Origin: a virus
Virus record (IMG/VR): IMGVR_UViG_3300037247_000655
Span: 1-64,000 of that record
Reading direction: 5' to 3' (one strand)
Length of the DNA stretch: 64,000 bases
Each line of letters starts with the position of its first letter. Position 1 is the first letter of the stretch. Under the pieces are notes generated by a model. That model was given only the letters and a program-made list of their open reading frames with translations. It had not been told where the DNA came from and did not search any database. A program made the translations under genes and the position numbers. Of the stretch, positions 1 to 64,000 are shown one piece after another.

Positions 1-548
1 TGCGTCCTAGTCGACGTTCCGACCTCGATAATTAAATCCAAGATAGAAGTGGACTATTAAAAAGACTTGCTATAAGGAATGCCTATCGGTATGACATTGC
101 GCCCGTGGTGGCTACTAACCTGATCGACCGACTTTACCGTTACAAGAATCTTCGACTTCCGTGTGACGACTTTCGCTCTCACCTTTGCTGTCTGGCGACT
201 AGGCCTTCAACCAACATTAGTGGCTATTATCGTGCAGACTTTCCGATTCTAGAACTTAGGACGGAATCCTACCACGAACGGATACCCCTTTATCGGGCTT
301 CAGACTGACGGTTTGGCTACTAGACCCCAAGCGTTAGACGATGAGACCATTGACCTACTACGTCAACCCTGACGGTTTACCGCTGACTAGACGGACCCCA
401 CTCTTACCTCCGTGTTGACATTCCACATCAGGACGTTATCGGTCGCCCCATATAATGTCCAGCGTCACTGGACGACTAGAATGTCCAAAGATCCACGCTC
501 GGAGCGACTTAGCTTATGCACCCCGAGCGCGGTACTGCAGACACTCGA
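1..548 (-). ncRNA. Candidate large structured ncRNA, probably continuing past the left window edge
   Basis: About 550 nt downstream of the 549..887 gene with no credible ORF. Minus-strand hairpins include GTCCAG-tgacg-CTGGAC, GGGGCG-accgataa-CGTCCT, CGG-taaa-CCG and ATGTC-ataccgata-GGCAT. Confidence 0.3.
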
Positions 549-887
549 CTACTTGCCCATATCGTTGAACGCCTTACGAGTAGCACCAACTGTGTTCCTA
601 CGACCGAGAATACTCTCGCCGATTACAGCGGCACTGTCTGAACCGAAACCAGCGTCAACAGGGGGCGTAAACCCTCCGCCATCCTCAATCTGACTTTCCA
701 AGACTTTCCACGCATGACTGAGCGCTGCGATAGCATCGTCCAGACTATCGAAACCAGAAGCAGCATCGACGATACGCTTCGCGTCGTGATAGACGGCCGC
801 GTTAGCCTTGAGCGAAGTCAGATCAAATCCAGCTTCAACGCTCTTTTCGGTAGACGTTCCGACTACTGTGCTATTGGACTGACCCAT
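549..887 (-). CDS. Hypothetical protein (112 aa)
   Basis: Strong RBS (CAGGAG) before the ATG and protein-like composition. Confidence 0.7.
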   Translation of the reverse strand: MGQSNSTVVGTSTEKSVEAGFDLTSLKANAAVYHDAKRIVDAASGFDSLDDAIAALSHAWKVLESQIEDGGGFTPPVDAGFGSDSAAVIGESILGRRNTVGATRKAFNDMGK

Positions 888-1556
888 AGTTATCTCCTGT
901 TTTTTGGGTCCGCCCCATAACCGAGACTACACCGCCCAATTATAGGACGGACAAGTAGAAACGTTACCGGAACTTCAAATTATACTATACGACCGGATTG
1001 CCCGGAAGTTATCAGACCTGTGCCGGATTCGACACAGATCGGTGTGCCACAAACACACGCCGATGCCAATTTGTTATCGGTGTATGTTGTTTTCGTCTAC
1101 ACTATATCTTAGGCTTAGTTATAGCAATCGTCAAGTAGCGCCCGCAAATAGATTTTCCGCGTTTTTGGGCTCCAATCCACGATATTATAGACCAATTACC
1201 GATAATATGCAATTCGCAAAACGTCCGCTTTCTGAGATCACATATCGGTCCAAAGCCTATAATAACCCGCCGTATTCGCGCCAAAGCGTGTTTTTATCAG
1301 CAAGACCTATAATACATATTATGCGCGTCTTAATATGGGGTCCTATAACGCGAAAAAACCTCAAATCGGCGATATTATCGCTATTATGGTATAAAAAAAC
1401 ACGTCCGCAAACGTAAAAGGCTGGTTTCAGGCTTAGAATGGCGATATTATGGGTGAAAAGACACAGGATAAGCTAGTTACCGGCATCGTCCCATATTCCT
1501 CACTGCCCAAAGTCCTATAACATATATGAGTTGTCAAGGAATCGTGTACAACTGGA

Positions 1557-2060
1557 TTATGGTCTGATAATGTTCAGATTTGCCATGGGTCCGAAAACCT
1601 CGATCGCCATTTCATTATAGGCCCTAGCCGCCTCTATCTCAGTCCGATAAGTCTTTCGAGTTGCCTTACCGTGATACTTTATTTGTGCCACCCAAGGGTG
1701 TGATAATCCAGGCTGCTGATAGAAAGAAACGCCCTTATATTGGGACCATTTGGCATCGCTTCTTTTGCGCATATTGCCGTTATTATCGGAAGCTGTTACA
1801 ATGCGCAGATTGGACCGATAATTGTTTAGTCCGTTTTTGTCGATATGGTCCGTATAACATTTGTTGCCGCGCCAAAGTCCCATAACCAGCCGGTGCATGT
1901 AGATTGTTTCTCGGACCTCACGTGGTCCGATACCTACTGTTACAACATAGTGTGTCAAATTGCGCCTAGTCTTGATAAGATGCCAATTATAGCGTCTTAT
2001 AAGCTCAGCATCATCGTTGTCGAAGAAGACCGATAATCCTTTGATTTTCATTTGTCCCAT
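1557..2060 (-). CDS. HNH homing endonuclease with AP2 domain
   Basis: MHRLVM...DHIDKNGLNNYRSNLR (HNH_3 type); C-terminal SQYKGVSF...WVAQI...EIEAARAYN (AP2). Confidence 0.9.
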   Translation of the reverse strand: MGQMKIKGLSVFFDNDDAELIRRYNWHLIKTRRNLTHYVVTVGIGPREVRETIYMHRLVMGLWRGNKCYTDHIDKNGLNNYRSNLRIVTASDNNGNMRKRSDAKWSQYKGVSFYQQPGLSHPWVAQIKYHGKATRKTYRTEIEAARAYNEMAIEVFGPMANLNIIRP

Positions 2061-2065
2061 AATGT

Positions 2066-2094
2066 ATTATACGCCCGAACATTGTTGTTGTTCC
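2066..2094 (-). promoter_or_regulatory. Class-1 promoter GGAACA-N15-CGTATAAT, probably giving a leaderless HNH-AP2 mRNA
   Basis: Matches a motif seen 9 times in the window; the ATG lies 5 nt after the -10 element. Confidence 0.7.
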
Positions 2095-2318
2095 GATAAT
2101 ATAAGAATTTTCTTATAAATATAGGACCAAGAGCTGCGAATACCCTTAGTCCCATATTGTTAGTCTTGGCTATTTGTTGTCCGATAATGCCCGTTTCATT
2201 CTCCGTTTGTTGTCGGTCCATATCTTTGCGCGAGCTACCGATAACTTCAAGTTTCTGTCTCTCTTGACTTTTCGCCAATTTTTATCGGACCTGCGCTCGT
2301 AATACATACACTTCGGTT

Positions 2319-2540
2319 TCACGTTATCGGCTCCTCCGTTTTCCGGACGTTCCCATCTTCGTCCGTATAATCTGCAATGTCCGATACAAATACGGTGGTG
2401 CGCGGAAATTTTATTACAGGATATTCGCCACAATATCCGATAAGTATCCCTTCAAACGGCCACTTATTCAGTGTCACTTTACTACCAACAGGTATCATAT
2501 TATCGCTCCTTTTCCGATAACTACTGTCCGGCTGCGCCAC
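2319..2540 (-). CDS. Small hypothetical protein, KOW/SH3-like (likely start MIPVGSKV)
   Basis: IPVGSKVTL motif; RBS AAGGAG before the internal Met. Confidence 0.5.
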   Translation of the reverse strand: MAQPDSSYRKRSDNMIPVGSKVTLNKWPFEGILIGYCGEYPVIKFPRTTVFVSDIADYTDEDGNVRKTEEPIT

Positions 2541-2994
2541 ACAATTCCTGAAGAGTTATAGGACACGCGCTCGTATTCGAGTCAGTTGCGTTTCTGTCCG
2601 GTAATCCTACTGTGTCCGCCTCATCCTTATCGGACAATAGCATAGTGCCGATGAAACCGAAGTTCCGCGCCAACCGGGATTTCAGTTGTGCTTTGGCAGA
2701 TACCTTGGAGCGCCCGAAAGCACACATTCCATATAACTTGCTGTGAAACGGACCAACGATTTCCGCCCGATAACCCCAAGGTGTCTTCATGTACCAAAAC
2801 CGGACAGCTCGCCGCTTATCTGCGCCGCATTCGTTTTTTTCGGACGACATTGCCGGTGGATTTATCGGATCGTAATCTGTGTCGAACTTGTGGCTCAATT
2901 TGTTATGGGTCTCTATGTTGGTCCGATCAGATAGTCGTTGCCTGTTTCCGATAACATTGGATACTCTAGTTCCCATAATTATTCCCCTCATCAT
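2521..2994 (-). CDS. Hypothetical protein (157 aa)
   Basis: ORF in the leftward gene string with RBS GAGGGG. Confidence 0.6.
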   Translation of the reverse strand: MMRGIIMGTRVSNVIGNRQRLSDRTNIETHNKLSHKFDTDYDPINPPAMSSEKNECGADKRRAVRFWYMKTPWGYRAEIVGPFHSKLYGMCAFGRSKVSAKAQLKSRLARNFGFIGTMLLSDKDEADTVGLPDRNATDSNTSACPITLQELCGAAGQ

Positions 2995-3199
2995 TATTGG
3001 CGTCCGATAGTTTATCGGTTCGGCCTACACTATATCATAGCATATCTGCGCCGGGAAGTCTAGCCGATAACCTGTAAATCCAAAAAACCTTTTGTGTCCT
3101 ATAAAAACGCACACAAGCCAAACTGGCTAGCTCAGGTCCGGTAACGTGCAGTACTCGTCCGATAATGATTATGTCGGCGCAAATAGAAGGTCCGATAAT

Positions 3200-3866
3200 C
3201 TATGCAAGAGCTATCGTTACAAGTACGGCCAATAACAGTGTCCGAATCCAGAACATCGTTCTCATATCATCGGTCTCCGAGGCATAGGTCCAATAAATAT
3301 GTGTGTTGCTCGCACATCCGATAATCAGGCCATCTCTCCGGAGCGTGGAATTCTTTATCGGTCTGCTCAGTGTATTCGATAGTGGCACACTCTTGGTCTG
3401 ATAACCAACGTACTATACTCGACACAAACATGTCCGGTATCACAACAAACGAGGGATGCCCAGTCATTCTAGTCCGATAACGTATTAGTGTCATGTGTCC
3501 CATAATGTTATACTCCAATGTCGTCCCATATTGACCAGATACTTATCGAACCTACAACCACCACCAAACAACATCCGATAATAGCAGCTATCATATTGTT
3601 CCCCCTTTTTCAAGCGTGTCTTTATTCTTGTCGTATTGTGCAATCGTTTTTCGTGTTTTCTTATCGGCTTTCCACCGTCTGATAAGCTCAGCAAAGAAAC
3701 GTCTGATAATATTCACAGTTGTCCCCCCCGTGTCAGAACCGAACATTGTCTAAGAACCGAACACGATGCCAAGAATATTCTGAAGGTCCGAAAACAAGTT
3801 GCTCAGATTCGCTATCACAATCGTTCCAATCGTTCCTGCGAGGCCGAGTATTGTGGTAATATTCAT
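3200..3866 (-). CDS. String of very small genes: 3750..3866 (38 aa, hydrophobic), 3591..3716 (41 aa), 3508..3594 (28 aa, TM), 3267..3503, 3200..3265 (21 aa, hydrophobic)
   Basis: Manually translated; G-rich RBSs, and abutting or overlapping starts and stops. Confidence 0.55.
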
Positions 3867-3908
3867 CGTCGTGTCCCCTATCATAAAGTGTATCGTTCAA
3901 CCTAATGG

Positions 3909-3937
3909 AGTATAGGATACAATCCGATCGATTGCAA
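3909..3937 (-). promoter_or_regulatory. Sigma70-type promoter TTGCAA-N17-TATACT driving the leftward genes
   Basis: Near-consensus hexamers with 17-nt spacing, upstream of the first leftward gene. Confidence 0.65.
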
Positions 3938-4413
3938 GTATGGAAAAGATATTTCTTTCGTCCGATAACATCATGCGTGCGATGGTCTATAGGGTGCGAG
4001 GTATCGTCCTATAAGTACACAGGCAGAACAAGATGTATGGTCCGATAAAGTTTGTAGATGGCGTCCGATAAGCTCTTGCACGTCGTGCAAGGTTATGTCC
4101 GATAAGCATGTGTTGATAGCATAGTCCGATAAGGTTCGTCAAGCATAGTAGTCCGATAACAAGCTCAGGGGGGGGTAGCCCGATATATAGAATGTCCGAT
4201 AACGGGATAGGGGTCCGATAACGCGAGGGGGATCGCTCATAGTAGAACCCAAAATCATCCTACCCTACAACTTTTATCACACCATATTTATCGTAGCCCG
4301 CCATTCTCTTCACCACCCTCCTTCTTCCCCGCTAGGGGCCACCCCTTCTTTACACCCTCAAACCAATCGCTTTATCAGACGTGCATTTATCTGAAAAAAA
4401 ATCGGAGGGACGT

Positions 4414-4442
4414 GCAATAGGGAATGCAGTTAGACGTATAAT
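4414..4442 (+). promoter_or_regulatory. Class-1 promoter GCAATA-N15-CGTATAAT
   Basis: Recurrent motif at the head of the rightward operon. Confidence 0.7.
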
Positions 4443-4527
4443 AGATAGCAACCAGATGGGATTGCTCTCGTGAGTAAAACGCCGTGCCCTACTCTTTTGT
4501 GTCTTGCAACTTGAGGTATCATGAAAC

Positions 4528-4773
4528 ATGTCGGGACAACAGTCATATGCCCTCATATATGTTAATGGAGACTCTGTCGGTTGCTTCGAAGGGGAAGAGT
4601 TGGCATACATTGATTTTATAAATTTTACGACAGACTCACCATGTACACAACATGAGCTTTTCAGTATCACGTATAGAAAAGGACCAGGTAGTAATCCAGA
4701 AGGAATCTTGGCACCAAAGAAAACAGTAATCGTAACTGACGGTATGATTTTTGATGTTATTGTCACTAGTTAG
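4528..4773 (+). CDS. Ubiquitin-like (Multi_ubiq / multiubiquitin domain) protein
   Basis: IYVNG...ITYRKGPGSNPEGILAPKKTVIVTDGMIFDV matches the recalled pattern of bacterial multiubiquitin domains. Confidence 0.7.
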   Translation: MSGQQSYALIYVNGDSVGCFEGEELAYIDFINFTTDSPCTQHELFSITYRKGPGSNPEGILAPKKTVIVTDGMIFDVIVTS

Positions 4774-4782
4774 GAGATAGAA

Positions 4783-4995
4783 ATGATTCGTATTTTGAGC
4801 AAAAATGATCAGGTTCTTATTGCTGGTATCGGCGCGTCCGGCGTTACTATAGATCCAGATGGAGTGCTATTAAATCTAGACATAGATGATTTTGATATAA
4901 TTGACATCGATCTTGATGATGGGAAAGTGGTACAAATCCGATCATTATCCACTGTAACATACGACCTTGAGATCAGTAGATTGATTAAAACATAG
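4783..4995 (+). CDS. Hypothetical acidic protein
   Basis: RBS AGGAG, in operon. Confidence 0.6.
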   Translation: MIRILSKNDQVLIAGIGASGVTIDPDGVLLNLDIDDFDIIDIDLDDGKVVQIRSLSTVTYDLEISRLIKT

Positions 4996-5063
4996 AATTT
5001 GGCAAGAATAACCATGCGATTACTTTGGTGAGCTTCGTATGGTCTTTTATATTGGAGAAAGTT

Positions 5064-5348
5064 ATGAGAGCTAGAATTGGTGATTTGGCGATTGCAAGAT
5101 TTGATCCTACAAAGGACGATATCAGAGCTGGTAAAAAATGGAACGAAAAGGTATGTTTAGTTATAGAGGCTTTTACTTATGGACGAAACGATACTAGATC
5201 ACATAGATTCATCTACTGGGACGGTAGTATATATCAAAAAGATCTACCACCGCATCGTCTTGTTCGTGTTCGCCTGAATCGTGATTACGACTGGACAGGG
5301 AACTTCCAAGACATTACAATAGACAAAGTGGTTGAGGTCAAAAGATAG
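5064..5348 (+). CDS. Hypothetical SH3/KOW-like protein
   Basis: RBS GGAG before MRARIGDLAI. Confidence 0.55.
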   Translation: MRARIGDLAIARFDPTKDDIRAGKKWNEKVCLVIEAFTYGRNDTRSHRFIYWDGSIYQKDLPPHRLVRVRLNRDYDWTGNFQDITIDKVVEVKR

Positions 5349-5380
5349 CAACATAATGCTGCTCTCATGAGTTTCGCACA

Positions 5381-5845
5381 ATGAAATCGCTTAAAAGAAA
5401 AGCTATCCCAGATTACCCAGACTATTTCGCTGACAGAGAGGGACTTATCTGGAGGAAACTTTATGGTTCGTGGCGTGTTATTAATCCTGTCACACACCAT
5501 GATGGTTATCAATACACTTATGTTGGTATACAGAAGCGTGTGTTGACACAACGTTTGGTCTGCGCGGCTTTTAAGGGTATGTGCCCAGAAGATATGCAAA
5601 TATGTATTCGTCGGGCCAAGAATCAACAGCCTCGTAGACTGAGATCACAGAGATATTTGAAATGGGGAAAATACACCGATAAGAGAAAAAGAAAGAATTA
5701 TACTAGGCTATCAGAAAGCGATCAAAAACAAATACTGAGATTGTATAAAGAAGGAAAGACTCAAATTGATATAGCTCGTCGATTTGGAGTGACACAGCCC
5801 GCAATTTCGTATCTAATCAAAAGAAAAACGAGGAGTGTAGTATAA
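5381..5845 (+). CDS. Degenerate NUMOD4/HNH-like protein with C-terminal HTH
   Basis: KAIPDYPDYFADREG (NUMOD4-like); QRLVCAAFKG in place of HRLV; TQIDIARRFGVTQPAIS (HTH). Catalytic His/Asn residues not evident. Confidence 0.7.
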   Translation: MKSLKRKAIPDYPDYFADREGLIWRKLYGSWRVINPVTHHDGYQYTYVGIQKRVLTQRLVCAAFKGMCPEDMQICIRRAKNQQPRRLRSQRYLKWGKYTDKRKRKNYTRLSESDQKQILRLYKEGKTQIDIARRFGVTQPAISYLIKRKTRSVV

Positions 5846-6105
5846 TGGAAATCATAGTTTGTCTTAAGTTAGAAGTTGATGGGGACCAAGTGAAGGCAGT
5901 CAATGGCACCAATGACACCGAAGACCAAATTAAATCAAAGATTCGGGCTTGGGTTGCAGACAGAGTAGGATACGATTCTGTAGCAATCGCGGGTATCTCA
6001 TTATATAGTAGTTGTCTATTAGCAGAAATAGAAGGAACAGATACTCTGCGAATAGTACCGTCTCATCCAGTAGTGAAATTACCACCTGACACGAAGATAC
6101 AATAA
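5845..6105 (+). CDS. Hypothetical protein
   Basis: Start overlaps the previous stop; RBS GAGGAG. Confidence 0.6.
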   Translation: MEIIVCLKLEVDGDQVKAVNGTNDTEDQIKSKIRAWVADRVGYDSVAIAGISLYSSCLLAEIEGTDTLRIVPSHPVVKLPPDTKIQ

Positions 6106-6169
6106 TGTATTATGTACGTTTCAGACACATCCCCCTTTTTGTGTCTTGCAACAAGGAGAAAGAAAACAA

Positions 6170-6409
6170 ATGTCATCTAAAAAGAAGAAGCAACCAGTTG
6201 ATTCTACATCGACACAACGTTTTGTTGAAACATCTAGAGAAATCCATTTAGCTCAACTGTATGACAACGATAATCATATGTTGGAACCTAGTGAATATTT
6301 AGTAATTGGCCTAGTGAATACGACGATATTAGAAATAGGTGCAATCATATGTAAAAATGATATAGAGTGTCTTATGTATTATGATGGGTGTATGGTCTTC
6401 ATAGATTAG
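6170..6409 (+). CDS. Hypothetical protein
   Basis: RBS AAGGAG. Confidence 0.55.
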   Translation: MSSKKKKQPVDSTSTQRFVETSREIHLAQLYDNDNHMLEPSEYLVIGLVNTTILEIGAIICKNDIECLMYYDGCMVFID

Positions 6410-6421
6410 GGATAAAAATAA

Positions 6422-6706
6422 ATGAAACAACCTGCACTCGACAGAATAGCACAAGTTGGTGATACGATTCGTATAACTACTAGAACGTTATCATTATGTG
6501 GAGAAAAACTTATTGTAACTTATTCATCACAACGGGGAGTCATGGCTCAACATCCTGAAGGAAGTTACAACCCATGGAGTTTTCTTCATAGTCATTATGA
6601 AGTGGTTGAAAGTGGAGATAAGGGTTCTTGTGAACTTTGCCATGATTGTAATGGTACAGGAAAAATTCAATTATTCACTTCTACTATTAAATGTAGTTGT
6701 ACGTAG
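6422..6706 (+). CDS. KOW-like plus C-terminal CxxCxGTG Zn-finger family, member 1
   Basis: AQVGDTIRIT...CHDCNGTGKIQLFTSTIKCSC. Confidence 0.75.
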   Translation: MKQPALDRIAQVGDTIRITTRTLSLCGEKLIVTYSSQRGVMAQHPEGSYNPWSFLHSHYEVVESGDKGSCELCHDCNGTGKIQLFTSTIKCSCT

Positions 6707-6851
6707 TAATGGTGTCCAAGATTAAAGAAGGATAAAAATGACTTATCTGATTGGTGTGATATGGGCGTTACTCTGCATATTCTTTATTTTTGTATTAATA
6801 CTACCTATTCAAGTATGGATACGACTATGGAAATCTATATGGACGAAATAA

Positions 6852-7149
6852 ATGAACAAACATAAGTGGAATTGGCAGAGGACGTACCATCCAAGTGAGA
6901 GAGGGTGTCTGTTCTAGAGCCAAGAAGGGACTCTTGAGTTTAACAGTCTCACCAGATATAGCCGTAGGGGTGAAGCCTAACCTATGGGTGGCTCAGGCGT
7001 GTCTTCCCTATTGGGCGCGTGTAGCAGATCGCAGAATCCCTGGTAGACAAACGGCTGAGGTTTTGGCTAAAGATCTTCTAATTGGGGCATATATCGCTAT
7101 CGTACAAGAGATGAAACTTCACGGTATTGAGTTGCCAGACACAGAATAG
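6852..7149 (+). pseudogene. Frameshifted paralog of 8326..8625 and 13418..13681
   Basis: ATG 6852 (MNKHKWNW) is in frame 0; the body (RAKKGLLSLTVS...EMKLHGI) continues in the +1 frame across a GAGAGAG run. Confidence 0.5.
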
Positions 7150-7155
7150 GAGTAA

Positions 7156-7530
7156 TTGACAATGAGAGGACCGTATACTTTTGAAGAGAAAGATCCAGAT
7201 GATGAATATAAATATGCCGTAGGTGACTGGATCAAGAGCGATGATAGCATTTGTGCGTTTTGGAAAATTAGCAAACAACTAAAATTGGACGGCTTACTTG
7301 CCTATGATGTGATGTTTATGTCAGGAGATTTATCAAAGAGAGGACTAAGACACATTGGCGATTTTTCAGCAGTATGGGAACACGATGTACGTCCATTGAC
7401 TGACCAGAGAGATATTCTTTTGTGTCGTGCATCAGACCTCAAGCTCCAAGAATATGAACTATTAAAACGAGCCAAACAACTTGGAAGTGATTGTGACGCT
7501 TTGATGAGATCCAGGGAATTAATAAAATAA
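7156..7530 (+). CDS. Hypothetical protein
   Basis: In operon; YAVGDWIK KOW-like motif. Confidence 0.6.
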   Translation: MTMRGPYTFEEKDPDDEYKYAVGDWIKSDDSICAFWKISKQLKLDGLLAYDVMFMSGDLSKRGLRHIGDFSAVWEHDVRPLTDQRDILLCRASDLKLQEYELLKRAKQLGSDCDALMRSRELIK

Positions 7531-7543
7531 GGAGAAGCAACAA

Positions 7544-7697
7544 ATGGGTAATAAATTGACTCTTTATTATTCTGTAGAAAATTGTATTGAAAAGAGATCC
7601 ATCCACACATTCGGCGTCTTGCTCCAAGTGTAATGGCACTGGTAAGATAATGCTATTAACATCTACGGTAGATTGTGAATGCAATGAAACTGTCTGA
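7544..7697 (+). pseudogene. Broken member of the CxxCxGTG Zn-finger family
   Basis: RBS plus ATG at 7544; the +1 frame from 7578 reads KIVLKRDP...CSKCNGTGKIMLLTSTVDCEC. Confidence 0.6.
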
Positions 7698-7890
7698 AAT
7701 AGAACTAGGAATGATAGTCTGGGTTCCCAAGATATACTCAGACGGATACGAGTCTATGATTGTGATTGATAAGCCACAGGTACTAGTTAATAACCGTTTG
7801 TTGACATACGTGAAGTTGGGAGTGGATGAAGGCAGGGGCAAGTATTATACCTCCAGGTGGGCTCGTATCTTGAGGAAGGAAAAGCCATGA
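7675..7890 (+). CDS. Small hypothetical SH3/KOW-like protein
   Basis: IELGMIVWV motif. Confidence 0.5.
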   Translation: MNAMKLSEIELGMIVWVPKIYSDGYESMIVIDKPQVLVNNRLLTYVKLGVDEGRGKYYTSRWARILRKEKP

Positions 7891-8339
7891 AGGCGCAGCC
7901 GGGTGATAAGATTATTGTGACACAACGAGATTGTCGTTGTCACGGTGCGATCGGTTTTGTCCACTCCTCTGATGAGATATTTAACCGAATTTGGGTCAAT
8001 AAAACAGGTGGTTGGGGGCAATTTTGGCTAAACAATGGATCCTATAAGATCCTTGAAGATACAGATGTCCCTGAAGTTGGCGATTCTATTATTATTACAA
8101 CTAGGGCTTGGGGAAAAGATCGTTACAAAACATTTGAGATATCAGCTATAGATGGGTGTTATACAAAAATAGCCGATAGCTTAGAGTGGTGGGCCAATCC
8201 TTATTTATATAAGGATGAATATAAAATATTGAAAAGAAACCCAAAGACTTCTAAACAAACTTGCTTAGATTGCAACGGAACAGGACAGATACAGTTATTC
8301 TCTTCTACGGTTAGGTGTGAATGTAATGAAAAAGATTAA
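7887..8339 (+). CDS. KOW-like (two domains) plus CxxCxGTG Zn-finger family, member 2
   Basis: AQPGDKIIVT and EVGDSIIIT; CLDCNGTGQIQLFSSTVRCEC. Confidence 0.75.
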   Translation: MKAQPGDKIIVTQRDCRCHGAIGFVHSSDEIFNRIWVNKTGGWGQFWLNNGSYKILEDTDVPEVGDSIIITTRAWGKDRYKTFEISAIDGCYTKIADSLEWWANPYLYKDEYKILKRNPKTSKQTCLDCNGTGQIQLFSSTVRCECNEKD

Positions 8340-8625
8340 TTGGAAACCAATAGTGATGAAATGGAGAACCAAAGCCACTTATAATCTTGAGGCAAGGATG
8401 GGCAATGTTAATTTGTTATGTTCGCATTATAAGACTCTTACTGGTAAACATGAGTGGAGGGCTATGGTATCCATTAACTACATTTCTTCATCCACAAAAA
8501 AAGGACCATTTAGACGCTCCTTAGCAAAAGCAACAGATGATGCGGCTCGGCTTGTTGAGGAAATGTTAATGGATTACTACACAAGTATCACACGAGAAAT
8601 GAAATGTTGCGGAGTTGGTATGTGA
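8326..8625 (+). CDS. Hypothetical protein, paralog of 13418..13681
   Basis: MGNVNLLC...KGPFRRSLAKATDDAARL aligns with MGSVLLSC...IGPERSSLELAKYDAERL. Confidence 0.7.
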   Translation: MKKINWKPIVMKWRTKATYNLEARMGNVNLLCSHYKTLTGKHEWRAMVSINYISSSTKKGPFRRSLAKATDDAARLVEEMLMDYYTSITREMKCCGVGM

Positions 8626-8791
8626 TGGCTGATACCCCAAGAGAATTTTATGACGAGCTGATTGATAAAATAGGCGGCTTGCTCTTTGGTACTCCACAGG
8701 CTCACATGGCTTATCCATACAGGATACTTGTCGACGCGTGGCTTAAGAAGAATGGGCTTGGGCCAGACGACATAGAGAGGTGGATGGCTAA

Positions 8792-9076
8792 GTGTCAGCA
8801 AAAGTAGGAGATACAATCGTTGTTATTAATTCCCGTCTGGGAGATTGGTTCAATAAGGAATTCATAGTACATGCTTTAATAAAAACTATGCCTGAGTGGA
8901 TTTATATTAGAGGGGACAATTTTTCTGGATTATCAGCACTGTGTCCATCTGACTACAAGATGATAAAACATTCTTTGGCCACTTCCCGTTCCTCTTTGTC
9001 GTCTTGCTCCTACTGCAAAGGTACAGGAAAAATTAAATTACTAACTTCTACTGTAGATTGTGAGTGTGTTTTATGA
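8792..9076 (+). CDS. KOW-like plus CxxCxGTG Zn-finger family, member 3
   Basis: AKVGDTIVVI...CSYCKGTGKIKLLTSTVDCEC. Confidence 0.75.
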   Translation: MSAKVGDTIVVINSRLGDWFNKEFIVHALIKTMPEWIYIRGDNFSGLSALCPSDYKMIKHSLATSRSSLSSCSYCKGTGKIKLLTSTVDCECVL

Positions 9077-9462
9077 TTGATCATGAATTGAACATTAAGA
9101 TGGCCGAGCTATGTGGTTTCGTGGTATATCCAGAAGAAGATAGGTTACCAACCCCTGGGCATATCATGTATGTGTACGTTGCCAATGGGTGCCTGTATCT
9201 TGAAGAGCAGGGTGACTCTGTGTGGTGGAATCCAGTTGACGATTGGAATCAGGTATTCCGGTATGTGTTGCCAGCTATGGCTAAATATGGTCTAGATATT
9301 TCTATAGATTACCCGAGGAATCCAAATGGTTTTCATGATGTGATAGTATGCCCAGATCCTACAGGACCCGGCAATTCCACTGCAGCAAGCTTTGAAGATC
9401 AAGAAAATCCGTTACCACGTGTTGTCTGTGAAACTATTTTTAATGCTATTGAGAAGCTTTGA
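9064..9462 (+). CDS. Hypothetical protein
   Basis: ELNIKMAE...WNPVDDWNQ...PRVVCETI; in operon. Confidence 0.6.
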   Translation: MCFMIDHELNIKMAELCGFVVYPEEDRLPTPGHIMYVYVANGCLYLEEQGDSVWWNPVDDWNQVFRYVLPAMAKYGLDISIDYPRNPNGFHDVIVCPDPTGPGNSTAASFEDQENPLPRVVCETIFNAIEKL

Positions 9463-9471
9463 GGGGGTATC

Positions 9472-9774
9472 ATGACAAAAAAGACACAAGATTCATTGGC
9501 GTATTTATTTGCAATGATTTGTATGATTGGTGTTTGTTGTTTCATAATCATTGAGATTGTGAATTTGAAGGATAATTCATGTGTTGCTGTTACTCCAAAA
9601 CAATTAATCAGTGGCGTTATAGATCCTTGTGCCAGTCTATTCGGCAGTAGACAAACCATATATTCGTTGCAGTACGTAGGAAAGAGGAAAGAGACGGGCG
9701 CATATTGTGAAGTAAATGTAAGTGTTACAGAGCGCAAATATGAGAGTGCTATGTATGGATATAAAAATGAATAA
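9472..9774 (+). CDS. Membrane-anchored hypothetical protein
   Basis: N-terminal TM helix; RBS GAGGGG. Confidence 0.6.
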   Translation: MTKKTQDSLAYLFAMICMIGVCCFIIIEIVNLKDNSCVAVTPKQLISGVIDPCASLFGSRQTIYSLQYVGKRKETGAYCEVNVSVTERKYESAMYGYKNE

Positions 9775-9907
9775 TACACCTCTTTGGTTAGACGTGTTTG
9801 CGTTGATTGCTGTGATCATCATTATAGTACTAGCTATTGTATTAGCTTGTGGAGGATGCTTATGTTAGTTATCATTGGCCGGAATGTCCTGTCGCAAGGG
9901 GAGCTTA

Positions 9908-10165
9908 ATGAAATATGCTGAATTTGTAATGCCTATGGCAAGTGATCTGCTTCATTTATCCAATAGAGGATTAGAAGCTCAGGTCGCGAAGCAAATCCCA
10001 AAGATCGTACGGAGGATGCGGAAAGCGGCTATTAAAAGAGAGACGTGTATAGTAGTAGCATGTGCTTCTATGATAGAAGTAGATTATCTTGCAGATATCT
10101 TTAGGGATTATGGATATAGGGTTATAACCGATTGTTTTGAATTAGACATTTACTGGAATGAATGA
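9908..10165 (+). CDS. Hypothetical protein, tandem paralog of 10162..10503
   Basis: IVVACASMIEVDYLADIFRDYGYRV aligns with LVVNCRSKIERERLSEILTDFGYIV. Confidence 0.65.
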   Translation: MKYAEFVMPMASDLLHLSNRGLEAQVAKQIPKIVRRMRKAAIKRETCIVVACASMIEVDYLADIFRDYGYRVITDCFELDIYWNE

Positions 10166-10503
10166 GAGAGTTTGATATGAAATATAATATTCCAGGTGCA
10201 TCAGAAATGTTTTGTGCATCTAACACTTCTGCAGTTACTATTGCTGAGGATAGGGTGTCGACAATTGTCGCCAACATCAAAAAAATAGCGTCCACTGGAA
10301 AGACTTGGTTGGTTGTTAATTGTCGTTCTAAGATTGAGAGAGAACGTCTCTCTGAGATTCTTACAGATTTTGGATATATTGTTCATGCTTCACTAGAGCC
10401 ATTCGGTGAGATTGCCTTGGTTATTGATTGGTCATCAGTATCAGAGCGGTCAAGTGGGTGTCTAGGATTGTGGGCAAAATTCAAAAAATACTTTACTGGC
10501 TAG
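10162..10503 (+). CDS. Hypothetical protein, tandem paralog of 9908..10165
   Basis: Similarity to the preceding ORF. Confidence 0.65.
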   Translation: MREFDMKYNIPGASEMFCASNTSAVTIAEDRVSTIVANIKKIASTGKTWLVVNCRSKIERERLSEILTDFGYIVHASLEPFGEIALVIDWSSVSERSSGCLGLWAKFKKYFTG

Positions 10504-10520
10504 TATGTCAGGTGTCGGGT

Positions 10521-10555
10521 AGGGTTATTTTCGGTCTCGAAAATAATCTTTTTTA
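10521..10555 (+). terminator. Rho-independent terminator
   Basis: AGGGTTATTTTCG-gtct-CGAAAATAATCTT followed by a T run. Confidence 0.75.
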
Positions 10556-10558
10556 TTT

Positions 10559-10587
10559 GCAACAGAGGGCGTCTTTAGGCGTATAAT
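10559..10587 (+). promoter_or_regulatory. Class-1 promoter GCAACA-N15-CGTATAAT
   Basis: Recurrent motif directly after a terminator. Confidence 0.75.
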
Positions 10588-10625
10588 ACAACGGCGGTGA
10601 AGAGGTACTTCGTTGTTGGTCTTGT

Positions 10626-11672
10626 ATGAGAACTTTAATGGAATCCCACCTACATTTAAATCATTGGACCACTAACTGTTTCAAGCAGGTTGTTACGACT
10701 AAGCAGTATCAAGAGATTTTAGATAAGCATGGACCATGGGTCTTTAGGAGTGGTCAAAGGGCTAATATTAAGGGGAAGAAAATTGGGCTTGGGCGATATG
10801 AGGTTTGGCTGGACTTCCCAGGGAGTATGCATGATGGATAAATGTATTTGTTTCGGTTGTGGTAAAGAGTTGCAAATTGAGCCCGTGGACAACCCCGCTA
10901 CTATACATCCTGTCTATGGTGGCTTGGTTTTTCGTTCTTTGGGTAACTATGGGTCAACTGTTTTTGATCCGATAAGTCCTAGATTTGGTGGCTATAAAGG
11001 TGATTCATTGCTACAGATTGTAATCTGTGACGATTGTGTGACCAAGGAGGGGAAAGGTGTCATGCATGTTTACAATATAGATGATACAGGATCTGCCGAT
11101 ATCCAGACGTTTCGAAGTTAAATCTGATTGAGGTACTGTGCGATGAGTGATATTACATATTCATGGTGTGAGCGGTGTCGGAATAATTTTCCGCTAAGGA
11201 CTTCTAAATATGATGCTTTGGAGTTGTCTGGTGAAACATTTTATTGTGACGTTGGGCATCCGTTATTCATTACCCGGAAGAGTGTGGTATCTCGCATGAG
11301 GGGTGCTGGGCGTAGTTCTGACCGGAAGTCTCGCACGATTGATAGGTTGATGAAGAGTCTCGAATCTCAAAGGGGTGTAGCCACTCGCTGTCGTAATCGT
11401 TTAGTGCGTGGGTGTTGTCCCTATTGCGGAATCTTGATGGATAATATTTGTCGCCATGTTAAGTTATACCATAATTTTAAGTCAAAGTGATGATGGCATT
11501 CGAGACATGTCCAAACTGTAATGCGTGGCATACTGATTATATGAAACCTATGGTTTTGTGTGGGCGAGACAAAGAAATGCAGTGTGACGTTTGTGGCCAT
11601 AGTTTTAAGCTACCTGATTGTGATGCTGTGATAGAACTGGCGAGACAACAGAGGGATAAGAAGTATGAATGA
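10626..11672 (+). CDS. Four small hypothetical proteins (10626..10841, 10831..11121, 11128..11490, 11487..11672), three with CxxC pairs
   Basis: Overlapping, translationally coupled ORFs with Zn-ribbon-like Cys pairs. Confidence 0.55.
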
Positions 11673-12321
11673 AATTAATATTGTTTCTTTAGACTTAGAG
11701 ACCAGCGGACTAGATGTAGGCTTCCATGTGCCGCTGTCAATCGGTGCTGTTAAACTAGATTTGTTATCCAACGGTTATAATTCAGAAAATTCTTTCTATG
11801 TACAATTAGAATGGGATTCAGCACAAATAGATCCTAAGGCTCTAAAAGTTAACAAATTGGACATAGTTAATCCACCAGGTAAAACAGGTATGTTACACTG
11901 CAATAGTCTTCCCTCGGCTGAGGGTATAGAAGCTTTTAAGACTTGGTTGAACAACACTCCCCGGCCTTATGATGAAAAGATTGTGGCTTTGGGAAAAAAT
12001 GTTGGTTCATTTGACTTGCCAATGTTGAGATCAGTGTGGAATCATGGATGGAATCGTGACTGGCCTTTTCATTACAGGTCTATTGATATTAATACCCTTT
12101 TGTTCACTGTGTGTGAAATTACTGGCTCGTCTTTTGTTGATATATCAAGGGCAGTCTCGGAACGCGCATGGGGTTTGCAGAGACGACTATTCGAGGATGT
12201 TCAAATAACTCACATGCCTCCTCATCACGCCCTTGCAGATGCGTGGTGGAATGTTTTCGCTAGACGGGAATGTATGGTATACTTTGGTCATAAGCTACAG
12301 GAAATTAAGGGGAGTAAATAA
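11665..12321 (+). CDS. DEDDh 3'-5' exonuclease (DnaQ/RNase T-like)
   Basis: SLDLETSGLD, GKNVGSFD, HHALADA. Confidence 0.85.
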   Translation: MNEINIVSLDLETSGLDVGFHVPLSIGAVKLDLLSNGYNSENSFYVQLEWDSAQIDPKALKVNKLDIVNPPGKTGMLHCNSLPSAEGIEAFKTWLNNTPRPYDEKIVALGKNVGSFDLPMLRSVWNHGWNRDWPFHYRSIDINTLLFTVCEITGSSFVDISRAVSERAWGLQRRLFEDVQITHMPPHHALADAWWNVFARRECMVYFGHKLQEIKGSK

Positions 12322-12861
12322 TGGCATCTAGAGGCCCTGTATATAAAGAGGAGAATGCGGTCATTGGCAAGGAATTCCTCGATGAATTGAATGAAGCGGT
12401 TGACGACTTAGCACAAAAAATGAAGGCTAGTTTGCCAATTAAGAATGGTACTTGTAACATCGGTTTCGGTGTCAGCAAGGCGCATCGTAGTTTAGCTGCG
12501 GACAGGGTTATATCTATTGCTAGGGCAATAAAAAGTCTTAAGGGTTGGTAATATGAGAGTTCCTCCGAATCATCCTTTAGCAGAACTGTTAGGCAAGTTG
12601 CTTTTCGGTATTGAGAATGTTCCTGTAAAAGAGCAGACTCGGATGGTTCGCCGTGCTAGTAGGGAGGCTACAAAATGGCACGAGAATGAGGTGTCTAGAA
12701 TGAGGTGGTGGATAAAGGACTTCGAGATAGATGCTGTATTGACCGATATGAATTGTCCTGAATGCAATAACCGTCTTGGAGAATTTACCAGACCATATCA
12801 TCCTGGTTGTCACAAGAGTGACTGTGATCTTGGCAATATGCTCTCTGACAAGAAGACATAA
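12321..12861 (+). CDS. Two hypothetical proteins (12321..12551, 12553..12861)
   Basis: Coupled ORFs with RBSs. Confidence 0.55.
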
Positions 12862-13416
12862 ATGTCTATTAAGGCACATAAAATCATTGTTGTTGATCTT
12901 GAATTGACATGTTGGGGTGATCCATCTCGTTATGAAGATATGGAGATAATAGAGATTGGTTTGTGTGTACTTGATTGTAAGACGTGGGAAATAGGCAGGA
13001 GATCTTCCATACTGGTCAGACCCAGTCTTTTAGATATTAGTGATTATTGTCGCGAACTCACTGGTTTAACCAAGGATAGATTAAAAGAGAACGGTGTACC
13101 ATTGCACGAAGCTATTAATAGTATCGCTAAGCAGTATTCCACAAAGAAGCTAGGATGGGCTGCATGGGGCAATGGTGACAGGAAGCGTATGGTTCAGGAA
13201 TGTGCTGATAAAAATATACCATATCCATTTACAGATGAATATCTAAATATTTCCCATTTATATGCCATGTCTATTGGTAAAACTACTAGAGTAGGTTTAC
13301 GAAAGGCGATCGGGCGGGCAGGTTTGGAATTTGAGGGTCGTCCACATAGTGCTGCCGATGATGCTTTTAACGCTGCAAGAATACTGCGTTGTATATTGGA
13401 TAACAAAGGGCGTTGA
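12862..13416 (+). CDS. DEDDh exonuclease, KapD/ERI-1-like
   Basis: VVDLELTCW, EIIEIG, WGNGD, HSAADDA. Confidence 0.85.
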   Translation: MSIKAHKIIVVDLELTCWGDPSRYEDMEIIEIGLCVLDCKTWEIGRRSSILVRPSLLDISDYCRELTGLTKDRLKENGVPLHEAINSIAKQYSTKKLGWAAWGNGDRKRMVQECADKNIPYPFTDEYLNISHLYAMSIGKTTRVGLRKAIGRAGLEFEGRPHSAADDAFNAARILRCILDNKGR

Positions 13417-13417
13417 T

Positions 13418-13681
13418 ATGAAGAAGAGTGGGTGGAACAAAGCCTCGTCATACTACACGTATGTTTTTATGGGTAGTGTCTTATTGAGCTGTGGTCGTAT
13501 TCGGCTCCGTTCTGGCAGATTTGTTTGGCGCAGTAGATCTACTTTTGAAGGTAATTGTAAAATTGGTCCTGAGAGATCATCCCTTGAATTGGCCAAATAT
13601 GATGCTGAGAGATTAGGTGCTGAATTATTAATTGATTGCCAAAGTGCACTGGATAGAGAAAAAGGAAATTTCGGACTCTAA
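13418..13681 (+). CDS. Hypothetical protein, paralog of 8326..8625
   Basis: Internal similarity (see 8326..8625). Confidence 0.65.
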   Translation: MKKSGWNKASSYYTYVFMGSVLLSCGRIRLRSGRFVWRSRSTFEGNCKIGPERSSLELAKYDAERLGAELLIDCQSALDREKGNFGL

Positions 13682-13714
13682 AATGTTTCTGTTCGATGCT
13701 ATAGGCGGTTATTA

Positions 13715-14148
13715 ATGGCTGTTAGTTGGGATAAAGAAAATTGCAAACATTGTTCTTGTGTCAATTGGATATATCACGGGGATACTTCTGATTTAACAGT
13801 CCCTGATACTCTGGGTTATGTATGTTGTAGGTGTTTCGGTGTAAATTCATTTTGTGATGGTCTTGACATAGAAGACGACGACCCATCTCTATATGAATTG
13901 GGTTATGAAAATCCTTTTTGATTGGAAAGTGAGAGTGTGGTATGAAGATTGGTAATAGGGTTCGAATAGTTAGGTGTGCACATTGTCCTGCTGTTGTGGG
14001 TAAGGAAGCTACGATAACAGATTTTAGAGTAGAGATGTGTGATACGTATGCTTGTTTACGGTTTGGTCGCGGTAGACCAATGAAGGATCGCCCTAAGTCT
14101 ATAAAGATGGATGACCTGTCCTTAGTCGTGAGAGAAATTGAAGCCTAA
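13715..14148 (+). CDS. Two small proteins: Zn-ribbon-like 13715..13921 and KOW-like 13942..14148
   Basis: CxxC pairs; MKIGNRVRIV. Confidence 0.55.
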
Positions 14149-14203
14149 TCGGTTTGACTCAAGCAGGATGGTAGATAAGTAATATTGAAAAAAGGATAGA
14201 TTC

Positions 14204-15412
14204 GTGAAAATAGTTGCATTGCAAGCTGAAAATATTAAACATTTGAAGGTTGTTAATATACGACCGGACGGTTCATTGGTTGTTGTTGGCGGGGACAATG
14301 AGGCAGGAAAGAGCAGTCTACTAGATTCTATCGAATACGCTCTGGGTGGAGCCGGATCTATTCCTCCCAAACCAATTAGAGATGGAAAACAGAAAGCTCG
14401 TGTAGTGGTCGATCTAGGAGATATAGAAGTTACACGTACTTTCACTGAGAAGGGTACTAATCTAACAGTAAAGAATAAGGACGGCAAATCATTTGCATCT
14501 CCCCAGACAATGCTCGATCAGCTAGTAGGTGAGCTAACGTTCGATCCTCTGGAATTTGCCAATATGGATGCTAAGAGACAACGATCTGTTTTGAAGAAGC
14601 TTGTTGGGTTAGATTTCGACCAGCTAGATGCTGATTACAAAAAGATTTTCGACGAGAGAACAGTAGTTAATCGTCGAGGTAAAGATCTAAAGTCTACACT
14701 GGATGGCATGGAAAGACATGATGGTGTGCCCGACATAGAAGTGTCCATAAAGGAACTGGGAGATAAATATGCTTTTGCTTTGGATCAAAATCAAAAGGTA
14801 GATGTTCTACAAAGTGAGATTACTGGTTCTCTGGAGGAGATAGATGGTCTGCAAAAAAGAATAGACATGTTGTTGAAAGATGTTAAGCAAAAACAGAAAG
14901 CTCTAGACAGCACGGCAGTTGTCGATGTCGCATCTCTTCAAAAGCAAATGTCTGACTTAGACGACACTAATGTCAAGGTTCGTGCTAATAAGAAGTTTGC
15001 ACAGACAGAACTAGAACTCGTAGCCCTTAGAGAAAAATCTCTATCGTTGTGTGAGGAAATGTCTGACATCGCAGGTACTAAAGAAAAGACATTGGCTAAG
15101 GCACAGTTTCCAATAGAAGGGTTGGATATTGACGGCGAGGGTGTTACTTTTGATGATCTGCCATTTTCTCAGTGTTCTTCTGGTCAAAAGATAAAAATAT
15201 CAGTAGCAATTGGTTTAGCCATGAATCCTAAGCTTCGTGTTCTGTTGATCCGAGAAGGGTCTCTGCTTGATGCGAAGAACTTGGAGATGGTTGCGAAGAT
15301 GGCAAAAGAGGCTGATGCACAGATCTGGATTGAAAGGGTGAGTAAGGGTAGTGAGTGTTCTGTTATCATAGAAGACGGGTCTGTTCTATCAAAGGAGGCA
15401 GCCAGTGTCTGA
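14204..15412 (+). CDS. SMC/RecN-like ABC ATPase with coiled coil (AAA_23 type)
   Basis: Walker A GDNEAGKSS, central coiled coil, signature CSSGQ, degenerate Walker B LLIREG. Confidence 0.85.
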   Translation: MKIVALQAENIKHLKVVNIRPDGSLVVVGGDNEAGKSSLLDSIEYALGGAGSIPPKPIRDGKQKARVVVDLGDIEVTRTFTEKGTNLTVKNKDGKSFASPQTMLDQLVGELTFDPLEFANMDAKRQRSVLKKLVGLDFDQLDADYKKIFDERTVVNRRGKDLKSTLDGMERHDGVPDIEVSIKELGDKYAFALDQNQKVDVLQSEITGSLEEIDGLQKRIDMLLKDVKQKQKALDSTAVVDVASLQKQMSDLDDTNVKVRANKKFAQTELELVALREKSLSLCEEMSDIAGTKEKTLAKAQFPIEGLDIDGEGVTFDDLPFSQCSSGQKIKISVAIGLAMNPKLRVLLIREGSLLDAKNLEMVAKMAKEADAQIWIERVSKGSECSVIIEDGSVLSKEAASV

Positions 15413-16014
15413 AACAGAAGACTTGGGCCTCAACCCGAATGGATCGCATTTATTTCGTAAACCGAATGGCGTAGGTGGGTATGTTTATATTTCCGACGAG
15501 ATAGGTGGTGGCGTGGTGGTCTGGGATACCGCACTGGTATCTGAAGCTACTCTCTTAGCTGCTCTTGTGTCCGAACATCACAGGTTCTATATAGAATGCC
15601 AAGACAAAAGACGTTCACGACCACCTATGGCTAATATAGATAATGTTGCGGTGATCAATAGCTTAGCTATACTGGATCGCAGTATAGATGACATTCGTGG
15701 AGGTAATACGCAATCGGCGAAATTGGCTATCCAGGAGCTTGCAGATAGTCTCAGCTTACAACTACCGAGGAAAAACGACAATGCATGAAGACAAAGACAA
15801 TAAGGTTAATCTTGACATTTGTCATAGGATCGAGCGAATGTGCCGTTACTCTTCGTTAGAAGGTGATGAGGTTTCTGATCAATCGATAAAGGATAGGCAT
15901 ATCGTCGCTGACCTATATGTTTTTTATATCAAGGAGGGTAGAGACACGGAGGAAGCAGAGAGATTCGCCAGAGCGAATGCTGTTAGGGTAATACTATTGG
16001 ATGTGATGCCATGA
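15405..16014 (+). CDS. Two hypothetical proteins (15405..15788 and about 15781..16014)
   Basis: Coupled ORFs. Confidence 0.5.
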
Positions 16015-16812
16015 GACCTGCTTGGTTAATTCAAACAAATATAGAAGGTATAGACACTGGACCGATGATATCAGAGGTTCGTGCTCAGGGCGTGGAGGTA
16101 CGTGAATTCTGCCATAAACTCGGGATGTCGTTAGGTCTCAGTATTATGGATCATAAGTTGTCTACGATATGTTACGGAGACATTGATTTCGTGCGACGAG
16201 TACTTCTCAAATCACCATTCATTCCCGGTGCATGGTGTAATATCGTCAACATGAAATGCAGCACCTATTATGCTCATCTGGGAGAACACTTACTCAACGA
16301 ACAATACATTATGTTGCCGTGTGGAGACTTACCACGAAGATGGACAGAGGTGGTTGATATACTAGGTGGAGGACCTTTGTTCGTTCGACCAGATAGCGGC
16401 ATGAAACCATTTACAGGATATGTTGTTGACACAGACAGGGGGCACGAAATCGAATCGCTAATACGAGCGATTGGACCTGAAACCCTGGTCGTCGTTGCAC
16501 CAAAGAAGACGCTTAAAAATGAGTGGCGATTTGTTGTTTGTGAACGCAAAGTCGTGGCAGGATGTAGATATCTCCCAGATGAATCTCAGTTTTTCACCCC
16601 CACCTCCTTGTCGTCTGGCAAAAATTGTGGCTACTAATGAATGGCAACCAGATATCTGTTATACAGTAGATATAGCAGAAGAAACTAATGGTAAGATTTC
16701 TTTATTGGAAATCAACAGCTTTAGTTGCGCAGGATTTTATGATTGCGATATATCATCTATTGTCTCATCTGCAAGTAAAGCTGCTATCAACGAATGGAAA
16801 GAATATTTTTGA
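16011..16812 (+). pseudogene. ATP-grasp protein (R2K clade, DUF4343-like) split by a +1 frameshift near 16590-16612
   Basis: FVRPDSGMKPFTG and EWRFVV...VAGCRY in ORF 16011; YTVDIA...LLEINSFSCAGFY in the +1 frame ORF. Confidence 0.75.
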
Positions 16813-16825
16813 TTAGGAGAGAATA

Positions 16826-17275
16826 ATGTTTGGAGCAAAGAAAAGTATATATGACTTCTACGTAGGAGGTCCCATGAGGCACTATCCAAAGTTAAACAAG
16901 CCTATGTTCGATTTAGTGTCACATTTACTAAGAGAACAAGAATTTACTGTTTGGAGTCCAGCAGAACACGAGAGTTATTTGAAACTATCGTTTGCACAGT
17001 GTATAACTGTTGATTTGAATATGGTTATCAATAAGTGTAGAAAAATTGCTTTGTTACCTGGATGGAGAAAGTCTTTAGGCGCTAATATGGAAGCGTTCTC
17101 TGCTTTTGCATGTGGGAAAGATGCTTTTGAGGTCATACTGAATGATGAAAAAACTTCTATAGAATTAAATCCGCTAGATCTCAGTTCGTATCGTTTGCCA
17201 TATCAGGACGGGGAAATACACAAGTTCGACCCACATTCATGTCCTGTTGATGCGGATAAACCATCTCAACAATAG
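16826..17275 (+). CDS. DUF4406 / nucleoside 2-deoxyribosyltransferase-like protein
   Basis: YVGGPMRHYPKLNKPMF...LLPGWRKSLGANME. Confidence 0.8.
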   Translation: MFGAKKSIYDFYVGGPMRHYPKLNKPMFDLVSHLLREQEFTVWSPAEHESYLKLSFAQCITVDLNMVINKCRKIALLPGWRKSLGANMEAFSAFACGKDAFEVILNDEKTSIELNPLDLSSYRLPYQDGEIHKFDPHSCPVDADKPSQQ

Positions 17276-17368
17276 GTGCTATACATATGTGGTAGAATCT
17301 TCGCGTATCTCCATAGATAAAACACAATACTATTATAGTAACGACGCAGCATGCGATGGTTTTTTGTT

Positions 17369-17659
17369 TCAATCCATTCTCCCATCAGAATCGTCAGACT
17401 TGTCCTCTAATATACGTCTAAGGTCATCTCGTTCTCTTCTCGTAGCTTCTAGATCGAACAGAATGTATTTCAGACATATTCTTAGATCTGTCAATGAGTC
17501 ATTAACTTTATCTACACTGTTTTTCATGTCTATATGTTTTTGTTCCATTGCTTTTCCAACTGGTTCTAGAGCTTTACGCTGATCTTCTGGCAATTTGGCT
17601 ATTTCACGAATAAGATCCCTAATTTTAGAATGTACGTCTTCTTCTTTCATCTCAAACAT
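17369..17659 (-). CDS. Hypothetical coiled-coil protein
   Basis: Heptad pattern; RBS AAGGA. Confidence 0.6.
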   Translation of the reverse strand: MFEMKEEDVHSKIRDLIREIAKLPEDQRKALEPVGKAMEQKHIDMKNSVDKVNDSLTDLRICLKYILFDLEATRRERDDLRRILEDKSDDSDGRMD

Positions 17660-18318
17660 CCTTTCTGTTTCTGGGGGATAGGAGGCATAGGAGGTGGTGG
17701 TCCTACCTTTAGGCCAGTAGACGACCAGATTACTTTTAAATGACTCGCATTGACTATATCATCAGCGACTACTGTGTATCGTCCGAATCTCTTTTTCCCT
17801 ATTATGCTGAAGATACTCTTACACCACGGTGCTCTGTTGTAGCAATGGCTAATTAATTCAGTACAACTGAATCGCAACGAATCATTGAACTCAAATGCAA
17901 AATCATATTCGCTACCAATTGTTTTTGGAGCCAATTTCAGAGCCCTGTCCCTATCCTTATCTGGCGCTCGTAACACTACAACATGATCTGTCCGCATAAA
18001 ATCTATCAAATCGTCGACCACTACTCCGTCGCTTATTGCGTGGACGACCTGATGGTTTTTGTTATCAAGTTTGCCTATATATATTCCAGCGTGGTTCCAC
18101 CAACCTGGGATTAGCCACTTGTCTACATACCCCTCAAATCTTCGCACAAGCACATCCCCCGGTCGTATTAATTGTTCTACTTCTCTGTAGTGTTTCCCTT
18201 TTAATCTGAATGTCTGAGCGTTGATTGTCAACCACATAGGGTGTAGAAATCCATGCCACCGGATATCGCCAATAAATGTAAACAATGCTTTCTGTATTCT
18301 GTATCGAAACTTACTCAT
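17647..18318 (-). CDS. Permuted papain-like amidase (YaeF/YiiX, NlpC/P60 superfamily)
   Basis: PGDVLV, WNHAGIY, YDF...FSCTELI. Confidence 0.85.
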   Translation of the reverse strand: MSKFRYRIQKALFTFIGDIRWHGFLHPMWLTINAQTFRLKGKHYREVEQLIRPGDVLVRRFEGYVDKWLIPGWWNHAGIYIGKLDNKNHQVVHAISDGVVVDDLIDFMRTDHVVVLRAPDKDRDRALKLAPKTIGSEYDFAFEFNDSLRFSCTELISHCYNRAPWCKSIFSIIGKKRFGRYTVVADDIVNASHLKVIWSSTGLKVGPPPPMPPIPQKQKGCLR

Positions 18319-18346
18319 CAGGATAACCCTTTCTTATTTTGTCTAG

Positions 18347-18772
18347 CTACTCTATTATACACCTATATTCAGTAGCCAATTCCTCCCATTTATCATAAGA
18401 TAAATCTGCTATAATGTGACACTTTTTACATAGATATAGTAAAAAGAAAGGTCTAGAATAATCCGGATGGTGTCCCTCCACGTATTCATCAGAGTCACAC
18501 ACCTCGCATAGCTCAGGGGGAGAGAATTTACCAGACTTGACAGCTTGTCTGACTAGATACCTGGCGTGATGTTTCTCTGGGAACTTTTCCTTGTCCCTGC
18601 GGGTATTAATAGCGTTTTTAGTGATAGGTTCTTGTTTGCGATCTTCGTTGGTTAACTTGGAGGCACAAGATTTAGTGCAGGCATGTTTCTTTCCCAGTTT
18701 TTTTGTTTGATTAATTCTTTTCTGTGGCTTAAGGAATGATTTGCCGCACCATGAACATTCGACGAAAGCCAT
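18347..18772 (-). CDS. HNH endonuclease with N-terminal Zn finger
   Basis: CSWCG...C; CEVC...GHHPDYS...LCKKCH. Confidence 0.8.
   Translation of the reverse strand: MAFVECSWCGKSFLKPQKRINQTKKLGKKHACTKSCASKLTNEDRKQEPITKNAINTRRDKEKFPEKHHARYLVRQAVKSGKFSPPELCEVCDSDEYVEGHHPDYSRPFFLLYLCKKCHIIADLSYDKWEELATEYRCIIE
18355..18363 (-). promoter_or_regulatory. Class-2 (late-type) promoter GGTGTATAA
   Basis: Recurrent motif upstream of the amidase gene. Confidence 0.55.
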
Positions 18773-18792
18773 TTTACTCTATCCTCCAGCAA

Positions 18793-19412
18793 TTATTGGA
18801 TCTGCATTTTTTGCATGACATCTTCTACTTTGCCGATACACTGATGGTGGTCGGATTCGAATACCTCAATGAAATCCTCCGGGTCCAGCGGTGCTGGTGC
18901 TTCGTATTCATAATTAATGAAACCTGCTTCTGGTAAAATCATGGTTATGTGCTGTTTGATAATTTCTATCTGTTTACCAGGTAGGGCAATCGCCAATATT
19001 GGCATTTCAGGCTCTGGTTTCTCGTTTTTCTTTGCGTATCTACACGATGCAATATACACCCTCTCTACGGCTGCGAAACAGATCATTCGTTTCCAGCGAA
19101 GAAGCAAGAAGGCAATAAGTTGCTTGCGACTAGATGGATTTATTAACATGTCTACGTCCTTACCTCAGTCTTGATTTCGTCTGCGCAGTCTTCTGCTAGA
19201 CCATGCAGGTCTTTGGATCGTTGTTCAATCACATCTATATTGAAATTGCGTTGTATTTTTTGACACGGTTCATCATTGGATCGTTCCACTTTAATAACAA
19301 CAAATAATGTCGAACGAAAGTACGTGGTGCTAAATGTCCAGTTAGAAGGGGATTTGGCCCATAATAAGTTCTCAAATATTTGCATTACTTTCGGTTTGGA
19401 GATCTTAGACAC
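18793..19412 (-). CDS. Two hypothetical proteins (18793..19149, 19152..19412)
   Basis: Coupled ORFs with GAGG RBSs. Confidence 0.55.
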
Positions 19413-19851
19413 CTCTACTACACTCCGTCCATTGTTCTATCCATTCCCGTGGGTTTTGCTTATAATGTTGTGTTAAGTATGATATATATCCTAAATTATC
19501 GCTAACGACAGGGGCTAGACTTTTTTCTATCATATAGATTTCAGATAATGTAAACCAACCCATGCCTATTATCTCTGGATCGCTGGGCCTTAATTCGCAG
19601 GTCCACTGGTCGCAATAAAAAATGTGAATGTGATATTGTGGTGTTTGTGTATTGCATAATAGCCTAAATCTTTGTCCCTTAACCCCAACTTCTTCGTACA
19701 GTTCCCTATAAACAGCATCTATAGTAGTTTCGTTATGATTTATTTTTCCACCAGGGAAGGTCCATTTTCCCCCAAAGCCATCATCTATAGCTCTTTGTGC
19801 AAGCAGGAATCTATCATTTTGATATAATATCACCAGTACGACATCTTGCAT
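19405..19851 (-). CDS. NUDIX hydrolase
   Basis: Nudix box GGKINHNETTIDAVYRELYEEVG. Confidence 0.9.
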   Translation of the reverse strand: MQDVVLVILYQNDRFLLAQRAIDDGFGGKWTFPGGKINHNETTIDAVYRELYEEVGVKGQRFRLLCNTQTPQYHIHIFYCDQWTCELRPSDPEIIGMGWFTLSEIYMIEKSLAPVVSDNLGYISYLTQHYKQNPREWIEQWTECSRGV

Positions 19852-19871
19852 TGTGATACCCCCTGCTTATG

Positions 19872-19880
19872 TTATACACC
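19872..19880 (-). promoter_or_regulatory. Class-2 promoter GGTGTATAA
   Basis: Intergenic, upstream of the NUDIX gene. Confidence 0.55.
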
Positions 19881-19882
19881 AA

Positions 19883-20458
19883 TTACCTGTTGTCGCCATC
19901 TCCTTTTAATACACCTCTGGCCTTCCTGCTGAATAGTTTGGCAATATTCTGTACACAAACATCTTCTAAAGTGAAACCACACTTAATAGCCATTTCTTCC
20001 ACACAGGTGACCACGTGTGTTAGGTGGTTAGGAAGGTCACTAAATCTCGTGATTTCTCTAGGATCACATCTATATTTGTAGTGCCATGTCTCCAATAGTG
20101 CGGCAGCATTCGAAGCTTGTCTATTAAGATGCAAGACTAGTCTCGGCAATATGAGACGCCGTATGTTGTGTGTTATGCGTGCAGTTCTCATATCATGTAT
20201 CATACAAAGGTTAAGGTCACAATCGCAACACACATTAGCGCAGTACCACATTACGTCACCTAATTCTTTCTTAATATCTTCTCGTCTTTTAGGTGACATT
20301 TCGTTGTCATCATCTCTGATAAGCTTCTTTACTTTTTCAGAAACTTCTCCACATTCTCCAACCAAACCAAGTGCAGGGTATATCATAGTAGCACTTGGTG
20401 ATTGTAGATATATTGCAACACTGCGAGCGTCTATTTGGTACTTTTTAAGATCAATCAT
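19883..20458 (-). CDS. mazG: MazG-like nucleotide pyrophosphohydrolase
   Basis: LGLVGECGEVSEKVKK...KELGDVMWY...NIAKLFSR...GDGDNR. Confidence 0.85.
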   Translation of the reverse strand: MIDLKKYQIDARSVAIYLQSPSATMIYPALGLVGECGEVSEKVKKLIRDDDNEMSPKRREDIKKELGDVMWYCANVCCDCDLNLCMIHDMRTARITHNIRRLILPRLVLHLNRQASNAAALLETWHYKYRCDPREITRFSDLPNHLTHVVTCVEEMAIKCGFTLEDVCVQNIAKLFSRKARGVLKGDGDNR

Positions 20459-21162
20459 TCATCTTCTCCTTCTGTGTATTCGTGTTTGCCTGATTTCATA
20501 CCAGATTGCCACTTATCGTTTTGTTTGTTTGTTGCGTGGTACTTATATGGGTCTTGCATGGTTTCGAGAACCCAATCTGCAAGTCCATTATTTACAGCTT
20601 GCTCTGCTGTATATATAGTATCTTTTGAGCACAGTTTTTCTATTTTCTCTAACGTAATCCTAGGTTTAGCAGCTTTCATTCTACTATAATAAATACCATA
20701 CATTAGTTTACGTGTTTTCTCTACGTGCTTAGCCCATGCTTCAACGCTTTTGCATGTACCAGTTAAGTCTTCTGTTCCGTCATGGATCATAAATGTGCAG
20801 TGCGGAGCTACTATACGAGAGTCGCATGCTTGTATTATTATTGATCCCATGGACATGGCGTGTCCCCAACAGATGCCATATACATGAGATCTTGAAGCTT
20901 TAATAGCATCGTACATACTCATGCCATGCAGCCAGTCGCCCCCTAGGTTGTTCATGTGTATAAAGATTGGTTTAGATGAGATGAGATTCAAATGCAACAT
21001 GGCTTTGATAAAAAACTCTGACATCTGACAGTCAGTCCCAGACTCTCCATATCCGCCTTCTGTTTCTGCATCATGTGAACCAACATGGATCATCCGGTTC
21101 GATGGTAAGTAGCTGAATTCAAACCATCTGTCAATATCCTCTTTAGTATACATGCCCATCAA
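20455..21162 (-). CDS. clpP: ClpP-like serine protease
   Basis: NNLGGD...AMSMGS (catalytic Ser), FMIHD (His), D..YTAEQAV..GLAD. Confidence 0.85.
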   Translation of the reverse strand: MMGMYTKEDIDRWFEFSYLPSNRMIHVGSHDAETEGGYGESGTDCQMSEFFIKAMLHLNLISSKPIFIHMNNLGGDWLHGMSMYDAIKASRSHVYGICWGHAMSMGSIIIQACDSRIVAPHCTFMIHDGTEDLTGTCKSVEAWAKHVEKTRKLMYGIYYSRMKAAKPRITLEKIEKLCSKDTIYTAEQAVNNGLADWVLETMQDPYKYHATNKQNDKWQSGMKSGKHEYTEGEDE

Positions 21163-21473
21163 ACTACCTTACTAACATTAATAGGTAAATCGCAATAATT
21201 ACATTTTTCTATGTTTTGTATTAGACCAACACAATGCGGGCATAGGGTCTTTATGGGGCTATTGAGCACATAGAAAACTACTATACCACCAATACATTCG
21301 TCACATACGCATATGCCACCCATGACCTGTCGCATGTTTACAGTTGTTTTTATTTCGCCACAAATATCACACAACAAGTGTTTGTTTGACGATTCTGTTG
21401 AGTTTCTCGATAACAACGAGAAAGTGTCCGAAATACAGGTCGATAAAATCTTTGCGAGTCCATTCATATCCAT
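21159..21473 (-). CDS. ClpX-type C4 zinc-finger-like protein
   Basis: CDICG...GICVCDECI resembles the ClpX Zn-binding domain (CSFCG...ICDECV); extra CxxC pairs. Confidence 0.55.
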   Translation of the reverse strand: MDMNGLAKILSTCISDTFSLLSRNSTESSNKHLLCDICGEIKTTVNMRQVMGGICVCDECIGGIVVFYVLNSPIKTLCPHCVGLIQNIEKCNYCDLPINVSKVV

Positions 21474-21720
21474 CCATTATCTCCGGCTGGCTGCTAATTA
21501 CATCTGCCCATTGCGGCAACTCTTTACATAAGGAGTCCTGAAGTGTCAGTTGTTTTGCGTGATATTCTGAATCAAAAATTACCGGTCTCCCAGTAGTGCG
21601 ACGTATCCGCCCATCGATGCCACCTGGATTAGATTCGGCTTTTTCCTTAGATGTCTTTTTCCCATAGACCAACAAGTCTATCCATTGTTTAAGCAACTCT
21701 TTTACAGCTTTGTTATTCAT
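21367..21720 (-). CDS. Hypothetical protein
   Basis: Coupled to the MTase stop. It overlaps the 21159..21473 ORF, whose start may lie further downstream. Confidence 0.55.
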   Translation of the reverse strand: MNNKAVKELLKQWIDLLVYGKKTSKEKAESNPGGIDGRIRRTTGRPVIFDSEYHAKQLTLQDSLCKELPQWADVISSQPEIMDGYEWTRKDFIDLYFGHFLVVIEKLNRIVKQTLVV

Positions 21721-22426
21721 AATTTACCCCAAGAATTTCTGCCGTTTTTGCAATACATGGTTCACTTATTTCTATGCCCACACAATCTAAGCCAAGTCTC
21801 TGACACACTATTTCCACAGTCCCAGAACCCGCGAACGGATCAAGTACACGTCCATTTGGTTTACAGTGTCCAGAAACTATTCTATTGACGAGATCCTCTG
21901 GTAACTGGGTTGGACAATGTTTTCTTTTTTCTTTAAATGTGCCACAAATACGCGAGAATTCCCAAACATTTTCCGGCATCTTCCCATTCTTAGACGCCCT
22001 CTTGTCCTTATACTTTGTCTGTCTGGCGCTAGGCACTTTTATTTGATCCGGTCGGACATAGTCGGAGTTCAACCAGTATAACGGCCTATAGCACAATGCA
22101 TATTTACCCTTACTTGTCTGATCTTGACCGAATGTATAGTGCCACTGTAATCTTTGTATTAAAGGTAAACCTATCGATTTGATAGCGTTTTCTACTGTAC
22201 GGGTCCATTTTTCGTTAAAAGTTATGAAAATAGGACCATTTGTTATTTCGGCCATCTTAGTTAGCCATATCCAGATATTGTTCTCATAATCGTATGGATG
22301 CTGTTTATCTACAAATCCATCATATTTTAGACCTATATTGTCTGGAGGATCCGAGACTATGAGATCAACAGGTCCTATTGTGGAATTAGGAATATCACTA
22401 AAATCTCCATGTATCAGTCTAATCAT
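21713..22426 (-). CDS. N6A/N4C DNA methyltransferase (beta class)
   Basis: Start MIRLIHGD; motif IV DPPD (usually DPPY); PTQLP; LDPFAGSG. Confidence 0.85.
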   Translation of the reverse strand: MIRLIHGDFSDIPNSTIGPVDLIVSDPPDNIGLKYDGFVDKQHPYDYENNIWIWLTKMAEITNGPIFITFNEKWTRTVENAIKSIGLPLIQRLQWHYTFGQDQTSKGKYALCYRPLYWLNSDYVRPDQIKVPSARQTKYKDKRASKNGKMPENVWEFSRICGTFKEKRKHCPTQLPEDLVNRIVSGHCKPNGRVLDPFAGSGTVEIVCQRLGLDCVGIEISEPCIAKTAEILGVNYE

Positions 22427-22457
22427 CCGGTTAACTCCACATGTATCTTCATACCTC

Positions 22458-22486
22458 ATTATACGTGTGAACTGGCTACTTGTTCG
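22458..22486 (-). promoter_or_regulatory. Class-1 promoter CGAACA-N15-CGTATAAT
   Basis: Upstream of the MTase gene, preceded by a T tract on the coding strand. Confidence 0.7.
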
Positions 22487-22569
22487 ATAAAAAAAAGAAA
22501 AAAAATGGAACACTTTTTCATAATGGCCCTCTCTATATATATGGAGGGGTGTTGTTATAGGACGTTGTT

Positions 22570-22578
22570 GTGTATAAT
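22570..22578 (+). promoter_or_regulatory. Class-2 promoter GTGTATAAT
   Basis: At the head of the rightward late block. Confidence 0.55.
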
Positions 22579-22749
22579 TTTCTTGGGTGATAAAAGTGTG
22601 TGATAAAAAAGGCAAAGCGAAAGTGCGTTTGATTACTTGCGGGACAGATAAAGCTGAGGCTAAAGCTGTTGTTGATCTCGACGTACCAGATCCAGAACCA
22701 GTTGTGGGTAAAAAGATTATTCAAGAAGCAATAGGAGATTTAGAAGAGG

Positions 22750-23295
22750 ATGACAGTAAGCAAAACGATTCTTGATGCAGCTACGCCCATAATAGAGGGA
22801 CTAGCTAGATCTCGCAGTGTTAACGGTGCGTTTGCGTATTACGAAAGCGGAGATGTTTCTCAGGAGGTTTGGTACTTGTGCCTTGAAGCATTGCAGCGGT
22901 ATGATCCGAAAATAGGTCCTATTGAGAACTATCTGGTGAGACATGTGAGTAATCGTATCAAAAATTTGAGAAGAGATAAGTATTTTCGTCCTGGTTCAGA
23001 TCTTCCAAGTTCTGGATTAGCTCTCACAAGGATGAACTTAGTTAATGCTCTTCCTTTGGACAATGGGGATATAGCTGAAAACGGCACACTTTTAGGCTCG
23101 GAACAAGGCAACATTAATCCATTGGACGGTTTAATCAGGGATGAGACCTTGGCGTATATCAGGGTCAGGTTGCCAGATAATCTCATTGAACCATTCGATG
23201 ATATCATTTGCAATAACAAGGTACGGAGTCCTCTGGTTGCTGAAGTCCGATATAAGGTTGCTGAGATTTTGGTAGAAAGAGATGATTGTGCCTGA
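22750..23295 (+). CDS. Phage sigma-factor-like protein (region 2 present, no clear region 4)
   Basis: DVSQEVWYLCLEALQRYDP...IENYLVRHVSNRIKNLRR. Confidence 0.7.
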   Translation: MTVSKTILDAATPIIEGLARSRSVNGAFAYYESGDVSQEVWYLCLEALQRYDPKIGPIENYLVRHVSNRIKNLRRDKYFRPGSDLPSSGLALTRMNLVNALPLDNGDIAENGTLLGSEQGNINPLDGLIRDETLAYIRVRLPDNLIEPFDDIICNNKVRSPLVAEVRYKVAEILVERDDCA

Positions 23296-24199
23296 ACCAA
23301 AGAACAAAAGATTGTCTGCTAATCCAAAAGCACTAAAAATACTAGCGAACAGTATTGCTAGGGGCTTAAGTGATCCAGAAATTCAACAACTATTGGCTGA
23401 TGAATGTGGGTATAAATGGGCGGTGGATACAATTGGACGCAGACGTCGTGCTATGGGTGTGATTAAGAAGCCTGGGCATCCTGTTGATGTTAATGTTATC
23501 GATTCTCCGATGCTCACTTTGCCTCCATATGGACTTTCTGACGTTGAAAAGGCAACTTGGTTTCGAGACAAATTTAAGAGGACGCACCTGTATCAGACTG
23601 TTAAGCAGCAATTTGATACATCCGAGGTCTATGTTTATCTAGAAGAATTTGGTCTTTTGTGTTGTCAGTTCGAAGACATAGTTGTTAGTGAATTCATGCA
23701 GATTGACGACTTTCTGAAACACAGGATTCTTGTTAATAGACAACTGATCCTTACACGTTCTCTGCAGAAACAAATCACTATATTACAAGAATGGTTTATT
23801 GAGCATCCAAAGAAAGATGATGAAGGCAAGGAGACTATCAAGTTCCGTATAGTACAACAGGGAATTTTAGATAAGAAATATCAGTATCTAAAAGTTTTTG
23901 ATGATAGATACGACGCCCTTGTGAAAGAGAGACAAAAAATACATAGTAGCTTAGCTGCTACTAGGAAAGATAGACTTGATGAATTGAAGGGCGGAAAGGA
24001 AACATTTCTTGAGTTGGTAAGCAAGCTACAGCATTCGCAAGACGAAAGAGATAGGCATGGTCGTTTTGCGGAGTTAACAAAGATAGCAGCAGATGACATA
24101 AAAATTGAATTTCGTAAACCAAACGAGTTTCCAGATGGTAGCGTTGATCCGATAATCATGGACAGTAAAACCTCTTTTGATGAGATTGAAGATGAATAA
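23282..24199 (+). CDS. HTH plus coiled-coil protein, possibly the terminase small subunit
   Basis: N-terminal HTH-like segment, helical C-terminus, located upstream of terL. Confidence 0.45.
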   Translation: MIVPEPKNKRLSANPKALKILANSIARGLSDPEIQQLLADECGYKWAVDTIGRRRRAMGVIKKPGHPVDVNVIDSPMLTLPPYGLSDVEKATWFRDKFKRTHLYQTVKQQFDTSEVYVYLEEFGLLCCQFEDIVVSEFMQIDDFLKHRILVNRQLILTRSLQKQITILQEWFIEHPKKDDEGKETIKFRIVQQGILDKKYQYLKVFDDRYDALVKERQKIHSSLAATRKDRLDELKGGKETFLELVSKLQHSQDERDRHGRFAELTKIAADDIKIEFRKPNEFPDGSVDPIIMDSKTSFDEIEDE

Positions 24200-25301
24200 G
24201 TGCGCTCTGTGTATTCCACGTCCGGGTGTTAGTTCCCAAATGATACAGGAGGGGTACGTAGATGCCCTGCGACACCTTGGCTGGAAGGTGTACGTTGGAG
24301 ATCCAAAGACCAAATTGTGTTGTAAGCAATGGATAGAGGCTCATGAAATAAGACTTATAATGACGCATTCTAGATTTGGTGTCAGACAATTGCCCATTAA
24401 TACAATTAACGACAATGGCGTTGAAGTAATTGTAGACGCTCTGCCGCTGAACGAAGGCAATAAAACTATTGATGGTCCATATGACTATGCTCACGACGAC
24501 GAGCCAACCCTGATTAGAGAAATCAATAAAGCTACTGTGCATACTAAGCTGGGAAAGCATCTATGGAAAGAGTATATGAATGGATGGATAGACAAAGGCG
24601 TTGATCTTCTACACTTACCAGTTGCAGGGAATATAGTTAAAGCTATGCCTCCATCGTGCTCGCTCATGACAGACGTTGCAATGGTTGCTAATTTTACAAA
24701 TAGACAAGGTGTGATGAATCACTTAATAGAACCTCTATTCAACAGACTATCTTTGTTGGGATATTCGTACCAAGCGTTTGGTGATGACGCGTGGCAACTT
24801 GCTGGTTTAAACTATAATGGTCCGCTGTTGGGAGATACCAATAAACTGGCTCATGTGTACGGTACTGCAAAAGTATGTCCGAACGTTCACACAGAAAGAC
24901 AGATAAGTCTTCAGTCGCATATTAACGAAAGATCCTTTATGATCCCCCTTTGTGGCGGTACTCAGGTTTCTGACAATCCCATGACGACCAAGTATTTAGG
25001 GACAGACTGCGTCGTTGCAACGAGTATTACCGATTTTATCCAGAAGGTTATCTGGTTGGCGGGAAGTAGCGAGAACAGGAATGAAATGGTCCGTAATTTA
25101 TCAGAACACGTAGCTAATAATCACACATATTTTAATAGATTGTCGCACCTGTTTGATATTATGGGTTTACATGGACTATCTGACGAAGTGGATATCAAGG
25201 GACAAGCATTCGCGGTGAAACACGGTTGGGAATTAAACGCTAGATTGAGTGCAGCAGAAAGAGGTGTAAGTTATGAAACAAAAACCTTCGGTAGTGCGTA
25301 A
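24192..25301 (+). CDS. Glycosyltransferase (CgeB / Glyco_trans_1_2-like)
   Basis: NVH...INERSFMIPLCGGTQVSD...HTYFNRL. Confidence 0.75.
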   Translation: MNKCALCIPRPGVSSQMIQEGYVDALRHLGWKVYVGDPKTKLCCKQWIEAHEIRLIMTHSRFGVRQLPINTINDNGVEVIVDALPLNEGNKTIDGPYDYAHDDEPTLIREINKATVHTKLGKHLWKEYMNGWIDKGVDLLHLPVAGNIVKAMPPSCSLMTDVAMVANFTNRQGVMNHLIEPLFNRLSLLGYSYQAFGDDAWQLAGLNYNGPLLGDTNKLAHVYGTAKVCPNVHTERQISLQSHINERSFMIPLCGGTQVSDNPMTTKYLGTDCVVATSITDFIQKVIWLAGSSENRNEMVRNLSEHVANNHTYFNRLSHLFDIMGLHGLSDEVDIKGQAFAVKHGWELNARLSAAERGVSYETKTFGSA

Positions 25302-25545
25302 TATCGCTAAAAGGATAAGCGGCGTAACAATGCCAATTGGCCGTAAACGTATGAGGTGGCTACGTAACTGGCCATGCTTATGTGGTAGTGAAAACAAATA
25401 TAAGAACTGTTGCATGAAAGACATAGAGAGTCTAACATCTTCGGATGGAAATGTGACTACTAAATCGCTACCGAAAGAAATTCAAGAAACAGTAGATGCG
25501 CTCCGTAAGGCTGCTGAAAAGAAAGGTTCTTGTAAAAATGGCTAA
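25273..25545 (+). CDS. SEC-C motif protein
   Basis: RNWPCLCGSENKYKNCC. Confidence 0.8.
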   Translation: MKQKPSVVRNIAKRISGVTMPIGRKRMRWLRNWPCLCGSENKYKNCCMKDIESLTSSDGNVTTKSLPKEIQETVDALRKAAEKKGSCKNG

Positions 25546-26551
25546 GAAAGCTTTGATCACTGGCGTGACTGGACAGGATGGTAGTTATCTGTCTGATTTT
25601 CTACTAGAAAAAGATTATGAGGTGTACGGGTTGATAAGGAGGTCATCTGTCAGGAGTACCGAACGCATTGCGCATTTGCTGTGTAACCCTAACTTTACGT
25701 TAATAGATGGGGACATAACTGATTCCGCGTGTATGCACAGATTGGTTTCCGGAATAAAACCAGATGAAGTTTATAACTTAGCCGCGATGAGCCATGTTGG
25801 GGTTTCGTTTGATCAGCCGATCACAACATGTGATATTGATGCAGTTGGTCCTCTTAATATATTGGAGGCTATCAGACAAACATCTCCGTCGACTAAGTTC
25901 TATCAAGCCAGCACCTCAGAACTATTCGGAGACACAGATATTGCTCCGCAGTCAGAGAACACACCTATGATGCCAAATTCACCATATGCAGTAGCTAAGC
26001 TGTATGCACATCATATGGTAGCCCTTTATCGTCGTGCATACGGTATCTTTGCATGTGCGGGTATATTGTTTAACCACGAAAGTGAGAGAAGGGGAGAGGA
26101 TTTCGTAACACGTAAAATAACTAGGTATGTTGCAAGTCTTCTGAGATGGATGGATTTAAACGATGGTTTCCCGCGTAAAGATGTAGATGTTCCCCCTTTG
26201 GCCCTGGGCAACATTGAAGCTAAAAGAGATTGGTCACATGCGGCGGATATGGTAAGAGGCATGTGGTTGATGATGCAGCATGAAAAGCCAGATGATTATG
26301 TTTTAGGGTCTGGAGAAACTCGCACAGTTAAGGATTTTCTCAATGCAGCATTTGGTTCGATCGGATTGGATTACAGTGAGTATGTTATAATAGATCCAAA
26401 GTTCTATAGACCAGTTGATGTCAATTTGCTTCATGCAGACTCTAGTAAAGCTTTGGCAACACTAGGATGGGAACCAGTTATTAGTTTTGGAGAGTTGGTT
26501 GATCGCATGATACAAAGTGATTACGGATCGGTTATCGAATGCCCCGTTTGA
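25538..26551 (+). CDS. gmd: GDP-mannose 4,6-dehydratase
   Basis: ALITGVTGQDGSYL, YNLAAMSHV, YQASTSELFG, SPYAVAK, LFNHES, FVTRKIT. Confidence 0.95.
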   Translation: MAKKALITGVTGQDGSYLSDFLLEKDYEVYGLIRRSSVRSTERIAHLLCNPNFTLIDGDITDSACMHRLVSGIKPDEVYNLAAMSHVGVSFDQPITTCDIDAVGPLNILEAIRQTSPSTKFYQASTSELFGDTDIAPQSENTPMMPNSPYAVAKLYAHHMVALYRRAYGIFACAGILFNHESERRGEDFVTRKITRYVASLLRWMDLNDGFPRKDVDVPPLALGNIEAKRDWSHAADMVRGMWLMMQHEKPDDYVLGSGETRTVKDFLNAAFGSIGLDYSEYVIIDPKFYRPVDVNLLHADSSKALATLGWEPVISFGELVDRMIQSDYGSVIECPV

Positions 26552-27054
26552 TTCTTCCTGAATACACCGTAATCCGAGACACTCGTGAAAAAGATAATCA
26601 TGGGTGGACATTCGGTGCTCATATGCCAGAGCGTCGTCCTCCTCGATGTAAGGGGACAATGGTAGATACGCTACACACTGGTGACTATACCATGGTTGGA
26701 TACACCGATATCTTGGCAATAGAAAGGAAGGCTGACTTTGCTGAGCTTTGGGGAAATTATAATAGTAAGCAACGTCCGGCGTTCGAGGCTGAGATGGAAC
26801 GTATGTCCGACATAAAACACTCATACATTATCATAGAGTCATTGCTTACGCCAGATATTATGGAGTTATCTCCACCTCAATTCGCAAAGGGTGTTCCTGG
26901 GAAAGCTTTGATCAGGTGGTTAATGTATCTGTCTGTTAAATTTGGTGTTAAGATTATACCAGCGGGTGCATGTGGAAGGAAGATTGCTCAGTTGATTTGC
27001 GAAGAGGTCGTTCGTGTTGAAAAGGATCGCTGGGTTTATCAGGACCCTAAATAA
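26539..27054 (+). CDS. ERCC4-domain structure-specific nuclease
   Basis: DTREK, LHTGDY, IERKA. Confidence 0.8.
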   Translation: MPRLILPEYTVIRDTREKDNHGWTFGAHMPERRPPRCKGTMVDTLHTGDYTMVGYTDILAIERKADFAELWGNYNSKQRPAFEAEMERMSDIKHSYIIIESLLTPDIMELSPPQFAKGVPGKALIRWLMYLSVKFGVKIIPAGACGRKIAQLICEEVVRVEKDRWVYQDPK

Positions 27055-27068
27055 AGGTGACGATATAG

Positions 27069-30000
27069 ATGTCAAAAGTAACTCTTAATGAATTACTGCA
27101 TGGTGATCAAGGAAAGTACGGATACTTATTCCCTTACAGGGATCGGGTTCCAGACATAAAGAAACATCTTCTAGATGATTTCAAACAATCCAAATATCCA
27201 CTAGACCAAACACTTATCAGTAAAATGATGGACATAGATTACATCGGGTGGACAGCAAACGTTATACTGGGTATTGATTTGTTTCCTATACAAATTGCCA
27301 TGCTCCAAATGCTATGGAACACTCCATTTCCAATGCTCGTAGCCTGTCGGGGAGGATCAAAATCATGGATGCTTGCTGTTTATGCCATTCTTAGGGGTCT
27401 TCTTGATCCGGGTTCAAAGATTATTATTATTGGTGCAGGTTTGCGACAAGCTAGATTGGTTTTCAATTATATAGACACAATATGGGCCAATTCACCAATA
27501 CTTAGGGGGATTGTCGGTGGAGGAAAAAACGCTGGCCCAAGGCAGAATGTGGATCTTTGTTATTTTAAGATTGGGGATAGTATTATCTATGCACTTCCCA
27601 CCGGGGACGGCACGAAAATTAGGGGCTTCCGAGCTTCTGTGATCATCGCGGACGAATTTGCATGTCTAGATAGAGACACGTTGGTAGAGACAAATAATGG
27701 ATTAGAAAGAATATCGGATATATCTGATCATAAAACTAGTGTCATTAATAGATATGGAGATTTCGAACGAATAGATTCCTTTATTAAAACTCCTAAGACC
27801 GACGTACATGAAATTTCTACAAAATATGGATATGGATTCAAGTGTTCTAGTATACATAAAGTAATGACCACCAATGGGTGGAAATTGGGAAAAGATTTAA
27901 CTAATAATGATTTTCTAGTTATTAAAAATCAGTATGTTTTTCCGGAGTGTTCCGCTGATGATTCTATGACTGAAGATATTGCATGGCTGATGGGTTTACT
28001 GATCTCTGATGGGGATGTCACTCGCAAGCACGGTGTCAGCATCAAGACTATCGATCAGGACCTCGTAGAGCAGGTCATAACTAAGTTTGCGGGGTTAAGT
28101 CCGAAAGTTTATACCAGAGAAGCATATGTCGATAAAAGAGGATGGAAATGCCAAAAGTCATATGAGATACATATCCACAACACCCTTTTTAGGGAAAAAT
28201 TATATTCATTAGGAATAGATTATGTGGGTGTGGCAGATAAAGTGATACCATCTATTGTTTTAAAATCTCCGAAAAAGATAGTTATATCCTTCTTGAGTGG
28301 TTTGTTCGAAGGAGATGGTTCTTGTTTTTTATGGAAGGATCGCAACACGACAAAACTCGGTGTTGCTTATTATACTATTTCGGACGCATTGGCACAGGAC
28401 CTTCAAACCCTCTTGCTGAAACTAGACATTATATCTTCCAGGCAGACAAGGAGAAGTAAATTAAGTGATAGAAAACAGTGGATGTTAAGATGTAATGGAC
28501 GCCATGCTCTTAATCTTGCTGAATTATTGAACGTGCCAAAATGGGACGATATTATACCAAGAGCACAAACATATTTTCACTCAGACGATTACGGTATTAC
28601 TTTTGACAATGGAAGGGGTAAATGGAGGGCGAATGTCGAGTATGGTGGAAAATTACATTACTTAGGTAGATATTTTGACAAAAATGATGCACTTGAGTCT
28701 GTTAAGAACTTCCAAGCTACGCATGACCCATGTGTTCGTGTAAAACTAGTAACCAAATTGCCACATCAAGATCATTTATACGACTTCTACTTGCCAATGA
28801 CACATAGTTTCCATGGCAACGGTTTTATACAACATAATTCTGTGCCCGAAGATGTTTTTGACATAGTTGTCCGTGGTTTTGCGGCTACCGCTAAATCTCC
28901 CATGGAAGAAGCTAAGAAAATTGCATTTGACAAAAAATTGAGTCAAATGGATATTCCTTCCGACATAAAGCAAAAATTGATGGTAGATGATGGCAAGATG
29001 CATGGTAACCAAATAGTATATTCTGGTACTGCATATTATGCTTTTAATCATTTCGCTAAGAAGCATGAAATGTGGCAGGAAATAATTCGCAGCAAAGGTG
29101 ATCCAGATAAAATATCTCAAATATTCGGGGGAGACAGTCTTGTCCCAGATGATTTCAATTATAAGGATTATTGTATTATAAGAATTCCACACACTCATTT
29201 ACCAGACGGACTATTAGATAAAAGACAATTGGCTCACGCCAAAGCAACTCTTCCTCGTAATATATATCTTATGGAATATGGCGCAGTATTCGTTAAGGAT
29301 TCTGATGGGTTTTTCCCCCGTAGTTTAATAGAGGGGTGCAGTGTTGGTCCCAACAAACCTTTAGACACACCAGATGGTGCTGTTACATTCTCTCCCGCAA
29401 TGAGGGGGATTAAGGGTCCCAAGTATGTAATAGGCATAGATCCAGCTGCAGAACGAGATAATCTTGCAGTTGTCATAATTGAAGTATGGGCTAATCATTA
29501 TCGCGTTGTATATTGTTGGGCTGTGAATAAGAAGGAATTCATCAAACGGAAAAAACGTGGATTGATTACAGACGATGACTACTACGCATACTGCTGCTCT
29601 AGGATCAGAGAGATAGTGCGTCTATTCAATCCTATTCGTGTTGAGATGGATAGTCAGGGTGGCGGGTATGCCATTGCAGAAATGCTTAGAAACCATAAAT
29701 TACTAGATACTGATAAGGGCGATTTCCCTATCTATGAGGTGATTGATTTTGAGGATCCCAAGTCTACAGATGGTGAGACGGACGGACGCCACATCTTACA
29801 CCTTATTAAACAGAGTTCTGAATTCAATCAAGATGCTAATATAGCCCTCCATAAAAGCTTTGAAACTCGTACTCTGCTATTCCCAGCTTTTGATAGTGTT
29901 AAAATGTACGCGGCCATCGAAGCAGAAAAGGCTTCTGGTGTAATTTTCGATACATATGAAGAGAATGTCTATAATATCGAAGAATTGAAAAACGAACTTT

Positions 30001-30338
30001 GTACTATACAAATGAGCGAGACAGCTACGGGTAGAGAAAGATTTGATACACCGCAGGTAGTTAGTCCTGGCGCAGTAGAAGGCAGGGCAAGGAAGGGTCG
30101 GTTACGCAAAGATAGGTACACGGCTGTTCTATTGGCGCACAAATATGTTTATGATACAGATATCGCTCCAGACGACAATATCGATTATAACGACGTTGCT
30201 GGCAATATCGTGAAAAGAACCAAAACAGGCAAGGATGAGCCTATGTACCGGGGTGCTGGGGTGGGTAGAATGAGGAATGCAGAGGCTGCGCGTAAAGGGA
30301 CTATTTACAAAGCCATTAAGAGGGGTAAAGCTGTCTAG
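27069..30338 (+). CDS. terL: Terminase large subunit, intein-containing
   Basis: Walker A RGGSKS, Walker B IIADEF, nuclease IGIDPA, RKDRYTA. Confidence 0.9.
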   Translation: MSKVTLNELLHGDQGKYGYLFPYRDRVPDIKKHLLDDFKQSKYPLDQTLISKMMDIDYIGWTANVILGIDLFPIQIAMLQMLWNTPFPMLVACRGGSKSWMLAVYAILRGLLDPGSKIIIIGAGLRQARLVFNYIDTIWANSPILRGIVGGGKNAGPRQNVDLCYFKIGDSIIYALPTGDGTKIRGFRASVIIADEFACLDRDTLVETNNGLERISDISDHKTSVINRYGDFERIDSFIKTPKTDVHEISTKYGYGFKCSSIHKVMTTNGWKLGKDLTNNDFLVIKNQYVFPECSADDSMTEDIAWLMGLLISDGDVTRKHGVSIKTIDQDLVEQVITKFAGLSPKVYTREAYVDKRGWKCQKSYEIHIHNTLFREKLYSLGIDYVGVADKVIPSIVLKSPKKIVISFLSGLFEGDGSCFLWKDRNTTKLGVAYYTISDALAQDLQTLLLKLDIISSRQTRRSKLSDRKQWMLRCNGRHALNLAELLNVPKWDDIIPRAQTYFHSDDYGITFDNGRGKWRANVEYGGKLHYLGRYFDKNDALESVKNFQATHDPCVRVKLVTKLPHQDHLYDFYLPMTHSFHGNGFIQHNSVPEDVFDIVVRGFAATAKSPMEEAKKIAFDKKLSQMDIPSDIKQKLMVDDGKMHGNQIVYSGTAYYAFNHFAKKHEMWQEIIRSKGDPDKISQIFGGDSLVPDDFNYKDYCIIRIPHTHLPDGLLDKRQLAHAKATLPRNIYLMEYGAVFVKDSDGFFPRSLIEGCSVGPNKPLDTPDGAVTFSPAMRGIKGPKYVIGIDPAAERDNLAVVIIEVWANHYRVVYCWAVNKKEFIKRKKRGLITDDDYYAYCCSRIREIVRLFNPIRVEMDSQGGGYAIAEMLRNHKLLDTDKGDFPIYEVIDFEDPKSTDGETDGRHILHLIKQSSEFNQDANIALHKSFETRTLLFPAFDSVKMYAAIEAEKASGVIFDTYEENVYNIEELKNELCTIQMSETATGRERFDTPQVVSPGAVEGRARKGRLRKDRYTAVLLAHKYVYDTDIAPDDNIDYNDVAGNIVKRTKTGKDEPMYRGAGVGRMRNAEAARKGTIYKAIKRGKAV
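27663..28838 (+). mobile_element. Intein (392 aa) with LAGLIDADG endonuclease and AP2-like domain
   Basis: DEFA|CLDRDT...GFIQHN|SVPED; LMGLLISDG and LSGLFEGDG; GITFD..RGKWRA...YLGRY. Confidence 0.92.
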
Positions 30339-30345
30339 TATTGTT

Positions 30346-30354
30346 GGTGTATAA
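30346..30354 (+). promoter_or_regulatory. Class-2 promoter GGTGTATAA
   Basis: Intergenic, upstream of the portal gene. Confidence 0.6.
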
Positions 30355-30407
30355 TCAATTGGACCTCGTTTGTATTACGTTGCTATTGATTTTAGAAAGG
30401 GGATAAT

Positions 30408-32510
30408 ATGCCTGGGAAGAAACCTAAAGAGTCTCCAACTGGTGGTGTTTTTTACACCAAGGGTTCAAAACCTCTTTCTAATCACGCTGTTGCAGATGTT
30501 TGTCACGTAACACATGGTAATAATAAAACGCTTGCGTCAGATCTAAATCTCAGGGCTGGCTTCAATCGTCACAATATGGATGCCGATCGTCCTGCAGACA
30601 GGATTCCAACCGATCACGCAGAAATAATTCAGGCATGTCAGTCTGTTTATCGAAGAGTGGGCATGGTCAGGAATATTATAGACTTAATGACAGATTTCGC
30701 GGCTGAAGGATTACAGTTACAGCATACAACAAAAACTCAGGAAAGATTTTATCGCGAATGGGCTAAGAGAGTCAATTTACAGGGTAGAGCGCATGACTTC
30801 ATGAAGCTGTTGATGCGAGACGCAAATGTGATAGTTCGTCGCAAAAATGCACAAATCACTAGACCCGCTATTAAGGAGATGACCAGAGGTGGTGTTAGTG
30901 GTCTAGAATTATTAGATGAAACCAAGGTTGCCGAAAAACCAGAGAAGATTAGTACGACCAAAAAGACCACTAAGAAGAATGAGATTCCATGGAGGTATGT
31001 TTTTCTTTCACCTGTTGTGATTGAAAAAATCAGTGGCGAAGTTGGTAAATTTTTTGGTTCTGATGCAATCGGGTTTAAAATTCCGAATTCACTGGCGACA
31101 GCAATTAACGCTCCCAAGACAAAGGCAGAAAAAAAGTATATTTCTCAGCTACCGCCAGAGGTTGTCAGGGCAGCTCGTAAGAGTTCGCGATTAGTTGAAC
31201 TAGACATGGATAAGATATACATAGACTATTACAAGAAAGATGATTGGGAGGATTGGGGAACACCATTTCTATACGGCGTATTAGAAGACATCATGTTTAA
31301 GGAGAAGATGCGATTAGCTGACATGGCTACGCTTGATGGTGTAATTAATGTTGTTCGTATATGGAAACTTGGGAAATCAGAACAACAAATTCTTCCTGCA
31401 CCAGCGATGGTTGATAGACTAATTGGTATTCTTCAGAGCAATGTTGGTGGCGGGGTCATGGATCTGGTTTGGGACGACATGATAGACCTACAGGTTGAGT
31501 ATCCACCAACAGACAAAATTCTTGGACCAGACAAGTATATTAGTGTAAATAGCGATATTGTGAGGGGATTAGGTATCCCAGATTCATTAGTAGGAGGGTC
31601 TGATCTGGGAACGAGGAATGCTCAATCTGCTTTTGTACAACTCAAAACACTAGTAGAACGTCTTGAATACGTGAGAAGCAGGGCTATTGTATGGATGGAG
31701 GGGGAATTGCGACTAGTGGCTGATGCCATGGGTTTCAAGAAAATTCCTGCTATCAGCTTTGGTATAATGTCTTTGCGAGACGAAGCAGCAGAGAAGCAAT
31801 TGATAATCCAGTTATTGGATCGTGGTATTATTTCATCCGAGAAGGTTACAGAAGTATTCGGAGTCAATTATATGATAGAAGTTGAGCGTTTGAAATCAGA
31901 ACAGGCAACAAGAGAAGAAAATCCTGGTGTACTGGAAAAATCGAATCCGTATAACCGTCCATTTTCTGTTATGGATAGACAACAAGAACATGCTATTGAA
32001 CTTGAGTTGGTTAAACAACAAAAAGACACGGGTGGTGGAGACGATAATGATGGTGGAGATAATCCAAGTGGTGATCAACCGAAAGATGAGGGAGTCAATT
32101 CTCCTGGCCGACCACCTTCAACAAAGGACACTAAGCCCAGAGATGAAAGAACACCTACTACACAATCTTCTATACTATATCTAACCGCAGAGGGGTTTTT
32201 AGACAAACTGGACGCGATACTAGACCCAGTTTATTTAGAACAAATAGGTGTCAAGAATGTACGGTCTCTAACCAAATCGCAGAAAACCGCACTTGACAGG
32301 ACCAAACGCGGCATCTTATCTGTCTTGCAACCCAACGACGTTGTTACAAAGGAATTGATTTCTGCTAGACTTGCTGTATCTAGCGATAATGACAGGGCCA
32401 TGGAAAATCGTTTTTGCGAATTGCTTGCACTTCAGACCACACACAGCGAAAAGACACCGACAGTAAAAGAGCGTCGTATGATAACGGCTTTTGCATGGGC
32501 CACTGGATAA
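30408..32510 (+). CDS. Portal protein
   Basis: Position after terL, size, WGTPFL motif, acidic G/P-rich tail (PGRPP). Confidence 0.75.
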   Translation: MPGKKPKESPTGGVFYTKGSKPLSNHAVADVCHVTHGNNKTLASDLNLRAGFNRHNMDADRPADRIPTDHAEIIQACQSVYRRVGMVRNIIDLMTDFAAEGLQLQHTTKTQERFYREWAKRVNLQGRAHDFMKLLMRDANVIVRRKNAQITRPAIKEMTRGGVSGLELLDETKVAEKPEKISTTKKTTKKNEIPWRYVFLSPVVIEKISGEVGKFFGSDAIGFKIPNSLATAINAPKTKAEKKYISQLPPEVVRAARKSSRLVELDMDKIYIDYYKKDDWEDWGTPFLYGVLEDIMFKEKMRLADMATLDGVINVVRIWKLGKSEQQILPAPAMVDRLIGILQSNVGGGVMDLVWDDMIDLQVEYPPTDKILGPDKYISVNSDIVRGLGIPDSLVGGSDLGTRNAQSAFVQLKTLVERLEYVRSRAIVWMEGELRLVADAMGFKKIPAISFGIMSLRDEAAEKQLIIQLLDRGIISSEKVTEVFGVNYMIEVERLKSEQATREENPGVLEKSNPYNRPFSVMDRQQEHAIELELVKQQKDTGGGDDNDGGDNPSGDQPKDEGVNSPGRPPSTKDTKPRDERTPTTQSSILYLTAEGFLDKLDAILDPVYLEQIGVKNVRSLTKSQKTALDRTKRGILSVLQPNDVVTKELISARLAVSSDNDRAMENRFCELLALQTTHSEKTPTVKERRMITAFAWATG

Positions 32511-32563
32511 TTTGTATATTAACGGTTCGTTAATAAGAGTTTGGTTTATTTTAGGAGGTAGTT

Positions 32564-32893
32564 ATGTCTATTGTTAATGTTTCGCTTGACACCAAAAGTA
32601 GAGTTGTTGTTCTTACTATCGATGGGATACAAGTACCACAAGATGGGTGTAGTATAGACAGATGGATAAATATGGATGGTGAAGAGCATATATCTTTTAG
32701 TTATACAAGAGAAAGTGTAAATGGTTCTGGGCTAACAGAAAGACACCAGTTCAGTCTTCCTACTCCCGAAGAATTAGCTGTAGTAACTATTGCTAATGTT
32801 GACAAGGATGGACTAGTATCAAAGATTGTGTATAATGACGAAAAGGCTAAGGCGGATATTATTGATTTTCTTAAGAAAAAGCGTAATCCATAG
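32564..32893 (+). CDS. Hypothetical protein
   Basis: RBS AGGAGG. Confidence 0.65.
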   Translation: MSIVNVSLDTKSRVVVLTIDGIQVPQDGCSIDRWINMDGEEHISFSYTRESVNGSGLTERHQFSLPTPEELAVVTIANVDKDGLVSKIVYNDEKAKADIIDFLKKKRNP

Positions 32894-32953
32894 TAATATG
32901 TCCATGAATGGTCTTTTTGTTAGTATGTTCACGCATACTTTATTCTTATATTT

Positions 32954-32962
32954 GTGTATAAT
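32954..32962 (+). promoter_or_regulatory. Class-2 promoter GTGTATAAT
   Basis: 8 nt before the protease ATG. Confidence 0.55.
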
Positions 32963-32970
32963 GCATACGA

Positions 32971-34434
32971 ATGGAGGCTTTCTTGCGTATTTATCAATCT
33001 GAAAAAGAAGATGGCGTAGACGCCCAGATGTCGGCTGATAAAAGTTCTGTTGCATTTGTTACAGCACCAGTTAATATAGGAGATATCAAGAAGTACTTCG
33101 ACGGCATGTCTATGGAGGATATAATTAAAGCTACGTCTACCATTCAGACTGTGGAAGAATTATTGGGTCAAGTACAACCAGATTTAGCTCTAGTGGTTGC
33201 TATTTTAGTTAGTACAGGTTGGAACGACAATGATGATATCTTTACTCCAGCGGAAGTTTGGAAGGCCAGGTCAACTCCTCTACACAAACCCATGAATGAT
33301 AATCATCAGGCCGAAAAGATTTTGGGCCATATTGTTCAAACCAGGGTTTTGGATAAATCTGGTGAAGAAATTGTTGTTGCAGAGGGCGGGTCTCCACCGG
33401 ATGAGTTTGATATAGAAGTAGCTGGTGTACTTTACAGAGCATTCGATGTGTTATCGGATAGAATAGAAGAAATCATAACCAAAGCTCAAAATGGTGAGAT
33501 GTTTGTGTCTATGGAGGCTTGGTTTCCAGATTTTGGCTATGGATTAACTAATACATCTACGGGGAAAACCAATCTCATTGACCGGACAGAATCCACTGCT
33601 TTTCTAACTAAGCACCTGAGGATCTACGGAGGCAGTGGTGAATATCAGGGATACAAGGTCGGTAGGGTTCTAAAAGATATAATTTTTGGTGCGCAAGGGT
33701 TTACTGAAAATCCTGCAAATCCTGAATCTGTAATTAAGGTTGCGGCAAGTCGGGGAGCCGCTTCTAAAGTGTTTGTTACTGCTGAATTGAATGGGTTATT
33801 GGAAGGGGGTGTAGAAGACATGGATAAGGATCAACTAAAAGAACTACAGGTGCAGCTAGATGAGGCCAAGGCCAGTCTGGAGAGCAAGACGCAAGAGGTT
33901 AGTGAACTACAAAAAGCCGCAGATGACTTTAAAGCTAAGGATTATGATGGTCAAATTACTACTCTTAATACGAAGTTAGAAGAGATGACTGTAGATGCAG
34001 ACAAAGCAACTGAAACAATGAAGGTTATCTCAGGTCAGAAGAATGAACTTCAGAAGCAGTTGGATGAGGTGACGAATCGTGCCGATAAGAGCGAAGCGGA
34101 ACTAGAGGTGATTCGTAAGAATGAAGTAGCTCGTGACCGTTTTGCGCAGTTGTCTGAAGTCAAACAGATTGATGACAAGGATGCAACTCTAGCGGAACTT
34201 TGTTCTATGAGTGACGAGACGTTCGCATTGGTTCTGAAGTTTGCTGGTGATACAGACAAGTCTGATAATAAAGAATCAGAAAAGACTGAAGCTGCTTTGG
34301 ATGACGTTAAGACAGACGATAGTGCTGATTTTATTGCTGATGCAAGTTCTGCCGAGACGGCGAAAGAGAGTTGGAGAACGTTGGCGAATGTGCTGACTGG
34401 ACACGAAACAAAGAAAGATGAAGGGGGTGAATAG
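32971..34434 (+). CDS. Prohead protease with C-terminal coiled-coil scaffold
   Basis: NDNDDIF, NDNH...ILGHI, VSME, NPANPESVI, followed by a long coiled coil. Confidence 0.8.
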   Translation: MEAFLRIYQSEKEDGVDAQMSADKSSVAFVTAPVNIGDIKKYFDGMSMEDIIKATSTIQTVEELLGQVQPDLALVVAILVSTGWNDNDDIFTPAEVWKARSTPLHKPMNDNHQAEKILGHIVQTRVLDKSGEEIVVAEGGSPPDEFDIEVAGVLYRAFDVLSDRIEEIITKAQNGEMFVSMEAWFPDFGYGLTNTSTGKTNLIDRTESTAFLTKHLRIYGGSGEYQGYKVGRVLKDIIFGAQGFTENPANPESVIKVAASRGAASKVFVTAELNGLLEGGVEDMDKDQLKELQVQLDEAKASLESKTQEVSELQKAADDFKAKDYDGQITTLNTKLEEMTVDADKATETMKVISGQKNELQKQLDEVTNRADKSEAELEVIRKNEVARDRFAQLSEVKQIDDKDATLAELCSMSDETFALVLKFAGDTDKSDNKESEKTEAALDDVKTDDSADFIADASSAETAKESWRTLANVLTGHETKKDEGGE

Positions 34435-34436
34435 GG

Positions 34437-34916
34437 ATGGCTTTAAAACCAGATCGTGAAATTAATGAAGTTACTGACATTACTAACTTTTGGACTACTA
34501 TTGCTGCTGAAAAGGGTGGTTGTGCTAGTAATGTGACCCAGGGCTCTGGCGCCTCTATGGGTACCAACATAGTTGATGAAGCTAATGTGGTAGGTTATGT
34601 GGCCAATCCTTCGGGAGCAATAGCAAAGGGTATTTTGCTGCAGCCAGTAAACGCACCGATGAGTGCTACCAGAGACTTCCTGAATTTTGAAAGTGGTGAA
34701 ATTCGTCCTGGTGATAAGTGTACTTTGGTGAAAAAGGGGTTTGTGGTTACAGATATGATCGTTGGTAGTACACCGACTGCTGGTGCTACGGCGTATTTGG
34801 CTGCAAGTGGTAAGTTGAGTATGGCAAACTACGGTAGTGCGTCTCCAGCAATTGGTCGTTTCGAGACAACTGTAGATGGTAATGGGTTTGCTAGAGTTTC
34901 TATTGATATTACATAA
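34437..34916 (+). CDS. Capsid decoration/cement protein
   Basis: Small G/A-rich beta protein between the protease and the major capsid gene. Confidence 0.65.
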   Translation: MALKPDREINEVTDITNFWTTIAAEKGGCASNVTQGSGASMGTNIVDEANVVGYVANPSGAIAKGILLQPVNAPMSATRDFLNFESGEIRPGDKCTLVKKGFVVTDMIVGSTPTAGATAYLAASGKLSMANYGSASPAIGRFETTVDGNGFARVSIDIT

Positions 34917-34934
34917 GGGGGGTGAAAAAGTACT

Positions 34935-35951
34935 ATGCGTAAAATAACCAAACCAACACCTGAACAGATTGAGCTTTTAAGGCGAACTGGTTCTTCAAAT
35001 AAGGCAGAAGCCCTAGAAGCGATGCATTCTTTGGCTCAGGCTCTACAAATTCCTTTGAGATCAGCATTGATCGATGGCGATATTCTAGGTGGGATCTTCG
35101 CACCCGAGGTGCTAGACCCGAGTGCAACGGCTGAGTATCCGCTTGATTTTTATCAGACCGCACAAGAAAACGACTACGTTGCATATACGCTTCCAAGCGA
35201 AGGTGCATTGCCACAGCGCAATGTCTCCGGTGATGCGGTTACCGTTCAGACCTACGACGTAGGTAATGCCATAGACTGGCCGCTTAAGTATTCTTTTTCT
35301 GCACGTTGGAATATTGTCGCTCGTGCTATGGAGGTACTTGAGGCAGGATTTGTCAAGAAGATGAATACTGATGGTTGGCGTGTAATCATAGCTGCTGGTG
35401 CTGGTCGAACAGACTATGCAGGTGGGGCTCCATTGGTGTATGACAGTGCGGCTACTGTTGGTCAGTTTACGAAGCGTTTGATTTCTCTGATGAAAACTAC
35501 GATGACTCGTCTGGCAGGTGGAAACAGCGCTACTGCTAATCGTGGTAGGCTTACCGACTTGTATATGAGTCCAGAAGCGCTTGAAGACATTCGTGAATGG
35601 GATCACGACGAGGTTGATGATGATACTCGTAACAGAATCTTTAATGCTACTGACGAAGTTCTGTCTAGTATCTATGGGGTCAATTTGCATGTACTGGACG
35701 AACTTGGTGTAGGCCAGGAGTTCCAGACGTTCTTTGAGACACTTGGTGTTAGTATGGGTACTGACGATGAGGAAATAGTCGTGGGTCTTGACTTATCTCA
35801 TGGAGATTCGTTCGTTATGCCAATCAGGCGTGAGTTGGTAATCTTTGAAGACGACGCCCTGCACAGGAAACAGCGCGCCGGATTTTATGGATGGCAAGAG
35901 CACGGTTTTGCGTCATTAGATGGTAGAAGGTGCCTCGTCGGATCTTTTTAG
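34935..35951 (+). CDS. Major capsid protein
   Basis: Position, 338 aa, HK97-like motifs (LYMSPEALEDI, GFYGWQEHGFA), strong terminator downstream. Confidence 0.85.
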   Translation: MRKITKPTPEQIELLRRTGSSNKAEALEAMHSLAQALQIPLRSALIDGDILGGIFAPEVLDPSATAEYPLDFYQTAQENDYVAYTLPSEGALPQRNVSGDAVTVQTYDVGNAIDWPLKYSFSARWNIVARAMEVLEAGFVKKMNTDGWRVIIAAGAGRTDYAGGAPLVYDSAATVGQFTKRLISLMKTTMTRLAGGNSATANRGRLTDLYMSPEALEDIREWDHDEVDDDTRNRIFNATDEVLSSIYGVNLHVLDELGVGQEFQTFFETLGVSMGTDDEEIVVGLDLSHGDSFVMPIRRELVIFEDDALHRKQRAGFYGWQEHGFASLDGRRCLVGSF

Positions 35952-35966
35952 GATGGTTCTAATAAG

Positions 35967-36002
35967 AAAACAGGGCTGACGATTAGTCAGCTCTGTTTTT
36001 TT
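35967..36002 (+). terminator. Rho-independent terminator
   Basis: AAAACAGGGCTGAC-gatta-GTCAGCTCTGTTTTTTT. Confidence 0.85.
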
Positions 36003-36028
36003 GGGACTATATAAATTATTTTTTCCAT

Positions 36029-36057
36029 GCAACAGAACACACTTTGTAACGTATAAT
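36029..36057 (+). promoter_or_regulatory. Class-1 promoter GCAACA-N15-CGTATAAT
   Basis: Recurrent motif before an HNH gene. Confidence 0.75.
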
Positions 36058-36058
36058 A

Positions 36059-37327
36059 ATGGGGAAGGAGACTGTTATGTTAAAAAAGCAAATTGATATT
36101 GAGAAAGCAATTAGACTTTATCGGGACGAGGGTAAACATACTCCAGAAGTATCAAAAGCTGTTGGATGTTCTGTTCAGACATTAATCACTCGATTAAGAG
36201 ATGCTGGTGTGACGATTAGGACGGCTGGAGAGTCTCATCAAAAAATTGATTTTGAGACAATACGACACGAATACGAAGATTTGAAGATGTCAACGTCAAA
36301 GATAGCTTCAAAGCATGGAATGAGTCAAGTTTCTATGTGGGGAAGACTGGTGAATGGGGGTGTTCAGATGCGTGATAGAAAAGAAGAGGCAAGAAAAGCT
36401 TGTATTACGATTCCTGTGTCGGATCATCTATCCATTTGCGAACGTTATAAAACCAACAAGCACGAAAGCTGTGCTGATATAGCCGAGGATTATGGAGTTC
36501 ACAGAACTACTATAGCTGCTGTTCTCAAGAAAAACAATATAACCCCTGAACATTCGGGTGCTCGCATTAAATCATACAAAGGTGGTATCACTAAGCTCCA
36601 CACAAGAATACGCAATTGTGAAAAGGCCGAATTTTTGCGGCGTGCCTGTATGGAAAGAGATGACTATAAATGTCGTATCTCAGGAGAAGTCGGCAAGTTA
36701 GAAGTCCATCATTATCCCAAAGTTTTTTCTAAGATGTTTAATGAATTCCTTGCTTTACATACGGATTTGAATCCCATCGAGGATTGTGATGAACTCTTAC
36801 TATTATCTCAGGATTACGAATCATTTTGGGAAATAGATAATGGCATGACAGTTACGGAAGAAATGCATAAAAGATTGCATATGCACAATGGAATCAAAGA
36901 TGAAGAGTTGATATCCTTGCATGATAAAGGGTGGTCATGTCAGCGTATTTCCAAGTATTTCGGCAAATCAGCGTCATTCGTTCGCGCCAGATTCTTGGCT
37001 ATTGGACAAGCTAGGAAAAGTCCAGGATTTTATAACAAGATGCGATCAGAAATAAGTGAAGAAACCCAAGCGGGAGTTTTAGAAGCTTATGTTCGTGGTG
37101 ATGTTGTCAGGCAGATATGCAACAGATATGACATTGCAAGTAGTACATTATACAAAATTCTGCGAGATAATCAGATCATTCCAGGTAATCGTAAAAAGTC
37201 TACAGAAAGTAAAGCTAGACAAGAAAGCACCAGAGTTCACCAGCTACGAGATTCTGGGGTTACTGTCCAAGAATTAGCGAGGATGTATGAAGTGAGTGAC
37301 ACAACAATTCGCAACATTCTATTGTAA
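36059..37327 (+). CDS. HNH-type homing endonuclease with about 6 HTH repeats (start may be 36077)
   Basis: ERDDYKCRISG..LEVHH...NGMTVTEEMHKRLH flanked by repeated HTHs. Confidence 0.75.
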   Translation: MGKETVMLKKQIDIEKAIRLYRDEGKHTPEVSKAVGCSVQTLITRLRDAGVTIRTAGESHQKIDFETIRHEYEDLKMSTSKIASKHGMSQVSMWGRLVNGGVQMRDRKEEARKACITIPVSDHLSICERYKTNKHESCADIAEDYGVHRTTIAAVLKKNNITPEHSGARIKSYKGGITKLHTRIRNCEKAEFLRRACMERDDYKCRISGEVGKLEVHHYPKVFSKMFNEFLALHTDLNPIEDCDELLLLSQDYESFWEIDNGMTVTEEMHKRLHMHNGIKDEELISLHDKGWSCQRISKYFGKSASFVRARFLAIGQARKSPGFYNKMRSEISEETQAGVLEAYVRGDVVRQICNRYDIASSTLYKILRDNQIIPGNRKKSTESKARQESTRVHQLRDSGVTVQELARMYEVSDTTIRNILL

Positions 37328-37368
37328 TACTTAATACTTTCTGTATATAATTAGTTGAGTTCACATCT

Positions 37369-37409
37369 AAGGAGTCGGAAGCTGCGTATGCGGTTTCCAG
37401 CTCCTTTTT
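37369..37409 (+). terminator. Rho-independent terminator
   Basis: GGAGTCGGAAGCTGC-gtat-GCGGTTTCCAGCTCC followed by a T run. Confidence 0.7.
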
Positions 37410-37421
37410 CTTTTAATTCTT

Positions 37422-37430
37422 GGTGTATAA
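37422..37430 (+). promoter_or_regulatory. Class-2 promoter GGTGTATAA
   Basis: Directly after a terminator, restarting the structural operon. Confidence 0.6.
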
Positions 37431-37467
37431 TTTAGTGAAAGGTCTTTTTTCTGGAGGTTCTACGTCC

Positions 37468-37845
37468 ATGACTGATGCCCAGGTAGCAGAATTATATTCT
37501 AGTGGAAATAGCTGTGCAGAGGTTGCCAGACTAGACAAGTGTAGTGAGACGTGCATGTATAATCGCTTAATATCCTTGGGTGTGGTTCTGAGGAGCAGAT
37601 CGGAAGCTAACAAGATTTTCCCTGATACTATTTTTATGATTCTGTACAACATGGGCCTGTCTACTTCTCAAGTCGGAAGAGTTTTGGGTATCAATTCATC
37701 GACGGTAACCAAAAGATTACACTCCCTTCATTATCCTTTGCGGTCTCGCACACTAGCTCAAAAGATAAGATACACAGAAAAAGAATTCAAGAAGTATTTT
37801 ATGGTTCCACAACTGTTGGATAGATTAGTAGAATGGGTGAATTAG
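37468..37845 (+). CDS. Double-HTH protein
   Basis: Two HTH repeats each ending in LRSR; RBS GGAGG. Confidence 0.65.
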   Translation: MTDAQVAELYSSGNSCAEVARLDKCSETCMYNRLISLGVVLRSRSEANKIFPDTIFMILYNMGLSTSQVGRVLGINSSTVTKRLHSLHYPLRSRTLAQKIRYTEKEFKKYFMVPQLLDRLVEWVN

Positions 37846-37876
37846 TAATTTTTATATTGTTTAAGGAGGATGGGGT

Positions 37877-38218
37877 ATGTCTTTAATAGGCCAATCTATA
37901 GTGGAATTTGATTTCTTTCCAGATTCGCCACCGTCTATTGTGGGAGAACTAGTTACTGGACAGTCTGTCAATATAGAATTATGGGAAAATGACAATGCAG
38001 TGTCTATAGGCTCCAGTGGTTGTGGAGAAATTGGTTCGACTGGCAGGTATAGCTGGTCTACCGGTGGTATCACGACTCTTACAGCTAGCCGTCAACAATT
38101 CCATTGGCGAATGTCTGATGGGTCAAATACTGACGAAGGCGACTTTGTGCTTATATCTCACGAAAATCGTGATGGTGGCATGCCATCATTAAACGACAAG
38201 CCTTCCTACATAGTCTAA
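37877..38218 (+). CDS. Stand-alone copy of putative docking domain A (virion protein)
   Basis: VNIELWE...IGSTGRYSWST, shared with the C-termini of the 38275 and 40645 ORFs. Confidence 0.65.
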   Translation: MSLIGQSIVEFDFFPDSPPSIVGELVTGQSVNIELWENDNAVSIGSSGCGEIGSTGRYSWSTGGITTLTASRQQFHWRMSDGSNTDEGDFVLISHENRDGGMPSLNDKPSYIV

Positions 38219-38274
38219 CCTACATTGATGTTTGTTGCAAATAAACATTGTTTGCAACATAAGGAGTACACAAA

Positions 38275-40023
38275 ATGGCAACCGATATTATATTTGGTGA
38301 ACAAGCTACGTTTCGGGGGAGTGATTCCCGTTACGGTAAAGTTGTTGCTCTGAATGATGAAACGGTTGTCGTGGCGTATAATGATGTAGCTGATTCCAAT
38401 CACGGAACAGCTAAGGTGGGGTCAGTCTCTGGTAGCGATGTAGTATTTGGTGCGGAAACTGAATTCATGTCTAGTGGTACTGGTGGTGTCACAACACTCG
38501 ATATAAAGAAGATTGATGATGATAGATTTCTTTTAGCATATAGAGACGGTCCAAGTGATAACAATGGAGTGGCTGTAGTAGGGACAGTCAGTGGTACTAC
38601 AATAACTTTTGGTGATGCGTCTGGATTTATGACTACATTAGGTGGTTCGGTAATAGATATAACTTTGTCTATGTTCTCTGAGACAAAATTTGTAGTCGGA
38701 TATGCTGATTCCGGTCAGGGTACACAGGGGTTTGCAAGGATAGGTACTATAAGTGGTACTACGGTTACGTTTGGTGATGAAACGAGGTTCTTACTGGGTC
38801 ATGCAGATTGGATTGATGTAGCAACTATAAATGAATCTGGATTTGTGGTTTCGTATCAAGATGGAAGAACTAATCCAAAAACAGCTCAGTCAAAAATCGG
38901 AACAGTTGATGGAACAGCCATAACTTTCGGTGCCGAATCAGAATTCGACAATGATGGTGATTTTGCTTATATTTCTATAGCTAAGCTTGACCCAGATAGG
39001 GTCGTGATTACGTACAGAGGCAAGAGTGCAACCTATCTAGGAAGAGCTATAGTTGGTACCATTTCGGGCACAACTATTACGTACGGAGATCAGTTCACAT
39101 ACAACAATGGTGCCTCTTTTTACACCTCTGTCACGACGGTGTCTGCTACTAGATTTATTGTTGGTTGCTGGGACAACAGCGATGGTGCTCATGGGACTGT
39201 TACAGTTGGGACAGTGACAGGAACAGATATAGAATTTGGTACCGAAAATACGTTTGTAATTGGCGCAGCTAGTTACGTCTCGGTTGATCTCATAAATCAA
39301 AATAAATTTATTGTTGGATATAGAGATGACAGTGATTCAAACAGAGGAAAAGCCAATATAGGATTATTATACGCACAAACTATCGATGAGTTTGATCTAT
39401 TCATAGAGGGACTAGGGGGTATATTAAAAACTGGCGAGCTAGATCTGTTCACAAAAGGATGTGCATCAATAACTGGTGAGATAGATCTATTTGTAGGAGG
39501 GTACGAGTTAACCACTGGCGAGATAGGGCTATTCATACCGGCACCGCCACCTGATCTTTACGCAAGTAAATATATGTTTGTCGGTGGTTATCAAAATATC
39601 TGGGCATCCGGAGCACTATTTATAGAAGGGTTCGGTTTAACAACTGGAGAGATGGATCTATTCATAGCAGTGGGTGCCACACAGGCGGCCGGGATACCCT
39701 TAAGAATTGTTCACCGTTTGGTAAAAACTGGAGATTATGATCCGCAGTTAATTGGTATATTCGACGACATACCAGTTAATGTAACAATAGAGGTGTGGGA
39801 CATCGTAGGTGGAAGTAACACATCGATGATCCTTACTGACAACAATTGTTACGCAATAGGAAATACTGATAAATGGGGATGGTCTACAGCTCACTTGCGT
39901 CATACTGGACAAAAAAAGAAATACCAATACTATTTTAGGATGACTTCGAATGAATTGGAAGAGGTGTATGGTGAATTTTTTATAACCGTACCAGAACGCG
40001 GACGTTTTTCGTACCCAGATTAG
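38275..40023 (+). CDS. Virion appendage: beta-propeller-like repeats, short 14-aa-repeat stalk, domain A
   Basis: About 7 repeats of the type GTISGTTITFG.E; LDLFxxG repeats; C-terminal IGNTDKWGWST. Confidence 0.7.
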   Translation: MATDIIFGEQATFRGSDSRYGKVVALNDETVVVAYNDVADSNHGTAKVGSVSGSDVVFGAETEFMSSGTGGVTTLDIKKIDDDRFLLAYRDGPSDNNGVAVVGTVSGTTITFGDASGFMTTLGGSVIDITLSMFSETKFVVGYADSGQGTQGFARIGTISGTTVTFGDETRFLLGHADWIDVATINESGFVVSYQDGRTNPKTAQSKIGTVDGTAITFGAESEFDNDGDFAYISIAKLDPDRVVITYRGKSATYLGRAIVGTISGTTITYGDQFTYNNGASFYTSVTTVSATRFIVGCWDNSDGAHGTVTVGTVTGTDIEFGTENTFVIGAASYVSVDLINQNKFIVGYRDDSDSNRGKANIGLLYAQTIDEFDLFIEGLGGILKTGELDLFTKGCASITGEIDLFVGGYELTTGEIGLFIPAPPPDLYASKYMFVGGYQNIWASGALFIEGFGLTTGEMDLFIAVGATQAAGIPLRIVHRLVKTGDYDPQLIGIFDDIPVNVTIEVWDIVGGSNTSMILTDNNCYAIGNTDKWGWSTAHLRHTGQKKKYQYYFRMTSNELEEVYGEFFITVPERGRFSYPD

Positions 40024-40032
40024 GAGGACAAC

Positions 40033-40578
40033 ATGACTTGGGATACTGACCTAGTTTTGATGACGAGAGTCCTGATAAGCGACATCAATACTCCACAGAC
40101 ATACACGGATACATATTTGGAGCGAGTTCTCGTCACAGCAGGCATACTTGTTGATGCAGAAATGGTGTTCGTATATACTTATGTGTATGATATCAACGCA
40201 ATTACCATAGTACCAGATCCAGTCGTTAGCGAAGATTCGGATTTTATGGCCCTGGTGCCATTAAAAGCAGCGTGTATTCTTACACAAGCAGAATTCAATA
40301 AGGCTCTGGGCCAAGGTATAAAGGTGCGAGACGGAGACAGTGCTATAGATACAAGTGTGAGTTTTAGAGGGTACCGGGATATTCTGGAATTAGGTCCTTG
40401 CGCGGCATATGAGAAGCTTAAATGGACTATGTTGGCGTCTGGAAGTAATAGTGGAGGCGGTGTTGGCAAGGCAGTTCTTGGACCACATAGTAAGCCGGGG
40501 AGCATCGCTCTTAGTACCATCTCGTGGTATTACGATCAGTACGCAACGAATGCAACAGGTAGAAGAGATCGTTCTTAG
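40033..40578 (+). CDS. Head-tail connector/adaptor protein
   Basis: RVLISD...YTDTYLE N-terminus typical of adaptors; position. Confidence 0.6.
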   Translation: MTWDTDLVLMTRVLISDINTPQTYTDTYLERVLVTAGILVDAEMVFVYTYVYDINAITIVPDPVVSEDSDFMALVPLKAACILTQAEFNKALGQGIKVRDGDSAIDTSVSFRGYRDILELGPCAAYEKLKWTMLASGSNSGGGVGKAVLGPHSKPGSIALSTISWYYDQYATNATGRRDRS

Positions 40579-40644
40579 TATTATATCAATAAACTACATA
40601 CAGTTGTGTTGAGATTGTGTCAGTTACATGGAATGGAAGAATGA

Positions 40645-41835
40645 ATGTCCATATTAAGATCTGATAATGTAATCTATTATCATCCATGCGATTCTGTTGT
40701 TGATTACAACAGTGTGGCATGGACTAATCCAAACTTGTGGGTTCCTACTGGTACATTTACAAGTGGGCTCATAGATAATTCTTATCACAATGGAGACATG
40801 GGGGTTGGCGGTGTTTACACCAACAGTAATGGAGCTAGTAGGATAACCGTTTGTTTTTGGACCTATGATCAACTTTCGCCAGCCAGGATAAATGTTGGTT
40901 TTGTTAATCATGCACCAGAGCAATATCAAATCATACAACTAGATGCTGTCACAGACAGGGTGGTACTGTTCGCCGGAGGTAATACTGCAGATGTGGTCTG
41001 GAGTGGTGTCGTCACGCAGGGTTCAGGTTGGCATTTTCATGTTCTCGACATGGAGCGTGCTTGTGGTTCTTGGATCCTGAGGCATTCAAGGGATGGTTCC
41101 GACTGGACATCAGAACCAGCTGAGGTAGGTCCTGATCTTCATGGTATTCATAGTGATTCTCACATAGCTGGTGGGGACGTAACTACTACCAATGCTGTTG
41201 ACGAAGTTGTTTTGTGGAGGAACGCAAGGCTGTTTACTTCAGGAGAGTTATCAAATTTATATGAGCTATTCAATACACATGGAACCACTATGGACCAATA
41301 CACTAATGTTTTCGGTATAACAGGTTTTACTGAACCACTACCAGACACATATTCTGCCGTGTCATTATATATTACTGGTCCTTCAGGGGTTAACTGTGGA
41401 ATCCCACTTTATATGCGATGCCCCGAAGCAGCCAGTGGTTCTTTTGATATTTCTATAAGAGGTATAATTCCTGCTACTCCATCGTCCGATCAGACAGGTA
41501 AACCGTTCGACTGGCTTATAAGAACATCAGATTACTATCCACAGATAGTCGGTACCCTACTTGCTTCGTCTGGCGTCAACATACAAGTATGGGATACTAC
41601 TGATGGCAACAATGTGTTGGTGGACGTAAGCAGTAGCGGTTGCTATGACATAGGGAATACTGGACGCTGGGGATGGTCTACCTCTGGTTTGCCACTGGCG
41701 CAGGGGCATGCCAGGCAATACTTCTATATGATGACGTCTGACGCGGGTGAGAAGTTCGATGGACAGTTTGTTATGGATATTCCAGAAAGAGCGAAGTGGA
41801 TACATCCAGACAATCAAAATGATTACATATTATAG
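40645..41835 (+). CDS. Virion appendage: LamG/ConA-like domain, short stalk, domain A
   Basis: ITVCFW, WHFHV, VDEVVLW...ELSNLY; C-terminal IGNTGRWGWST. Confidence 0.7.
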   Translation: MSILRSDNVIYYHPCDSVVDYNSVAWTNPNLWVPTGTFTSGLIDNSYHNGDMGVGGVYTNSNGASRITVCFWTYDQLSPARINVGFVNHAPEQYQIIQLDAVTDRVVLFAGGNTADVVWSGVVTQGSGWHFHVLDMERACGSWILRHSRDGSDWTSEPAEVGPDLHGIHSDSHIAGGDVTTTNAVDEVVLWRNARLFTSGELSNLYELFNTHGTTMDQYTNVFGITGFTEPLPDTYSAVSLYITGPSGVNCGIPLYMRCPEAASGSFDISIRGIIPATPSSDQTGKPFDWLIRTSDYYPQIVGTLLASSGVNIQVWDTTDGNNVLVDVSSSGCYDIGNTGRWGWSTSGLPLAQGHARQYFYMMTSDAGEKFDGQFVMDIPERAKWIHPDNQNDYIL

Positions 41836-42398
41836 TTGTTAATGTATTTTTGTTCGACAGAAGGAGTTAATTTTATGCCTTTGACACATGGAAAAATTTT
41901 CGCTATAAACCAATTCGTGGATGGGTACGCTGATGAAGTGGATCCTCACATACACCACAAAGGACTTAATGATTACATTAATACTCTGGTGGATGCCAGA
42001 GAGGATGTGCTAGCCTTAATTCGTATCAACGAAGATATAGCTGATGGGAATGTTGATATGATACTAGTAAAGGCCAAGCTAAGAATTAGGAATGCAGTCA
42101 CACAATTGTTGGAGTTGATACCAGAATGAAGATAACTATAGAACCAGAACAAGGTGACACGAACGATGTGGTTGTGTTAAAAGGTGTATATCAATTTTCT
42201 TTGTACGGATGCCTAAAGAGCGAGTGTATACTGAAAGATATTTTTAGGATGAGTGTCGTTGACGATCCAAACGAATTATTGGGGCTGTTACGGATGACGG
42301 AGTTAGACATAACAGACTTTAAGATAAATAAGAATAATTCACAGGATAAAGGTTGCAATAAAGCGAACGATCCAGCACACCTTAAAAATACTTCTTAG
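41836..42398 (+). CDS. Two hypothetical proteins (ending 42129, and 42126..42398)
   Basis: Coupled ORFs. Confidence 0.5.
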
Positions 42399-42424
42399 TG
42401 GTAAAGTAATAAAAGAGGTGTGTC

Positions 42425-45400
42425 ATGTCCTTAATACCAAATGATGGTAGATTACTGTGGGCAGGCACAGACGCAACCATTCCTTCTGGTTGGTTGCGAG
42501 ATACATCTTTTGACGGCAAACAACTTCAAGGAGGCGGTTCTGGCTTTACCAGTCCAGGTAATGGGGGAGGTGCGTCTCATGATCATGTTATGCCAGCGCA
42601 TACTCATGGTGGAAGTTCCCATAGTCATTCAGTTACTAGTAGCACCTATACACAAGTAGGATTTGCAACGGTTAATGGTTCGGTTCTTCCAACTATATGG
42701 AGTCCAGCTGCAAAGCAGGCTCATTTTCACAGCAGACAATCGTCCGTTACTGCTACACTCGCTTATCTAGATAGTGCTGCCATAACATTGTCAACCGAGA
42801 GTCACGGCGCTCCTTCTGTTCAACCAGTTTTAATTAAGCCTACTGGAGCGACGAGTCCACAATACATCCCCAGTGGAACAAATCTATTTACAGACGAACC
42901 CACCCCTCAAGTTGGATTTGCGGTTGATATCGCATTCAGTGGCTATTTCGTTTCTATAATGACTGGGGGGAATGACGCATCTACAACTGGTATTTATAGC
43001 GATACTCATCAACACACGACAAGTGGTCACAGTCATGCATTCCCCACACACACACACGGTTCCATAACGGGTACTGCTGCAAACCCTAGGCAAGAAATTA
43101 CTGCAAGTTCACCCTCACCTCCAAAATCATATATAACCCGTAGTCATCATAGGTGGCTTCTGAACAGTGCTAATGCCGGTATAGCATCCATTGAATCTCC
43201 TGGTTCAGATGCAGTTGCAAATGATCCTTTGTATACTAGATTATTGGCAATACGAAATACAGATGGCGACATAGAGCCGCCCAGTGGCGTTGTGATTATG
43301 TTTGTTGGGGATGTTGGTGACATTCCTGATGGCTGGACATTAATGGATGGTACTCTCGGTAGTTTGGTTAGTTGTATAGACAGACAAGTAAAATGTACTA
43401 GCGATTCCAGTGAGATAGGTGACACGGGGGGATCTAACGAGCATACACACGTCATGGCACACGTGCACAGTATGGTTACTAGTCATAATCACGCGATAGC
43501 CGTATCTTATATAGGCACAACTTTGTATGCAGATGCTGGTTTTACTCCCATATTGAATAATGCTATACATGCACACTCCTGGACTGTGACCAGTACTACT
43601 CCTCCGGATTCCGACAATAATAATGCCGTGACCGACGCTAGTGATATAAGGGTAGACTACAGAACTATATTATACATCAAGAAAGTACCCCTATCCACAG
43701 AAGCTGTAGAGTACTTTGACGATACGCTATTGTACATAAAAGGCCATATGCCCTATTCTGGAGATGTGTCGCTATTCGTAGGAGGAGATACCACTAGTTC
43801 TGGTAATGTTGAGTTATACATAGGAGGTCGCAAGACACAAGAAGCATCTGGTAGTTTGTTCATATCTTCTTTTGATGAGACAACGGGAAACACACCCCTA
43901 TTTGCAACTGGATACGCAGAGTCGTCAAGTAATGTTGATCTATTTGTCCATGGATTATCTGATGCATCAGGACAAATATCCCTGTATATTTCAGGGCCAG
44001 AAACGGTATCTGGAAATGTTAACTTATACACAGAGTCATTTGATACCACGGTTGATAATTGTAGTTTATTCATGTATGGAGGACACGATCTCTGGTTGTT
44101 CACGCTTGGTGGGACATGGGCAGACTCTGGTGTGCACTTATACTTATCTGGCAGTGGTGCTGTTGGTTCTATAAACCATACTGTTGATACATATCTACAA
44201 GGTAAAGATGGCACTAATTCATCAATAGGTTTATATTTGTCTGGAAAAGATGAAATTAACTTATCTGTAAATTTGTATGAGTATGGATTTGCTAATGAAT
44301 CAAACAATTGCAGCTTATTTATATATGGAGGATATGATCTCTGGCTATTCATAGAAGGGATATCTAGTGTCGCAAATTCCCTAAATGACACAATCGATTT
44401 GTATATCTCAGGTAGAGATGAAACTAATGCATCGGTAGATTTGTATGTATCAGGTCGTGATGCAACGAATTCATCTGTAGACTTATATCTGTATGGTAAA
44501 GATACAGATGATTCATCTATAGATTTATACATCTCTGGTAGAAATGAAACTAATGCCTCAACAGATTTGTACATATTAGGTAATGATGCAACCAGTTTAT
44601 CCATAGACTTATATTTATTGGGACACAATGATGTCAATTCATCAGAAGATTTTTATCTTTCAGGCCAAGACAGCGTTAATACATCTGTGGATTTATTCGT
44701 CAGCGGATCTATCACTGGTTCGTCATGGACCCAGTATTCAGGTAGTACGGCACTGTATCTAGGCGGGCATGGCTCTATATCTGGTGAACGCTCTCTATTC
44801 GTAGATGGGTACGTTGCTTTCTATAATGATATTTCATTGTCTATCAATGGTTATCTCGACGCCAGTGGTAACATAGATTTATTCATCTTGAGTCACGAAG
44901 ATAGTACCTATGAAACTGATTTATACGTACGCGGCAACAACAATAGCAGTGGTTCTGTAGATTTATTCACCAATGGGTCAGTTGCTGAGTCAGGACAAGT
45001 ATCGTTATTCATAAACGGATCCGCAAACATTACCAGTTCTGTCGACGTTTATCTGCAGGGATATGCGTTGTTTTCTGGTGACGTACCACTTTATATAAAC
45101 GGACACATCAACGCAAGCAGTGATGTTGACTTATTCATACCTAGTATAGATACAGTAGTCGGAAATATAGCTTTATTTATAGGTGGATATGGAACCAATC
45201 TTAGCAATATATCACTATATATAATTGGACATATGTTTTCGTCTGGCAACACTCCATGCGTCATAGGAGGACTAGACTCATCTTCTTACGATCAGACATT
45301 GTTCATAGAAGGATCCCTTGCGGTATCTGGTGGTATTAGCCTATACATTGGTGGCAGTGTATCAACCGATAGAAGCGTATCGCTATACGTAGCGGGATCT

Positions 45401-45994
45401 GGGATCTCTTTCGAAACAAATACCATGTCTCTCTTAATAAATGGATTAATATCTAGAGAGTCGGTTACGTGTCCAACCTTAGACCCAACGGCATCAGTTC
45501 AAATATCAGACAGAATAATTAATATTTACAAAAACAGCATAGATGCCCTAATAAACCAGTTAGGGAAAAATACGACATTAATTTTCCAGCCACAGATTGT
45601 GTCGTGTCCTAATTGCTCATACGATGCTCAAGGGAAGATATCTACTGGGGTGTATAATATAGGTGGACCGAGACCTTTTGCGAGGGGGAGACAATGTCCG
45701 TATTGTAAAGGGGCCGGAACATTAAAGACAGAATCTGAACAATGTATAAAGTGTCTTGTTAAATGGAGTCCCAGGGACCTTGAAAATTATGGAATTTCGA
45801 TAGAAAATACGGATAATGTAGTTAGGCTTAAAACATACATAACCCATATGGATGACCTTATGAGGGCTGACAACGCTATTGTATTGCGGGATTCTATCGG
45901 GATTGCCAAACTTAAGACACGTAGAATTATACCACCAGTCCCTGTTGGATTACGTTATGATAGATATTGTATTAGTTTTTGGGAATTAATTTAG
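42425..45994 (+). CDS. Long fiber protein: His-rich collar-like head, 14-aa-repeat stalk, C-terminal neck-protein-like domain B
   Basis: HxH motifs and PSGVVIMFVG..IPDGW; DLYxSG repeats; C-terminus paralogous to the extein of 47423..49108. Confidence 0.8.
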   Translation: MSLIPNDGRLLWAGTDATIPSGWLRDTSFDGKQLQGGGSGFTSPGNGGGASHDHVMPAHTHGGSSHSHSVTSSTYTQVGFATVNGSVLPTIWSPAAKQAHFHSRQSSVTATLAYLDSAAITLSTESHGAPSVQPVLIKPTGATSPQYIPSGTNLFTDEPTPQVGFAVDIAFSGYFVSIMTGGNDASTTGIYSDTHQHTTSGHSHAFPTHTHGSITGTAANPRQEITASSPSPPKSYITRSHHRWLLNSANAGIASIESPGSDAVANDPLYTRLLAIRNTDGDIEPPSGVVIMFVGDVGDIPDGWTLMDGTLGSLVSCIDRQVKCTSDSSEIGDTGGSNEHTHVMAHVHSMVTSHNHAIAVSYIGTTLYADAGFTPILNNAIHAHSWTVTSTTPPDSDNNNAVTDASDIRVDYRTILYIKKVPLSTEAVEYFDDTLLYIKGHMPYSGDVSLFVGGDTTSSGNVELYIGGRKTQEASGSLFISSFDETTGNTPLFATGYAESSSNVDLFVHGLSDASGQISLYISGPETVSGNVNLYTESFDTTVDNCSLFMYGGHDLWLFTLGGTWADSGVHLYLSGSGAVGSINHTVDTYLQGKDGTNSSIGLYLSGKDEINLSVNLYEYGFANESNNCSLFIYGGYDLWLFIEGISSVANSLNDTIDLYISGRDETNASVDLYVSGRDATNSSVDLYLYGKDTDDSSIDLYISGRNETNASTDLYILGNDATSLSIDLYLLGHNDVNSSEDFYLSGQDSVNTSVDLFVSGSITGSSWTQYSGSTALYLGGHGSISGERSLFVDGYVAFYNDISLSINGYLDASGNIDLFILSHEDSTYETDLYVRGNNNSSGSVDLFTNGSVAESGQVSLFINGSANITSSVDVYLQGYALFSGDVPLYINGHINASSDVDLFIPSIDTVVGNIALFIGGYGTNLSNISLYIIGHMFSSGNTPCVIGGLDSSSYDQTLFIEGSLAVSGGISLYIGGSVSTDRSVSLYVAGSGISFETNTMSLLINGLISRESVTCPTLDPTASVQISDRIINIYKNSIDALINQLGKNTTLIFQPQIVSCPNCSYDAQGKISTGVYNIGGPRPFARGRQCPYCKGAGTLKTESEQCIKCLVKWSPRDLENYGISIENTDNVVRLKTYITHMDDLMRADNAIVLRDSIGIAKLKTRRIIPPVPVGLRYDRYCISFWELI
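43718..45445 (+). repeat. Degenerate 42-nt (14-aa) coding tandem repeat, roughly 35-40 units
   Basis: For example DLYISGRDETNASV-DLYVSGRDATNSSV-DLYLYGKDTDDSSI. Confidence 0.85.
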
Positions 45995-46011
45995 TTTTGA
46001 CGAGGTGAACG

Positions 46012-46500
46012 ATGGCGTCTAAAGTTTACGTAGCACGTGAGGTTACAATAGTGTGGACCGACACTACCGGGGATTTGGGTTTAACTCTAAATAATCTTGC
46101 TGCAGGGGTTGCCAGAATAGGGGCTCAAAAGGACTGGGGAGCAGGTTCAACTGCAGAATGGTATGAGTGGAGACTTACTATTCAATTTGCCACAGCTCCA
46201 GTAATAGGTGAAACCGTTGACGTCTACTTGTCGACATCTGATGGAACAGAAGAGGATGGACAAGAAGGTATAATAGATGCTGTCCTTGGTGGAACTGATT
46301 CGTTAAAAAATATGCATTTTATTGGTAGTTTGGTAGTAACAAGTACTGATGCGGATCATAGTATGACAGTAAGCGGTATGTGTCGCATAAATACCAGATA
46401 TGTTTCAGTAGTAATACATAATAATACCGCAGACAACCTGAAAGCCTCCAATAATATAAGTAAATTAACCCTCACACCATCGCCTCCAGAGGTACAGTAA
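46012..46500 (+). CDS. Hypothetical virion protein
   Basis: RBS GAGGTG, beta-rich. Confidence 0.6.
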   Translation: MASKVYVAREVTIVWTDTTGDLGLTLNNLAAGVARIGAQKDWGAGSTAEWYEWRLTIQFATAPVIGETVDVYLSTSDGTEEDGQEGIIDAVLGGTDSLKNMHFIGSLVVTSTDADHSMTVSGMCRINTRYVSVVIHNNTADNLKASNNISKLTLTPSPPEVQ

Positions 46501-47423
46501 TGAATAGAATCGTCCCAGGATATTCGCAGGGCTTTGCCAGATCGTCAAGTGAATCTCAATCACCAGAATTATGGGATGGTTTGGTTGGAGCATGGGTTCC
46601 TGGCTTAGGAGTAACCGGAGATACACTGTTCGACTGGAGCGGTAAGCGACGTCACGGGATTTTTGGCGGAACTAAGGGCGGTGAGTATTTTACCTGGGGA
46701 ATGAATCAAGGGGGTTATTCGCTACTTGGACCTGCACCTGTAGGGAATGGGGCTCTTGCTAACATCGCAATTGGTGATTGGGTTATCCCAACTGGACGCA
46801 TATCAATAGTGGCTCGTGTGTCTAAGATCACAGGTGCGAGCCCCACTGATAGACGAATTATTTCTCGTGCAAGTAGCACTACCAGTGATGATCATGACTG
46901 GATGATTGGCAGTGTCGGATCCCAAGCAACTCAGTTCCGATCTCGTTTTTTTATAGATGGGACAACGCACACAGATATATCAGATGGTATCGTATTCGAT
47001 AATGATCATAATCGATTTTTAGCAGCGACATATGATGGGGCCAATGTACACCACTATCACTACAGGCAAGGTGCGTCCTCCGATTCCACTCCTGTCGTTC
47101 ACAAACAATGGGCAACAACAGGGGATTTGATTGACACAGACAGAGGGCCTCAAACTGTAGAGATAGGCAGAAACCCCGGAGGCACGCCCTATGGTAACTG
47201 GGAAGGTTTAATTTACTTTGTTTATGTTTACGATCGTGCCTTATCTCCAGGTGAAATAGACTCGCTATTCAGTGATAATTATGCACCTTTCAGAATGCGT
47301 AGACAACTTGTCGCTCGTGGCATAGGAAGTACAGGTATAAATGCAGCTATGGATACAGTTGTGGTGGGACATAAACTCTTTGCTACTAGTTGGCACCCCA
47401 ACACATGGAAAGGGAGACCATAA
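46500..47423 (+). CDS. LamG/ConA-like domain protein
   Basis: GLVGAW...DWSG, AATYDG, VYDRALSPGEI. Confidence 0.75.
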   Translation: MNRIVPGYSQGFARSSSESQSPELWDGLVGAWVPGLGVTGDTLFDWSGKRRHGIFGGTKGGEYFTWGMNQGGYSLLGPAPVGNGALANIAIGDWVIPTGRISIVARVSKITGASPTDRRIISRASSTTSDDHDWMIGSVGSQATQFRSRFFIDGTTHTDISDGIVFDNDHNRFLAATYDGANVHHYHYRQGASSDSTPVVHKQWATTGDLIDTDRGPQTVEIGRNPGGTPYGNWEGLIYFVYVYDRALSPGEIDSLFSDNYAPFRMRRQLVARGIGSTGINAAMDTVVVGHKLFATSWHPNTWKGRP

Positions 47424-49108
47424 TGACCCCTCTTGCTAGTTCGTGTAACTTATTTACCAATGGATACGAACCTAGACCAACTCTGTCGTGTCCAACACTA
47501 GACCCATCAGCATCTATACAGATAACAGATACGTTGATAGGTGTTTATCAGTCCAGAATAGATGCAGTAATAAATCAGTTGGGCAAAAGTGTGTTACTTG
47601 ATTTTGATCCGAACAGGGAGGACTGCCCAAATTGTTGGACTTCTGGGGCAATGATTTCTACACCAAACGGACCGCAACAAATACAGGATATTAAACCCGG
47701 AGACTATGTTTTTTCTCCTAGTGGTAATATCCGTAAGGTTAATGGTGTATTTACCTCACAGTATAGTGGGAGATTATTCAATATTAAATGTTATGGGATA
47801 AGTGCTCCGGAATACATGACAGCAGATCACAAATTGCCCGTTGTTCGAAAAATGAGATCCTTATATACGCAACATCAATGGGTTGATCACGACTATATCC
47901 TAGCCAATCCATGTGTCGAGTTAGTTAAGACAAAAGATATAGAGATAGGTGACGCTTTAATTATGCCAAATGTTCCGCATAATGACAATGATCTAAAAAC
48001 AATTTATATAGATGGATTTGGAGATATTGATTGTACTGATGATCTTTTGAATTTTCTTGGTTGGTGGTTGGCGGAAGGATGTATCCATAAATCTGAATAT
48101 CCACGAGAAATAAATTTTTGCCTATGTGCTTCAAAAGAAAATGAAATAGCAGATTATTTAATAAATATTGGGAGAAAAATATTTGATTTAAAGGGCACAA
48201 AAACATTCAGAACCAATGCTGATAATCTATTGGTGAATTTCTATTCCACTAAATTAACAAAATTTTTGATGAAATTTGGGTTATGTGCGTGGAATAAATC
48301 TATTCCAAATAATTTGTTTACAAAACTATCTCAAAGACAACTTCGTATTTTATTCGATGCATATAGAAATGGTGATGGGAATATTTATACAAATTCAGAA
48401 TTTTCAATTTATAATCGTTATTCAATAATTACTACTAGTAAAATTTTAGCATTTCAAATATTTGAATGTTTAACACGAGATAATTTGATACCATCTATCT
48501 GTTATAAAAAAGGCAGAACTACTATGGATGGAGTCAAACATAGAGAATTTTGGGTAGTAGTTTGGTTACCAGATAGGAAACAACAAAAAAGTTGTGTCAG
48601 GGAAAGTAATATTGGACAACTCTCAATGGTAAGAAATATAGAACAAATAGAGTCTACCATCATTGTATATAATATTGATGTAGATGTAGACCACCAATAC
48701 GTAGTTAACGGCATAGCTTCTCAAAATTGTAACTTTGACATGATTAGAGGAAGATCACGCAACGTATATACACCTGGTGGGCCAAGACCTTTTACACTAG
48801 GTCGTCAGTGCCCCTATTGTAAGGGTAACGGATTTCTAGAAACCCCAGTTCAGAAGTGTATCAGGTGTTTAATACGCTGGAATCCAAAGGATGCTATCGA
48901 TTACGGCATCTCTATTAGTCGCGGAACAAATGTAGTACGATTTAAGACATATCTATACAACTATCCTGATTTGGTACGAGCTAAATTTGCTATATCTAAT
49001 TACGCTAGCCAAGATATAGCTAAATTAAAAGTTCGAAGAATAAAGGATCCAATCATAACAGGATTGAGAGATGACAGGTATTGTATTAGTTTTTGGGAAA
49101 CCATATAG
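47423..49108 (+). CDS. Neck/head-closure-like Zn-finger protein (domain B), intein-containing
   Basis: Extein with CPNC and CPYCKG; lies between the adaptor and tail-completion genes. Confidence 0.65.
   Translation: MTPLASSCNLFTNGYEPRPTLSCPTLDPSASIQITDTLIGVYQSRIDAVINQLGKSVLLDFDPNREDCPNCWTSGAMISTPNGPQQIQDIKPGDYVFSPSGNIRKVNGVFTSQYSGRLFNIKCYGISAPEYMTADHKLPVVRKMRSLYTQHQWVDHDYILANPCVELVKTKDIEIGDALIMPNVPHNDNDLKTIYIDGFGDIDCTDDLLNFLGWWLAEGCIHKSEYPREINFCLCASKENEIADYLINIGRKIFDLKGTKTFRTNADNLLVNFYSTKLTKFLMKFGLCAWNKSIPNNLFTKLSQRQLRILFDAYRNGDGNIYTNSEFSIYNRYSIITTSKILAFQIFECLTRDNLIPSICYKKGRTTMDGVKHREFWVVVWLPDRKQQKSCVRESNIGQLSMVRNIEQIESTIIVYNIDVDVDHQYVVNGIASQNCNFDMIRGRSRNVYTPGGPRPFTLGRQCPYCKGNGFLETPVQKCIRCLIRWNPKDAIDYGISISRGTNVVRFKTYLYNYPDLVRAKFAISNYASQDIAKLKVRRIKDPIITGLRDDRYCISFWETI
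47633..48727 (+). mobile_element. Intein (365 aa) with LAGLIDADG endonuclease
   Basis: DCPN|CWTSGA...TADHK...VYNIDV...NGIASQN|CNFD; LGWWLAEG and AYRNGDG; AT-rich relative to its flanks. Confidence 0.9.
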
Positions 49109-49807
49109 ATGTCAAAAATAAAATTTACAATAGAGACTACGAAACAAACCCTCTCCCAATTAGCAAAGGGCGTAAGGAGAGAAGGTTCTAGATTATGGGG
49201 ACGTGCTGCTATAGTGAATGGCCCTGCAGTCAGTTTGGGGATAGGAACAATGCTTGTCAAAAAATTTGAGAGCACTGCTGTGGCAAAATCTTTGCGTGGA
49301 CAAGGTTCCGAAGATCTACCAGCTCATTTCGGATTGAGTGACGGTATGGCTAGTGCCTTGGTCGACGGCATGGGTGAATTGATTAGATCATCTGTGCAAA
49401 TTATTAGTAAAAGAGACGGTCATTCAGTTTATCTTAGGATACGGGCTGTATCAACTGACTGGAACGAATATCTTTCTTTGCCTGGTGCTCAGTATATATC
49501 CAGTCCATCAAATATCACGATTCCAGTAGCAAAATGGCTGCTGATTGATCCAAGTATAGATATAGGACAAGCGGCATACGATATAGTATTTAAGGGAGAG
49601 GACTCAAAAGTAGACGCCCAGATAGAGAAAGTATCTCGCAGTGGACGAGCAATCATGGTGTCTTTGGAGAAACTCGGTGGCAGTGGTGGCTATGTTTTAC
49701 CCAGCATAGTCTCTGGTCAGGCTGGTCAGAACTTTATCGAATACACCTTGGGGCAAAAAGGGGTAGCGATAGAGGCTGCTAATATACTAATGAAAAAGGT
49801 GGGATAA
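49109..49807 (+). CDS. Hypothetical neck/tail-completion protein
   Basis: Position in the structural operon. Confidence 0.5.
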   Translation: MSKIKFTIETTKQTLSQLAKGVRREGSRLWGRAAIVNGPAVSLGIGTMLVKKFESTAVAKSLRGQGSEDLPAHFGLSDGMASALVDGMGELIRSSVQIISKRDGHSVYLRIRAVSTDWNEYLSLPGAQYISSPSNITIPVAKWLLIDPSIDIGQAAYDIVFKGEDSKVDAQIEKVSRSGRAIMVSLEKLGGSGGYVLPSIVSGQAGQNFIEYTLGQKGVAIEAANILMKKVG

Positions 49808-50593
49808 ATGGATATTAAAGATTTCCTTATTGAGGTGAGACAGGGTAATATTCCTGGGTACTCGATAGAGCACAAATTTGGTCGCAACGACAATATCCAA
49901 AACGGTATTTGGGGGTTAGTATCTCCAATCGGTGGTTCTGGAGTATTTAGAACATCCGCAATTCAAATGAGAGTCAAATCAGGAGGCAGTGTTGATGACA
50001 CCGTAGATGGCGATGGCGCTCGCGGGATTACTGTTATTGGTATTGATTCATCACTGACAGAGATATCTGAAACAATCGTCACATCTGGCGCAGGTGTTAG
50101 TTTGCCTACTACTGCTAGATTCTGGAGAGTATATCGTTCCTATGTAGCTGATGGTGCAGTTGGTACATATGGTGGAAGCAATGTAGGTAATATTATCATA
50201 GAAGACTCTGGGGGTGCGGATAATATAATACAGATATCAGAAGACGAAGGACAATCACAGCATGGTGCATATTCCATTCCTGCTGGAAGAACTGGATATC
50301 TTTTAACCGTACACCTAACAACAGATGCTTCAAAAGCTGCTGATTTTAGGTTATTTACTCGCGAAGACTTTACTAATGTGTTATCGTCGATGTCTCCAAA
50401 GAGACTAAGACTTTACTGGGATGGTATACTAGGACACGTCGATGCATATATTCCTCACTCTCCAGGTATATCACTACCTGCCTTAACTGATGTTTGGATA
50501 GAAGCGGAAGGTGGAGGAGCGAACACTGAAGTATCGGTGGATTTCGAAATTTTATTAGTAGACAATCCTGTGTCACATATCAAACGTATCTAG
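49808..50593 (+). CDS. Hypothetical virion protein
   Basis: Beta-rich, coupled in the structural operon. Confidence 0.55.
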   Translation: MDIKDFLIEVRQGNIPGYSIEHKFGRNDNIQNGIWGLVSPIGGSGVFRTSAIQMRVKSGGSVDDTVDGDGARGITVIGIDSSLTEISETIVTSGAGVSLPTTARFWRVYRSYVADGAVGTYGGSNVGNIIIEDSGGADNIIQISEDEGQSQHGAYSIPAGRTGYLLTVHLTTDASKAADFRLFTREDFTNVLSSMSPKRLRLYWDGILGHVDAYIPHSPGISLPALTDVWIEAEGGGANTEVSVDFEILLVDNPVSHIKRI

Positions 50594-50613
50594 TCTTTGT
50601 TGGGAGAAACAAT

Positions 50614-51549
50614 ATGTGTGCATTAAACTTCAAAGGAACAAATATTGGTGGATTCGGAGGATACGAATTAACTGATCAATTACAGTATAACGTTAAATGG
50701 TTTTTGGATTGGAATTTTTTGAACAATGGTGCTTATGGAATTTACGAGTATGATTCGGCAAGCTGGTATGATGACGACGAATCTAAATTACATCTTGTCC
50801 CGGATGAGAGATATGTTGAAGGTAGTGTGTGGGAGGGCGCGGGACGAGAATGGTCGTGGGAAAGTGGAGTTTCATTAGGTAGTGGTGCCATAGATCCTTT
50901 CCGTGTCTCAGGGGTCTACATAGAGGGGGATTTCTATCCAATTAGTTCTGTAGGTATTAATCGCCATCACGTTGATTATCTCAATGGTAGAATTATATTC
51001 GACGAACCCAAAGATGCTAGCGATGATATCCGGGCTGAATACACTAGACGATCAGTCCATGTCGGGTTTGCTGATGATTCTGAATTTAGACGACTCATGT
51101 TGAATGCAGTGGAGGAGTTCTTGACAGACTCTTTGCCGTCTGGCACAACCTCTAGGGAACACCAGATTTGGCTACCGAGTATTTTCATTGAGGCAGTGAA
51201 TGGTGAACAGAGGGGTTTGCAGCTCGGTGGAGGTCAGATAAAAACGAGGTATATAACTTTTCATATATTCGCAGATAATCCACAAGATCGCAACTTGTTA
51301 AAAGATTGGCTTGATTATCAGAGTAGAACAACATTTTGGATGGCAGATCTCAATAGTCTTACATTTCCATTCGACGAGTATGGAGATATTATTCCTGGGG
51401 TAACCAATTGGGTAGACATGACTATTGATCATCCATGGAAGAAACTACGGGTTATAGACAGTAATTCAGCCACAATAAATTCATTAAATTCACAACTGTT
51501 TAGGGCTCGGGTGACATGGGAAATCGAGATAGATTTTGGTTCAATTTGA
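50614..51549 (+). CDS. Tail terminator/completion-like protein
   Basis: LPSIFIE...QLGGG...FHIFA...RN.L.D; immediately before the tail tube gene. Confidence 0.55.
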   Translation: MCALNFKGTNIGGFGGYELTDQLQYNVKWFLDWNFLNNGAYGIYEYDSASWYDDDESKLHLVPDERYVEGSVWEGAGREWSWESGVSLGSGAIDPFRVSGVYIEGDFYPISSVGINRHHVDYLNGRIIFDEPKDASDDIRAEYTRRSVHVGFADDSEFRRLMLNAVEEFLTDSLPSGTTSREHQIWLPSIFIEAVNGEQRGLQLGGGQIKTRYITFHIFADNPQDRNLLKDWLDYQSRTTFWMADLNSLTFPFDEYGDIIPGVTNWVDMTIDHPWKKLRVIDSNSATINSLNSQLFRARVTWEIEIDFGSI

Positions 51550-51555
51550 ATTTCT

Positions 51556-51564
51556 GGTGTATAA
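51556..51564 (+). promoter_or_regulatory. Class-2 promoter GGTGTATAA
   Basis: Intergenic, upstream of the tail tube gene. Confidence 0.6.
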
Positions 51565-51619
51565 CACAATAGTTGGACAGTTGTTTGGATAGTTCTAATT
51601 GAAGGGAGAATGACAAGAA

Positions 51620-52732
51620 GTGTCTCAGAATAGAATTTTTTACGCGATTCAATCATTGGGTTTCGCCCCGCATAATACGCTGTGTCCACTGGACGCAGGT
51701 GCATTGCATGAGGGTTCTGGAACACATCCGTCTGGATTCATAACTGCACACGGTGTACAAAGTGTTGGACTCAATACTACGTTCAATCTTGAGCAAGTAT
51801 TTGAACTTGGTCAGCTGGAGCTTTACGAGAATATCGAAGGTATCCCCGACATTGAGTTGACTGTACAGAAGGTGTTGGACGGATATCCATTGCTATACCA
51901 CTTGTCTACGCCAAATGCGTCGTCTGCAACCTTGGTTGGTCGCTCAAATGAACGATGTTTTGCTGCCCTAAATATATACCCAGATACTTTCGATAACGCT
52001 TCTGGTGTACCACTTCAATCCGTAGGAATGTCTGGAATGTATGTTTCGGCCCTATCTTACACAATGAACGTAGAAGGCAGTTCCACGGAAGACGCCACTT
52101 TTGTAGGTAACAACAAAGAATGGGTTGCTTCGGGCCTTACGCACTTTGCCCCATCTGTCTTTGATGGTTCTGATGCTCCCCTATCACTTGCTGCGTCTGG
52201 TGGTGTGGCACAACGTGAAAATATTCTGATGGGCTCTGGGTGCTCTATGGACAATGCTGGTGTTATTACTGGAGTTAGTGGCAGTCTCTGGCCGACAGAG
52301 ATCGGTGGTATAGATGCGAATGGATGGAACCTTGTATCTGGGGATTCTTATCTTGCTCACCTTCAGACAGCTACGGTTGCAACAGACCTTGGTCGAGAGG
52401 AATTATTCGAACTGGGCCGTAGAGGTCCCTATCATAGATTCGTATCGTTTCCAACTGAAGTTACCTGCTCAATTGATACAACTTCGTCTGAGGGCGATCT
52501 AATTGACGCTCTTGCTGATCCTGTAGGTGGATCTAATCTCAGCAATCAGAAGATTTTCATCTGGGTTGAAGAGGGGACGCGAATCAATCTTGGGGCGAAG
52601 AATAAGTTGGCATCTGTTACTTATGGAGGCGGAGATGCTGGTGGCGGAAATGTTAATGTAAGTTACAACTATTCGAATTTCAACAGCTTACGCGTCACTC
52701 ATACAGCAGATCCAGCAGGACTTGCAACGTAG
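51620..52732 (+). CDS. Major tail (tube) protein
   Basis: GVQSVG...EQVFELGQ and REELFELG internal duplication; own promoter and terminator. Confidence 0.7.
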   Translation: MSQNRIFYAIQSLGFAPHNTLCPLDAGALHEGSGTHPSGFITAHGVQSVGLNTTFNLEQVFELGQLELYENIEGIPDIELTVQKVLDGYPLLYHLSTPNASSATLVGRSNERCFAALNIYPDTFDNASGVPLQSVGMSGMYVSALSYTMNVEGSSTEDATFVGNNKEWVASGLTHFAPSVFDGSDAPLSLAASGGVAQRENILMGSGCSMDNAGVITGVSGSLWPTEIGGIDANGWNLVSGDSYLAHLQTATVATDLGREELFELGRRGPYHRFVSFPTEVTCSIDTTSSEGDLIDALADPVGGSNLSNQKIFIWVEEGTRINLGAKNKLASVTYGGGDAGGGNVNVSYNYSNFNSLRVTHTADPAGLAT

Positions 52733-52759
52733 AATACATGGTTTAATTTGTTATCAGTT

Positions 52760-52794
52760 AATCGGGGTGGTTTTCGGACCATCCCGATTTTTTT
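52760..52794 (+). terminator. Rho-independent terminator
   Basis: AATCGGGGTGGTT-ttcg-GACCATCCCGATT followed by a T run. Confidence 0.85.
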
Positions 52795-52803
52795 ATTTTA
52801 TAC

Positions 52804-52832
52804 GCAACAAATGTGTTACCCATACGTATAAT
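52804..52832 (+). promoter_or_regulatory. Class-1 promoter GCAACA-N15-CGTATAAT
   Basis: Recurrent motif. Confidence 0.75.
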
Positions 52833-52848
52833 AGTATAGGAGAAAAAT

Positions 52849-53625
52849 ATGGCAACTGACCCCAAAACATTAGCGTATCGCAAAGAACACAATTTGTGCC
52901 CAAGAGACGGCAGGGCAAATAAACCTGGACGCAAGATGTGTGATTATTGTCTGCAGAAATCTGCAGAAAAGACTGAGCGACACAGACAAAAGAAGAAGGC
53001 TGAGAGCCTTTGTTTATCTTGTGGCAAAATAGTGGATAATGTTAAGTTTTGTGATACATGTAAGAAGAATGTAGCTATTACGTTGCACAAATCGCACATT
53101 AAAAGATATGGTTTGCGAAAAGAAACAGGTCGATGCATTCATTGTTGTGCGGATACTGCTCCTGGCAAGGCTGCTTGTCAACCATGTTTGGATAAGAGGG
53201 GATCTCTTCAAAACGCTAAGCACGACAAAAATAGACTGAATGGTAGATGCTCGCAATGTGGCGGTGATCGTGGTGACTCAAAGGGTAAAAGGTGTCAAAT
53301 ATGTATCGAAAAACGCAATAACTGGTATCAAGGATCACCTACTCAGGCCAAAGATAAAGTTAGGAGAGATGAAAACCGTGAAGCTGTTATCAAACATTAT
53401 GGTGGTAGGTGTGTTTGTTGTAACGAAGATGAGCCGTGCTTTTTGGCTATAGACCACATAGACGGTGACGGCAATACTCATCGTAAACAGATAAAAAAGT
53501 ATGGGTCCGGATTTTTCAAATGGTTGGTTGACAATGATTTCCCGACAGGATTTCAGGTCCTGTGCCACAATTGCAACGTGGGCAAACATCTTAACGGTGG
53601 TATATGTCCACACCAAGTCCCATAA
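52849..53625 (+). CDS. HNH endonuclease with N-terminal CxxC repeats
   Basis: Four Cys-rich repeats; CVCC...IDHIDGDG...VLCHNCN. Confidence 0.85.
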   Translation: MATDPKTLAYRKEHNLCPRDGRANKPGRKMCDYCLQKSAEKTERHRQKKKAESLCLSCGKIVDNVKFCDTCKKNVAITLHKSHIKRYGLRKETGRCIHCCADTAPGKAACQPCLDKRGSLQNAKHDKNRLNGRCSQCGGDRGDSKGKRCQICIEKRNNWYQGSPTQAKDKVRRDENREAVIKHYGGRCVCCNEDEPCFLAIDHIDGDGNTHRKQIKKYGSGFFKWLVDNDFPTGFQVLCHNCNVGKHLNGGICPHQVP

Positions 53626-53644
53626 CCACAATTTTATTTTTAAT

Positions 53645-53672
53645 GGAACAGCCCCTTTGTCCAACGTATAAT
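53645..53672 (+). promoter_or_regulatory. Class-1 promoter GGAACA-N14-CGTATAAT
   Basis: Recurrent motif with a spacer 1 nt shorter. Confidence 0.65.
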
Positions 53673-53690
53673 GTGTATGGAGGAATTTAG

Positions 53691-54715
53691 ATGTATTTTC
53701 ACGTAACCGTTGCTGTAATGCCAGGTGTTCCAGATCCTATACACATAACTCTTGACATTGGCGATAAGACGGCTTTGATGGATCTCTCAAAGACAGATGC
53801 GCGTGAACTTATGCATTTCTTGGCTGAACCATGCGGCATTACACAAAATGGCAACACAATACTTTGGTTCAAGGCTGGTTATGGTCGGGAGTGTAGGTTT
53901 CTATGGAGTGGCTGTATGTTCGTTCTCATGAAGGTGTGCACACCCCCTGGTATCGACCAAAAATATGTAGTAGATCTTGTTCTAGAAAGAGACGCAGCTA
54001 CATGTTTATCAAAGGGAATATCCAATGCACTTAATGCTGACACCAAAACTGATTTGATCAATCCTACGGATTTACTAGCCGGTGCGGATAAGAGGCTGGA
54101 CGACAACTTGCGTTCAGTTTTTACATAGGACGAGAAAAATGGTTGAACAACATGCTTGTCCTACGTGCGAGAAAGATGGGTTTGTACGATGTGAGTGGGC
54201 TAAGACCTATGACGTACAGAGTGGCTATATAAGGTGCAATAACAAAGCAGAGTATTACATGAAAACAACGATGAAGGATTTTGGGATACAAACAACTACT
54301 TATTTGTGTACTACCCATTACAAGATGACAAAGGATGATACAAATAGATGAAGGAATTAGAAAAGTGATCTATTTCGTAGTTGCTCAAAAAGAACAAGAT
54401 GGAGAATGGAAGTTGTTCGGTCCAGATGAACGTATAGAAAAGGCTGATGAGAAGATCGCCGAATTAGAGAATGACCCCGCGTATTCTCAAGTTGAGCTGG
54501 CTAGGGTGTTGACAGACGAAGATGGGCCAGATTGGCTGCGTGATCCTCCGTCAGTACCATGGAATGTAATATATCCTGATCATTGGCCTTCACACTATAA
54601 CGGTAATTCAGAACCATGTGGCATGATAGAGGGGCCATGTGGTTGTGGGGCCTGGCATTCCATGGATGAAAATTGGGTTAAAGAAATGATTGACCAGTAT
54701 GGTTTGCCTGAGTAA
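53691..54715 (+). CDS. Three hypothetical proteins (53691..54128, ending 54351, 54335..54715)
   Basis: RBS GGAGGA; coupled ORFs. Confidence 0.55.
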
Positions 54716-54721
54716 ATTACG

Positions 54722-55363
54722 ATGCCAAAATTAGTCGATTTAATTGGGCAAAGATTTGGAAGATTGCTGGTAATAGAACCTCATTATAGTAGCAAATACA
54801 AAAGAGTTCTATGGCTATGTCAGTGTGAATGTGGGAAAGAAAAAATTGTTTTGGGTTATAATCTCAAAAGTGGCAATACACAAAGTTGCGGGTGTTTAGG
54901 TAAAGAAGGAAATCATGCAATACACGGTCACCATAGAAGAGGGAAAGCAACCAGAGAGTACAAATCATGGGCTTCCATGAAAGAACGATGCACTAATCCC
55001 AACCACAAATATTGGAAGAATTATGGTGGTCGTGGAATTACGGTTTGTAAGAAATGGATGGAATTCTCTAATTTCCTTATGGATATGGGAGAAAGACCTT
55101 CAGGATGTACGCTCGAACGGATAAAAAACGAAAAGGGATATTTTAAAAAGAATTGCTATTGGGCAACACGAAATCAACAACAGAGAAACACACGAAGGAA
55201 TCTCTATGTTTCATACGCAGGGGAACGATGGCTTTTTATAGAATTGTGTGAAAAATTTAATATGCCTCGTCAACTTGTGTATGGTAGATATTATGGGCTC
55301 TATTGGACTCTGGAAGAAGCCCTAATAACCACCGTTGGGGAAAAGAGAAAAAGAAATGATTGA
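54722..55363 (+). CDS. Phage HNH-type homing endonuclease
   Basis: GQRFGRL, WLCQCECG, SCGC, YGGRGITVC, TLERIKN..GY...NC.WAT. Confidence 0.85.
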   Translation: MPKLVDLIGQRFGRLLVIEPHYSSKYKRVLWLCQCECGKEKIVLGYNLKSGNTQSCGCLGKEGNHAIHGHHRRGKATREYKSWASMKERCTNPNHKYWKNYGGRGITVCKKWMEFSNFLMDMGERPSGCTLERIKNEKGYFKKNCYWATRNQQQRNTRRNLYVSYAGERWLFIELCEKFNMPRQLVYGRYYGLYWTLEEALITTVGEKRKRND

Positions 55364-57248
55364 TATCAAACGATTGGAAAAAGCGTCAGAAGCCTATTAT
55401 TCTGGTAATCCACTAATGACCGATGCAGAATTCGATATGGCCATTGCCGAATTACAGGAAAGTGATCCTGATAGTTATTTTCTTAAACGTATCGGAGCGC
55501 CCGTTCCTGGTGTGTCGAAAGCTAAGCATGCCATACAGATGGGGAGTCTGAATAACATACATGACGAAAAAGAATTTCGAACTTGGGTGCCTAGCGATGG
55601 ACCCTATATTTGTTTGTCTCATAAACTTGATGGTTCATCTTTGGAATTAGTTTACAAGGATGGTCACTTTATACAGGCAATAACACGTGGGGATGGTGAA
55701 GTCGGGGAAGACGTTACCAGAAATGTCCTAGCCTCGAAGAATGTCCCATTGTCTATCAATCCACTGATTGTATCTGTTCGATGCGAATGTTTGATACTTA
55801 AGGACGATTGGGAAAACCATTTCGAGGGAGACGCTAATCCTCGCAATTCTGCTGCAGGTACACTCCGTCGCCACGATGGTCGCAATGCTGAATATCTTAG
55901 GTTCTATGCTTTTGATGCAATAATAGATGAGGCAAAAAAAACCCCAGGGAATTCGCTCTTTACTGTGTCTGATATGGATACATTAGATATGCTGTCTCTA
56001 TGGTTCCTAACTCCATCTCGTAAATGGTCCAATGATCCATCGACTATGATAAGTTGGTATAAAAAAGAAGAAGAACGTAGAGACTGTCTATCGTATGAGA
56101 TTGATGGTATAGTGGCTAAAATTGATGATCGCCAGGCGTCTTTTAAAATGGGCATCGTAAATGGTCACCCTAAAGGACAAGTAGCTATAAAATTCAAACC
56201 CCGTGGTGGTGAGACCGTATTGAGAAGTGTAACGTGGCAAGTTGGTCATACGGGGGTTTTGTCTCCGGTAGGTATAGTTGATCCAGTTGGTGTTGGAGGG
56301 ACTACCATACGACGTGTTACATTATGCAATATGGATGAGATAGATCGTCTTGGTATAGCTATTGGGGATACTATAGAGATCATCAGAGCTTGTGATGTTA
56401 TCCCAAAGTTATCTAAAATGATAAAAAAAGGTTCTAATAGAAAACTTATTCATCCTCCCCTTTCTTGTCCTGCATGCTGCCTGGCAACAACAAGAGATGG
56501 TGCGCATATTCGATGTAGAAATCATGAATGTACCCTCAAATCTTATCATCGCGTAATGAATTGGGTTAAAAAACGCAACATCCTCAACGTAGGAATAAAA
56601 CTGATAATAGCAGCAAAAATAAAAACCATTTCTCAATTGTATAAAACTAGTATGGATGAATGGGAAGATGTAAGAATTAGTAATCGTATATTTGGTGAGA
56701 AGAGGGCAAAGAAGGTAATTGATGCTCTAGAAAAATCCAAAATTGTTTCATTGCCAGATTTCTTGGGGTCTCTTGGAATCAAGGGGGTCGGTAGATCTTT
56801 GGCGTCTGGTTTGTGCGAGCATTTTAGTGGTCTTCCAGATAGTCAATTAACACTTAAAGATATTTTTTGGCTTAAAGAGCAGGATGTTGCAGGACACGAG
56901 AAGTTTGGTAAGATCAGAGCATCTGATTTCTGTGATTGGTTACAACAACATAAGGTTGAGATTGAGGTATTAGCTGATATGATGGATATACAGTATGAAA
57001 CGAATGACGAGAAGGGTATTTTTGATGGAGAGGTAATTTGTTTTACTGGTAAGTCGCCAAAACCTCGCCCAGAAATGATCCGTTTAGCGGAAGCTGCTGG
57101 TGCATTAGTGTCTAACTCTGTTAATAGCAATACCACCATATTAGTAGTGGCTGATACGAACAAGAAGTCGTCTAAGTCTATTAGGGCGGGTCAATTTGGA
57201 ATCAGAATTATGTCAACCCAGGATTTCATGATTCAGGTAGATGGTTGA
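55356..57248 (+). CDS. ligA: NAD-dependent DNA ligase
   Basis: KLDG, TRGDG..GEDVT, NPRN, EIDG, Zn finger, HhH, C-terminal BRCT. Confidence 0.95.
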   Translation: MIDIKRLEKASEAYYSGNPLMTDAEFDMAIAELQESDPDSYFLKRIGAPVPGVSKAKHAIQMGSLNNIHDEKEFRTWVPSDGPYICLSHKLDGSSLELVYKDGHFIQAITRGDGEVGEDVTRNVLASKNVPLSINPLIVSVRCECLILKDDWENHFEGDANPRNSAAGTLRRHDGRNAEYLRFYAFDAIIDEAKKTPGNSLFTVSDMDTLDMLSLWFLTPSRKWSNDPSTMISWYKKEEERRDCLSYEIDGIVAKIDDRQASFKMGIVNGHPKGQVAIKFKPRGGETVLRSVTWQVGHTGVLSPVGIVDPVGVGGTTIRRVTLCNMDEIDRLGIAIGDTIEIIRACDVIPKLSKMIKKGSNRKLIHPPLSCPACCLATTRDGAHIRCRNHECTLKSYHRVMNWVKKRNILNVGIKLIIAAKIKTISQLYKTSMDEWEDVRISNRIFGEKRAKKVIDALEKSKIVSLPDFLGSLGIKGVGRSLASGLCEHFSGLPDSQLTLKDIFWLKEQDVAGHEKFGKIRASDFCDWLQQHKVEIEVLADMMDIQYETNDEKGIFDGEVICFTGKSPKPRPEMIRLAEAAGALVSNSVNSNTTILVVADTNKKSSKSIRAGQFGIRIMSTQDFMIQVDG

Positions 57249-57345
57249 CGAACAAAGAATTGTTGATTTTGTACACCCTGACTTTTTGTGTCTTGCCACC
57301 CCCAGGCCAAAGGCCAGAATTAATATGGTTCAATTATCATATTTA

Positions 57346-57461
57346 GGTGTATAAGATAGATGGACGGAAGCCATGAGCAGGCGTCAAACAAGAGTTACGC
57401 CATCCTTGCGCGTCGTTCGCTACCTTAGTACTCGGGACCTGAAACACGGTCCCGCTTTTTT
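57346..57461 (+). ncRNA. Candidate small RNA between a class-2 promoter (57346) and a terminator
   Basis: GGTGTATAA, about 100 nt without a credible ORF, hairpin GGCGT..ACGCC, terminator CGGGACC-tgaaacac-GGTCCCG followed by a T run. Confidence 0.45.
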
Positions 57462-57470
57462 ATTTCTTGT

Positions 57471-57499
57471 GGAACACGGGGTGCGGTTGAACGTATAAT
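57471..57499 (+). promoter_or_regulatory. Class-1 promoter GGAACA-N15-CGTATAAT
   Basis: Recurrent motif at the head of the tmRNA/tRNA block. Confidence 0.75.
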
Positions 57500-57558
57500 A
57501 GATAACGACATAGTGTCGTTCTCGGGGGTGAGCCCGGCGATCTGTGGGAGAAAAGCCA

Positions 57559-57714
57559 ATGGCAGATAAGATTGAGATGATTTCTATTCCTCAAAAGGAA
57601 TATGATCAGCTAGTAAGTGATCAAAGATGGTTGGCAGCTCTGGAGGCTGCTGGGATTGACAACTGGGATGGGTGCGACATAGCGCGTGAAGCCATGTCCG
57701 AGTATGGTAATTGA
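57559..57714 (+). CDS. Small phage protein (51 aa)
   Basis: MADKIEM...WLAALEAAGIDNWDG; RBS GGGAG. Confidence 0.65.
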   Translation: MADKIEMISIPQKEYDQLVSDQRWLAALEAAGIDNWDGCDIAREAMSEYGN

Positions 57715-57840
57715 AGTAGGAGAAAAAATATGTGGTATAATAAGCCGAAGCCAAAGCTACGGGGTGTAGCACTAATAGATTCTGTGGCCAATCGTTTCAA
57801 TGATATGGTCGATGAACTGGAAGTTGGTATGTAGATATAA

Positions 57841-58192
57841 GGGGCTGAAAGGTTTCGACAGGGTAAGTGAAGATTATGTGGCGTGCCGAGGTTGTCAGTG
57901 GGCCTCGTTAAACAACTGATAAAAAAGTCTTAAACGGCGAATCCAAGTTCAAATTGGCTGCGTAGCAGCCCGTCAACCAGAAGACGCCTACTATTCTGCA
58001 AGACGACGACCAGTTGGCTAGTGTTTGTTTGATACCTAACCGAATTAACGCGAAACAATAGTTGGGCATGGAAAAACAAAAGCCTGTCGATTGGCGTTTG
58101 TGGCTTCGAGATTTAAACAATCGAATATGCACGTAGAAGGCATGATTTAATCTATTCCTGGACCCGACTTTCGAAAGTCGGCAGCTCCACCA
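57841..58192 (+). ncRNA. ssrA: tmRNA, tag peptide (A)GESKFKLAA
   Basis: 5' GGGGCTGAAAGGTTTCGAC and 3' CAGCTCCACCA with the G3-U pair; tag ORF 57936..57965 ending LAA-stop. Confidence 0.93.
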
Positions 58193-58271
58193 GGGCAGTT
58201 AGTTCAATAGGTAGAACGCAACCCAGCAGGACCAAGGGTTGAGGTTGTAGGTTCGAATCCTTCACTGCCCA
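58193..58271 (+). tRNA. tRNA-like RNA with a 13-nt anticodon loop (no assignable anticodon)
   Basis: Acceptor GGGCAGT/ACTGCCC, D arm GTTC/GAAC, T loop TTCGAAT; stem CAACC/GGTTG closes the loop CAGCAGGACCAAG. Confidence 0.75.
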
Positions 58272-58288
58272 TTGTTTGGAGGTATATT

Positions 58289-58926
58289 GTGTTCAATCTC
58301 ATTGGTTTCCGGACAGATTATGAATATGGTTATGGTGGATATACTGGTGTAACTAATTCTGTCGAAAAAATAGTAGCTACTTTTGACTCAGAAAATGATG
58401 CGAGAGTATATATTAAAAAATCCAAACTGAAAAATGCCACCACATGGACCGAAAGACCATTCAGAAAAAATAGTCTTTTGTGTTATTTTCAGGACGCAGA
58501 GGTTAAAGAGGTGGTCAAAGATGATTCGCCTCCACACAACCCCACGCTTAGAGAGGGAAAGAGGAAGATATGAACTTAGAACAAGCAAAAGCAAAGTTGG
58601 ACACTATTAGCAAGTCTACAGCGATTCAACACCCTAAGGTCCTGGTTAGTGAACTATGCGTAGTGGTAAAGTTTTTGTTGGACGAAATAGAGAGGGTGAA
58701 GTCGCCTAATATGGTATCACTTTTGAAACAACCTCTTGATCCAAATCAACCAATACATACGCCACCGCCAAGTACTAATAAGCCGGATATTCCATTTATT
58801 CCCCACAAACATCCATGGCCAGATACGCCCAAAAGGACGGTTTGCCCCGATACACCGCCCACACGTCGCGAAGATCCAAGTGTGCCGCCCATACGTAGAA
58901 AGGGAAACGCAGGGGACGCTACGTAA
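58289..58926 (+). CDS. Two hypothetical proteins (58289..58573; Pro-rich 58570..58926)
   Basis: RBSs GGAGG and GAGGA; overlapping stop and start. Confidence 0.6.
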
Positions 58927-58950
58927 ATTAGTGAGACAGGAGGAAGCATT

Positions 58951-59916
58951 ATGATGGAAGTTTCTGAACATACATGTGATGTCGTTGAAATTAAGCTACG
59001 AATCCACTCAAACGCAGATGCGTTGAGCCTGGTTCATGTGGGTGATTTTCAGTGTGCCGTAAGAACTGCTGATTGGAAAGATGGCGATCTTGCTATCTAT
59101 ATTCCACCAGACAGTATTGTGCCAGACACAAAAGAGTTTGAATTCTTGGGCGAACACAAAAGGATTAAAGCTAGGAAATTGCGTGGTGAGTGGTCTGTCG
59201 GATTGTTAATACCTGCACCGTCCGATGCCAAGATTGGTGACGATTACATGGAAAAGTTGGGGATCACGCATTATGAACCACAAATCCATGGACATTTTAG
59301 TACAGGTGGAGACAATGTTACACCCCCAGAGGGATTTTTCCCTAAATATGACGTATTGAACTTCCGTAGATATTCCGAGTTTTTCGAGGAGGGTGAAGAA
59401 GTAATTGTTACCGAAAAATTACACGGAGCTAATGCTCGCTTTGTTTGTATAGACGATCTTATATATTGTGGATCTCGTAACCATTGGAAAAAAGAAGATC
59501 CCAACAATCTATGGTGGAAAGCACTGAAGAACTGCCAAGTGTTAGATGCGTGGCTTAGGCATCATCAGAATCTAATAGTATACGGAGAGGTGTTCGGTCA
59601 AGTCCAGAACTTGAAATATGGAGCTTTGCCTGGAGAGGTTAAGTTTGCAGCTTTCGATATTCTCAGGGGTGATAAGTGGCTAGATTTTGATGAAGCTCAT
59701 GAGGTTGGTGCTCCATTGCCATGGGTTCCACTTGTCTATCGTGGTTCGTTTGACAAAGAGCAAATTCTGACATTAGCCGAAGGAGACTCTAGTTACCCAG
59801 GTGCGCAGCATCATCGCGAAGGTGTCGTAGTTAAACCAATACACGAACGTACGGAAAGAAAAATAGGAAGGCTGCAACTTAAAATAGTTGGAAATAGGTA
59901 TTTGTCAAAATCATGA
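58951..59916 (+). CDS. RNA ligase, DRB0094 (Rnl5-like) family
   Basis: N-terminal HSNADAL OB-like domain; TEKLHG, YGEVFG, FDI, REGVVVK, LKIV..RYL. Confidence 0.9.
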   Translation: MMEVSEHTCDVVEIKLRIHSNADALSLVHVGDFQCAVRTADWKDGDLAIYIPPDSIVPDTKEFEFLGEHKRIKARKLRGEWSVGLLIPAPSDAKIGDDYMEKLGITHYEPQIHGHFSTGGDNVTPPEGFFPKYDVLNFRRYSEFFEEGEEVIVTEKLHGANARFVCIDDLIYCGSRNHWKKEDPNNLWWKALKNCQVLDAWLRHHQNLIVYGEVFGQVQNLKYGALPGEVKFAAFDILRGDKWLDFDEAHEVGAPLPWVPLVYRGSFDKEQILTLAEGDSSYPGAQHHREGVVVKPIHERTERKIGRLQLKIVGNRYLSKS

Positions 59917-59940
59917 TATCAATAGAAAGGTAGGTACATA

Positions 59941-60219
59941 ATGCCATATATTCCAAGGGAGGACAGGGCCGTTTATGATGATGACATCAATAGTTTGGGT
60001 TCATCATTAGATTGCTTGTCCAATGACCAGTTAGCCGGTCATCTTAACTATATCTTTTTCCGTCTGGCAGGCAGCATGTGTACTGGAGATGATATGTCGT
60101 ATGCAAGAGCTGCCGTTGTTTCATCTGCTCTTAGTGAAGCACAAGCTGAATTCCGTCGTAGGGTTATGGCTCCTTATGAAAATGAAAAAATCAAAGAAAA
60201 TGGGGATATTGAATTTTGA
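59941..60219 (+). CDS. Hypothetical phage protein (MPYI... type)
   Basis: MPYIP...GHLNY...EFRRRV.APYE..KI.ENGD. Confidence 0.65.
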   Translation: MPYIPREDRAVYDDDINSLGSSLDCLSNDQLAGHLNYIFFRLAGSMCTGDDMSYARAAVVSSALSEAQAEFRRRVMAPYENEKIKENGDIEF

Positions 60220-60223
60220 TATT

Positions 60224-60296
<73 letters not shown>

Positions 60297-60300
60297 TTTA

Positions 60301-60452
60301 GGCGACGGTTTTTGTGTTTATTTTGTTGGGGCAGCACACGACAGGTAGTCGGCTGAGGCGGGGTGTCCCTAAAACCGCCAAGTCCAGATATTATGGACCT
60401 ATGGACTAAAGTCACAGACAGGGGGCCGCTGGTCGAATCCAGCCCGTCGCTA
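60301..60452 (+). ncRNA. 152-nt RNA with tRNA-like acceptor and T arms and a multi-hairpin interior
   Basis: GGCGACGG/CCGTCGCT plus A; GCTGG-TCGAAT-CCAGC; internal stems GGCGG/CCGCC and GTCCA/TGGAC. Confidence 0.6.
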
Positions 60453-60480
60453 TTGTATTGGCAACTAAAAGGAGAAAGAT

Positions 60481-60786
60481 ATGTTAAGGTTAGTGTTTGG
60501 AAAGCAAAATATCGCCATTAAGTTTTATCATAAAAAATTAGAGGCTAAAGAGATACTGGATATGCATGGTGCGCGAGTAGATGGACCTCGTAGATGTACT
60601 ATGGCTAGAATAAGCTTTGATGGAGAAAAGGCAGATGATACATACGGACTATCTGTGTGTAATCCAGTGGATAATTTTAATAGATCTATTGGACGTGAAA
60701 AGTCGCTAGCAGATTGTCTGAGGAGATTCGACAAAAGGCTAAGGAGTAAAGTCTGGCAAGAATATGAAGTGCAATTTGGTTTTTAA
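60481..60786 (+). CDS. Hypothetical phage protein
   Basis: RBS AAGGAG; CNPVDNFNRSIGR motif. Confidence 0.65.
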   Translation: MLRLVFGKQNIAIKFYHKKLEAKEILDMHGARVDGPRRCTMARISFDGEKADDTYGLSVCNPVDNFNRSIGREKSLADCLRRFDKRLRSKVWQEYEVQFGF

Positions 60787-60809
60787 GATGGTTATGTGTT
60801 ATAATATGT

Positions 60810-60881
60810 GCCCGCTAAGCATAGATAGCGATGCGCGGGTTTTGTAAACCTGGGAGGTTAGTGCATGTCTAACAGTGGGCT
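60810..60881 (+). tRNA. tRNA-Thr (TGT), non-canonical D and T loops
   Basis: GCCCGCT/AGTGGGC acceptor; loop TTTGTAA; T loop TGCATGT. Confidence 0.8.
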
Positions 60882-61262
60882 TTTTCTACACAATACTAGT
60901 TGGCAGTGTCCACAGGGCGTTAACAACGCCAATAAGAAAAGGAAAAATAATGTGACTAGAAAAAATACAAAGCCAACACAACAAAGACAAACCATTGTCG
61001 AATCACCCAATGAGAAGATATTATCTTTTATCAATAGTCCCAATGTTTGGACGCCACAGAGAGAGAACGTTTGGTTAGAAGAGTTGTTTAAAATATCAGC
61101 TGTGGAGATTTATAGAAGGTACCCTCCGATGAAAAAGCCACCTAACGTTCGGAGTAGAGGAAAAAGTTCTGGATGGTTCGATAAGTAGTGTTCGTCTTAG
61201 GTTTTCAGGAAAATAGGGGCTGTGCCCAATATCAAAACTGTAAAAACGTGGAGGTGTGTTGA

Positions 61263-61484
61263 GTGAAATCGTATTGCAATGTTATAGCTGCTTTTTTGAT
61301 TATAATTGGTCTATTGTTGTGTTCTGGATGCAGACTGTTGGAAACCGTAGCTAGCGATGTCGGTGGGTGGGATATGTCGGCTTGTGTGTCTAGTTTTGAC
61401 ACATGTTGGGAACTTTTCACAGACAACACAGACAAGTTCGAAGGAGGATTCGTTGATGCTATCGGTAGTATATCGCCAGAATAG
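61263..61484 (+). CDS. Small putative lipoprotein
   Basis: Hydrophobic signal ending LCSGC; RBS GGAGGTG. Confidence 0.55.
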   Translation: MKSYCNVIAAFLIIIGLLLCSGCRLLETVASDVGGWDMSACVSSFDTCWELFTDNTDKFEGGFVDAIGSISPE

Positions 61485-61571
61485 CCTCAGAACCTCCTGT
61501 GGTGCCCTCTACTGCACTTTGTCGTCTTGCATAGGGCTGAAGACCCGTAATGTCTCAGAAAGGATTGTCGT

Positions 61572-61946
61572 ATGATACAACACTTTAGAATCTGTAATTT
61601 GGACAAGAAAGAGTTCATAGACCCCGCTACGTTCAACGAGCATGCTTCGGGAAGTCGTATTTCTGATTGTGGTACTGATTGGCATAATACTTTGAATTTT
61701 TTAACGACTCTATTGCACGATTGGAGACCAAAGGACCAAAAAGCGATTGCTGGTCATTGGGCTGGGGATAGGGTGGTAGTTGCCAATAGCTGGGGATCTC
61801 CAGAATCTGATGCTCCTATCAATCCAGATGTGAATGACGAACACGCTACTGAACCAGAACATTATAACGCTTATGGATGGTCTAAGCTTCCTGGGTGGAC
61901 TGAACTAACCGCTTCTGTATTGTTCGGTGGATTATGTCCGGAGTAG
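61572..61946 (+). CDS. Hypothetical phage protein
   Basis: NLDKKEFIDP...GHWAGDRVVV. Confidence 0.65.
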   Translation: MIQHFRICNLDKKEFIDPATFNEHASGSRISDCGTDWHNTLNFLTTLLHDWRPKDQKAIAGHWAGDRVVVANSWGSPESDAPINPDVNDEHATEPEHYNAYGWSKLPGWTELTASVLFGGLCPE

Positions 61947-62075
61947 GTTTACTAAAAACAAAGGCTTGTCCACTGAGCCCGTCTGATAAATCAGTGGTTT
62001 TTTAGCTCGCCCACCATGTGTGGAAGGAGTAACGGTGTCGTCATTATTGGCGACACTAGATTTTTTATTTTTTGT

Positions 62076-62104
62076 GCAACAAATACTGTTGTTCGGGGTA
62101 TAAT
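62076..62104 (+). promoter_or_regulatory. Class-1 promoter GCAACA-N15-GGTATAAT
   Basis: Recurrent motif after a terminator-like hairpin (62034-62070). Confidence 0.65.
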
Positions 62105-62223
62105 GATATTGTGATGAACATACATAGACAATATTTGGCCACCGGAGTATTCCACCATCTTAATCCATGCGCATTTGGTAGTGGTGCGGGCTAAGGTCTG
62201 TTTGTTATTTGATAGATCTTTTG

Positions 62224-62252
62224 GCCCGTGAGAAATACTCACGGGGTTTTTT
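62224..62252 (+). terminator. Rho-independent terminator closing a leader or sRNA of about 140 nt
   Basis: CCCGTGAG-aaata-CTCACGGG followed by a T run. Confidence 0.75.
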
Positions 62253-62267
62253 ATTGGATATAGGACT

Positions 62268-62555
62268 ATGGCAAAAACTACTGTTGTTAATATTCGTACA
62301 AATAAATATGATGTGTATATCGGCAGGGCGGGATATGGTCATGATGGTTATTTTGGTAATCCTTTCTCGGTAATAAGAGATGGTGGTCGAGAAAACGCTG
62401 TTCGCTTGTATAAGGAATATTTTCTCAATCGTATAAAAATCGATCCAGAATTTGCTCTTAAGGTTCAAGAGTTGAAAGGAAAGAAGCTTGGGTGTTTTTG
62501 TGCTCCTGAGCGATGTCATGGTAATGTGATTATTGAATATTTGGAGAAATTATGA
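62268..62555 (+). CDS. DUF4326 domain protein
   Basis: YDVYIGR...FGNPF...LKGKKLGCFCAP..CHG. Confidence 0.85.
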   Translation: MAKTTVVNIRTNKYDVYIGRAGYGHDGYFGNPFSVIRDGGRENAVRLYKEYFLNRIKIDPEFALKVQELKGKKLGCFCAPERCHGNVIIEYLEKL

Positions 62556-62899
62556 AAGTGTTAGTGTGTGGTAGTCGTTATTGGATCGATATAGAAATTA
62601 TACTAAAACGACTAGATAAGCTTCCTTGTGATACAATAATAGTAGAAGGAGGATGCTGTGGAGCTGACCTTCTGGCACGTAACGTAGCATTGGAGATCGG
62701 CTTAGAAGTGATTGAGTTTCCAGCATCTTGGAAAAAACATGGTAAAGCTGCCGGTATAATACGAAATTTTAGAATGCTAGAGACAAAACCGGAATTAATT
62801 ATTGCTTTCCATGATAATATGGCTAAGTCAAAAGGGACAAAACATACAGTATCAGAAGCTCGTAAAGCTGGAATTGAAGTTGAGATAATTAGTCATTGA
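62552..62899 (+). CDS. SLOG-family (YspA/DUF2493-like) protein
   Basis: VLVCGSR, GGCCGAD, AAGIIRN..ML, SKGT. Confidence 0.85.
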   Translation: MKVLVCGSRYWIDIEIILKRLDKLPCDTIIVEGGCCGADLLARNVALEIGLEVIEFPASWKKHGKAAGIIRNFRMLETKPELIIAFHDNMAKSKGTKHTVSEARKAGIEVEIISH

Positions 62900-62900
62900 A

Positions 62901-62976
62901 CGGAATGTAGCTCAGTCTGGTCCAGAGCACTGCGTTTGGGGCGCAGAAGTCGAGAGTTCGAATCTCTCCATTCCGA
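62901..62976 (+). tRNA. tRNA-Pro (TGG)
   Basis: Canonical cloverleaf; loop TTTGGGG. Confidence 0.93.
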
Positions 62977-62980
62977 ATCT

Positions 62981-63053
62981 TGCGGGATAGCTCAATTGGT
63001 AGAGCTGGCGGCTGTTAACCGCTGTGTTGCAGGTTCAAGTCCTGCTCCCGCAG
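62981..63053 (+). tRNA. tRNA-Asn (GTT)
   Basis: Canonical cloverleaf; loop CTGTTAA. Confidence 0.93.
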
Positions 63054-63066
63054 TTGGGGGTGCTGA

Positions 63067-63834
63067 ATGGAAATTATAGTTGTAGTTGGAATGATGCTTT
63101 GTTTTACATTTTTCGGAATGTGTGTAATACTGAAAGTCATTCATCAGCAATATTTGGATAGAAAACCAAGGCATGTGGATGCTGATATTACCATGGGCGA
63201 CAAGGTTGCCAGAATGAGAAAGACGTATGGAGATATGCTAAAAAGGTTGTCTAAGTAGAAACAACCATAAGTAGTTGTCTTGGAGATTGGTATGTCATTT
63301 GGTCCATTCAGTATTCATCAAGCCACTGAGGAAGTCGTAGCAACAGGTTGTGATGTGTCTGAACTAGACGTGTTGGTTGTCAATGAAGATGATTGGCTTG
63401 AACTGATTAATGCAAGTCCCATGTTTCAAAATGGAAATTCTGGTGATGGTGATATCAGGGTGTATGGTGTTAAAATTGTAACTAGTCGCCATACAGAACG
63501 AGGAACTATTCTAAAGGTATTTCATAACGATAATCAAATGCTATCTAAAGAGTGGACTTACAAGCGCAGCCATATACCATATGTTCCTACAATGCCTGAA
63601 AATGATTATCTACTTGCAGACAAGGTCGTATCAAGTATTGCTGATGCAGCTAATGGTATGAACAAGTTCAGTACTTCAACCAAACAAGCCGCCGATGCGA
63701 TAAAAAAGTTCGAGTCTGCTACAGCTAATGCATTTGGCATAAATAACAATAATGAAACGACAGAACATACTCCTGATATAAAAAAAGAACAGGAACCAAG
63801 ACATAGTGAGATACGAAAAGTGGAGCTAGGCTAA
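63067..63834 (+). CDS. Two hypothetical proteins (membrane-anchored 63067..63258; 63280..63834)
   Basis: ORF track; the first has an N-terminal TM helix. Confidence 0.55.
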
Positions 63835-63848
63835 AAGGGAGATACAAT

Positions 63849-64000
63849 ATGTTAGAACGTAGAAATCTTACACAAGAAGTTAATGGTAATCAGGCTAAGC
63901 TTGATGACTGCGATCATCCACACAACTTCGAACCGGTTAGACTTGAGGATGGATCTGCCAGCTTCTATCGGTGTTCAAGGTGCGGTGGTTTAGTTGACGC
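63849..64000 (+). CDS. Partial hypothetical protein running off the window edge
   Basis: RBS GGGAG; MLERRN...HNFE...CSRCG. Confidence 0.5.
   Translation, partial: MLERRNLTQEVNGNQAKLDDCDHPHNFEPVRLEDGSASFYRCSRCGGLVD

Follow-up and report, generated by a model that had tools for sequence, protein, structure and literature searches.

A polar field of a short asymmetric DNA word at the head of a phage early operon points to a possible undescribed DNA-coating control system

The 165,526-bp genome of an uncultured phage carries, over the first 3.4 kb of its early-gene arm, a field of a 9-bp word, GTCCGATAA, whose properties point to an undescribed DNA-coating control system. The field occurs once in the genome, is polar and helically phased, abuts the genome's only switch of coding strand between host-type promoters, and is conserved throughout the clade down to the choice of codons. 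From these features we infer the binder and the effect of its binding: an HTH protein that would coat the field, shutting the operon beneath it and insulating it from the promoters that fire outwards.

The word and its field

Perfect copies of GTCCGATAA number 13 on the plus strand and two on the minus strand, all within 1642–4221 and none anywhere else in the entire genome. The first-pass annotation had given exactly this count, and had reported no further copy in the window (the 64,000-nucleotide stretch analysed), for which shuffling yields an expected 0.41 copies and a maximum of 3. With at most one mismatch allowed, 54 copies lie at 940–4380 (42 plus, 12 minus; binomial p = 5e-5) and 40 in the other 162 kb. 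The motif is not equally frequent genome-wide but is concentrated, at 15.7/kb in the field against 0.25/kb elsewhere, a 64-fold difference. When k-mers of k = 6 to 9 are ranked by clustering, the word and its sub-words come out top genome-wide. About two thirds of the field copies (34 of 54, 63%) fall within minus-strand ORFs, and the antisense ones are spread over all three frames (8/8/6), in keeping with the earlier remark that the word is written through coding sequence in every frame. A tally by gene orientation over 26 loci gave 197 antisense and 70 sense copies.

The right boundary is as sharp as had been claimed: after the last plus-strand copy (4213–4221) only the inverted variant follows, and the next copy comes at 10,967. 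Copy density peaks beside this junction, with the plus-strand copies facing the rightward arm. A 10-copy array there coincides with the strand switch and with the cumulative GC-skew minimum. The genes of the block, on the minus strand, form the first early operon, and the replication genes sit on the same arm; the opposing operon begins at 4528. Transcription away from the adjacent operon, from sigma70-like promoters, had been proposed and is borne out, with the promoters at both edges of the field conserved in relatives and arrays lying upstream of them. The left-edge cluster of variants is likewise positioned upstream of an outward-firing promoter. The three right-most copies of the array are invariant in seven relatives, and the closure of direct copies by one inverted copy recurs in the phages of group E and in integrative elements (see below). 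Coordinates are collected in Table 1.

Table 1. Features of the word field, its borders and associated genes
Feature	Position	Strand	Remarks
Conserved 112-aa border gene	549..887	-	just outside field; 12 loci
Conserved hairpin in border-gene leader	927..958	-	holds outermost motif variant
Polar field, sites of GTCCGATAA type (GTCYNATAA consensus)	940..4380	+	15 perfect, 54 with <=1 mismatch
Left-edge non-coding cluster	1100..1560	-	conserved variants TTATAGGAC, TTATCGGAA/T, others
Conserved left-edge promoter	TTGACG 1134-1129, -10 near 1106		fires away from field
HNH_3/AP2-type homing-endonuclease-like gene	1557..2060	-	missing from most relatives' blocks
Conserved block gene	2521..2976	-	151 aa here, family ~122 aa
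Second conserved small block gene	3267..3518	-	no assigned function
Leftward sigma70-like promoter	3909..3937	-	TTGCAA-N17-TATACT; heads block operon
Dense non-coding array	3960..4221	+	8 perfect and 2 variant co-oriented copies, G-runs; between divergent promoters
Conserved non-coding element	4265..4292	+	CTACAACTTTTCGTGTACACTCTTTCT in relatives; alignment of relatives
Variable C-rich/G-run stretch	after 4265..4292 element, to ~4360	+	alignment of relatives
Lone inverted copy closing array	4372..4380	-	TTATCAGAC on + here, TTATCGGAC in relatives
Rightward host-type promoter region	4394..4466	+	conserved in relatives
A8 tract of rightward promoter region	4394-4401	+	
Invariant ACGTATAATA of rightward promoter region	-10 box at 4437-4442	+	
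5' hairpin	4447-4466	+	pairing kept via compensatory changes in relatives
HNH-like protein, basic arm and resolvase/invertase-style HTH	5381..5845	+	1.1 kb from array
Candidate reader, HNH nuclease between 3 + 3 three-helix HTH modules	36059..37327	+	profile matches

The tolerance profile of the word is GTCYNATAA, with C3, A6 and A8 fixed, C or T at position 4 and position 5 free. Across 19 loci it is a bare, asymmetric 9-mer with neither dyad symmetry nor a flanking consensus. The spacing of copies is periodic at 10.3 bp with a phase of 0.48 turn, a value reached by none of 2000 jitter nulls, such that neighbouring sites favour half-integer helical turns; no 3-bp period was found in the spacing. 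This helical periodicity indicates that the form read is duplex DNA, not RNA. The variant GTCTGATAA is identical at 9 of 9 positions to the outer half-site in site I of Tn3 resolvase (TGTCTGATAATTTATAAATTATCAGACA; PMC4499144), and the main word departs from it solely at the position that varies between C and T within the field. Word, variants and tolerance profile all fit the res half-site sequence TGTC(C/T)GATAA; in Tn3/gamma-delta res site I (TGTCTGATAA-T), a single small HTH bearing a basic arm reads this half-site (PMC4499144). The word is a predicted, monomer-sized site for a DNA-binding protein, and the first-pass suggestion that a protein recognises it is supported.

Conservation in the clade and occurrence elsewhere

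Nine relatives, found through protein homology (46–100% identity), all have the same field with the same polarity, and the word is the top 9-mer in each of them (132:8 by strand). The expectation that each relative would have a word of its own was therefore wrong; one word serves the entire clade. In orthologues that are only ~45% identical, the word occupies equal aligned codons in different frames. The gene at 2521..2976, for example, bears it at the conserved codons V-I-G-Q, L-S-D, V-I-G-P, F-S-D and L-L-D. Eight of the 12 L-S-D occurrences in the family are written TTATCGGAC, compared to 0 of 20 genome-wide, and I-G is written ATCGGA in 15/21 family cases compared to 12/192 in the comparison set. 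The relatives have thus kept the motif together with the genes, at synonymous positions, and, as judged from these alignments, selection acts on the DNA sequence of the field at the codon level, which is what the first-pass annotation had supposed. The block is not a chimera of assembly, since other contigs pass straight through it.

The word also occurs well beyond the clade, in phages of 41–59% GC and many phyla, as tight arrays with a spacing of 11–27 bp. In IMG/VR, 82 triplet arrays of the real word were found, compared to 17 and 8 for two composition-matched control words, and the multi-kb "fields" of the control words are single-frame, collagen-like coding repeats. Six cellular loci carry a hairpin, three to six direct copies and then a divergent tyrosine integrase, with 38–190 bp (in two of them about 40 bp) separating the last copy from the start codon of the integrase. 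The hairpin is preceded by a tRNA end in two of the six, and the N-terminus of the integrases resembles an arm-binding module.

Genes of the block and a candidate reader

The product of 2521..2976 has a weakly dsRBD/HicB-N-like fold (Z about 5), and the homing-endonuclease-like gene is probably a mobile passenger. No T5 A1/A2/dmp-type pre-early genes were found among the block proteins scanned with Pfam and, for part of them, PHROGs. The proteins of the block and junction include no recognisable repressor, and the neighbours of the array no recognisable initiator gene; a small terminase subunit was not recognised either. The HTH subtype of the HNH-like protein encoded near the array (5381..5845) does not follow the arrays elsewhere.

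The best candidate for the reader is the HNH nuclease with six HTH modules of resolvase/homeodomain type (36059-37327). It scores 46.8 bits with HTH_7 (above the Pfam cut-off) and 64.2 bits with HTH_23. Its gene belongs to the core of the clade (70–80% identical and syntenic) and is placed among the head and packaging genes of the late region, ~31 kb from the field. Among solved structures, its nearest relatives read DNA through tandem HTHs, and one of them binds CRISPR repeats. This archaeal protein (2lvs), the best solved match of the HTH modules, and paired domains similarly place linked HTH units on repeated DNA, but they have two or three modules and no nuclease, and the match is weak (sequence E = 0.005–0.025; Foldseek E = 0.24, prob 0.98). 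The homologue in three of the relatives (G003, G005 and G013) is only 30–54% identical over parts of its length, yet the word is unchanged. No HTH_7 protein was found in the T7-like and group E phages that carry the same arrays; a common reader, if any, would thus be something else or be encoded by the host.

Possible roles of the field

In the reading that we tentatively prefer, the block would be the promoter-proximal 3.4 kb of the early/replication arm, overwritten with ~55 mostly co-oriented GTCYNATAA sites. The 10-copy array in the divergent control region would serve as the anchor, and the variant cluster before the next promoter would mark the far end. An HTH protein would load at the array and then fill the field head-to-tail, and the resulting nucleoprotein coat would shut the immediate-early operon in an orientation-dependent, roadblock-like manner while insulating it from the two outward-firing promoters. 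The same complex may also mark the conserved segment at 4230–4370 for DNA processing.

A close parallel comes from Cluster A mycobacteriophages, whose stoperators, bound by the L5 gp71-type repressor, are asymmetric sites for a monomeric HTH reader (PMC9283540, PMC6550527); their orientation correlates strikingly with the direction of transcription and repression depends on it (PMC9283540). The orientation of the present word likewise follows transcription (42:12 here, 132:8 in the clade). However, stoperators are 13-mers found at about 20–35 per genome in short intergenic gaps throughout the genomes of temperate phages (PMC9283540, PMC6550527), whereas ~55 copies of a 9-mer are packed here into 3.4 kb of one operon, 63% of them in ORFs, in a phage in which neither an integrase nor a recognisable repressor was found and which shares an unvarying word with its clade. 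The number of sites far exceeds known stoperator systems, and a few roadblock sites would suffice to silence an operon. Further points against a coat are that the candidate reader is encoded at a distance, in the late region, and has a nuclease domain that silencing does not need; that the word stays constant where the homologue of this reader has diverged; and that the T7-like and group E arrays occur without an HTH_7 protein. The first-pass judgement that no described system fits the block still stands.

The placement of arrays at genome ends or near packaging genes in other phage groups favours a different role, which we regard as unlikely but far from negligible: the array and its inverted partner would bracket a pac/cos-like packaging cut made by the terminase and the six-HTH HNH nuclease. 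The DNA of the field would in that case be terminal, packaged last and ejected first, and the early operon would be transcribed in the direction of DNA entry. In complete T7-like genomes from metagenomes, all copies lie in the last 0.3–3 kb, past the terminase gene and beside a small HNH gene; the group E array marks the junction of the late operon with the early genes, and that of group D lies upstream of an operon leading to the terminase and portal genes. The nuclease domain of the candidate reader, the location of its gene and the conserved central element between converging copies are also consistent with a cut. The repeat arrays at T7 genome ends and the pacL-pacC-pacR region of SPP1 are, similarly, irregular, co-oriented short repeats beside a processing site, but they are non-coding, span a few hundred bp and use words that differ between phages. 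Known pac/cos recognition regions likewise cover a few hundred bp, not a 3.4-kb stretch of coding DNA that is selected at the codon level, and 23 kb separate the array from the large terminase gene, with no small subunit recognised.

The first-pass annotation had gone further in proposing that the block is an end of the genome, a terminal repeat or the segment injected first. The "direct terminal repeat" of the record is an exact 127-bp overlap, a length that we take to be an assembler k-mer size; the overlap represents assembly closure, and position 1 is therefore arbitrary. Contig ends of the relatives do cluster near the field, within about 5–12 kb of it (~0–12 kb when seven contigs are counted), but their places in the homologous sequence differ, and several contigs run across the field and extend for tens of kb to either side. 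The idea of a genome end thus survives solely by analogy with the T7-like genomes. The first-step-transfer segment of T5 offers a partial likeness, since there too a few kb of early genes are bounded by a long, conserved, untranslated region rich in direct and inverted repeats, with an HNH gene inserted among them and poorly conserved coding DNA nearby (bioRxiv 10.1101/866236). The T5 repeats, however, are heterogeneous (DnaA boxes, DRD, palindromes) and are confined to the untranslated part of a terminal repeat of 10 kb, whereas here one word runs through coding DNA and A1/A2/dmp-like genes were not found.

A combination of the two roles appears rather improbable: in this clade of ~165-kb phages, the ~55 head-to-tail half-sites of resolvase-type HTH, maintained even where codon choice suffers, would form a polar runway that loads the six-HTH HNH nuclease, or else a motor that it guides. 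This complex would define the genome ends and coat or silence the first-entering DNA. If so, unrelated podoviruses would use the word as a common handle at their termini, and so would the integrase-linked elements, possibly to hijack such packaging.

That a phage or host initiator uses the array as its iterons, with the rest of the field as spill-over or titration sites, seems more doubtful again. As at iteron-type origins, a non-coding array of direct repeats lies where strands and skew diverge. An A8 tract and a strong promoter adjoin it; the skew maximum is nearly diametrically opposite, at 84 kb, the genes form two co-oriented arms, and the replication genes lie on the arm headed by the field. 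Skew tracks the direction of transcription here, and so its minimum is not independent evidence of an origin. Iterons share one helical face, unlike sites that prefer half-integer turns, and the flank is C-rich rather than AT-rich apart from the A8 tract. The absence of a recognised initiator gene beside the array and the occurrence of the word at T7-like termini and beside integrases also argue against an origin.

It is very unlikely that the copies are promoter elements (-10-only or sigma28-like) for a phage sigma-like factor, driving antisense transcription across the early operon and on into the right arm. The resemblance of CCGATAA to GCCGATAA, three sigma-like ORFs (22750–23295 and two others, near 93.6 kb and 127.8 kb), the rightward-facing plus-strand copies, and the short distance from the last copy to the integrase start codon in the six elements would suit such elements. 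They have, however, no -35 and no flank consensus, are antisense to the block genes and precede no other gene throughout the remaining 162 kb; a spacing of 16–27 bp is too tight for independent promoters, the T7-like phages have arrays without sigma factors, and sigma28 spacing fails, by inspection, in the Bacillaceae units.

A relic of a recombination site or a mobile cassette, with arm-type or accessory sites as in the tRNA-linked elements or res, is hardly credible. Copies between a tRNA-linked end and an integrase do recall the arm-type sites of lambda-type tyrosine integrases, the word is a resolvase half-site, and the array flanks a conserved core on one side, like the accessory sites of res. 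But res comprises six half-sites in three inverted pairs beside the resolvase gene, whereas the field has tens of direct, irregularly spaced copies, a sole inverted one 150 bp away, and has been kept in place over 3.4 kb across the clade. Moreover, integrase, DUF6538 and serine-recombinase (PF00239) domains are absent from the genome, in searches whose positive controls worked, and the PROSITE serine recombinase signature was not found in any locus.

A host-directed polar signal, either Chi-like protection from RecBCD/AddAB or a KOPS-like translocase cue, was another first-pass proposal and is highly improbable. The strong polarity, the density beside the junction and an orientation that would be Chi-competent if the junction were an end agree with it, but a word common to so wide a range of GC content and phyla is not lineage-specific, and tight tandem spacing (11–23 bp) with helical phasing is unlike Chi or KOPS. 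In G006, the sole cellular genome with a relative, whose scaffold holds an incomplete phage, the word shows a background frequency and no skew, with 22 dispersed copies (12 plus, 10 minus) compared to 31 for the reversed control word. Least probable of all is an RNA motif, UUAUCGGAC in early mRNA, as the target of an RNA-binding protein or endoribonuclease: the sense strand of the block genes carries TTATCGGAC and one block protein has the dsRBD-like fold, but that match is weak, the periodicity is that of duplex DNA, the inverted copy is conserved, and the densest arrays lie upstream of promoters.

A word-rich field heads the leftward arm

All perfect matches to the nine-base word GTCCGATAA lie at 1642-4221, 13 on the plus strand and two on the minus strand, as the first-pass annotation had counted by eye. 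Shuffles of the window give an expected 0.41 copies and a maximum of 3, compared to the 15 observed. The annotation's statement that no perfect copy occurs elsewhere extends to the whole 165,526-bp record, whose first 64 kb make up the window. When up to one mismatch is allowed, 54 copies (42 plus, 12 minus) fall within 940-4380, hereafter the field, versus 40 across the other 162 kb, a 64-fold higher density; in an unsupervised scan, the word and its sub-words rank as the most clustered k-mers of the genome for k = 6 to 9. The right edge is as sharp as was first noted, with a final plus-strand copy at 4213-4221 followed by a single inverted variant at 4372-4380. The word was also correctly described as written through coding DNA in all three frames, since 34 of the 54 copies are inside minus-strand ORFs and antisense copies occupy each frame (8/8/6). 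No DNA-level similarity to the block was detected among 50,697 deposited phage records. A literature search on the word returned incidental primer matches only, and the exact main word was not found in the resolvase papers searched. Other words form smaller clusters, GATTGTGA with 5 of 8 copies near ~7490 and GAAAAAAT with 5 of 10 near ~57,720, which may serve different sets of genes as promoter or operator motifs.

The "direct terminal repeat" of the record is an exact overlap of 127 bp, a k-mer size used by assemblers; the contig is thus a closed circle with an arbitrary start, and not a mapped end. Two divergent arms originate at about 4.3 kb. The rightward arm (4.4 to 84 kb) carries genes for packaging, head, tail and ligase. 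The leftward arm runs from the block across the contig junction and round to 84 kb, and contains ~20 kb of small ORFs followed by a split DNA polymerase, a DnaB-like helicase and ribonucleotide reductase. Cumulative GC skew is lowest at the strand-switch junction and peaks at 84 kb. From this layout and gene content, the block is the promoter-proximal head of the early/replication arm. The contig junction itself (164,637-165,526 of the record plus 1-548 of the window) comprises ~1.3 kb without ORFs, is unusually GC-rich (~50%) and holds short stretches conserved in relatives, e.g. at about -227 to -316.

The genes of the block are small, most of them without assigned function, and include one HNH/AP2 homing-endonuclease-like passenger. 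Rfam identified no known RNA in 1-6000, no tRNAs were found in the block, and sigma70-like sites are not enriched over shuffles. The order of elements at the strand-switch junction, taken from an alignment of seven relatives, is fixed in all seven: three invariant motif copies with G-runs, a conserved element (CTACAACTTTTCGTGTACACTCTTTCT in relatives), a variable C-rich stretch, a single inverted word copy, an A8 tract, an invariant ACGTATAATA box, and a 5′ hairpin whose pairing is preserved by compensatory changes. The left edge of the field follows the same logic, with ~400 bp of non-coding DNA containing conserved word variants and, directly downstream of these, a conserved promoter (TTGACG-N17-TATAGT) pointing out of the field and into a gene for 112 aa; both this gene and the hairpin in its leader are conserved.

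Positions of promoter, array and gene features (window coordinates unless marked G000, the whole record)
Feature	Position	Strand	Remark
Leftward sigma70-like promoter	3937-3909	-	sequence on sense strand of block genes
Further TATAGTGTAG-type -10 boxes	near 3040 and 1100		sense strand of block genes
Dense array	3960-4221		upstream of both the leftward (3937-3909) and rightward promoters
DNA methyltransferase	21713-22615	-	in leftward island (17-22 kb) of rightward arm
Sigma-factor-like ORF	22750-23295	+
Large terminase	27069-30338	+	1089 aa; extra endonuclease/HNH-like segments
DNA polymerase, two ORFs ~10 kb apart	G000 94.3-96.2 kb and 106.2-108.6 kb	-
Sigma-factor-like ORF	G000 about 93.1-93.7 kb	-
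Sigma-factor-like ORF	G000 about 127.7-128.4 kb	-

Selection on the DNA and the nature of the site

In IMG/VR, 82 stretches contain word triplets, and ~20 of these are relatives that share block genes and the same architecture. As these relatives were ascertained through the word itself, a second search was performed with a conserved 122-aa block protein. It returned nine relatives (46-100% identity), three of them new. The word is the top 9-mer in all nine, with a polarity relative to the gene of 132:8, so the earlier suggestion of a separate word for each relative is wrong. In the gene for the 122-aa protein, the word occupies identical aligned positions in different frames, using the codon sets V-I-G-Q, L-S-D, V-I-G-P, F-S-D and L-L-D. 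Within this gene family, TTATCGGAC encodes L-S-D in 8 of 12 cases versus 0 of 20 elsewhere in the genome, and ATCGGA encodes I-G in 15 of 21 versus 12 of 192. These codon choices indicate that selection acts at the DNA level, as the first-pass annotation had proposed; relatives that keep the genes keep the word at aligned positions, and it is not lost at synonymous ones. One 179.6-kb relative (L262, genome G005) has a second repeat family in the region of the field, with 16 copies of CTACCTCGTGAC type.

No consensus extends outside the nine bases in 19 loci. Distances between nearest co-oriented neighbours show a periodicity of 10.3 bp (R = 0.19, n = 638), a value matched by 0 of 2000 jittered nulls; the phase of 0.48 turn, consistent in 13 loci, corresponds to alternating helix faces, and a 3-bp period is absent. 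The lack of flanking consensus and the helical spacing, with no 3-bp period, indicate that a small asymmetric module reads the word as duplex DNA, and these features argue against both an RNA motif and independent promoters. The likeness of CCGATAA to a sigma28 -10 element was dropped, as no locus has a -35 or flank consensus.

The tolerance profile of 600 one-mismatch copies gives the consensus GTCYNATAA: C3, A6 and A8 are fixed, position 5 is free, and substitutions at position 4 are nearly all C to T (51 of 54). The resolvase family has the consensus TGTCYNNTA, and the gamma-delta version of the site has C at the C/T position. The commonest variant in the block, which differs from the main word solely at that position, is the outer half-site of the Tn3 resolvase crossover site, published as TGTCTGATAATTTATAAATTATCAGACA (PMC4499144). 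The phage genome contains no serine-recombinase domain (positive controls worked) and no integrase, and no array locus has a serine-recombinase signature. Thus, the word is of the resolvase-HTH type, and the field is not a res site.

Arrays in other genomes and candidate readers

Two composition-matched control words matched 17 and 8 IMG/VR stretches, compared to 82 for the real word. Long "fields" of the control words are coding repeats in a single frame, as in L212, L225, L217 and L227, where the single-strand fields of the reversed control encode collagen-like Gly-X-Y repeats, a useful false-positive class for word-cluster scans. Low-GC giant-virus matches were set aside as coincidence, being coding Ser-Asp-Asn tandem repeats. 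Genuine arrays in non-coding DNA are found in several settings unrelated to one another. The copies carried by T7-like podoviruses are all confined to the final 0.3-3 kb of complete linear contigs, beyond the terminase gene and a small HNH gene. In group E phages, the array separates a giant late gene from a series of small early ones, and in group D phages it lies ahead of the operon that leads to terminase and portal.

Cellular genomes contribute >120 loci from many phyla. At six of these (L135, L146, L154, L155, L192 and L210; Planctomycetota, a CPR bacterium and others), a conserved CCACTT...AAGTGG hairpin precedes 3-6 copies and a divergent tyrosine integrase with an arm-binding-like N-terminus. 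The integrases are ~526 aa and barely detected by Pfam, and the last copy is 38-190 bp before the start codon. A tRNA 3′ end lies ahead of the hairpin in two of the six (L192 and L210), and all six look like integrative elements. Bacillaceae carry intergenic tandem units of ~187 bp, each with six sites ~21 bp apart. In L131, L109 and L129 (Fredinandcohnia, Bacillus and Ornithinibacillus chromosomes), these units comprise a terminator-like hairpin and six tGTCCGATA(A/T) sites, with up to seven units per locus and several loci per genome; we know of no described repeat family like them. At eleven loci in several phyla (L110, L116, L136, L137, L147, L150, L160, L180, L190, L207 and L209), arrays sit on or immediately beyond the 3′ end of Schlafen AlbA_2 + HATPase_c_4 + winged-HTH genes. 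If the word truly links podovirus termini, integrase-flanking arrays and the field, it would point to a DNA-recognition module in wide use, recruited alike to end processing, integration and gene control.

The candidate reader of the word is the product of ORF 36059-37327, in which an HNH nuclease domain lies between two sets of three HTH modules. Pfam matches are HTH_7 (46.8 bits, cut-off 23.8) and HTH_23 (64.2 bits), and the predicted structure contains six three-helix modules (pLDDT about 80-90). Among solved structures, it best matches tandem-HTH DNA readers, one of them a CRISPR-repeat-binding protein; a whole-chain Foldseek search was uninformative save for such local tandem-HTH matches. 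The gene is core to the clade, ~31 kb from the field, of fixed length and 70-80% identical. In three relatives (G003, G005 and G013), the homologue is far more diverged and the word unchanged, and no HTH_7 protein was found in unrelated array-bearing phages.

Other candidates were rejected. The 5381-5845 protein has a resolvase-like basic arm and an HTH, and this HTH subtype is near only 8 of 202 array loci and does not track arrays. Pfam, PHROGs, NCBIfam and PADLOC assign no family to the 122-aa block protein, which also lacks a PDB sequence match; its fold is weakly dsRBD/HicB-N-like, and it is unrelated to array-adjacent integrases. Integrase and DUF6538 are both absent from the genome. Profile-profile comparison of small proteins from array-bearing phage groups A, B, D and E yielded a single cross-group match (69%), rejected because it is the HNH part of a small terminase-adjacent protein.

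Possible roles of the field

The field is a conserved array of predicted protein-binding sites on duplex DNA; its role is inferred. Fields of protein-binding sites are a known kind; this one is unusual in its density (~16 sites per kb), in selection at the codon level along an operon, and in a single word kept invariant in a deep clade and beyond. We tentatively favour, as possible rather than probable, a nucleoprotein coat that would load at the junction array and spread head-to-tail, acting on the immediate-early operon in an orientation-dependent manner and insulating the two outward-firing promoters. Such a coat would be alike in logic to stoperators (PMC9283540), whereas the field differs in density, in its confinement to a single operon and in its mostly coding location. 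Selection for the DNA site has left a visible imprint on the protein-coding sequence of an entire operon, and this holds throughout a deep phage clade; the site density is far above that of stoperators, iterons or pac sites. The field would mark a control or processing point heading the early arm of poorly known large uncultured phages. The DNA fragment and the one candidate protein form a directly testable pair.

An end-processing or packaging region is the next reading, and a rather doubtful one. Podovirus arrays sit at termini, the candidate reader carries an HNH nuclease, and the arrangement resembles the T5 first-step-transfer boundary (bioRxiv 10.1101/866236). Five near-complete relatives each have a single field, 0-5 kb from a contig end, and a sixth is similar; the region is break-prone. 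The break points are at different homologous positions (0, -1.9, -2.7, -3.7, +3.75 and +11.7 kb) with no convergence on one site across relatives, and several contigs span the field with tens of kb on either side. The contig breaks define no precise end and do not demonstrate the genome end or terminal repeat first proposed. A segment of a relative occurs at about 65-94 kb of CP070695.1 (L138), a 4.9-Mb scaffold assigned to a 'Candidatus Heimdallarchaeota' chromosome; it holds the field, here with 14 copies in 1.5 kb, and, at native spacing, a portal gene of 65% identity. The replication arm, including the helicase, is missing from this scaffold and the word is at background elsewhere in it; scaffold chimerism or a remnant is the probable explanation, and the segment should not be read as a host call.

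An iteron origin is improbable. Promoters for a phage sigma factor are less probable still: three sigma-like ORFs are encoded, but the sites lack a -35 or flank consensus and their features oppose independent promoters. Two of these ORFs have region-2 matches and one a region-4 match above the Pfam cut-off, and staged redirection of host RNA polymerase by the phage is probable. A recombination relic has slightly lower odds again, Chi/KOPS-like signals are a very slim prospect, and an RNA motif, opposed by the 10.3-bp helical spacing and the missing 3-bp period, is the least credible of all.

No small terminase subunit was recognised near the large terminase. The extra segments of the latter, together with the split DNA polymerase, suggest intein or homing-element insertions.

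Follow-up and report, generated by a model that had tools for sequence, protein, structure and literature searches.

An uncultured marine-sediment phage carries a tmRNA gene whose encoded CCA end is directly followed by a gene with the body of a tRNA and an anticodon loop that appears unfit for decoding. With a little better than even confidence, we read this arrangement as a functional tmRNA joined to a disabled tRNA gene that would serve as dispensable RNase P punctuation, its loop being a scar of repair. The phage is represented by one complete IMG/VR record with direct terminal repeats (IMGVR_UViG_3300037247_000655, 165,526 bp; hereafter G000), and the window analysed here is the first 64 kb of that record (positions 1–64,000). 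Features of the locus and of comparable loci are collected in Table 1.

We propose that the tmRNA would be transcribed within a same-strand array of small genes and would act as a functional, phage-borne ribosome-rescue RNA of the alanine type (G3:U70), with the tag AGESKFKLAA and in dependence on host SmpB. In one phage lineage, a tRNA gene would have been placed exactly at the CCA end and its anticodon loop swapped for a 13-nt U-less sequence, the L-shaped body staying complete; the new loop would be a patch copied from the opposite strand of an open reading frame (ORF) at 81304–81912. Host RNase P would cut between 58192 and 58193, giving the tmRNA its mature CCA-3′OH in one step, and 3′ trimming at about 58271 would free the orf94–orf118–RNA ligase message with a 17-nt leader. 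The cloverleaf would then be RNase P/RNase Z punctuation between the tmRNA and the next message, as at tRNA–tRNA and tmRNA–tRNA junctions in other phages, and the scarred tRNA may have been kept or merely tolerated.

Table 1. Features of the tmRNA locus in G000 and tmRNA–tRNA junctions in other phage contigs
Feature	Position or contig	Strand	Details
HNH endonuclease	54722–55363	+	
NAD-dependent DNA ligase (LigA)	55335–57248	+	
Terminator-like hairpin and T run	57433–57454	+	7-bp stem, 6 GC pairs, tail CTTTTTTATT
Small ORF, T7 gp5.9-like RecBCD inhibitor	57544–57714	+	Pfam PF25708, E = 7.5e-17
34-codon ORF	57730–57834	+	TAG stop 6 nt before tmRNA base 1; read from sequence
One-piece tmRNA, CCA encoded	57841–58192	+	RF00023, 124 bits
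Tag reading frame, GGC..GCG TAG	57936–57965	+	(A)GESKFKLAA, then stop
tmRNA T arm	58164–58181	+	5-bp stem CCGAC/GUCGG and 8-nt loop UUUCGAAA (58169–58176)
tRNA-shaped gene, predicted non-decoding, no encoded CCA	58193–58271	+	RF00005, 58 bits
16-nt stretch AACCCAGCAGGACCAA (4 stem and 12 of 13 loop bases)	58220–58235	+	exact reverse complement of G000 81374–81389
Anticodon loop, 13 nt, U-less, CAGCAGGACCAAG	58224–58236	+	stem CAACC/GGUUG at 58219–58223/58237–58241
GGAGG ribosome-binding site of orf94	58278–58282	+	6 nt past the 3′ end of the tRNA-shaped gene
orf94, no family	58289–58573	+	anchor gene for finding relatives
orf118, no family	58570–58926	+	
RNA ligase	58951–59916	+	PF09414 and PHA02142 OB fold
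tmRNA and tRNA-Pro, 1 nt apart	L028, L088		Rfam-confirmed
tmRNA and tRNA-Val, 1 nt apart	L111		Rfam-confirmed
tmRNA and tRNA-Ile, 1 nt apart	L115		Rfam-confirmed
tmRNA and tRNA-Thr, 2 nt apart	L104		Rfam-confirmed
Permuted cyanophage-type tmRNA and tRNA-Asn, 1 nt after CCA	L080		Rfam-confirmed
tmRNA and tRNA-Lys(UUU), 1 nt after CCA	L087:7420–7985	−	anticodon loop split by a ~470-nt ORF-bearing insert

A phage tmRNA family with an 8-nt T loop

The tmRNA gene matches RF00023 from end to end (model positions 1–374), and its score stands against a gathering score of 47. The acceptor stem, GGGGCUG/CAGCUCC, includes G3:U70, and ACCA is encoded at 58189–58192. In this full-length match, the G3:U70 pair, the encoded CCA, the pseudoknots and a tag ending in AA, the gene resembles a bacterial one-piece tmRNA. 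Unlike its bacterial counterparts, it is borne by a phage, has an 8-nt T loop and lacks a partner SmpB in the same genome: the complete G000 record contains no PF01668 match, and the phage tmRNA presumably uses the SmpB of the host.

The tmRNA belongs to a family of five phage sequences, 75–89% identical, which we compared in a five-sequence alignment (A3). Besides G000, the members are L133, reached through homologues of orf94, and L153, L154 and L155, reached through an 18-nt pseudoknot word in IMG/VR. Identity to the G000 tmRNA is 88.7% for L133 and 75–79% for the other three. All five homologues have G3:U70 (A3 columns 4/349), and all keep the frame and length of a nine-codon tag of the form GExxF[KR][ML]AA, which reads GEPQFRMAA, GESQFRMAA, GEARFRMAA and GESRFKMAA in the four relatives. 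Compensatory changes that alter both sides were found in 13 of the 89 predicted pairs, three of these lying in the T stem. Given the 124-bit match and the G3:U70 pair, tag frame and 13 compensatory pairs kept across five homologues, we conclude from these comparisons that the tmRNA is real and under constraint.

The T arm departs from the canonical form with its 7-nt loop. The T loop is 8 nt long in all five sequences (UUUCGAAA in G000, UUUCGAAU in L153 and UCUCGGAU in the other three), and its positions 2 and 6 covary, being U:A in two sequences and C:G in three (A3 columns 332–339, corresponding to 58169–58176 in the window). The initial annotation had described this arm as a perfect hairpin. 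The oddity is real, and the G000 arm can alternatively be drawn with 7 bp and a 4-nt loop. However, that hairpin is peculiar to G000: UCUCGGAU forms neither of the extra pairs, UUUCGAAU forms only the 2:7 pair, and both occur together in G000 alone, so that the family trait is the 8-nt loop. This loop is consistent with a T-loop motif of normal form that has one additional U in front, and that U before the TΨC-type motif explains why ARAGORN misses the G000 tmRNA. With default settings, ARAGORN called neither the tmRNA nor the tRNA-shaped gene; among the relatives, it likewise failed for L154 and L155 and found L153. In view of the other features, we regard the 8-nt loop as a variant that, on sequence grounds, gives no reason to exclude the gene from the tmRNAs.

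A DNA search of GenBank phages with positions 57700–58400 gave no match, and a tmRNA pseudoknot-1 pattern had 0 matches in genome contigs. In the marine run X2, we found only fragments of other tmRNAs, at 80–95% identity. In a sixth relative, L007 (2158–2835), the tmRNA breaks off after its initial ~85 nt (86% identical), and unrelated sequence and a phosphoribosyltransferase gene (PF00156) come next; the tmRNA of L155 is complete, and a phosphoribosyltransferase gene similar to that of L007 lies behind it.

The tmRNA lies in a same-strand gene array

All genes around the locus lie on the plus strand. The terminator-like hairpin probably ends the upstream LigA unit, with the tmRNA-bearing transcript starting anew 3′ of it. 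The gp5.9-like gene is syntenic in relatives, and the same family is called 5′ of the tmRNA in L133. The stop codon of the 34-codon ORF is so close to the tmRNA that the latter falls inside the same-strand gene array; an ORF also ends 7 nt 5′ of the L133 tmRNA. On the other side, we found no credible promoter between the tRNA-shaped gene and orf94, whose ribosome-binding site and start lie within 17 nt, which argues that the array is read through.

Further tRNAs follow the RNA ligase gene in the array. G000 has 13 regular tRNAs, none of which encodes CCA. Some regular tRNAs of the array are spaced by only 3–4 nt (ATCT, TTGT and GTCG, none of them CCA), at 62976–62981 in the window and at G000 64131–64136 and 64208–64213, the last two just past the window end. 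With such spacers, these array tRNAs would all need CCA addition after processing.

A tRNA body at zero distance from the tmRNA end

The CCA end of the tmRNA at 58192 directly touches the first base of the tRNA-shaped gene at 58193, leaving a spacer of 0 nt. This junction had been placed at the same bases, again with no spacer, by the initial annotation, and the matches to RF00023 and RF00005 confirm both the coordinates and the sequence. The CCA encoded at the junction belongs to the tmRNA alone, the tRNA-shaped gene being without CCA like the 13 regular tRNAs. In the literature, we found no description of a zero-spacer tmRNA–tRNA junction or of a tRNA-like RNA at 58193–58271.

The RF00005 score of 58 bits (gathering score 29) lies inside the range of the 13 regular tRNAs, 52.7–76.9 bits. 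In the body, the acceptor stem has 7 bp, the D stem has 4 bp and carries the loop AAUAGGUA, and the T arm contains UUCGAAU. Read from the sequence, the tertiary signature bases are all there: U8, A14, A15:U48, G18G19, G26:A44, G46, U54U55C56, A58 and G53:C61. The good acceptor, D and T arms of the initial annotation are thereby borne out, with U50:U64 as the single mismatch in the gene. An optional sixth C:G pair would give a 6-bp anticodon stem and an 11-nt loop, and the energy of the cloverleaf in this form equals the unconstrained minimum (−28.3 kcal/mol).

The anticodon loop sets the gene apart from the regular tRNAs. It departs from the 7-nt form in which U33 and a position-37 purine are present, and the Rfam alignment gives 12 inserted positions against 6 in the model. 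No 7-nt reading of the loop contains U33, so we did not file the gene as a tRNA, and we predict that it cannot decode. No Rfam family besides tRNA matches it. The gene also lacks G3:U70, a long variable arm and G-1, and established identity rules would therefore make its acceptance by the anticodon-independent synthetases for Ala, Ser and His unlikely. We infer that the RNA is not aminoacylated. Its ancestral isotype is ambiguous. The acceptor shares 13 of 14 bases with tRNA-Val(UAC) of the relative G003, yet ARAGORN forces a Trp call that rests on a CCA inside the loop, and in an alignment to 365 phage tRNAs and the tRNAs of relatives, the likeness to Trp was out of structural register. A D-arm/T-loop pattern had one uninformative match in genome contigs, to an insect endosymbiont, and these pattern searches found no host or donor.

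For RNase P, the recognized part of a tRNA is its acceptor/T-arm half, and the cut falls at base +1. With zero spacing, a cut at 58192/58193 would leave a mature CCA on the tmRNA, and such cleavage is the biochemical outcome to be expected from the sequence. The 5′ end of tmRNA is also made by RNase P (PMC3985003). No RNA run was found to contain the locus.

Relatives carry the tmRNA without the tRNA-shaped gene

The tRNA-shaped gene is absent after the homologous tmRNA in L133, L134, L153, L154 and L155. The next gene there is an HNH homing endonuclease in L133/L134 and L154, a phosphoribosyltransferase in L155 and a small ORF in L153. Whichever gene comes next, four relatives carry AA(A)GRAA right after the CCA (AAGGAAGCC, AAAGGAACC, AAAGAAATC and AAAGAAATC). 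As this sequence is common to the relatives and the cloverleaf is confined to G000, parsimony makes the tRNA-shaped gene a derived insertion in the G000 lineage, found in one genome. The interval from CCA to orf94 is 96 nt in G000 versus 529 nt, containing the HNH cassette, in L133. The HNH/His-Me homing endonuclease gene (L133:1648–2168; L154:2393 onward) starts 14 nt past the tmRNA CCA, with its ribosome-binding site 1–2 nt past the CCA, at the site that the tRNA-shaped gene occupies in G000.

These relatives have the same tmRNA without the cloverleaf, which makes the cloverleaf dispensable; their tmRNAs are predicted to mature without it. The initial annotation had taken the mimic to be a processing handle for the tmRNA 3′ end and had itself named a tmRNA maturing without it as a refutation. 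The tmRNAs of L133, L153, L154 and L155, 75–89% identical and free of any mimic, speak against a dedicated handle that the tmRNA needs. Its suggestion to check relatives for a conserved junction with a variable loop led elsewhere: the junction gene is absent and a different sequence is shared after the CCA. The broader idea of the mimic as a processing handle survives in part. A sound cloverleaf is placed for a one-cut CCA-3′OH, and at least seven other phage contigs have a tRNA 1–2 nt behind a tmRNA CCA (below), but a dedicated or needed role is not supported.

No full tmRNA was found at the locus in the RNA-ligase relatives G001/L003 and L007–L013, L007 having only its 5′ remnant, and G001/L003, L010, L011, L012 and L135 have neither tmRNA nor cloverleaf there. 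No closer relative was present in a collection of 5.8 billion proteins, in which the best orf94 match was 63% identical. In IMG/VR, with the G000 record itself excluded, exact and degenerate patterns for the junction, the 5′ half of the tRNA-shaped gene and the tmRNA 3′ end gave 0 matches.

The absence from relatives bears on whether the gene has any role at all. A broken tRNA gene might have been inserted recently and never selected, its zero spacing being an accident of recombination. The presence of the gene in one genome is consistent with such an inert pseudogene, as are the broken anticodon loop and the U50:U64 mismatch, and the locus is a hotspot that holds an HNH gene, a phosphoribosyltransferase gene or a truncated tmRNA in relatives. 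Against the punctuation reading, a neutral recent insertion would look the same in the single genome available. However, the exact abutment preserves the tmRNA CCA, all tertiary bases are kept with a score like that of working tRNAs, and RNase P would cut even an unselected cloverleaf, which makes biochemical inertness unlikely. On balance, we consider an inert pseudogene doubtful. Selection for a trans-acting role, which lies outside the punctuation reading, could also account for the intact body, with its single U:U mismatch, and for the exact zero spacing.

The anticodon loop matches part of another phage gene

The 16-nt stretch AACCCAGCAGGACCAA recurs once more in the G000 genome, as its exact reverse complement at 81374–81389, past the window end and inside the ORF at 81304–81912. 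This ORF has 202 codons and belongs to no known family; the 16-nt site lies at +71 to +86 and encodes FGPAGF. The motif is kept in the G001 homologue of the ORF, which indicates that the gene copy of the 16-mer is older than the copy in the tRNA loop. The 16-mer itself is absent from G001–G004. The extent of the match coincides exactly with the abnormal part of the tRNA-shaped gene. Among random windows of G000, a 16-mer repeated elsewhere in the genome occurs in 0.25% of those of 21 nt and in 2% of those of 79 nt, and a chance match is therefore unlikely, with the caveat that the match was found post hoc. The loop was no more complementary to the tmRNA, or to the 2 kb that follow, than shuffled loops were. 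A GTGTATAA motif lies 5′ of the ORF, at G000 81280–81303, and the ORF is also preceded by an AAAGGAA ribosome-binding site.

We favour the explanation that the loop was copied as a short patch from the ORF, AACC serving as microhomology. The repair of a break could be one occasion for such copying, the site being one at which relatives have a homing endonuclease.

The same identity admits a regulatory explanation, in which the tRNA scaffold presents an antisense RNA: the loop would pair with the mRNA of the ORF at +71 to +86 and block or cut the message, and the adjoining tmRNA could clear stalled ribosomes. A perfect 16-nt complement that is unique in the genome, limited to the abnormal loop region and has 12 of its 16 nt in the loop would suit this role, as would the low empirical chance of the match (0.25–2%), a loop left unpaired in both low-energy folds and a target gene with the upstream motif and ribosome-binding site described above. 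However, the site is 70 nt inside the coding region rather than at the ribosome-binding site, a paralogue of the ORF is not matched, and the other odd tRNA-shaped genes of G000 and G001 have no matches of at least 13 nt elsewhere. None of the relatives has the regulator, G001–G004 lack the 16-mer, and a patch at the DNA level explains a match found post hoc equally well. We therefore judge antisense action unlikely. Its fuller form, in which the loop is a selected seed released by RNase P that silences or cuts the message while the co-transcribed tmRNA rescues the stranded ribosomes, is a shade less probable still.

Other odd tRNA-shaped genes and the remaining alternatives

G000 contains further odd tRNA-like elements. 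At 164904–164998 on the minus strand, past the window, a 95-nt match to the tRNA model (34 bits) combines D and T arms of normal form with an acceptor of 8 bp, and a long branched region stands where the anticodon and variable arms would be. Other elements lie at 60301–60452 in the window, packed against tRNA-Met, and at G000 66071–66157, between tRNA-Gly and tRNA-Phe; ARAGORN calls the latter tRNA-Ser(cga), and it holds two T-loop hairpins. No loop motif is shared between the tRNA-shaped gene at the tmRNA junction and the other odd tRNA-like genes of G000. Among relatives, tRNA-shaped genes with abnormal anticodon arms occur in G001 (162976–163056, minus strand, the same as L006:177–257), in G002 (as L157:1775–1856, minus strand) and in L007 (6177–6263). 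These genes include one with a 13–14-nt loop, one in which a CCCC-UUU-GGGG hairpin takes the place of the loop and one 87-nt low-scoring form, and their sequences are dissimilar.

This diversity in relatives, together with a phage context of an RNA ligase 680 nt downstream, a tmRNA and 13 tRNAs, would be in keeping with a released, uncharged cloverleaf that soaks up a tRNA-directed defence nuclease or an uncharged-tRNA sensor of the host, as the initial annotation had also suggested. However, characterized anticodon nucleases read the anticodon loop, which would be unrecognizable to them here, and no relative has a homologue of the gene. A decoy or sponge role seems to us quite improbable.

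Decoding might in principle be restored at the RNA level, through removal of a 6-nt mini-intron or some other repair, perhaps by the neighbouring RNA ligase. With introns allowed, ARAGORN forces a tRNA-Trp(cca) plus a 6-nt intron, and the phage has no other tRNA-Trp. However, the spliced loop would carry A33 instead of U33 and no 6-nt excision leaves a U, in agreement with the statement of the initial annotation that no trimming of this U-less 13-nt loop restores U33. Features of bulge–helix–bulge or group I splicing are missing, Rfam finds nothing, and we know of no such 6-nt splicing in bacteria or phages. We regard this route as highly improbable. An assembly or sequencing artefact in the loop is the least probable of all: although G000 is a single metagenomic record, a Logan assembly of a marine-sediment run, made by a second assembler, reproduces 57500–58700 with 0 differences in an 83,444-bp contig at a depth of about 25; this rules out an error of the assembler, though one at read level could persist, as the run may come from the same sample.

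Similar junctions in other phages and known systems

We scanned for CTCCACCA followed by the 5′ part of a tRNA and screened the hits with ARAGORN and Rfam. An ordinary tRNA follows the tmRNA CCA by 1–2 nt in at least seven other phage contigs (Table 1). In L087, the 3′ half of the tRNA-Lys resumes with TCAAA, a T arm and CGGAGCC-ACCA; this is probably an intron-bearing tRNA, judged from its sequence, although none of the Rfam intron families gave a match. Several tRNA-Ala(CCA)–tRNA junctions at 0–2 nt also turned up in the scan. An unrelated 133-kb phage contig (L085:2690–2796) carries a minihelix, GGAGUG-GCAA-CACUCC-ACCA, followed with zero spacer by tRNA-Val(GAC). When 38 full tmRNA genes were sampled from viral contigs without selection, only one had a tRNA no more than 5 nt away; many of the 38 probably belong to hosts and lie at prophage borders. 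A tmRNA 3′ end made by RNase P would thus be a minority but repeated layout, the cleavage itself being predicted from gene order.

In L028, L087, L088, L104, L111, L115 and the permuted L080, as in G000, an RNase P cut at the tRNA would make, or nearly make, the tmRNA 3′ end. Their tRNAs, in contrast to that of G000, are decoding (Pro, Val, Ile, Thr, Asn and the intron-bearing Lys), their tmRNAs are unrelated and their spacers are 1–2 nt instead of 0. The tRNA cluster of phage T4 is likewise a same-strand array with 1–2-nt spacers in which an encoded CCA is followed by the next RNase P substrate, as in tRNA-Thr(CCA)–1 nt–tRNA-Ile and tRNA-Arg(CCA)–1 nt–rnaD. It ends in non-decoding stable RNAs (rnaC/rnaD) with a T-arm-like hairpin and has the homing endonuclease gene segB inside. 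G000 differs from T4 in having a tmRNA as the upstream partner, zero spacing and, downstream, a full cloverleaf with an enlarged loop that is not of the rnaC/rnaD type.

Beyond phages, mammalian MALAT1–mascRNA and MEN-beta have a non-decoding tRNA-like element 3′ of a functional RNA, and an RNase P cut at the 5′ end of the element makes the upstream 3′ end. Polycistronic transcripts of mitochondria are cut by RNase P/RNase Z at intergenic tRNA or tRNA-like folds, as in mitochondrial tRNA punctuation and the t-elements of plant mitochondria. G000 shares with these systems a fold that abuts the 3′ end of the upstream RNA; conservation of the fold with that RNA is lacking, given its absence from L133, L134, L153, L154 and L155. 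Whereas the mascRNA-type elements are eukaryotic, nuclear, conserved and required, the G000 element is lineage-specific and dispensable. Mitochondrial punctuation is organellar, and t-elements are usually partial cloverleaves.

Discussion

We class the cloverleaf as a variation on known tRNA-type punctuation rather than as a system of a new kind. Its absence from sister phages leads us not to uphold the claim that it is a dedicated and necessary processing mimic, or a decoy.

To our knowledge, few studies have dealt with phage tmRNAs. The comparison made here establishes a phage tmRNA family of five members, with an unusual 8-nt T loop, that escapes a standard finder. Several unrelated phages have a tRNA 0–2 nt behind the tmRNA CCA, which would offer a simple RNase P route to the tmRNA 3′ end. 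A tRNA gene, it appears, can lose decoding and yet be kept at a tmRNA junction. The 16-nt copy of a phage gene in its loop may be a trace of templated repair of a kind seldom visible in phage genomes, or may belong to an antisense RNA on a tRNA scaffold; the latter, if true, would be a naturally occurring regulatory RNA of this design with a link to trans-translation.
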